Positions 1-25,435 of a stretch of 25,435 nucleotides of DNA are shown piece by piece. How positions within the stretch are numbered: the first letter of the stretch is position 1; every line of letters begins with the position of its first letter. A program made the position numbers and the translations under genes. Source of the stretch: a virus (lineage: Duplodnaviria; Caudoviricetes); IMG/VR virus record IMGVR_UViG_3300020043_002809, positions 1 to 25,435 of that record; one strand, given 5' to 3'. Below the pieces are notes generated by a model. It worked only from the letters and a program-made list of their open reading frames with translations, was not told the origin of the DNA and did no database searches.

Positions 1-44
1 ACAATGTTGAGCGAATAAAGCGGAATAATTCCTACGGTTGCATG
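1..44. repeat. Terminal inverted copy of 588-631 (likely fold-back chimera)
   Basis: The reverse complement of 1-44 matches 588-631 with 2 mismatches and creates the premature HNH stop. Confidence 0.85.
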
Positions 45-283
45 TTGCTCTGTTCCCAAAACTCACCACCCAATCGAACTGGATTAATGTGATCTATAAC
101 GTTAGCTACAGTCACACGGCCAAGCTTACCACACTCAACACATAGAGGCGAAGCCTGCAATATAGCTCGGCGCATTGCTCTCCATTGCTTGGTCTGATAC
201 CCTGAATGGTAATAGTTGCGGCCTTGGTGGTCGTTGTTGTCACGTTGCGGCGACTGCTTAGCCCGTTTGTTAATGGTCGGCAT
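32..283 (-). CDS. HNH endonuclease (packaging-associated, HK97 gp74-like), 3' end truncated by the contig-end chimera
   Basis: Motif WRAMR..PLCVEC...VIDHINP..GG...NMQP; the expected LCxxCH end is missing. Start reassigned to ATG 283, directly after the promoter box. Confidence 0.85.
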   Translation of the reverse strand: MPTINKRAKQSPQRDNNDHQGRNYYHSGYQTKQWRAMRRAILQASPLCVECGKLGRVTVANVIDHINPVRLGGEFWEQSNMQP

Positions 284-287
284 GTTG

Positions 288-295
288 CAAATATA
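288..295 (-). promoter_or_regulatory. Bacteroidota -7 promoter box TATATTTG, 4 nt before the HNH ATG
   Basis: TATATTTG-CAAC-ATG; the identical 15-mer occurs at 17916-17930. Confidence 0.65.
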
Positions 296-309
296 GGATT
301 TTTTTAATT

Positions 310-574
310 GGGTAAGATGGGTAAGATGTGGGTAAGATAAAAACAAGCTATCTTACCCAACCTCAGCCCCAATAAATACAAGGCCTCGAATGCTATTGGG
401 TAAGATGGGTAAGATACTTTTATAAAATATGCAGGATAAAATAAATTTATATATACACACACAATATTTTTTTATATTACATTAACTCTCCAAGGAATTT
501 AGTTACCTATCTTACCTATCTTACCCAGCATGGTGCTAACTTGTTGAATATCAATACTCACTTTTGGGTAAGAT
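310..574. repeat. Iteron cluster (GGGTAAGAT), probable replication origin
   Basis: Exact forward copies at 310, 319, 330, 398, 407 and 566; exact inverted copies at 350 and 518; variant at 509. AT-rich core at about 416-485. Directly downstream of the primase-helicase. Confidence 0.8.
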
Positions 575-2675
575 AAATTGCTGCAACCATGTAACCGTAG
601 GAATTATTCCGCTTTATTCGCTCAAAATTGTGTTTTCTTAGCATTTGGCCAAGGCGTTTAATGCTTAATTTTTGGTTACTATTCTCCTCTAAATAGTCCT
701 TAATCATGGTTGTTGGCATCCATTGCCTAGTCCTTATGTTGGTATCGTTGGCATTAAAATGCTGCAATAACAACTCTTCTTCGATGCTTATTTCTAAAAA
801 ATCCTCGCTGACTTGCTCCATCAAATTAACAAAATCGCCCTCCAAATCGGAGGTTTCTCCGCTGTTAACCAATGCAACGCACTGGGCAAATAGTTGCTCC
901 TTATCGATACTATTATACAGCTTATAATCAAACTGCCCGACAACCTCAAACACGATAAAACGGCGGTTCCCTGTTGGATCATTTAACACGTCTAATTCGT
1001 TGCACGTACCGCACAGCGTCGCAATACGTTTAAGCGTCACGTTATTACGTCCGTATGGCTCACGCAGCGTAAACGATGGAGCTGATAATATCCGTTTCAT
1101 GTGCTTAGCGTCCTGCTTGGATTTCCCTGAAAATTCGTCATCAAATATCAGTAACGATTGACACATTAAAATTTCGTCATCTTTGCCACGGTCTAACTGC
1201 GACATTGCAAAATATCTGTTTAACTGCTCCGGTAATAACCGCGTGAAAAACGTTGATTTACCCGTGTTTTGTTTCCCTGCTAATACCAGGCACAAAATAT
1301 TTGGTTTGCCTTTTAGTATGCTTTCCACTATTCCAATAAGCCACGCACGCAGGCCAAATTCGCGATATTCCGGCGTGCCTGTGTTGCTGTTTATTGATTC
1401 AGCAAGTTTGGCAATATGGTCTACTCCATCCCATTTAAGGCCCTCAAAATACGATTTTATAGGGTTATAACTTGGCGTATAATTTGAAAAAATAACGCTC
1501 TCCACTATATCCCTAGAAACTTTAGGAAATTGCTTTTTTGCGTCTATGTAGATCGTGTTTATGTCGGATTGCTCCAGCTGCTTGCCTTGCATTTCGTAAA
1601 ACCGCGTAACCTCATTTTTTTTGATGGGAAAACGCTCACGCAGCCATATTTCAAAGGCCTCAATATCAAACTGCCCACGGTGCTGCTGTTCAGGCTTAGC
1701 AAATTCCTCGGCTACTATTTCAGGAATTAAGTCGGGGTTTTCTGAAATTACTTGTTTTTCGGTCATTCCAGCGCTGCGAAGCTTGCGCGCTGTTTGTCTG
1801 GTTTTGGTTTCTAGCTCGTCGGTTATACTAATACCATTTCTTAAACATTCAAAATAAAAACTGGCAATACACGCCTTATTGTTTGAATCTTTGCCGTAAA
1901 AACTTTTATATTTTTCTTCCGTTTCAACCGAATTATAATCAGGATAAAATTGGCTTAAATACTGATAATAATCTAACCCTGCCTCACCATATTCTGAATA
2001 AATAGCATACCCCAATTTAATCCAAACATTGTATTCTTTTGTAATATCAAAATTTATACTATATAAAATCCTTTCAAATTTATTTTGATAATGATCAGAT
2101 TTTTTAAATGTGGTAATAAATTTTACTTCTTCTTTAGTTGGTTTTGGTAAATATTTCTTAAATATTTCTGATTTTTCATTTAAAAACAAATCAGGATCGT
2201 ATGACAAATAGCGCGGACGGCTTACGTCCTTGCAAGCTCTGTCTAATTGTAATTTATAATTTAACCAATAGTATTGCTCTAATCCCTCAAAAGCCTCTGC
2301 ATGTTTTTTACCATCAATTTTTACAATCACACAAATACCAGTTCCTGAAATTGACCTAAAAACAGCAAAACTATAAACGTCGTTAATAAGCAGATTGAAC
2401 GCGTCGCCAATGTCCTCCACATGGTCAAAATCAATCGCAATCAATCCGCTGTGTTTAATTATTGCGTCATTTTTACGCTGTGTAAATGTTCCGCTAACTG
2501 TTATATAGGGGGCTTTTGCTTTTGCCTCTTTTCTGTCTTTATCAGTTTTCGCATTTCGAACTGGATAAACATAATCCTCGTAAATCCCGTTTTTTATGTT
2601 TTCTAAAATACTTACGATATCGGCAACTTCTTTGCTATCGGTATTTTTAATTGTTGGATAAAAGGAAACTTTCAT
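558..2675 (-). CDS. Primase-helicase: BT4734/VirE-N-like primase domain, PriCT-2-like domain, VapE/VirE-type ATPase
   Basis: N-terminal HSGLIAIDFD...RSISGTG...DRACKDVSRPRYLSYDP; PriCT-like WIKLGYAI; Walker A GKQNTGKS; Walker B IFDDE; DPTGNRRF. Confidence 0.88.
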   Translation of the reverse strand: MKVSFYPTIKNTDSKEVADIVSILENIKNGIYEDYVYPVRNAKTDKDRKEAKAKAPYITVSGTFTQRKNDAIIKHSGLIAIDFDHVEDIGDAFNLLINDVYSFAVFRSISGTGICVIVKIDGKKHAEAFEGLEQYYWLNYKLQLDRACKDVSRPRYLSYDPDLFLNEKSEIFKKYLPKPTKEEVKFITTFKKSDHYQNKFERILYSINFDITKEYNVWIKLGYAIYSEYGEAGLDYYQYLSQFYPDYNSVETEEKYKSFYGKDSNNKACIASFYFECLRNGISITDELETKTRQTARKLRSAGMTEKQVISENPDLIPEIVAEEFAKPEQQHRGQFDIEAFEIWLRERFPIKKNEVTRFYEMQGKQLEQSDINTIYIDAKKQFPKVSRDIVESVIFSNYTPSYNPIKSYFEGLKWDGVDHIAKLAESINSNTGTPEYREFGLRAWLIGIVESILKGKPNILCLVLAGKQNTGKSTFFTRLLPEQLNRYFAMSQLDRGKDDEILMCQSLLIFDDEFSGKSKQDAKHMKRILSAPSFTLREPYGRNNVTLKRIATLCGTCNELDVLNDPTGNRRFIVFEVVGQFDYKLYNSIDKEQLFAQCVALVNSGETSDLEGDFVNLMEQVSEDFLEISIEEELLLQHFNANDTNIRTRQWMPTTMIKDYLEENSNQKLSIKRLGQMLRKHNFERIKRNNSYGYMVAAIYLTQK

Positions 2676-2974
2676 GAATTTAGCTCCTTATCCAAACTTT
2701 TTTGTCGTGTCCTTGTTAAAAATTCAGGATCTTCATTAAAAGCTTTTTTCGCCCAAATTTTAATTAATTGACTGTCATCAGAATTTTGCAATAAATAAAT
2801 TGTTAGCAATTGACATTCAAAATTTCTTATAAATGCCACACTTTGTAAACGGCAATTATATTTAATCCATTTTAATTTTCTAATAAGCTCGTAATCGCTT
2901 AATTCAAATGCTACATAATAGCAGGCGGTTCTACATTCCGTAAAATCAGCCTCTTTGTCGATGTATTTTATCAT
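2672..2974 (-). CDS. Hypothetical protein, translationally coupled to the primase
   Basis: 100-aa ORF with an ATGA overlap into the primase start. Confidence 0.6.
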   Translation of the reverse strand: MIKYIDKEADFTECRTACYYVAFELSDYELIRKLKWIKYNCRLQSVAFIRNFECQLLTIYLLQNSDDSQLIKIWAKKAFNEDPEFLTRTRQKSLDKELNS

Positions 2975-3070
2975 AAATAAAAAACCCCATCAAATAGCCG
3001 CAGTGCAAGTACGTCTATTTAATAGGGCAAAAATCTTTTAACTATAAGGATCTTGCACATCCTAGTTAAC
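2975..3070 (-). ncRNA. Structured 5' leader: two hairpins with complementary loops, the second being an intrinsic terminator
   Basis: Hairpin 1 (3069-3038) has loop GUGCAAG; hairpin 2 (3028-2984) has loop CUUGCAC and is followed by UUUUUAUUU-AUG. G-U pairs work only on the minus strand. Confidence 0.75.
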
Positions 3071-3074
3071 GACA

Positions 3075-3106
3075 CAAATATAGGAAAAATTATTCCCCCC
3101 TCCAAG
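3075..3106 (-). promoter_or_regulatory. Bacteroidota promoter for the primase operon
   Basis: CTTG (3106-3103), 20-nt spacer, TATATTTG (3082-3075); predicted start near 3070 at the base of hairpin 1. Confidence 0.7.
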
Positions 3107-3509
3107 CCTTCAAAACAGCCTCATACTTAGCTAACTGCTTGCCGTAGTATTTCGGCATATTCTGCCACATCTCAAATACATGCTTATGGTGGATTACCGT
3201 GCTATGGTCGCGCCCCAGGTATTGCCCAATTTTAAAATAGGTATATTCCAAATCATTGCGTCCAATATTCGAGAAAACGACGCGCGCTTCCACTATGTTG
3301 CTGCGCTTAGATTTGCCCCTAATTTCGTTTTGTTTTAAGCCATACATGGTACTGACGTGGTTGTACAAACGATCTAAATCGCCGCCAAGTTGGTTGTTTT
3401 TCAAAAACTCTTGATAAAAAATCGCCTGGTCCCACGTCTTGAAACTTGCGAGCCACTCGCCCTTAACTGTTATATCAATACGGCCGTCGTTTTCTGCAAG
3501 TACTATCAT
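3090..3509 (-). CDS. DnaA C-terminal (domain IV)-like HTH DNA-binding protein
   Basis: EIRGKSKRSNIVEAR...YFKIGQYLGRDHSTVIH resembles the DnaA domain IV signature (GGRDHTTV). Confidence 0.75.
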   Translation of the reverse strand: MIVLAENDGRIDITVKGEWLASFKTWDQAIFYQEFLKNNQLGGDLDRLYNHVSTMYGLKQNEIRGKSKRSNIVEARVVFSNIGRNDLEYTYFKIGQYLGRDHSTVIHHKHVFEMWQNMPKYYGKQLAKYEAVLKAWRGE

Positions 3510-3790
3510 GGCCGTGGTAGGTTTTGAACTAAAATATAATGGGTTGCAGGAAAATCAAAATCATCGCTCCACATGCCAAACGCAAAGCCGTCTGTGTGGC
3601 TGTTATAAAACAGGTAATAACAGCTCTTTTTTAGTTTAGCCCCGTGGTATTCTAGCCACTCAATATTACGCCCCCACGATTGCTTAAGAGCTTTGTCCAA
3701 TAATTCTATTTTATCGCATTTTTCACGAAGTTGCTGCAAATTTTCTCCGTAGGCATCACGCCAATAGGTTTGTGTATATTCAGCGGTCAT
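3506..3790 (-). CDS. Hypothetical protein
   Basis: 94-aa ORF with 4-nt overlaps on both sides. Confidence 0.6.
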   Translation of the reverse strand: MTAEYTQTYWRDAYGENLQQLREKCDKIELLDKALKQSWGRNIEWLEYHGAKLKKSCYYLFYNSHTDGFAFGMWSDDFDFPATHYILVQNLPRP

Positions 3791-4170
3791 TTTTTCTCCT
3801 TTCTGTTATTCCTTGCCCACTCTGCCTTATATGCTTTCCGCTTTTCCTCCGCTTCTTTTAGCTGCTTGTTTTCACGCACTAGCGCGCCAATTGTTTCCTC
3901 GGCGTCGATGGTGTAAGCCTTGCATTTTTTAAGCTGAGCAATTGAGTCATCCAGCGCGCTAATAGCGGTTTGATATTTGTCCGCAATATTATTCGCCGAC
4001 TGCTTCATTTCCTGCGCCTTCAATTCTGTTTCAAACACTTGCCTGGTAAGCTTACGCAGTTCGTTTGTTTTTTCGCGCAGGCGCTTGGTTAATTTGTCGT
4101 TAACGTACAACGCTACGGAAGTCGTTAATGCTGTGCCAATAATGGCACCAATAATTAGTTGGTTATTCAT
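3787..4170 (-). CDS. Membrane-anchored coiled-coil protein
   Basis: N-terminal hydrophobic helix (LIIGAIIGTALTTSVALYV) followed by a K/E/L-rich heptad region. Confidence 0.65.
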   Translation of the reverse strand: MNNQLIIGAIIGTALTTSVALYVNDKLTKRLREKTNELRKLTRQVFETELKAQEMKQSANNIADKYQTAISALDDSIAQLKKCKAYTIDAEETIGALVRENKQLKEAEEKRKAYKAEWARNNRKEKK

Positions 4171-4354
4171 GATTTATTAAGTTAGTGATTGTAGTTTCTG
4201 CAAGTCCTAAACGCTCCCCAATAGCCCTATGCGTTAGCCTAAAATCCTCGCGCAGGATTAAGATAGCATAATCGCGCGCGCTGCATGGTAATTCAAGCTC
4301 CAGCGGTAATTCGTCGGGCTTGATTATTGTTTCGTTGTCTTGGGTGATGGTCAT
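4163..4354 (-). CDS. Small HTH DNA-binding protein
   Basis: LTHRAIGERLGLAETTITN fits an HTH pattern. Confidence 0.6.
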   Translation of the reverse strand: MTITQDNETIIKPDELPLELELPCSARDYAILILREDFRLTHRAIGERLGLAETTITNLINHE

Positions 4355-4515
4355 TTGTTACCTCCGAATGTTTGGTTTAAAACTTCTACTAAGTCTGTGG
4401 CATCATAACCGTTGGTGCTTCCAATTTTTTCACCATTAACATACACGTCATATCCGTATGTTGTGCAACAACCATCAGCGCAAGTGTGTTCGTAATCTAC
4501 GAGTTCAATTCTCAT
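4351..4515 (-). CDS. 54-aa hypothetical protein absent from the ORF track (MRIELVDYEHTCADGCCTTYG...QTFGGNK)
   Basis: Manually translated; fills the gap exactly, has GGAGG 5 nt before ATG and an ATGA overlap downstream; contains HTCADGCC. Confidence 0.75.
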   Translation of the reverse strand: MRIELVDYEHTCADGCCTTYGYDVYVNGEKIGSTNGYDATDLVEVLNQTFGGNK

Positions 4516-4726
4516 TGTTACCTCCGTATGTTTCGTTGTAGTATTGTTCCCAATTAGATGGGCTGTTTATGTCATAATATGCATTTACTCCATTATCAAA
4601 AGCCTTTTCTATTTCTTTATTGTGCATTGCTTTGGCTTGTTCGATAATATCTTGCCATTTTAAAGAATCTTTTAAGTGTATATTATTTAATATAAACTCT
4701 ACGCTACTTTGTTTATTGTTGCTCAT
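4505..4726 (-). CDS. Small accessory protein (MSNNKQ..VE..EQAKAM..ETYGGN type)
   Basis: Paralogous to 4938-5357; identical first 17 nt. Confidence 0.75.
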   Translation of the reverse strand: MSNNKQSSVEFILNNIHLKDSLKWQDIIEQAKAMHNKEIEKAFDNGVNAYYDINSPSNWEQYYNETYGGNNEN

Positions 4727-4740
4727 TTGTTGCCTCCGTA

Positions 4741-4941
4741 TTAAATAATTTTTGTTTCAAATAAAAAATTGTTTTGTAAACTTTCTAAACTTTTAAACCA
4801 AAATAACTTATCTGACATACCTGCATAACTAATAAAAGGTTTCCATTCTTTTTTATTAGGTAGCAAAAATCTTTTAGTTATATGTAAATATTCGACAGCA
4901 TACTTTCCTCCCTGTTGTCTTATTCTAAATTCAGGTTTCAT
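4741..4941 (-). CDS. Hypothetical AT-rich accessory protein
   Basis: 66-aa ORF bounded by junction motifs on both sides. Confidence 0.65.
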   Translation of the reverse strand: MKPEFRIRQQGGKYAVEYLHITKRFLLPNKKEWKPFISYAGMSDKLFWFKSLESLQNNFLFETKII

Positions 4942-5357
4942 TGGTTACCTCCGTATATTTCATTATGGAACTTTTCAACTGCTTCATAAGTGTTAGTACC
5001 ACTTGTCTGATTGTACCACCAAAAAAAGAAATCAGTAGCAAATTTTATTTTTTCTTGCTTCTCCATTTCTTTGGCTTGTTCTAAAAGCTCCTCGTGGGTA
5101 AACGTTGATGTGTCAGTCGTATTGCTGAACACTCTGCGTAGTTGGTTGTCGTACCACTCTACTGCTGTTTTCTGGTTGTTGTTTATAATTGTTTTGTTGT
5201 TTATTGTTTCTTGTTTGTGCATTTCTTTAGCCTTACTTATAGTATAGTGTATTCGTGATTCATAAGCATATGCACTGATTCTATTCTTATTTAATTCTAA
5301 TAATTGAAGTTGGTGAATCAACCACTCCACTGCCGTTTGTTGTTTATTGTTGCTCAT
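4938..5357 (-). CDS. Accessory protein with an internal tandem duplication (TAVEW...AKEMxKQE twice)
   Basis: NNKQQTAVEWL..AKEMHKQE and NNNQKTAVEWY..AKEMEKQE. Confidence 0.75.
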   Translation of the reverse strand: MSNNKQQTAVEWLIHQLQLLELNKNRISAYAYESRIHYTISKAKEMHKQETINNKTIINNNQKTAVEWYDNQLRRVFSNTTDTSTFTHEELLEQAKEMEKQEKIKFATDFFFWWYNQTSGTNTYEAVEKFHNEIYGGNQ

Positions 5358-5566
5358 AACTGCCCCCCTCTATACATGCGTTTAACTTCCTGTTTCCAAT
5401 GCTCGGTAGCATCGTTAAAACCTTCCACATAGGCGTCGCGCTCAAACTGATAGGGTTGCGCCTCTACAATTTCAACGCGGCGCGTTAATTTCTTCCACAG
5501 CTTGTGCATCAAAAATGCCACTGGGATGCTGATGGGGTACAAAATCAAAAATTCGATTGGTAGCAT
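5354..5566 (-). CDS. Small membrane-anchored hypothetical protein
   Basis: N-terminal hydrophobic stretch; first gene after the promoter at 5590-5621. Confidence 0.65.
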   Translation of the reverse strand: MLPIEFLILYPISIPVAFLMHKLWKKLTRRVEIVEAQPYQFERDAYVEGFNDATEHWKQEVKRMYRGGQL

Positions 5567-5589
5567 AATATTTTGTTTTTAATGTTCAA

Positions 5590-5621
5590 CAAACCTATGC
5601 ACATTAATTTAACAATACAAA
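5590..5621 (-). promoter_or_regulatory. Consensus Bacteroidota promoter driving the accessory array
   Basis: TTTG (5621-5618), 20-nt spacer, TAGGTTTG (5597-5590). Confidence 0.75.
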
Positions 5622-5626
5622 TCTTA

Positions 5627-5642
5627 GTTGCAAAATTGCAAC
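5627..5642. promoter_or_regulatory. Palindrome GTTGCAA-AA-TTGCAAC, candidate operator
   Basis: Perfect 7-2-7 inverted repeat just upstream of the -33 box. Confidence 0.5.
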
Positions 5643-5655
5643 AAATATGACAATT

Positions 5656-6030
5656 CTATGACAATACACGAATCCCTTCGCTCACGGAGCGCACTATGGC
5701 AGCCTTGCCTCCTGCGGCATTTACCACATTAACAAAATTTTTCTGCTCATCAGTGGCGCGGCCTTTCGGCGTCTTAACCTCCAGCGCAACAAACACAGCC
5801 ACCTGTTGCCCTACCATATCCGGGGTAACGGTTACCGATTTCCATCCTATTAAATCGCTGCTGCCTTGGATTAACCCATAACGGACTTTATTCGTCGCGT
5901 CAAACCCTGTATTATTTCGGAATATCCGAACGCCTGTAATTTTACTAACTGCCAACATAATCTGCCGCATAAGGCTCGTTTCGTTTGTTGGCGTGTCCAA
6001 CGGCTCAGCCCTAAATTTCCCGCGCTCCAT
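5656..6030 (-). CDS. VRR-NUC domain nuclease (PD-(D/E)XK)
   Basis: RNNTG...GSSDLIG...ALEVKTPKGRATDEQKNF...GG.A.IVRSV. Start reassigned to ATG 6030. Confidence 0.88.
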   Translation of the reverse strand: MERGKFRAEPLDTPTNETSLMRQIMLAVSKITGVRIFRNNTGFDATNKVRYGLIQGSSDLIGWKSVTVTPDMVGQQVAVFVALEVKTPKGRATDEQKNFVNVVNAAGGKAAIVRSVSEGIRVLS

Positions 6031-6043
6031 TGCGCTAATATAA

Positions 6044-7390
6044 TTATTTACGATTATATAACTGCCAACGGTGGTATGCCCACCCGGGTTTATACCCACG
6101 GCGAAACGCTATCGCTTTCAATTCTTCCAGCGACTTAGCGCCCCAAACTTCAACTTTCGCCTCACGTTTTACGCGCTCTACATCCTCCACCGGCACCAAT
6201 TGCCCTGCAACTTTTTTAAGCTGCCTTGGTTTTAACGGCGCAGGCGCTCCGCATTCAGGGCAAACAGCCGCTTGGTGTACAGCGTAGCACAGTTTGCATT
6301 GCCTAACCGCCTCCGCTGTTTTCTGCCTTGCCTGTTTATCGCGTCCCTCCAACGTCCACTCGCGTGCCGCTGTCGGCATACCATGGCGAAATACATTTCC
6401 CGCGTGATCTAATATAACGGCGTGCTGTTTACCATCCATCGGCCGCAACGCTCTGCCCACTTGCTGCAAATACAGCGCTTCCGATTTTGTCGGCCGCAAT
6501 AATATCGCCGCTGCCACTGCAGGAATGTCGGTGCCTTCGCTTACTATGTCGCAGCTTGTTAGTACCTGGATGCTTCCATCGGTTAGGCCATTTATTAAAC
6601 GCTTCCGCTCGCTGTCGTCCATGCTTCCGTCCACGGCCGCGCTGCGATAACCGGCATCGGTGAACGCTTGAGCCGTTGCCTGAGCGTGCTGCACAGATAC
6701 GCAGAAAACTATTGCAGGCAATCCGTCGGCATGCTGTTGGTATTCGCGCACCGCGTCCCCTGTTATTCTCGACTTCATTAACGCGGTTTCTAAGTCCGCG
6801 CGGTTGTAATCGCCACCCACTGAGCGCACGCCTGTAAGGTCGGCCACGCTTGCAGCATATATTTTCGGCTCGCACAGAAATCCGTCCGTAATAAGTTGAC
6901 GCATTTTAACGCCTTCTAACAGCACATCGAACGCGTCGCCTAATCCTTTGCCATCCATGCGGCACGGCGTGGCTGTAACGCCAAGCAAATAAGCCTGCGG
7001 TTGTTTCTCAATTATTCCTGCCCAACTGCCAGCAACGGCGTGATGCGCTTCGTCGCAGATAATTAGATCGTATGTTTTAAGCTCGCGCCGCGCTGCCGTC
7101 TGCACCATCGCCACAGATACGGGCCACTCGTTTAAGGTGGGCTTGCCTGCCTCGATAGTTTCCCAAGGTACGCCCCATTGTGATAGCTTGGCCGTTGTCT
7201 GCCTCAGCAATTCCTGTCTATGCACAAGAATTAAAACCGATTTACCCTTCCGCACCGCTTCCCTAGTTATGTGGCAAAATATAACCGTCTTGCCTCCACC
7301 TGTAGGCAACTGATATAATACCCTTCTGTGGGATTTAAACGCCGCGCGTATGTCGTCAACGGCTTGGGCTTGGTATGGGCGTAAATTCAT
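6044..7390 (-). CDS. SF2 DEAH helicase (RadD/YejH/UvsW-like) with C-terminal Zn finger
   Basis: LRPYQ, PTGGGKT, DEAHH, TATP, QQVGRALR, CKLC...CPEC. Confidence 0.93.
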   Translation of the reverse strand: MNLRPYQAQAVDDIRAAFKSHRRVLYQLPTGGGKTVIFCHITREAVRKGKSVLILVHRQELLRQTTAKLSQWGVPWETIEAGKPTLNEWPVSVAMVQTAARRELKTYDLIICDEAHHAVAGSWAGIIEKQPQAYLLGVTATPCRMDGKGLGDAFDVLLEGVKMRQLITDGFLCEPKIYAASVADLTGVRSVGGDYNRADLETALMKSRITGDAVREYQQHADGLPAIVFCVSVQHAQATAQAFTDAGYRSAAVDGSMDDSERKRLINGLTDGSIQVLTSCDIVSEGTDIPAVAAAILLRPTKSEALYLQQVGRALRPMDGKQHAVILDHAGNVFRHGMPTAAREWTLEGRDKQARQKTAEAVRQCKLCYAVHQAAVCPECGAPAPLKPRQLKKVAGQLVPVEDVERVKREAKVEVWGAKSLEELKAIAFRRGYKPGWAYHRWQLYNRK

Positions 7391-7554
7391 AACCTCTCAA
7401 TAGCTTGCTGCAACCTTTGATAAATTTTGATTGACTTAGGCGCTTCCTTTTCCCAGCGCGCTATCACGCTTCTATGTATGCCCAATTCGTCGCAAATGCT
7501 GCTCAATGTTCGTCCTTTTTTTGCTGCTTTATTTTTTAATTCTTGTAAAAACAT
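7387..7554 (-). CDS. 55-aa Cro/XRE-like HTH regulator absent from the ORF track
   Basis: MFLQELKNKAAKKGRTLSSICDELGIHRSVIARWEKEAPKSIKIYQRLQQAIERL; ATGA overlap with the helicase start. Confidence 0.8.
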   Translation of the reverse strand: MFLQELKNKAAKKGRTLSSICDELGIHRSVIARWEKEAPKSIKIYQRLQQAIERL

Positions 7555-7555
7555 A

Positions 7556-7589
7556 TTGCAAAGATAGTATTTTGTTCTATATTTGCAAC
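7556..7589. promoter_or_regulatory. Overlapping divergent promoters
   Basis: Plus: TTG 7556-7558, 19-nt spacer, TATATTTG 7578-7585. Minus: TTG 7588-7586, 19-nt spacer, TATCTTTG 7566-7559. Confidence 0.75.
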
Positions 7590-7597
7590 AATAAAAT

Positions 7598-7739
7598 AGT
7601 CAGGTGGCGGAATGGTAGACGCTAACCCACAAGTGTAGATATGTACTTTGTTAGTTTGATGTAATAACCTTCAGTTCCCGATTATGGTTTTCATTCAAGT
7701 AATAATCATATCATACAGGTTCGAATCCTGTCCTGACTA
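7598..7739 (+). ncRNA. tRNA-like RNA (Leu-type D arm, canonical T arm) with a 92-nt non-canonical central region
   Basis: Acceptor AGTCAGG/CCTGACT, 7 of 7 paired; TG then GCGGAATGGTAGACGC D arm; ACAGG-TTCGAAT-CCTGT T arm; discriminator A; no encoded CCA; no canonical anticodon arm. Confidence 0.85.
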
Positions 7740-7748
7740 CAAAACATT

Positions 7749-8099
7749 ATGGAAGAAAAATCAATTATTACCCGTACAAAATTACCCCAAGGGTGGCGTT
7801 GGTGCGTTTGGAAAAACGGAATCCGACGCGGCTGCTATGATAGTAAACCACTAGCCGAGGCATACGCTCGCGAGCTTGACGATACGCGGCTAAATACCCC
7901 CATGATGGACCTTTACGAATTTGCACGCGAGCAATTGGGCGAACTGCACCCAGTTACGGCATTAGCGCTAGAGGCTATTGTGGAGGAATACGAACACTTC
8001 CTAACTATGTACGAATACGGACGCGACGAAAATGATTATTTCCTAGACGGCGAAACCTGTTATCAAAAATTATATAATGCAAACAAATTACCTATCTAA
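7749..8099 (+). CDS. Hypothetical protein
   Basis: 116-aa ORF with an A-rich initiation region; first CDS of the rightward operon. Confidence 0.65.
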   Translation: MEEKSIITRTKLPQGWRWCVWKNGIRRGCYDSKPLAEAYARELDDTRLNTPMMDLYEFAREQLGELHPVTALALEAIVEEYEHFLTMYEYGRDENDYFLDGETCYQKLYNANKLPI

Positions 8100-8829
8100 A
8101 TCGCGGCTTGACCTTATCCACCGCAGCCCTTATTTGTATTGGTGGAAATATTTAAGCGGTGAATATATAGAACCCGAACCAACGCCAGCACTTGTGTTTG
8201 GTAAAGCATTTCACTGCCGCGCATTGGAGCCGAGCGAATGGGGTAAGCGTTACACAATAGCGCCTATGATTGACCGCAGAACTAAGGAGGGCAAGGAACG
8301 CTGGCAGGAATTTATTGAAGCTACCCAAGGCAAGGAAATAATAACACGCGATCAGGATGCACAAATTGAAGGTATGCACCGCAGCTTGATGCGCCATCCT
8401 ATGGCCAACCACTTACTAACTTGCGCAGGCGAAGCTGAGCATCAATTAGATTGGGAAATAGACGGCCAACCTTACCGCGGCGTGTTGGATAAACTAACGG
8501 ATTCGGGGTTTATCGTTGATATAAAAACAACAGACGACGCAAGCCCCAACGGATTCGCATACAGCGTTCGGAAATATCGTTACCATGTGCAGGCCGCAAT
8601 GTATTTAGACGGCGTTACTGCCAGCGGTACGAAGCCCGAAGCGTTTATATTAATCGCGATTGAGAAAGCGCCGCCGTATCTATGCGCCGTGTATTATTTA
8701 ACTGATTCCGATATTGAGGCAGGCCGCGAAGCTTATAAACAAGACGTTGAAACATACCGCCGCTGCATGTCGCTGAACGATTGGCCGCAATATGGCACCG
8801 AAGTAATGGCATTAAATTTAAAATTATGA
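8077..8829 (+). CDS. RecE/exonuclease VIII-like PD-(D/E)XK exonuclease (DUF3799-like)
   Basis: LSKSRLD, FGKAFHC..LEP, GVLDKL...IVDIKTT, YRYHVQAAMY, EKAPPY. Confidence 0.88.
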   Translation: MQTNYLSKSRLDLIHRSPYLYWWKYLSGEYIEPEPTPALVFGKAFHCRALEPSEWGKRYTIAPMIDRRTKEGKERWQEFIEATQGKEIITRDQDAQIEGMHRSLMRHPMANHLLTCAGEAEHQLDWEIDGQPYRGVLDKLTDSGFIVDIKTTDDASPNGFAYSVRKYRYHVQAAMYLDGVTASGTKPEAFILIAIEKAPPYLCAVYYLTDSDIEAGREAYKQDVETYRRCMSLNDWPQYGTEVMALNLKL

Positions 8830-9008
8830 CACCAAAAGAAAAGGCCGAAGAATTAATATCAGTCAAATATAAAATTGACAATGGTTATACAGAATTTACT
8901 TTAAGCAGTTACGATAAAAATTCTAAACTTGGGCATTGGCAAATTGATAGGATAATAAACTATTTAAAAGAATTAAAGAAAAAAACGCCTCTTGAAAATA
9001 AATTTTAA
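8826..9008 (+). CDS. 60-aa AT-rich hypothetical protein (MTPKEKAEEL...)
   Basis: ATG 8826 overlaps the exonuclease stop (ATGA). Confidence 0.65.
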   Translation: MTPKEKAEELISVKYKIDNGYTEFTLSSYDKNSKLGHWQIDRIINYLKELKKKTPLENKF

Positions 9009-9012
9009 CATT

Positions 9013-9591
9013 ATGACAACCGAAATAACAACCACAGAAACCGCTGAAACTTTCAGCCTACAATCATTTGAACACGCGCAACGCGTTGCCAAAGCCCTCA
9101 GTAGCTCCACCATGATTCCCAAGGACTACCAAAACAACATCCCCAACACGCTCGTAGCGTTGGAAATGGCGCACAGAATCGGTGCTAGTCCGCTGATGGT
9201 TATGCAGAACTTACACATAATTCACGGCAGGCCGTCATGGAGTAGCTCGTTTATTATTGCAGCTCTAAACAGCTCGGGAAGATTCACAGCGTTAAAATTC
9301 AAAGCAACTGCCACCACCTGCCAAGCGTATGCAACCGAGCGCAGCACTGGCGAACTATTGGAAGGTCCTATGATAACGATTGAAATGGCCACGGCCGAGG
9401 GATGGACAACCAAACAAGGCAGCAAGTGGAAAACTATGCCGCAGCTTATGCTCATGTATCGCGCTGCTGCTTTCTTTGGCAGGTTGTACGCGCCTGAGAT
9501 TATGATGGGTATGCACGCCGTCGAAGAGATCAGCGACGTAAACGAAGCACCGGAAGCCGTTGCAAAATTAAATCAAATCGCTGCTAAGTAG
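9013..9591 (+). CDS. RecT/Redbeta-like single-strand annealing protein
   Basis: MVMQNLHIIHGRPSW...KWKTMPQLMLMYRAAAFFGRLYAPEIMMGMHAVEE; adjacent to the exonuclease. Confidence 0.8.
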   Translation: MTTEITTTETAETFSLQSFEHAQRVAKALSSSTMIPKDYQNNIPNTLVALEMAHRIGASPLMVMQNLHIIHGRPSWSSSFIIAALNSSGRFTALKFKATATTCQAYATERSTGELLEGPMITIEMATAEGWTTKQGSKWKTMPQLMLMYRAAAFFGRLYAPEIMMGMHAVEEISDVNEAPEAVAKLNQIAAK

Positions 9592-10161
9592 TAGCGTATA
9601 AGTGAAGCGGTCGCCGTAAATTGTGGCCGCTTTTTCTATTATTTCCATAAACTCCTCGAAATCCTGCGCCATTTTAAACACCTGACATCCTTCGCTCCAG
9701 TTCTCCACGTAGGTGCTGTTCTTGCCTGCTTTATGAATATTAACGCCAGCGTTCCAAACTTCCTGTTCCTGCACCAAATCAAACTCCATATCCCTATCGC
9801 CGTCGCGGTAACCACGCAGCGCGCCGCATTGCCTTAGCGCTTTATATTTACCTTGATGCAATCCGATTTGATGCGATCCTCGATACTGCCCTTCCTTTAA
9901 AATAAAAACGCCGCCTTTGGCCTTGCCTTCAAGCATTCCCTTTTTCCCCGGCTCGGTGGTAGCCGAAAATATTTGATAGCACCATTTACCCTGCTCCTTC
10001 CAGCTTATAGTTATCCAGTCGTCAAATAAGTTGGTTACCTTGCTACCAGTGGAGCTGTTGCGTATGCCTACAATATTCACGTTGTAGTCGCCTGATTCAA
10101 ACCACTTATAACCCAAGCGTTTAACGGCTGCCTCTACCTCACTTCGACGCGGTGTCCTCAT
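9568..10161 (-). CDS. Probable endolysin with a YkuD/L,D-transpeptidase-like Cys/His motif
   Basis: GVNIHKAG...NWSEGCQV; last gene of the late operon, after holin-like genes. Start reassigned to ATG 10161. Confidence 0.65.
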   Translation of the reverse strand: MRTPRRSEVEAAVKRLGYKWFESGDYNVNIVGIRNSSTGSKVTNLFDDWITISWKEQGKWCYQIFSATTEPGKKGMLEGKAKGGVFILKEGQYRGSHQIGLHQGKYKALRQCGALRGYRDGDRDMEFDLVQEQEVWNAGVNIHKAGKNSTYVENWSEGCQVFKMAQDFEEFMEIIEKAATIYGDRFTYTLLLSSDLI

Positions 10162-10360
10162 GGAAGAAGTTAGTAAGAAATTTACCAATTACCCCTGTCA
10201 CTTGTATAGCAATTGCAAGCGTAGGGTGTTGAATATTTAACGCAGCAAGCGTGGTTGAGGCTAACAGCAACCCATCGCCTATTTTACGCCATTTAGCAGG
10301 CGTAGGCTTGGCGTATCCCTTAACGCTTGCCTTGGCCTTGGTATGGTTTGTTTGATTCAT
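10139..10360 (-). CDS. Holin-like small membrane protein
   Basis: Basic N-terminus and two short hydrophobic segments; adjacent to the lysin. Confidence 0.55.
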   Translation of the reverse strand: MNQTNHTKAKASVKGYAKPTPAKWRKIGDGLLLASTTLAALNIQHPTLAIAIQVTGVIGKFLTNFFHEDTASK

Positions 10361-10448
10361 GTTTGTTGCGGTGTTTTTTATGACGTCCTAATTTTTTGCG
10401 CGGCTTAGCCCTAAATGTAGTCGCTACAGATTTATTTGCCTTTGCCAT
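10320..10448 (-). CDS. 42-aa highly basic peptide absent from the ORF track
   Basis: MAKANKSVATTFRAKPRKKLGRHKKHRNKHESNKPYQGQGKR; bridges the two holin-like genes. Confidence 0.6.
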   Translation of the reverse strand: MAKANKSVATTFRAKPRKKLGRHKKHRNKHESNKPYQGQGKR

Positions 10449-10626
10449 CGATTTGACGAATTTTTCGGATGTAGTAAATTATCGCAAACATTCCCGATAC
10501 TATGCCGACAATTGCAAGTACAAAGGCTGCAACTGGCTGCCAAGTTTGGGAAAAATGTATTATCGTAGCACTTCCACTTATTCCTGTGGCAATGGCTGCG
10601 GTGGTGTCGTTATCTAAGTGTTTCAT
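10432..10626 (-). CDS. Holin-like membrane protein
   Basis: Strong TM segment VAAFVLAIVGIVSGMFAIIYYI with a basic C-terminal tail. Confidence 0.6.
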   Translation of the reverse strand: MKHLDNDTTAAIATGISGSATIIHFSQTWQPVAAFVLAIVGIVSGMFAIIYYIRKIRQIDGKGK

Positions 10627-10900
10627 TACAATGTTGGCTTAATGGGTTAAAATCGCAAAATCTTTGTGTATATAATTCCTCGCACCCTGCAAAGGTGTGA
10701 ATGCCAATTGGCTCGGGGAATACTTCGTAAATGCTAAACTCATCGGGGATTGCATCAAACCACATAATGTCAAATGCATACAATGTGTTTATCTGTCCAA
10801 GTTCAACAACTGCACAATTCACATAAGCATCATCAATATAGATAATGGGTTTTAATTCTTCCCATTTTTTTATACTCATTTCGTATTTAGCAAATATCAT
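10610..10900 (-). CDS. Hypothetical protein following the fibre gene
   Basis: 96-aa acidic ORF in the late operon. Confidence 0.6.
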   Translation of the reverse strand: MIFAKYEMSIKKWEELKPIIYIDDAYVNCAVVELGQINTLYAFDIMWFDAIPDEFSIYEVFPEPIGIHTFAGCEELYTQRFCDFNPLSQHCNETLR

Positions 10901-10904
10901 AATT

Positions 10905-12248
10905 TTATGTGGTTAAGGTTTGACATTCAGCATCACTTAATGGGGTAGGATAGAGTGCCATTTGTTGGATGAATCTTGGTATTCCTGATGCGTTACCATT
11001 CAAAAACTCCATCAATGTAGTTGTGAATGCAGTTGCGTTTACTTGCTTTGTTCCATTAACAAAAACATCTGCACTTGTTCCGTTCCACTTGATAGCAATT
11101 TTTACGGTGTCGGTCAATGTTGTATACAATGTTGTTGCAGTTCCGCTAATAATTTTCTGAACTACTTGTCTACCAGTTCCAGTATTTAAAATCATCAATC
11201 CATTTGAAATCGTTGTGCTTGAATCACCAATATTCATGCCTTGGGAAGATGAATCACGTACATACGCAATATTATTCCTAAACTCCACAAACCAAGTACC
11301 CCCACTTGCTGAAATCAAACCATTGGTGTATATGTTATTGCAAATATATGAATCGGCAAGGCGTGTGGCTGATGCGGTGGTTGTTTGAATGTAGGTTGTT
11401 GCGTATGCACCCGCTTCAACTTGTCCGCCCCATAAATACAAATTTTCCGAACCCGTGGTAGTCCAAGATTCAGCATAACCCGCAGAAGCAGAAGATACCA
11501 ACGCCCAACGGAATGTTGAACCCGAACTTGCGGTAAATGTCATTATGCATCTATACCAACCATTGCCCACATTTTGAATGGAAGATGTTGCCAATGATCC
11601 AAGTGTCCCGACAACCCCGCTATCCAAATTAAAATTGGCAAATGCTTGTGATGATACACCCGAAAAGATTTGTAAAAAGTTGTTAGTACCTTTTTTAGCG
11701 TAGATACTCGCAGTTACTGTGGTTGCGGTGTGTGAACCATTCTGCACTTGATGTTGCCCAGTTGATGCAGTTGCTGTTAATGTGTCCGCAGTTGTATTTC
11801 CATCGGGGGCAACAATACTATTTGCAGTTGCAGTTACATTAGTTTTAACAAAATTTGCATTGGTTAAATCCTCACTTGGAAATAACAAATTTGTCCTTTG
11901 TGGCTCTAACAACAACGCAGGGCAACTTCCGTACATATAGGATAGACGTGGAACATTTGCTGCAACGCTTCCAATATTGCCATTGCTCTGCGTTCTATTG
12001 GCAACACTATTCCTTGACCAAGTTAAATCCCCATTACCATTGGCGGGTAATTCAGCATAGGCAACACCTGCTTTAAATCCGCTTGGGATAATAAGCAGCG
12101 ATGCAGATTGTAATAATGATGATGCAGCCGCTACGCATTCCAACGACTCAATAGTTCCACCATCGGCAATAACCCGTGATGAATAACCGTTTTGAAATTG
12201 CCCATATCTTTGGCGATTTAAACCTACGCCAACGCCTATTAGTGGCAT
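10905..12248 (-). CDS. Fibre/spike protein with carbohydrate-binding jelly-roll-like domains
   Basis: T/S/G/N-rich; LLLEPQRTNLL, VGNGWYRC, WGGQVEAGAYATTYI; LamG-like C-terminal LYPTPLSDAE. Confidence 0.7.
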   Translation of the reverse strand: MPLIGVGVGLNRQRYGQFQNGYSSRVIADGGTIESLECVAAASSLLQSASLLIIPSGFKAGVAYAELPANGNGDLTWSRNSVANRTQSNGNIGSVAANVPRLSYMYGSCPALLLEPQRTNLLFPSEDLTNANFVKTNVTATANSIVAPDGNTTADTLTATASTGQHQVQNGSHTATTVTASIYAKKGTNNFLQIFSGVSSQAFANFNLDSGVVGTLGSLATSSIQNVGNGWYRCIMTFTASSGSTFRWALVSSASAGYAESWTTTGSENLYLWGGQVEAGAYATTYIQTTTASATRLADSYICNNIYTNGLISASGGTWFVEFRNNIAYVRDSSSQGMNIGDSSTTISNGLMILNTGTGRQVVQKIISGTATTLYTTLTDTVKIAIKWNGTSADVFVNGTKQVNATAFTTTLMEFLNGNASGIPRFIQQMALYPTPLSDAECQTLTT

Positions 12249-12249
12249 A

Positions 12250-12531
12250 TTAATAAGCTATTACAGATCCTGAAGATATTACAAATCCGGTAATTTCAAA
12301 CCCCTTACCTGCTGGTAAAAATGTACCTGCTTTTACTGTTATTCCAGAAAGGCCGCGCGCAGTTAATACGTTAGTGCCACTTGCTTCGTTATTCCCTTTT
12401 ACAGTAAAAGAAGTAAAAACGCAGTCAACATGTACAACTAATGAATCGTATGTAACATTGGTTACGGTTTCTGCGCCGTGATATTTAAAACCTTGACCGC
12501 CAACGGCGATATCTGCACTAGGATTGCTCAT
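12250..12531 (-). CDS. Small beta-rich virion protein (possible spike base or decoration protein)
   Basis: 93 aa from MSNPSAD; beta-strand pattern ending SGSVIAY; precedes the fibre gene. Confidence 0.55.
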   Translation of the reverse strand: MSNPSADIAVGGQGFKYHGAETVTNVTYDSLVVHVDCVFTSFTVKGNNEASGTNVLTARGLSGITVKAGTFLPAGKGFEITGFVISSGSVIAY

Positions 12532-12536
12532 AATTT

Positions 12537-12574
12537 CAAATATAATATAAATAAAAAATACATAAGTTAACAAC
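12537..12574 (-). promoter_or_regulatory. Late-type promoter: GTTGTTAAC-N21-TATATTTG-AAATT-ATG
   Basis: -7 box at 12544-12537; upstream 9-mer shared with the portal promoter at identical spacing. Confidence 0.55.
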
Positions 12575-15024
12575 TATACCTTGCCAACTATAAACCATTT
12601 GCTTCCGTCGCTCATAACTGTTTTGCTCTCGTACTTACTGCTAATCGTAGTGGTGGCGCTGTCGTTTATTAGGAACGTTCCGGCGTCAATAGTTACTGTA
12701 TGGTTGCTGTTTGTTTTGATGAATATGTATTTTTTACCGCGTGACTGATCAGCGTCGGGAAGTTCAACCGTTATATTTCCGTCCACGCTATTGCATACTA
12801 TAAGCTCATAGCCATTTGTAAGCGTATGCGTCCCCACTGTATAGCTAATAGGCGCGCCATGTTCCTGCAGATACCATTCTACCGCCTCGGTGCTGTCGTC
12901 ATATCTTAGTTGCGTTTCCCAAATAATATTTTGCGTTGGCTGTGACGTTGGTGCGCCTTCGGCCTCGTTTACTAAGTATTCCAAAAACGTTGCAGGCTGG
13001 TGACTGATTGCAGATTGATAGTTGTTAACCTGCGTTTCGATTAAGTTCACACGATCGCGCAAAATATCGCCCTGCTCGTTACTGATTCTCAAGCCCTCGC
13101 CTGTCGTTGTGGTGTTAGTATATATTGGAGCTATCCCCAACCATTCGCCCTCCCACGTGTCAAACCTTGGGTTAAACGATACGCCGTTTAAAACCCAAAC
13201 ATAGTTATCAAAATACAAGGATTTCATTAGATGGTAGCTACCTGAATCTATCCAGGTACCTCGAACCACTGGCATAAAATCCGCATACAACGACGACAAT
13301 CCAACGCCTAGCATTTTAGTTGGCGTGCCTTTAGTTATGCTATCCCAACCCCCATAAAATTCGTCCGCAATTACCCACTTAGTCCCGTCGTTCGCCCATA
13401 TATTACCTATCCCGTACCTATTACCGCTATAGTAATATTTCGGATTCAATTGCACCTGCGTGCTGTTTACTGAGTTGCTTGCGTTGGGTGTAAAATCCTC
13501 GGAAATATCCCAAACAAAATCAGGATTTTGGTAGTCGCTAGTTTCGGCAAAAGCAACCTGTATACTTCCCCAATAACTAACGTTAAATGTCGCAGGCGTA
13601 CTCCAAGTGCTAGATTGTTTAGCAGGTCGCAAAACCTTAGGTAAATTATTTTGATATAATAAGCTTATAATTGTTTGAACACTATCAATTCTTACCTTTA
13701 ATATATTGTAATTAGCAGGTGGTGTGGTGCATTGTATTTCAAATTTATACGTTACCCAACTGCCCTGCATTTGTGTCATTCGTACTTTTTCAACTCCATT
13801 CGGTACGCTTGTCGCAGTTATCCAATATCCATCTGCGTCTAATATTTTAATCCCTCCTAAACCATCCTCAAGCCAAATCTTTAATTTATATTCATAATCT
13901 ACGCGCGCGTCATTCTGCACCGCTGGAAAGTTCGATTTAACAACTACCTTGATTTTCAAGGGTGCCGCGTCGGGCGTGCTGCCTGTGGGAATTTCTGTAA
14001 ACTCTGCCTCTAGTGCTGACGTGCTTTTGTTTGGCCGTGTCCGAAATACTGTTGCGGCGTTTATGCGTTCCGTGTCAATGGTCAACAACTTAACAGCAGG
14101 CTGGTAGTACAATGACGGCTTAGCAGACCATTGCGGCCGCGCTGGTAGCGTTCCAAGTTGCTGCCTATGCGTAAGCGTTCCGGTGCCTTGGTAATTAGCT
14201 GTGTAATTATAGCGGCGATACGGAAGCGTTACATCCTTATAGCTCGAAGCATCATAAAACCAATATCCACCCTCCGCGTGTATAAATCTACAGCCAAAAA
14301 TTTGCATCACCTGCTCCAGCGCTTGCTTACAGGTAACCATATTTAAATCGTAATACCAGTTTGCCGCTAGGTCGATAGCCTTCACGTCTTGAAATGGATC
14401 GTAATCCTCAAGGAAGGTATTAATATTTAAGCGCAACATATCGAAGCCCTTACGCGTGGCGTCGGCTGAATACATGCTCATCGCATCGAATAAGTAATAA
14501 TCTGTTTTACCTAAGTACGGCCAATAGTCCTGCAGGTCTAATTCATGCAGGCAATTTCTAACTAATACGTTTACCTGAATATAGTCCGACGTAAACCAGC
14601 TGTTTTTCACGTTGTAACCGTCTAACAATTCCAACCCGTCTACGGCTGTTAGTTTTATTATCGGCTTGCTGTCCAACGATTCACGCAAGCGCGTCATTTG
14701 GTCGGCAATAATACGGCCTACAAAAAACAAATCACTACCACGCCATACTACCATAGTCCAGTAGGTTTCCGCCTCCGTCTGCAACGCAAGGAAATCCGAT
14801 AGTACCGTACTATTTGGCATAACAAATTCAGCGGTTATACGGCTAGCCAATACTTGAGAATCCCACCACTTATTGCCCTCTCCGTCGCGCTCTAAGCTGA
14901 ACCCATCAGTCGCTAGTTTTAGCTCAGTCCCTGCCGTTGTGCTGCCCGTTGGTGCGTCGTGTATCTCAACCTTATAGGTTATATCGTTTATGCTTTTAAA
15001 GCTTCCGTAGTATTTGCGTGCCAT
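12574..15024 (-). CDS. Large tail tip/baseplate protein
   Basis: 816 aa directly after the tape measure gene; hub-like N-terminus (LTAVDGL..L), short coiled coil, beta-rich C-terminus ending SDGSKWFIV. Confidence 0.7.
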   Translation of the reverse strand: MARKYYGSFKSINDITYKVEIHDAPTGSTTAGTELKLATDGFSLERDGEGNKWWDSQVLASRITAEFVMPNSTVLSDFLALQTEAETYWTMVVWRGSDLFFVGRIIADQMTRLRESLDSKPIIKLTAVDGLELLDGYNVKNSWFTSDYIQVNVLVRNCLHELDLQDYWPYLGKTDYYLFDAMSMYSADATRKGFDMLRLNINTFLEDYDPFQDVKAIDLAANWYYDLNMVTCKQALEQVMQIFGCRFIHAEGGYWFYDASSYKDVTLPYRRYNYTANYQGTGTLTHRQQLGTLPARPQWSAKPSLYYQPAVKLLTIDTERINAATVFRTRPNKSTSALEAEFTEIPTGSTPDAAPLKIKVVVKSNFPAVQNDARVDYEYKLKIWLEDGLGGIKILDADGYWITATSVPNGVEKVRMTQMQGSWVTYKFEIQCTTPPANYNILKVRIDSVQTIISLLYQNNLPKVLRPAKQSSTWSTPATFNVSYWGSIQVAFAETSDYQNPDFVWDISEDFTPNASNSVNSTQVQLNPKYYYSGNRYGIGNIWANDGTKWVIADEFYGGWDSITKGTPTKMLGVGLSSLYADFMPVVRGTWIDSGSYHLMKSLYFDNYVWVLNGVSFNPRFDTWEGEWLGIAPIYTNTTTTGEGLRISNEQGDILRDRVNLIETQVNNYQSAISHQPATFLEYLVNEAEGAPTSQPTQNIIWETQLRYDDSTEAVEWYLQEHGAPISYTVGTHTLTNGYELIVCNSVDGNITVELPDADQSRGKKYIFIKTNSNHTVTIDAGTFLINDSATTTISSKYESKTVMSDGSKWFIVGKV

Positions 15025-16859
15025 TAACCTCTAGAATAATCGTTGTTATGTCTGTTTAAAACTATCGCCAAATCGCGGCCGCTGATATGCGTGCTTGCAA
15101 TAAATCCGCCATCGCCTCCGCTCGGTGTTATTAGATCGCGTAATTTATCCAACGGCGCAATAACTTCCGGGTTACTTCTAGCCCCTGGATATTCTCCCAT
15201 AAGTCCGAGCGTTGGTCCGTAAACGATACCACCATCGGCAAATTTCTCAAACTCAGGTCCTTTCTTCAATTGTGCTGTAATTATCGCGGAACCTGCAACC
15301 AACGCAACACCTGCCGCAGCGGCTGCCATAGGGTTTGCCAGAATTAATTTTTGGAATGCATCCGAAGCAATTGCCGTGGTAATTAATGCCGAACCAAAAG
15401 CCTTCATAAATTGAGCAATCGAAGCTAGTGCGGCCTTACCAAATTTTTGAAATGCCTCTTCCTCTCCTGCTATCATTTCGCCAATTGCCTCACCTAAGGA
15501 AGTTAATGTATCTTCTATTAAACTTTCAAAGGCGCTGTCAATTGCGTTGCGCATGTTTTCTAAATCCTTAATGAAGGAGCTATATTCAGTTTGCGTTTGA
15601 ATTTTTATTTCAATCGGTTTCTTTGATACTTCTTTTTCGACTTGCTGCAAACTATTTGTAATTTGCAAACCCATGCTTTTGACCGTTTCGGGTTTCATAG
15701 GGGTAGTGCTTGCCGCTTGGCCGAATCCGTTTATTATAGCGCTATAGGCTTTACTTCCAAATTGTTGGTAAACCTTATGCGCAAACTCTACAGTTTCTTG
15801 AATTTTTGCCTTTTCTTTTTCCGCTGCTTCCGCTAGTGCCGCCGCTCTTTTCTTATGCGCGTCTACAATATTCTCAGTAATTAATTCCTCTTTACGCTTA
15901 GATAAATTAATAATATTGCTATTAAGTTCTATCCATCTATCAGAGTATTTTTTCTCCTCTCCAAGTTGCTTAGTCCGTGATGCGATCGTGTCCTCTATGG
16001 CTTTTATCTCAGCATCACGCAGGGCTTTATCAGTTAGGCCTTTTCTCTTTGCGTTGGTTACCGCCTTGGCTATTATTTCATCATCAAATGCCCGTATTGC
16101 GTCGCCAGTTTCCTTGGCTTTCTTTTTCTGTAATTCGTAAAATTCGTCTGTGTATTTTGAAGCGTACTGGGTTTCCTTGCTTATCTTATTAAATATATAT
16201 GCAATAGCCGCAATACCTGCAATGACTGCACCAGCGGCGGTAGCTACCAATGCAGCATTATAAGCACGGGCGGCAAGTGTGGCCTGCCCCATTACAAACG
16301 TTTCAACTTTTTGAGCGGCTGTTTTTACCCCCACTACTAGCGCGCTCTCGGCCTGCAATGCGTTCTGTATTGTTTGCAGCGAATTAAGCACAAGCATAAC
16401 GCCTTGTAACTTAACCATTGTTTTTTGAAGGTCTTCGTTTTCAATCCCAAGTGCAGCCATTGAACCCTCTACAACCCCAAAGCCTGCCGCTAGTGCCTGC
16501 GCTCCACCTAATGCAGCATCAAGCCTACGGGTATCGCTGGCAAAATATCCAATCTCCGCGCGCGTGTCGCCGATTTCATCCTGCATTTTACCAGCGGCCT
16601 TTACAAACTTATCCGCCATTGCAGCAAACTCAGGCCCCATCGCACGGGCTTCAATTGCCATGGTTTGTAACTGCCTAACTACGCGAGCCGTCGGCTTACT
16701 GCTAGCTAATGCAGTTAAACGGTCTTGTATTTCTTTTGCAGCTTTAGCAACGTCGGCGCTCATTTCTTTGCCGCCTTCGTTTATCAGTTTAATGGCTTTG
16801 CCCCAGCCTTTTTCTAATTCGGTAATATCCGCTCCAATAGATACGTTTAGCCTGCTCAT
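15024..16859 (-). CDS. Tail tape measure protein
   Basis: Ala-rich helical protein with hydrophobic segments; C-terminal FADGGIV.GPT..LMGEY....PEVIAPL motif. Confidence 0.9.
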   Translation of the reverse strand: MSRLNVSIGADITELEKGWGKAIKLINEGGKEMSADVAKAAKEIQDRLTALASSKPTARVVRQLQTMAIEARAMGPEFAAMADKFVKAAGKMQDEIGDTRAEIGYFASDTRRLDAALGGAQALAAGFGVVEGSMAALGIENEDLQKTMVKLQGVMLVLNSLQTIQNALQAESALVVGVKTAAQKVETFVMGQATLAARAYNAALVATAAGAVIAGIAAIAYIFNKISKETQYASKYTDEFYELQKKKAKETGDAIRAFDDEIIAKAVTNAKRKGLTDKALRDAEIKAIEDTIASRTKQLGEEKKYSDRWIELNSNIINLSKRKEELITENIVDAHKKRAAALAEAAEKEKAKIQETVEFAHKVYQQFGSKAYSAIINGFGQAASTTPMKPETVKSMGLQITNSLQQVEKEVSKKPIEIKIQTQTEYSSFIKDLENMRNAIDSAFESLIEDTLTSLGEAIGEMIAGEEEAFQKFGKAALASIAQFMKAFGSALITTAIASDAFQKLILANPMAAAAAGVALVAGSAIITAQLKKGPEFEKFADGGIVYGPTLGLMGEYPGARSNPEVIAPLDKLRDLITPSGGDGGFIASTHISGRDLAIVLNRHNNDYSRG

Positions 16860-17260
16860 CGTGTGTAATTAATTAAATAGTCCTGCGATATCTGATAAAC
16901 CCCTGCAAAATCCGCTTCGTCGTCCGTCAATTCCTGCTGCCCGTCAAACTCAATGGTTTGCGTTTTAACCGTATTAAATGTGCCTGGTAGTGTCACAGCT
17001 TCAAACGCTGCACGTACTGCGGTTGCAACTTCGCTACACTTCTGATATGTAGGCGCAAATATGCTCACCTGCACGCGCGCAAAATCTGTGCGGCTGTGGC
17101 CTGACTTGGTAGGCGTTGGAATTATGCTTACTAAATTGTAAGCTATCGCAGGAAACGCGCTGCCCTGTGGTATGCGTAGCGGATTAATCCGCGTGCTTAC
17201 CAGCGTGGTTAGTGCTGCGTTATTTGCTAAAATATTATAGGCTACTTTTACGGCGCTCAT
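16856..17260 (-). CDS. Tail terminator/completion protein (DUF3168-like)
   Basis: ALTTLVSTRINP..PQG..FPAIAY...RVQVSIFA...VRAAF. Confidence 0.75.
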   Translation of the reverse strand: MSAVKVAYNILANNAALTTLVSTRINPLRIPQGSAFPAIAYNLVSIIPTPTKSGHSRTDFARVQVSIFAPTYQKCSEVATAVRAAFEAVTLPGTFNTVKTQTIEFDGQQELTDDEADFAGVYQISQDYLINYTR

Positions 17261-17598
17261 GCTGTTGGTATTGGTGTTAACTTCTCAAAGATACTCCGAT
17301 ATTTTTCAACCTCTTCGATTATTGTTAACTCCTTACGCTCCCAATCGAATGTAATTAATTTTTTCGGATCAATTGGCCGCTTACTATGTGGAGATAATAA
17401 TACCGAAGTTTGCCATCTGCAGCGCTCCCAATCGTTGCGGTATTGCTGCATTTGTGCTTCGCGCATCCCGTGCAATCGGATTCGGAAATATCTCGGCGTG
17501 CATCGTTTAAAATCGTTTTCATTCATGCACATCTCGCCAAACGCTATGCGCTCAATTATTAACCAAGTTAGCGGCGCGCCTTCGCCCTTGGCTTTTAC
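17257..17598 (-). CDS. C-terminal (-1 frame) part of the tail assembly chaperone fusion (gpT-like)
   Basis: Frame is open from the slippery site (VKAKGEGAPLTWLIIERIAFGEMCMNEND...) into track ORF 17257-17532. Confidence 0.8.
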   Translation of the reverse strand, partial: VKAKGEGAPLTWLIIERIAFGEMCMNENDFKRCTPRYFRIRLHGMREAQMQQYRNDWERCRWQTSVLLSPHSKRPIDPKKLITFDWERKELTIIEEVEKYRSIFEKLTPIPTA

Positions 17599-17918
17599 TT
17601 TCCCCCTGCTTCGTCCGATTTAAAAAACTCGCTGGCGCCTTCACTAAATCCTGTAATCGCTGGAAGCAAGTCGGTAAATCGCTGCACCTGTCTGCCTATA
17701 TCGGCCAATAACAAAAACGGCTTAGGCTGTCCGTTGCACTCAGCCGCCTCGTTAATACCATGGTAAGCACATAACAATCCAAAATCTAGCTGCTTTAATA
17801 AGTCGCCACTTGTCTGCAATTCCGCAAACGTTTCCATTCCAGCGTCAAACATGATAGCCTTCAAGCTATTCATGTTGAAGGTCATCGGGTAGATCTTATC
17901 TTTTAGTTTAATTTCCAT
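17595..17918 (-). CDS. Tail assembly chaperone (gpG-like)
   Basis: Follows the major tail gene and ends GGK* at the slippery site. Start reassigned to ATG 17918. Confidence 0.8.
   Translation of the reverse strand: MEIKLKDKIYPMTFNMNSLKAIMFDAGMETFAELQTSGDLLKQLDFGLLCAYHGINEAAECNGQPKPFLLLADIGRQVQRFTDLLPAITGFSEGASEFFKSDEAGGK
17598..17604 (-). other. -1 programmed ribosomal frameshift heptamer G GGA AAG
   Basis: Same heptamer as the lambda G-T site, in frame directly before the stop codon. Confidence 0.85.
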
Positions 17919-17922
17919 GTTG

Positions 17923-17930
17923 CAAATATA
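17923..17930 (-). promoter_or_regulatory. -7 promoter box TATATTTG, 4 nt before the chaperone ATG
   Basis: TATATTTGCAACATG, identical to 281-295. Confidence 0.65.
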
Positions 17931-17934
17931 ACAC

Positions 17935-17957
17935 AAAAGCCCGCTTTTTAGGCGGGC
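17935..17957 (-). terminator. Intrinsic terminator after the major tail gene
   Basis: GCCCGC-CTAAAAA-GCGGGC-TTTTG. Confidence 0.75.
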
Positions 17958-17985
17958 AAATGCTCATTATGAAAACCAACCAAAA

Positions 17986-18420
17986 TTAGATTGTGCCTAC
18001 TGTCAACGCACCAGTACCTTGGATGGTAGCTGTAAACGTTGCTTTGTCGTTGTTAGGTGCGGTTAAATTTAAGTTGCTAAAGAAAGCCGCTCCGCTCAAT
18101 TTAATGTCGCCGCTTACGTTTGAAGTCATTACAATAGTAACGGAAGTACCTGCAGTTAGGTCGGTGATCACGTCTTTCCAAGACAATGCACCGGCACCTA
18201 CTGAGCCGTCCTCTTCAAAAATACCTTCCACGCTCATAGTGTAGCCTTTTTCTCCAACGATAAACTCCTTCCAGCCTGCGGAATCTTTGTTGGTGACGTC
18301 TATCATATCCGAAGTAATATCGAAGCTGTTAGAAGTGGCGTTTGCGATTTTAGTGAGTGTGCCGCTAATATCTTTATATATTGCGATTAACGTGCCGTTT
18401 ACTGGTCCTGTAGTTGCCAT
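17986..18420 (-). CDS. Major tail tube protein (TP901-1 family-like)
   Basis: IDVTNKDSAGWKEFIVG.K...SVEGIF...ATFTATIQGTGALT. Confidence 0.88.
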   Translation of the reverse strand: MATTGPVNGTLIAIYKDISGTLTKIANATSNSFDITSDMIDVTNKDSAGWKEFIVGEKGYTMSVEGIFEEDGSVGAGALSWKDVITDLTAGTSVTIVMTSNVSGDIKLSGAAFFSNLNLTAPNNDKATFTATIQGTGALTVGTI

Positions 18421-18422
18421 GA

Positions 18423-18851
18423 TTATTTTAAATTATATTTTTGCGCTAATTTAGTTACTTTTTCCGTTATTCCTTTTTTCAACCCGTTAACAATCGCCTG
18501 CCGGTTTTTATCTAGCGCAGGCCGCATGAATGGCTTAGGCGTCAATTCCCCAGTATATCTGCCCGAAGTTTTTTGTATTCGCGGCTCGGTGCCGTACTCA
18601 AACATCACGCCAAGGTAGTGGTTATAGTAGTTTTTACGCAGGCCAATCAATACCGTGTTTTTAAACTTCGTATCCTTGGAAGTTATAAACCCAATCGAGT
18701 CGCGCATGTCGCCGCTTTCCAAAGGGGCCAATGCCTTGGCGTCATCAATAACGCGCTGGCCTTCTTTTTTTAACGTGTCCTGAAATTGAAACTCAGCGCC
18801 TGCCTTGCGCAGGTCGTCAATCAATTTTGCCAAGCCCTTAACCTCATTCAC
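18423..18851 (-). CDS. HK97 gp10-like neck/tail completion protein
   Basis: AKALAP..SGDMRDSI...FEYGT...PKPFMRPALD. Confidence 0.88.
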   Translation of the reverse strand: MNEVKGLAKLIDDLRKAGAEFQFQDTLKKEGQRVIDDAKALAPLESGDMRDSIGFITSKDTKFKNTVLIGLRKNYYNHYLGVMFEYGTEPRIQKTSGRYTGELTPKPFMRPALDKNRQAIVNGLKKGITEKVTKLAQKYNLK

Positions 18852-19164
18852 TTAATTCGGTTTGTATTTTTAAATACATGCGGCGCTGTAATTCCTGCAA
18901 ATTTAAGATATTGAAATAACGGTTATTCCAGCTCACGCGGTGCTTTACATCAATGTCCGCATCATAACGAACAGTAAAATCAACAATTTGTTTGTGTTCG
19001 CGCTTATCGCCGTTTACCTGTTCAATCCCCACAGGGGCCTCGGTTACTTTAGCCCATGCAGTTCCGTAGGTTGTCCACGTCTGTAGTTTTTCTCCTGTGT
19101 TGCTGTCCGTTGTAGTTGTGTAACTCTGCAACGTAATAAGTTCGTCAAAAGCGCCTGCATTCAT
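18844..19164 (-). CDS. Head closure/stopper protein (SPP1 gp16-like)
   Basis: MNAG.FDELITLQ...W......WAKV...FTVRY...HRVSWNNRYFNI. Confidence 0.85.
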   Translation of the reverse strand: MNAGAFDELITLQSYTTTTDSNTGEKLQTWTTYGTAWAKVTEAPVGIEQVNGDKREHKQIVDFTVRYDADIDVKHRVSWNNRYFNILNLQELQRRMYLKIQTELSE

Positions 19165-19814
19165 ATGAACTGAATTGCTCTATAGGGTTGTAGTAAAAAT
19201 TCAATACCGTACTCCATAGCCGAATTTTGGCTAGTGTTAGCGGTTGCTTGCCTGTTATCGTACATCTGCCCCACTAATAGCAACGCGGCAAACTTAATCG
19301 CTTGCGGAAACAATAAACCCGCATCTACCTGCGTGGCCGTGGCAAGTTCAAAGCCCTCGGTAACCGTTACCAGGTATTTCGTTACGTCATCGGTTGTGCT
19401 GCTTGGTGCGCTTGTTATAAATATGGTGCGGCCGTAAGTACCCAACGGCTGAGGCGATACAATATAATCCGTAAACGTCTGCGCTGTGTTGTTGTCATCC
19501 ACATATTGAACAGAATCTAAACTAATTACACGGGAAGGAATACGCAATAAATTACCTACTGGCTGCTCGGTGCCGTTAACTGGATTCATAATAGCAGGCT
19601 GCCCCACCAATGAATCGAAGCCATATTGCACGCTTGCCTTTCGAACGCTGTAGCCTAAATGCTGGCCGCACATATCCAAGGCCATCGAAATAAGATTGCT
19701 GATATATGTATCGTCCGCCGTGGAAGTCACGCGCAAATGCTGCTTAGCTTCCGTTAGTGAAACGTAATCCGTGGCCGCTTGGCTATAGCTTATTATGCGT
19801 TTTCCTGTTATCAT
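19161..19814 (-). CDS. Head-tail connector (HK97 gp6-like, extended)
   Basis: VSLTEAKQHLRV..DDTYISNLI...IKFAALLLVGQMYDNR...LLQPYR. Confidence 0.88.
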   Translation of the reverse strand: MITGKRIISYSQAATDYVSLTEAKQHLRVTSTADDTYISNLISMALDMCGQHLGYSVRKASVQYGFDSLVGQPAIMNPVNGTEQPVGNLLRIPSRVISLDSVQYVDDNNTAQTFTDYIVSPQPLGTYGRTIFITSAPSSTTDDVTKYLVTVTEGFELATATQVDAGLLFPQAIKFAALLLVGQMYDNRQATANTSQNSAMEYGIEFLLQPYRAIQFI

Positions 19815-19996
19815 CAGTCGCCCTCTTCGGGGTTAATGGGTTTTACTTTTTTTGGTTTGGCCTCTTCTATTACCGCCTCGGCATCGCCTACCTCGATTAA
19901 TAACTCGGCCTGTTTCTGTTCTAATTCCACAACCTCCCCGGCATTGTAGGACAAATTCCATTTGCCTGTCGGGTTAATCAAAAATTTAACTTTCAT
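19814..19996 (-). CDS. Small hypothetical protein after the capsid gene
   Basis: 60 aa from MKVKFL; YNAGEVVEL...AELLIEVGDA pattern typical of post-capsid genes. Confidence 0.65.
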   Translation of the reverse strand: MKVKFLINPTGKWNLSYNAGEVVELEQKQAELLIEVGDAEAVIEEAKPKKVKPINPEEGD

Positions 19997-20003
19997 AATT
20001 AGC

Positions 20004-20063
20004 GGACGTAGGCGACAATTAAGCACCTACGCCCCACGCGGATAACGAGCCGCGCCTCGTTAT
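20004..20063 (-). other. Two tandem RNA hairpins after the capsid stop, without a U-tract
   Basis: ATAACGAG/CTCGTTAT (20063-20042) and GGGCGTAGGTG/CGCCTACGTCC (20034-20004). Confidence 0.6.
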
Positions 20064-20065
20064 AA

Positions 20066-21379
20066 TTAGGCTACAATGTCCTTACAAACTGCAAACGCAG
20101 CAGGCTGCAATAAGTTGCAATCCATGTAAGCATTTAATACCACGTTAGTCAATCCAGCAGTTGCACCACTATAAGGATCAACAGTCAACTCCATACCACC
20201 CCAAGAAGCTAAAGCCATCTTAGAGAAATCTCCAAAGATAGCAGCGCTCAAAGTGCTAGAAGTACCTTTGCTCAAGTTGCTAGGAACCAAGGTAGAAACA
20301 GCCACAGGGTAACCGTTCAACTCAGAACCGCCAGCAGGCCAAATGAAATTACCTTCAACGCCGCTTGATTGACGTGGAGTAGTTTGCAATTTAGCTTTAA
20401 CCAATGGGTTAGTCAAATAAGCAACTCCATCGCCGTTAGCGTTTTCAACTGCCTTCATCAAGTTAACAACGTCAGCCCAAACAGGTGCAGCACCGTTGGC
20501 GTTTGTTGAATTTGAAGTTGCACCACCAGCATAAACAACGTTCACGCTGCTGTTAGCAATAATACCAGTCGGTTCGTTAGAACCACCGCCCTTAATAGCA
20601 GCAGATTCCAAGCTCTGAGCCATTGCCTGCAATAACCAGTTACGAACATAAGCGTCGATGCTGTTGCTTGACTGCAACATCAACTGGTTAGAAACTTGGA
20701 TATAAGCAGCCAAACGCTTAGGGCTAAAAGTCACCTTAGAGAAAGCAGGGCTTTTTTCAGTAGCTGTTCCGTTTTCAGTATTCCATCCAGCAGAAGGCAA
20801 AGTGCTTGCAGTTGGAAGGTCTAAGTTACCAACCAAGTTGCTCAACTGTTGTACGCCCAACCCGCGCAAAACGGTCTTAGGAAGCAACACGTCGATAATT
20901 GAACCTACTGAAGTTTGAATATTTACTCCACCCTCAGAACCTGAAGTTCCACCGGTTGCAGTCATGTCACGCTTGAAAACCTCGGAAGGAATTTTAACGG
21001 AATGAGCAGAAACAGAAACACCGCTACGCTGGTATTCTTCAGCAGCAATTGAATTAAACTCACCTTCGATACCATCGCGACGGCCGCTAATAGCCATCTC
21101 CATAGCACGCTTGAAGCTATACTGCTCCTTCATTTTTGACTTTTCCTTTTCTTCGCTACGGCTCGCGCTGTTTCCAGCAGCCTGAGCGGCAAGGGTTTGC
21201 AATTTTTCCAACTTCTCAACCTCAGAAGCGATAGCCGATAAACGTGCTTCGATTTCAGATAATCTAGAAGTTTCTTTCTCAGACATGCTGCGAGCTTCGC
21301 GCTCGATAACATTCTGCAAGCCAGCTAACTCGTCTAACAAGCTGCCGCGCTCTTCTTTTAAAGCTTTGATATTTTTCAT
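20066..21379 (-). CDS. Major capsid protein, HK97 fold with N-terminal delta domain
   Basis: Coiled-coil N-terminus; VTFSPKRLAAYIQVSNQLM, NEPTGI, LNGYPV, FGDFS. Confidence 0.95.
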   Translation of the reverse strand: MKNIKALKEERGSLLDELAGLQNVIEREARSMSEKETSRLSEIEARLSAIASEVEKLEKLQTLAAQAAGNSASRSEEKEKSKMKEQYSFKRAMEMAISGRRDGIEGEFNSIAAEEYQRSGVSVSAHSVKIPSEVFKRDMTATGGTSGSEGGVNIQTSVGSIIDVLLPKTVLRGLGVQQLSNLVGNLDLPTASTLPSAGWNTENGTATEKSPAFSKVTFSPKRLAAYIQVSNQLMLQSSNSIDAYVRNWLLQAMAQSLESAAIKGGGSNEPTGIIANSSVNVVYAGGATSNSTNANGAAPVWADVVNLMKAVENANGDGVAYLTNPLVKAKLQTTPRQSSGVEGNFIWPAGGSELNGYPVAVSTLVPSNLSKGTSSTLSAAIFGDFSKMALASWGGMELTVDPYSGATAGLTNVVLNAYMDCNLLQPAAFAVCKDIVA

Positions 21380-21382
21380 TTT

Positions 21383-21991
21383 TTAGTAATTTTTATAACG
21401 GATTGCAATCAATTTAATAATGTCAGCGCTCGCTTTTGATTGCTCGGCGTCGCTTATCTCTCTTTCCTCGTCGCGCATCTTAATAATACTGCGCGCATCG
21501 GCTTCGGTGTCCTCATATGCTGGATATGTCACAGGGCTGACGTCGTATAAATCCTCGATAACGTTCACCACGCGCTTACCCATATTACCGTACTTTTCGG
21601 ATTCTGTCCAAACCTGCTCGCGGATTGTGAACGCAAAACTCGATTGCGTAATATCACCGCGCATAATTGAACGCACCACGCTGACGTGCGTAGGGTTTTC
21701 GTAATCAGGTACCCAAGTGTACTCCAAATTGCCCTGAGCGTTTACAAATACCTTGCAGGTGTTTGCCTTGGTGCGGCCTAATATTAATTCGCTCTCATGA
21801 TTGAATAAGCAGCGAATATCGTAATCTTTTTGCAGCGCGTAATCAAACGCCCCTGGTGCGATTACTTCCTCAAAATATCCTAGATCCGTTACGCTATTAA
21901 CAACCGCAGCAATGCCGCCCAATTCCTTGGGCATTGCATCGCCTTCGGCTCTATATTCAATCGTTCCGGTTATCGTTCTTTTTTCAATCAT
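21383..21991 (-). CDS. Prohead maturation protease (HK97 family)
   Basis: FEEVIAPGAF, LFNH...LGRT, SSFAF, DVSPVTYPAYEDT. Confidence 0.95.
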   Translation of the reverse strand: MIEKRTITGTIEYRAEGDAMPKELGGIAAVVNSVTDLGYFEEVIAPGAFDYALQKDYDIRCLFNHESELILGRTKANTCKVFVNAQGNLEYTWVPDYENPTHVSVVRSIMRGDITQSSFAFTIREQVWTESEKYGNMGKRVVNVIEDLYDVSPVTYPAYEDTEADARSIIKMRDEEREISDAEQSKASADIIKLIAIRYKNY

Positions 21992-23262
21992 TGTGAATTA
22001 TTATTATTCCCTTCAGGGTTATTATTATTTAATGCCTTGTTTGTTAAGTTAATTATCTTAGCCTCCATGTATTCGTCCATCCTGTCCGCTGGTATTAAGT
22101 TGGCTTCCACCATGTAACCAGCGCCATCGGTATAACCGTTCATATCTTCCCACATGCGCGCCTCGTTCGGCGACAACCAACCGCCGCGAATACCTTTGTT
22201 ATAGAAATCCGCGCGATCGTTGGCCGTAGCTCTCAACAGCGAATTAAAATTAAACTTGAAATACATCGTTGGCTTATCCTGTTCAGTCAAAAGCTTGCGT
22301 CCCATCTCTTGCTCGATATTAATCGCGTAAGCTAACAGCGTGCGTGCATAGAAATCCTGAAACTCTTGTTCAACAGACGACTTCACGCCGCCATCGTTGG
22401 CGCCAATCATAGAGGAAGGCACGCCAAACATTCGAGCAATTTCTTGCGCTGAGAATTTACGCTGTTCAATATATTGCGCTTCCTCAGGCGACAAACTCAA
22501 ACGCTCCATCTTTACGCCGTTCGGCAATACAGTGCTGCGCGCCTGTCCGTTAATTACGTCATCCAAACTATTTTTTAACGCGCTAGCCTGTTCGGGTTTT
22601 ATCATAGCGTCGCTAGTAAGCAAAAATTTCAATATCCCGTTTTTGTAAACGCTAGCGCTGGAGCCAATAGCGGCCAAATCAATACCCAAACTCTCGGCAT
22701 GCACTTGGATGGGATTTTTCCCCTTCAATGGGTTATCAGTACACAACCCTTTAAAGTGCAGCATATCCGTTGCCGGAATCATGCCAGGGAATCCCTTTGC
22801 GTTCACTTTATAAAACAGCTGCCCGTCTTCCATAATCGGCTCAACGAACTCGCTGCGTATTGGATGCAATTCTATTGCTATAAATCTAGCGTCGCGATTT
22901 ATAAACGCATAAGCGTTGCCCTTCAATACCAATTGCCCAACCATGTATTTGATAAAATCAAACTTGGTTTGATAGCTGTTAGGATCATTCAATAAAGCCG
23001 CCGCGTAGTTATTAGTTATCTGTATTTTCTCGCCGTTGCTGTCGTTGTAAATTTTCAAGCTTAGCCCGGCTATCCCGTCCGATATAACGCGAACGCAAGC
23101 GTGAACGCTGCTAATACTTAGCGCAGTTTGTTCGTTCACGGCCTGCCCTGATTTAGTTTGAATACCGAATATATTGCTTAGCGTATTAACTAACCAGTCA
23201 GGCGGCGCCGATAAACTGCTCCGCTTTTCTGTCCTAAATTTTGGCCATAGCCTTAATTGCAT
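21988..23262 (-). CDS. Portal protein (HK97 family)
   Basis: VHACVRVIS, LKGNAYA, MLHFK, EIARMFGVP, GWLSPNEAR. Confidence 0.95.
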   Translation of the reverse strand: MQLRLWPKFRTEKRSSLSAPPDWLVNTLSNIFGIQTKSGQAVNEQTALSISSVHACVRVISDGIAGLSLKIYNDSNGEKIQITNNYAAALLNDPNSYQTKFDFIKYMVGQLVLKGNAYAFINRDARFIAIELHPIRSEFVEPIMEDGQLFYKVNAKGFPGMIPATDMLHFKGLCTDNPLKGKNPIQVHAESLGIDLAAIGSSASVYKNGILKFLLTSDAMIKPEQASALKNSLDDVINGQARSTVLPNGVKMERLSLSPEEAQYIEQRKFSAQEIARMFGVPSSMIGANDGGVKSSVEQEFQDFYARTLLAYAINIEQEMGRKLLTEQDKPTMYFKFNFNSLLRATANDRADFYNKGIRGGWLSPNEARMWEDMNGYTDGAGYMVEANLIPADRMDEYMEAKIINLTNKALNNNNPEGNNNNSQ

Positions 23263-23267
23263 AGTTA

Positions 23268-23305
23268 CAAATTAAAATTAAATTATTTACTTATTGGTTA
23301 ACAAC
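23268..23305 (-). promoter_or_regulatory. Candidate late promoter: GTTGTTAAC-N21-TTAATTTG-TAACT-ATG
   Basis: -7 box with one mismatch; same architecture as 12537-12574. Confidence 0.45.
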
Positions 23306-23495
23306 GTTTGTTTATTTTCATCCAACGACACAGCACCACCCTAAACGTGGCATAGTTCGCGTATCGGTTGCGGCCAAACGTTTTCATGTATTGCCGCTCA
23401 ATTTCCTCAAAGGCTTTCTCATAAGTCGGCCAGTTCGGTAGCTCTGCATAGTAAGCTCTCACATATTCATCGATATATATCAATTCGGGCCTCAC
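23298..23495 (-). CDS. Small hypothetical protein between terL and portal
   Basis: Probable GTG start overlapping the terL stop (GTGA); helical with a basic C-terminus. Confidence 0.6.
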   Translation of the reverse strand: MRPELIYIDEYVRAYYAELPNWPTYEKAFEEIERQYMKTFGRNRYANYATFRVVLCRWMKINKRC

Positions 23496-25111
23496 AATTG
23501 AACAAACCAAAAATCCTGTTTTGATTCCGCAGCGCCTGCCATGTAACCGCCCAACGCCATAACCATACTAACCGCTCCGTCTACTTTGTCCCCTGATTTG
23601 GCCTTGTCAATTTTAACATTCCCTGCTGGATCCGTTTTCAAATATATGTTTCCCATCATCCACCTAGTCACAGGATTGCCGTCATGTGTTAACTCTTTAT
23701 TTTTTACTTTCCGCTCCAACTCCTTAGTAGGCGCGCTCATGCTTACAAATCCTTGGCCAAATGGGTACATGCTTAGCCCGTCATTTGTTAACTGGATAAC
23801 TAGCTGGCTGCTGTTGTAACGGTCATAGCTTATCTCCTGCACGTTATACCGTTCACACAATTCGCCGATATGCTTCCGAATATAATCGTAATCGGTTACG
23901 TTCCCCGGTGTTTCAATTATCCACCCGTCGCGCTGCCACTGTTTATATTGCTGCCCTACTGAATCTGTCCGCCTGCGTATTGCTTCCTCGGGTAAATAGT
24001 ACCAGGTGCGCACGGCGTTAAACTCAGGAAACCACAGCGAAAACGCGCAGAAATCCGACGTGCTTGCAAGGTCAAGCCCTGCATAACACTCAAGCCCATC
24101 TAAATACATATCCTGCTCGCAGGCCATCCAATCCGAGTCACTTATCCAAGTCATGGCCGTATCGGTCCACACATTCAGCAGCTTGGTTTTAAACTCAACC
24201 TCTTTGTGAACGAACTCCCGCGCCTCGGTCAGCGCTTGGTGCAACTGCCTAGGGTAAACGCTTACGCCCCAATTAGGATTAGCCTTAATCCAATTGCGCT
24301 CGTCACCCCAATCGTCGCCGTCGTCCAACGTGTAAATAATAGTGAACAACCCATCGTCTTTTAATTTCCCCTCCAACACATTCGCGCAATACACGCGGTG
24401 GCGGTAGCATGGTGCTTCGCGGTTAAATCCTGCCGTCGTAATCGTAAACAATAGCGGCTGCTTCCTTGCCCCCATGCTGTTAAATATTACGTTGTACAAT
24501 TCGTCCGTAGGGTGCGCGTGGTATTCGTCTATGCAAGCGAAGTGCGTATTTAAACCGTCCTGCTTATTCGGATTCCATTCCAGCGGCTTGTATAAATTCT
24601 GCCCGTACAATATCCGCCTGTTGTTAACGCTGTTGTTAACCGTTACCTCGCCTTTCAGCCAATCCGTATTTTGACAAACCCGAACAGATTCGCCGAATAC
24701 CATCATAGCCTGATCCAATTTCGTAGCTGCACTATAAACCTGCGCGGCCGATTCGCCGTCGGCCAATAATCCGTACAACATCAGCGCGCTGCTAAAAGTC
24801 GACTTCCCGTTTTTACGCGGAACCTCCACGTAAGCCCGTGTAAATCTGCGCGTCCCGTCAGCGTTTACAAACCCGAACAGATTAGCCACAATAAAATACT
24901 GCCACTCTTCAAGTATAAACTTACGCCCGGCATATTCGCCCGTTGTATGCTCCAGCTCTTGGATGAAATTTACCGCATGCTCAACCAGCTCGGCGTTATA
25001 ATTCCAAGCGTCCAAGTCAGCGGCAAACCTGTGGCATGCGTTCACCACATGCTTGCAGGCCGTTGTCTGTCCGCTGATTACTTTTTGCGCGTATGCTTGG
25101 GCTTTGTCCAT
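23492..25111 (-). CDS. terL: Terminase large subunit
   Basis: Walker A VPRKNGKS, Walker B CIDEYH, ITTAG, nuclease AGLDLAS..D, KVDGAVS. Confidence 0.96.
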   Translation of the reverse strand: MDKAQAYAQKVISGQTTACKHVVNACHRFAADLDAWNYNAELVEHAVNFIQELEHTTGEYAGRKFILEEWQYFIVANLFGFVNADGTRRFTRAYVEVPRKNGKSTFSSALMLYGLLADGESAAQVYSAATKLDQAMMVFGESVRVCQNTDWLKGEVTVNNSVNNRRILYGQNLYKPLEWNPNKQDGLNTHFACIDEYHAHPTDELYNVIFNSMGARKQPLLFTITTAGFNREAPCYRHRVYCANVLEGKLKDDGLFTIIYTLDDGDDWGDERNWIKANPNWGVSVYPRQLHQALTEAREFVHKEVEFKTKLLNVWTDTAMTWISDSDWMACEQDMYLDGLECYAGLDLASTSDFCAFSLWFPEFNAVRTWYYLPEEAIRRRTDSVGQQYKQWQRDGWIIETPGNVTDYDYIRKHIGELCERYNVQEISYDRYNSSQLVIQLTNDGLSMYPFGQGFVSMSAPTKELERKVKNKELTHDGNPVTRWMMGNIYLKTDPAGNVKIDKAKSGDKVDGAVSMVMALGGYMAGAAESKQDFWFVQL

Positions 25112-25311
25112 TTAACCACTACGTCCGTGCTGTCGTGATCCGTGCTAACCGTTACCGTGATGTTTTTCAAATACCGCTCAGCTAACTGCGCTAGGTATTT
25201 ATTACGATACACGTGCGGCGTGTCGCTTGGCTTGCCCCACTTGTCAACGTCCGCGCCGTCGATGGTTATTACCCAACCGCCTGCCTGCGGTTTGATTTCA
25301 AATTGTTTCAT
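25078..25311 (-). CDS. Hypothetical protein between terS and terL
   Basis: 77-aa ORF with an ATGA overlap with the upstream stop. Confidence 0.6.
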   Translation of the reverse strand: MKQFEIKPQAGGWVITIDGADVDKWGKPSDTPHVYRNKYLAQLAERYLKNITVTVSTDHDSTDVVVKWTKPKHTRKK

Positions 25312-25370
25312 GATATTTTTTTCTTTAAAATTTCTAACTTACTAGCCGGCTGCTGTTGCTGCGGAATCCT
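25308..25370 (-). CDS. C-terminal fragment of the probable terminase small subunit (P27-like)
   Basis: RIPQQQQPASKLEILKKKIS*; position upstream of terL; the rest is replaced by the inverted copy. Confidence 0.5.
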   Translation of the reverse strand, partial: RIPQQQQPASKLEILKKKIS

Positions 25371-25435
25371 AGCGCAGTTAGCTGAGCGGTATTTGAAAAA
25401 CATCACGGTAACGGTTAGCACGGATCACGACAGCA
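25368..25435. repeat. 68-bp perfect inverted copy of 25128-25195 (likely fold-back chimera)
   Basis: Exact reverse complement running to the last base of the window. Confidence 0.9.

Follow-up and report, generated by a model that had tools for sequence, protein, structure and literature searches.

What is the function of a short RNA with two mutually complementary hairpin loops that a phage encodes directly ahead of its replication genes? The locus lies in a virus record of 25,435 bases, estimated to be 93% complete, which was analysed as a whole and is called the window in the following. The window holds a single copy of the element: a two-hairpin leader RNA of ~90 nt on the minus strand, immediately in front of the replication genes. 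An earlier note on this DNA had listed its parts, i.e. two hairpins with exactly complementary 7-nt loops, four G-U pairs, an A.G mismatch, a U-tract and an AUG, and had read them as an attenuator in cis or a small RNA acting in trans. All of these parts were recovered in the sequence and by folding (Table 1), where the four G-U pairs of hairpin 2 were counted by hand.

The leader and its operon

The leader belongs to a leftward operon with the order Cro-like HTH gene, helicase, VRR-NUC, small ORFs, DnaA-C HTH gene, leader element, 100-aa ORF and 705-aa primase-helicase. The 100-aa ORF and the start of the primase-helicase overlap by 4 nt, which bears out the coupling of the two genes claimed earlier. 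For the 100-aa ORF no Pfam or PHROG family was matched. It has 5 homologues at 65-99% identity, and its Atlas matches scored below 0.9 and are hypothetical proteins. Among named relatives, the primase is closest to those of Cellulophaga, Nonlabens and Flavobacterium phages (31-35% identity). Together with the TAnnTTTG promoter type these relatives suggest that the host is a member of the Bacteroidota.

Table 1. Features of the leader element and the adjacent genes. Positions refer to the window unless loci are given.
Feature	Position	Strand	Basis or remark
TTGG (-33-like)	3105-3102	-	19 nt upstream of the box
Bacteroidota-type -7 promoter box, TATATTTG	3082-3075	-	sequence
Hairpin 1 (6 bp, 3-nt bulge, 5 bp)	3069-3038	-	sequence and folding
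Loop 1, GUGCAAG	3058-3052	-	pairs with loop 2
A/U-rich single-stranded linker, 9 nt	3037-3029	-	sequence and folding
Hairpin 2, long and terminator-like (14 bp, A.G mismatch, 4 bp)	3028-2984	-	folding
Loop 2, CUUGCAC	3009-3003	-	exact reverse complement of loop 1
U-tract, followed by ATG at 2974	2983-2975	-	sequence
Upstream gene with DnaA C-terminal HTH	3090..3509	-	stop 7 nt ahead of the promoter box
100-aa ORF, first gene 3' of the leader	2672..2974	-	ORF list; ATG at 2974
Primase-helicase (BT4734-like N, PriCT-2, VapE-like), 705 aa	558..2675	-	ORF list and domain scans
Third loop-1 copy, directly before the start codon, 3' of hairpin 2	L503, L505, L509, L512, L513, L515, L522, L523, L539, L556, L558

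The box in front of hairpin 1 fits TAnnTTTG, which we take to be the -7 promoter consensus of the Bacteroidota. By itself this motif occurs in the window about as often as expected (30 vs 30.3), and a sigma-70 scanner listed no promoter at the box. We therefore base the promoter call on the placement of the box, which is fixed in the homologues: it lies 8-20 nt ahead of loop 1 in 87 of 87 elements, the box being demanded by the detector.

On the minus strand the element folds with -31.0 kcal/mol (z -4.6), and none of 200 shuffled sequences was as stable. For the plus strand the values were -14.8 kcal/mol and z -1.3, and 21 of 200 shuffles reached its stability. Folding with DNA parameters gave much weaker structures (-14.1 and -7.9 kcal/mol). 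A terminator scanner did not list hairpin 2; its stated rule admits loops of 3-8 only, and the stem of hairpin 2 is interrupted near the loop. The 7-mer of the loop has two matches in the window, both inside the element, at ~4 expected by chance. A single match between two 7-nt loops is thus little proof by itself, and the case made here rests on homologues. A chance complementarity beside an ordinary leaky terminator has this expectation in its favour. The related idea of a hairpin acting at the DNA level, such as an origin signal, is opposed by the strand asymmetry and by the weaker fold with DNA parameters.

Several other features were seen in the window. Repeated ATCTTACCCA-like boxes in both orientations were noted by eye at 330-540 (minus strand), 3' of the primase-helicase stop and before a TATATTTG box at 295-288; they are possibly origin iterons. 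The region 7387-7585 contains divergent TAnnTTTG boxes (7559-7566 on the minus strand, 7578-7585 on the plus strand) and a 55-aa Cro-like HTH gene. Neither a repressor nor an integrase was found among the 16 window ORFs scanned. After the TATATTTG at 7578-7585 and just 5' of an early gene, a tRNA-like RNA (7600-7741, plus strand) shows an acceptor stem, a D-arm and a T-arm, while a ~95-nt insert replaces the anticodon arm. It was matched neither by ARAGORN nor by Rfam, has a fold z of -1.5 and carries no copy of the leader loop. G002, G005 and G031 share its scaffold with differing inserts.

Leaders upstream of related primases

Homologous loci were collected through the primase. The 78 loci considered exclude 11 in which the gene was cut or started <50 nt from the contig edge, as well as L137, a duplicate of L006. 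A promoter with a terminator candidate at most 1,200 nt upstream was present at 23 of the 78, and 20 of these 23 (some of them near-duplicates) had a loop complement of at least 6 nt. Loop complementarity persists in many related phages although the letters differ. Near-identical elements occur at L003 and L004, with an A-U pair of hairpin 2 replaced by G-C in a compensatory swap. At 63% primase identity, the loops of L006 read GUAGGAU/AUCCUAC, with the element directly ahead of the primase; at 45% (L008) they read UCCGAAC/GUUCGGA.

The remaining 55 loci had no such candidate. Moreover, L001 and L002, whose primase is 99% identical to that of the window, have no TAnnTTTG box in ~1.8 kb upstream and carry a methyltransferase-like gene coupled to the primase. 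Judged from these sequence comparisons, the promoter-leader unit is an exchangeable cassette, because it is missing there and had no candidate at the 55 loci. The description as a primase-operon leader fits the window element; the family is, however, not tied to VirE/VapE.

What lies between the primase and the DnaA-C HTH gene (window 2676-3089) differs among the window and the close relatives L001, L002, L005 and L006: promoter, leader and 100-aa ORF, a methyltransferase-like gene, a GNAT-like gene, or a small ORF with a leader. The methyltransferase-like and GNAT-like labels were read from the translation by eye. What look like branched terminator variants missed by the rule were seen by eye ~450-510 nt upstream of the primase in L136 and L140, where the loop-1 complement sits in an internal or side loop. 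Eleven loci (L170, L175, L177, L185, L189, L192, L195, L196, L199, L204 and L208) have, upstream of the primase, a subtype with a short terminator (10-11 bp) that is immediately preceded by an extra hairpin; its loop spacing is within the family range, L196 excepted. A chimeric leader occurs at L254:1504-1604 (plus strand), where hairpin 2 resembles that of L053/L245 and hairpin 1 is of another type, such that the kiss is broken.

Loop-blind searches and covariation

We ran patterns defined by the promoter box and the base of hairpin 2 alone on viral contigs, GTDB and metagenomes. Among the 81 distinct viral matches listed in which hairpin 2 folds, 58 had a complement of at least 7 nt linking the apex of the hairpin to the 5' part, and 65 one of at least 6 nt. 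When partners were swapped, 2.4% of 6,480 pairs reached at least 7 nt. A second, narrower pattern gave 39 of 43 at the lower and 26 of 43 at the higher threshold. A covariance model built without the pseudoknot found 24 distinct matches in 100 loci, training sequences included: 23 had a kiss of at least 7 nt, and one, a chimera, did not. For GTDB, 120 of ~840 matches were inspected. Three of the 58 folding ones reached at least 7 nt, which is chance level, such that this small sample contained no chromosomal member; it says nothing on absence from prophages.

Alignment A3 comprises 17 members of the window's subtype that were picked because the kiss is present. In it all 119 of 119 cells of the kiss are Watson-Crick; six of the seven pairs covary and one is invariant. 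The stems of hairpin 1 are 92-94% paired, with compensatory changes at 5 of 10 pairs, while hairpin 2 is 96.6% paired with such changes at 10 of 19 pairs (n=17 throughout).

Over the family, 104 distinct elements yielded 71 loop strings. Loop 1 is enclosed by at least 4 base pairs in 99 of them, and the last 12 nt ahead of hairpin 2 are ~80% A+U. At least 6 T within an 8-nt window 3' of the stem were present in 55 of 65 elements. For the loop spacing 93 candidates were listed; L023 and L274 were dropped (91 left), and then L138, L390, L416 and L441, which are spurious A/T-rich matches, so that 87 were kept. The distance from loop 1 to loop 2 was 38-49 nt in 85 of these 87, across differing architectures though partly bounded by the search patterns. 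Elements of other architecture that were collected through the primase show this spacing too. The free energy of the kiss is distributed more narrowly than for random strings of the same composition (sd 2.5 vs 3.5; 0 of 200, kinship ignored).

The covariation supports a real RNA structure under selection, and together with the gene context it substantiates the earlier suggestion that selection acts on an RNA placed before replication genes. The 2.4% of swapped pairs that reach 7 nt count in favour of a chance match. At the level of the family chance is refuted by the loop-blind test and by covariation over dozens of loop strings, and we regard chance or a DNA-level signal as having next to no probability. 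The kissing-loop terminator leaders thus form a real and widespread family in Bacteroidota phages.

Downstream genes and carriers

The family heads many unrelated genes and is not bound to a VirE/VapE primase. Most of these genes encode replication initiators, primases, helicases or HNH nucleases. Among the 83 first downstream ORFs scanned we found DUF6291 (14), HTH_36 (14), primase (12, a count selected by the query), helicase (5), NUMOD4/HNH (5) and other domains (5), and 28 had none; the window, L233, L189 and L195 were left out of this set. According to PHROG, five downstream ORFs are an initiator, DnaD-like, O-like or a replisome organiser. Nearly always the element ends 5-34 nt ahead of the start codon of a replication or nuclease gene.

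Cultured carriers are the Flavobacterium phages mumin6-4, tooticki6-1, lillamy9-7, hattifnatt9-1 and hemulen9-1, Cellulophaga phage phi19:3 and Olleya phage Harreka_1. In the parts searched of Cellulophaga phages phi46:1 and phiSM and Nonlabens phage P12024S no element was detected. The genomes of mumin6-4 and tooticki6-1 contain two elements each, one before an HNH gene and one before the replication module. The elements L454:12195 (mumin6-4) and L456:12625 (tooticki6-1) have a common leader scaffold with two compensated loop changes, which go along with a swap of the replication module (helicase and VirE primase vs DUF6291 and primase). In lillamy9-7 an Rfam DUF805b motif (L457:815-849, plus strand) occupies the slot where relatives keep the HNH cassette and a kissing leader.

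A scan covering tyrosine integrases (PF00589) scored in 2 records out of 39 and, among the 16 near-complete genomes, in a single one; 15 of these 16 carry a detected element. In the cited parts of their description, no lysogeny genes were found in the mumin phages, and the Muminvirus carriers are presented as lytic only (PMC7077304). Prophage immunity of the P4 CI or P1 C4 kind, to which the earlier note had likened the element, is not supported by these carriers and seems unlikely.

Comparison with known RNAs

Rfam 15 left the element of the window unmatched, giving two chance matches elsewhere at E 2.8-3.8. Twenty homologous loci gave no match at E<=1, and 20 further loci at the gathering score gave one DUF805b match, away from the element. 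In line with the earlier statement that no named family was recognised, a literature search, whose scope excluded most subscription papers, found no description of the family. The kissing-loop terminator leader is thus apparently undescribed. Fremin et al. (2023) list unnamed structured-RNA candidates at most 25 bp upstream of HTH_36, VirE_N, NUMOD4 and DUF4373 genes, i.e. the same gene classes; the word 'kissing' is absent from the main text, where 'pseudoknot' occurs only for gp32 and in a reference (PMC10690425). That catalogue, compared by gene class, may include parts of the leader family without the kiss. By its description, an unnamed Bacteroidetes candidate RNA lies near D5 and integrase domains (PMC8040213).

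The closest known RNA is the guanidine-IV riboswitch (GGAM-1/mepA) with its Gd4v variant. As far as the cited accounts go, it is likewise a 5' leader of ~95-105 nt with two hairpins, a loop-loop pseudoknot and a 3' terminator hairpin with U-tract (PMC7736828, PMC11611296, PMC9788692); termination is predicted for our leader. In these accounts the kiss includes the terminator loop, gives read-through, and disappears with a longer terminator stem and a shorter linker. The kiss and the surrounding nucleotides of guanidine-IV are described there as highly conserved and as binding guanidine, whereas the letters of the leader kiss vary freely. Its genes are given as sugE, transporters or GNAT on bacterial chromosomes, whereas those of the leader are phage replication and nuclease genes: none of the 83 downstream ORFs was a sugE, a transporter or a GNAT. 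Membership in guanidine-IV failed on this gene context and on the conserved pocket, given the single invariant kiss pair and the many loop strings. A guanidine-IV-like antiterminator geometry would operate here without a ligand.

One may ask whether the leader is instead an orphan riboswitch, or an antiterminator site for a phage or host protein, related to guanidine-IV and with the kiss stabilised by its partner. Topology and size agree with this. In addition, 84 of 104 elements have a GU close to the 5' end of one of the kiss strands, the next of eight other dinucleotides tested reaching 58, and the cited part of one study states that the second loop of guanidine-IV needs a G and a U (PMC7736828), a putative correspondence. 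On the other hand, even in a single subtype just one of the seven kiss pairs is invariant, the downstream genes are not transporters or metabolic enzymes, and identical loops ahead of unrelated genes argue against autoregulation by the downstream protein. We consider such a bound partner very doubtful.

Phage P4 provides the second comparison. Its CI RNA with seqA/seqC is also a replication-operon leader, with a central sequence complementary to upstream and start-codon sites as in a three-copy subfamily described below; it is described in the cited text as processed and acting in trans in lysogens (PMC4825925). The window has no downstream copy, and most carriers have no tyrosine integrase. 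The likeness to P4 CI and P1 C4 that the earlier note had seen applies to that subfamily and does not extend to the window element. The C4 RNA of P1/P7 is grouped with P4 CI as a comparison system.

Plasmid antisense copy control (attenuation in pT181/pIP501, RNAI/RNAII of ColE1) works through an antisense RNA of its own, transcribed from the opposite strand. Here as there, complementary and sequence-variable loops pair ahead of replication functions, in our case over 7 nt, but the leader has both loops in one transcript. Antisense promoters are not enriched: an antisense TAnnTTTG box lies near 4 of 87 elements vs 9 of 65 control windows, in a test limited to this promoter type.

Proposed attenuation in cis

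The reading we prefer, with somewhat better than even confidence, is a transcription attenuator in cis in which the kiss hinders closure of the predicted terminator and thereby permits read-through into the replication genes. Hairpin 1 would fold first. The 7-bp kiss would form when loop 2 and the upper part of hairpin 2 emerge from the polymerase, and it would stretch the short linker, such that the lower 14 bp of hairpin 2 would fail to zip in time. If the kiss came late, the full hairpin 2 would close and the ~90-nt RNA would be released. The full hairpin, ending 9 nt ahead of the AUG, would also hinder translation initiation. The loop letters would be free provided that pairing is kept and the helix strength stays within a narrow range, and a tuned read-through fraction could set the dose of dose-sensitive genes (initiators, primase-helicase, nucleases). 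Likewise, taking the kiss as the ON state of the switch is our interpretation.

A contact in cis predicts a confined loop distance, as found in nearly all elements. The constant loop spacing and the narrow distribution of the kiss energy together argue for a tuned contact. Attenuation in cis, which the earlier note had offered, is also the best reading here, if held with little more than even confidence; its closest mechanistic counterpart would be the kissing-loop antiterminator of guanidine-IV, which that note did not name. Dispensability stands against the cis model: L001/L002 have no leader, 55 of 78 primase loci had no candidate, and the L254 copy has a broken kiss. Nor did a trigger emerge, since antisense promoters are not enriched, a classical antiterminator is not family-wide and a third loop copy is not general. 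Moreover, the guanidine-IV kiss needs its ligand, whereas no pocket is apparent in the leader.

A classical antiterminator, in which an upstream segment pairs with the 5' arm of the terminator, was not supported. Family-wide only 4 of 87 elements beat their shuffles at p<=0.05. In the window's subtype the pairing was 83% complete with no compensatory change, and the window alone forms it in partial folds.

The kiss could also belong to the finished RNA, where it would compact or stabilise the ~90-nt product or speed terminator folding; the product would be a small RNA or a protein decoy, and the downstream genes would receive leak-through only. Hairpin 2 is indeed far longer than termination needs and has an invariant base. 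Tandem U.U/G.A/A.G-like motifs in 28 of 104 stems and the A/U-rich linkers are both typical of tertiary folds, and the bulge in hairpin 1 of the window's subtype could bend this hairpin. The end of the element so close to the start codons fits a role in cis, however, and in guanidine-IV the completed stem suppresses the kiss, according to the cited portion of the study (PMC11611296). We judge a role confined to the finished product to be quite improbable.

A third loop copy and possible action in trans

In a subfamily the sequence of loop 1 recurs at the start codon (Table 1): among 39 family members, 9 have at least 7 nt of it, vs 0.9% in the null, and 11 of 39 at least 6 nt, with three loop codes. 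The subfamily consists of two or three lineages enriched by the search pattern used. In it loop 2 would have two exclusive partners, and pairing with loop 1 would hold it away from the initiation region; since the initiation region would then be free, the kiss would again be the ON state. The third copy is not general, being absent from the window element, and extra loop copies are not enriched genome-wide. G016, G008 and G017 seemed to have an excess of copies, but these were dispersed and shared no context.

This arrangement bears on RNA feedback or exclusion, a possibility that builds on attenuation in cis rather than replacing it. Either the terminated RNA or a hairpin 2 released by cleavage in the A/U linker would accumulate and pair in trans with a nascent loop 1 or with the start-codon copy. 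This pairing would block the kiss in cis and shut the operon once the number of genome copies, or of co-infecting kin, goes up; the loop would be an address code as in P4 CI. The three-site layout in the 11 elements, with its three codes, points this way, as do the 71 loop strings. Despite the need for a partner change, loops diverge as fast as unpaired columns (0.45 vs 0.36 for unpaired columns and 0.33 for the upper stem, at 20-30% scaffold divergence). Scaffolds that are 91-96% alike differ at 2-4 loop positions (L271/L217, L026/L068), and all six genomes with two elements have differing loops.

On the other side, the window has no third copy, and the copies found come from few, pattern-enriched lineages. 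Identical loops on unlike scaffolds (GUUGCAG, GUUGCGG, GUCGCAG) fit a preferred helix better than a private code. Below 10% scaffold divergence the loops were unchanged in 5 of 5 pairs, differing loops within one genome are the chance expectation given so many strings, and most carriers lack a tyrosine integrase. We therefore think feedback in trans unlikely. In its widest form, which we put forward as a tentative and equally unlikely proposal, the terminated leader of lytic Bacteroidota phages throughout the phylum would be its own sequence-addressed inhibitor: the kiss in cis would be ON, the accumulated product in trans OFF, and the 7-nt loop would define protein-free groups of copy control or exclusion. 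If true, such a self-addressed leader would have the guanidine-IV fold, but with RNA rather than a ligand as its driver.

Significance

The leader adds a widespread, uncatalogued regulatory RNA to the replication modules of Bacteroidota phages, which it heads, in a group whose gene control has been little studied. Its presence in cultured Flavobacterium, Cellulophaga and Olleya phages makes it directly testable, and dozens of natural variants are at hand to probe the proposed steric kissing-loop antitermination without a ligand. The orthogonal 7-nt loops could become tunable attenuators for Bacteroidota genetics.
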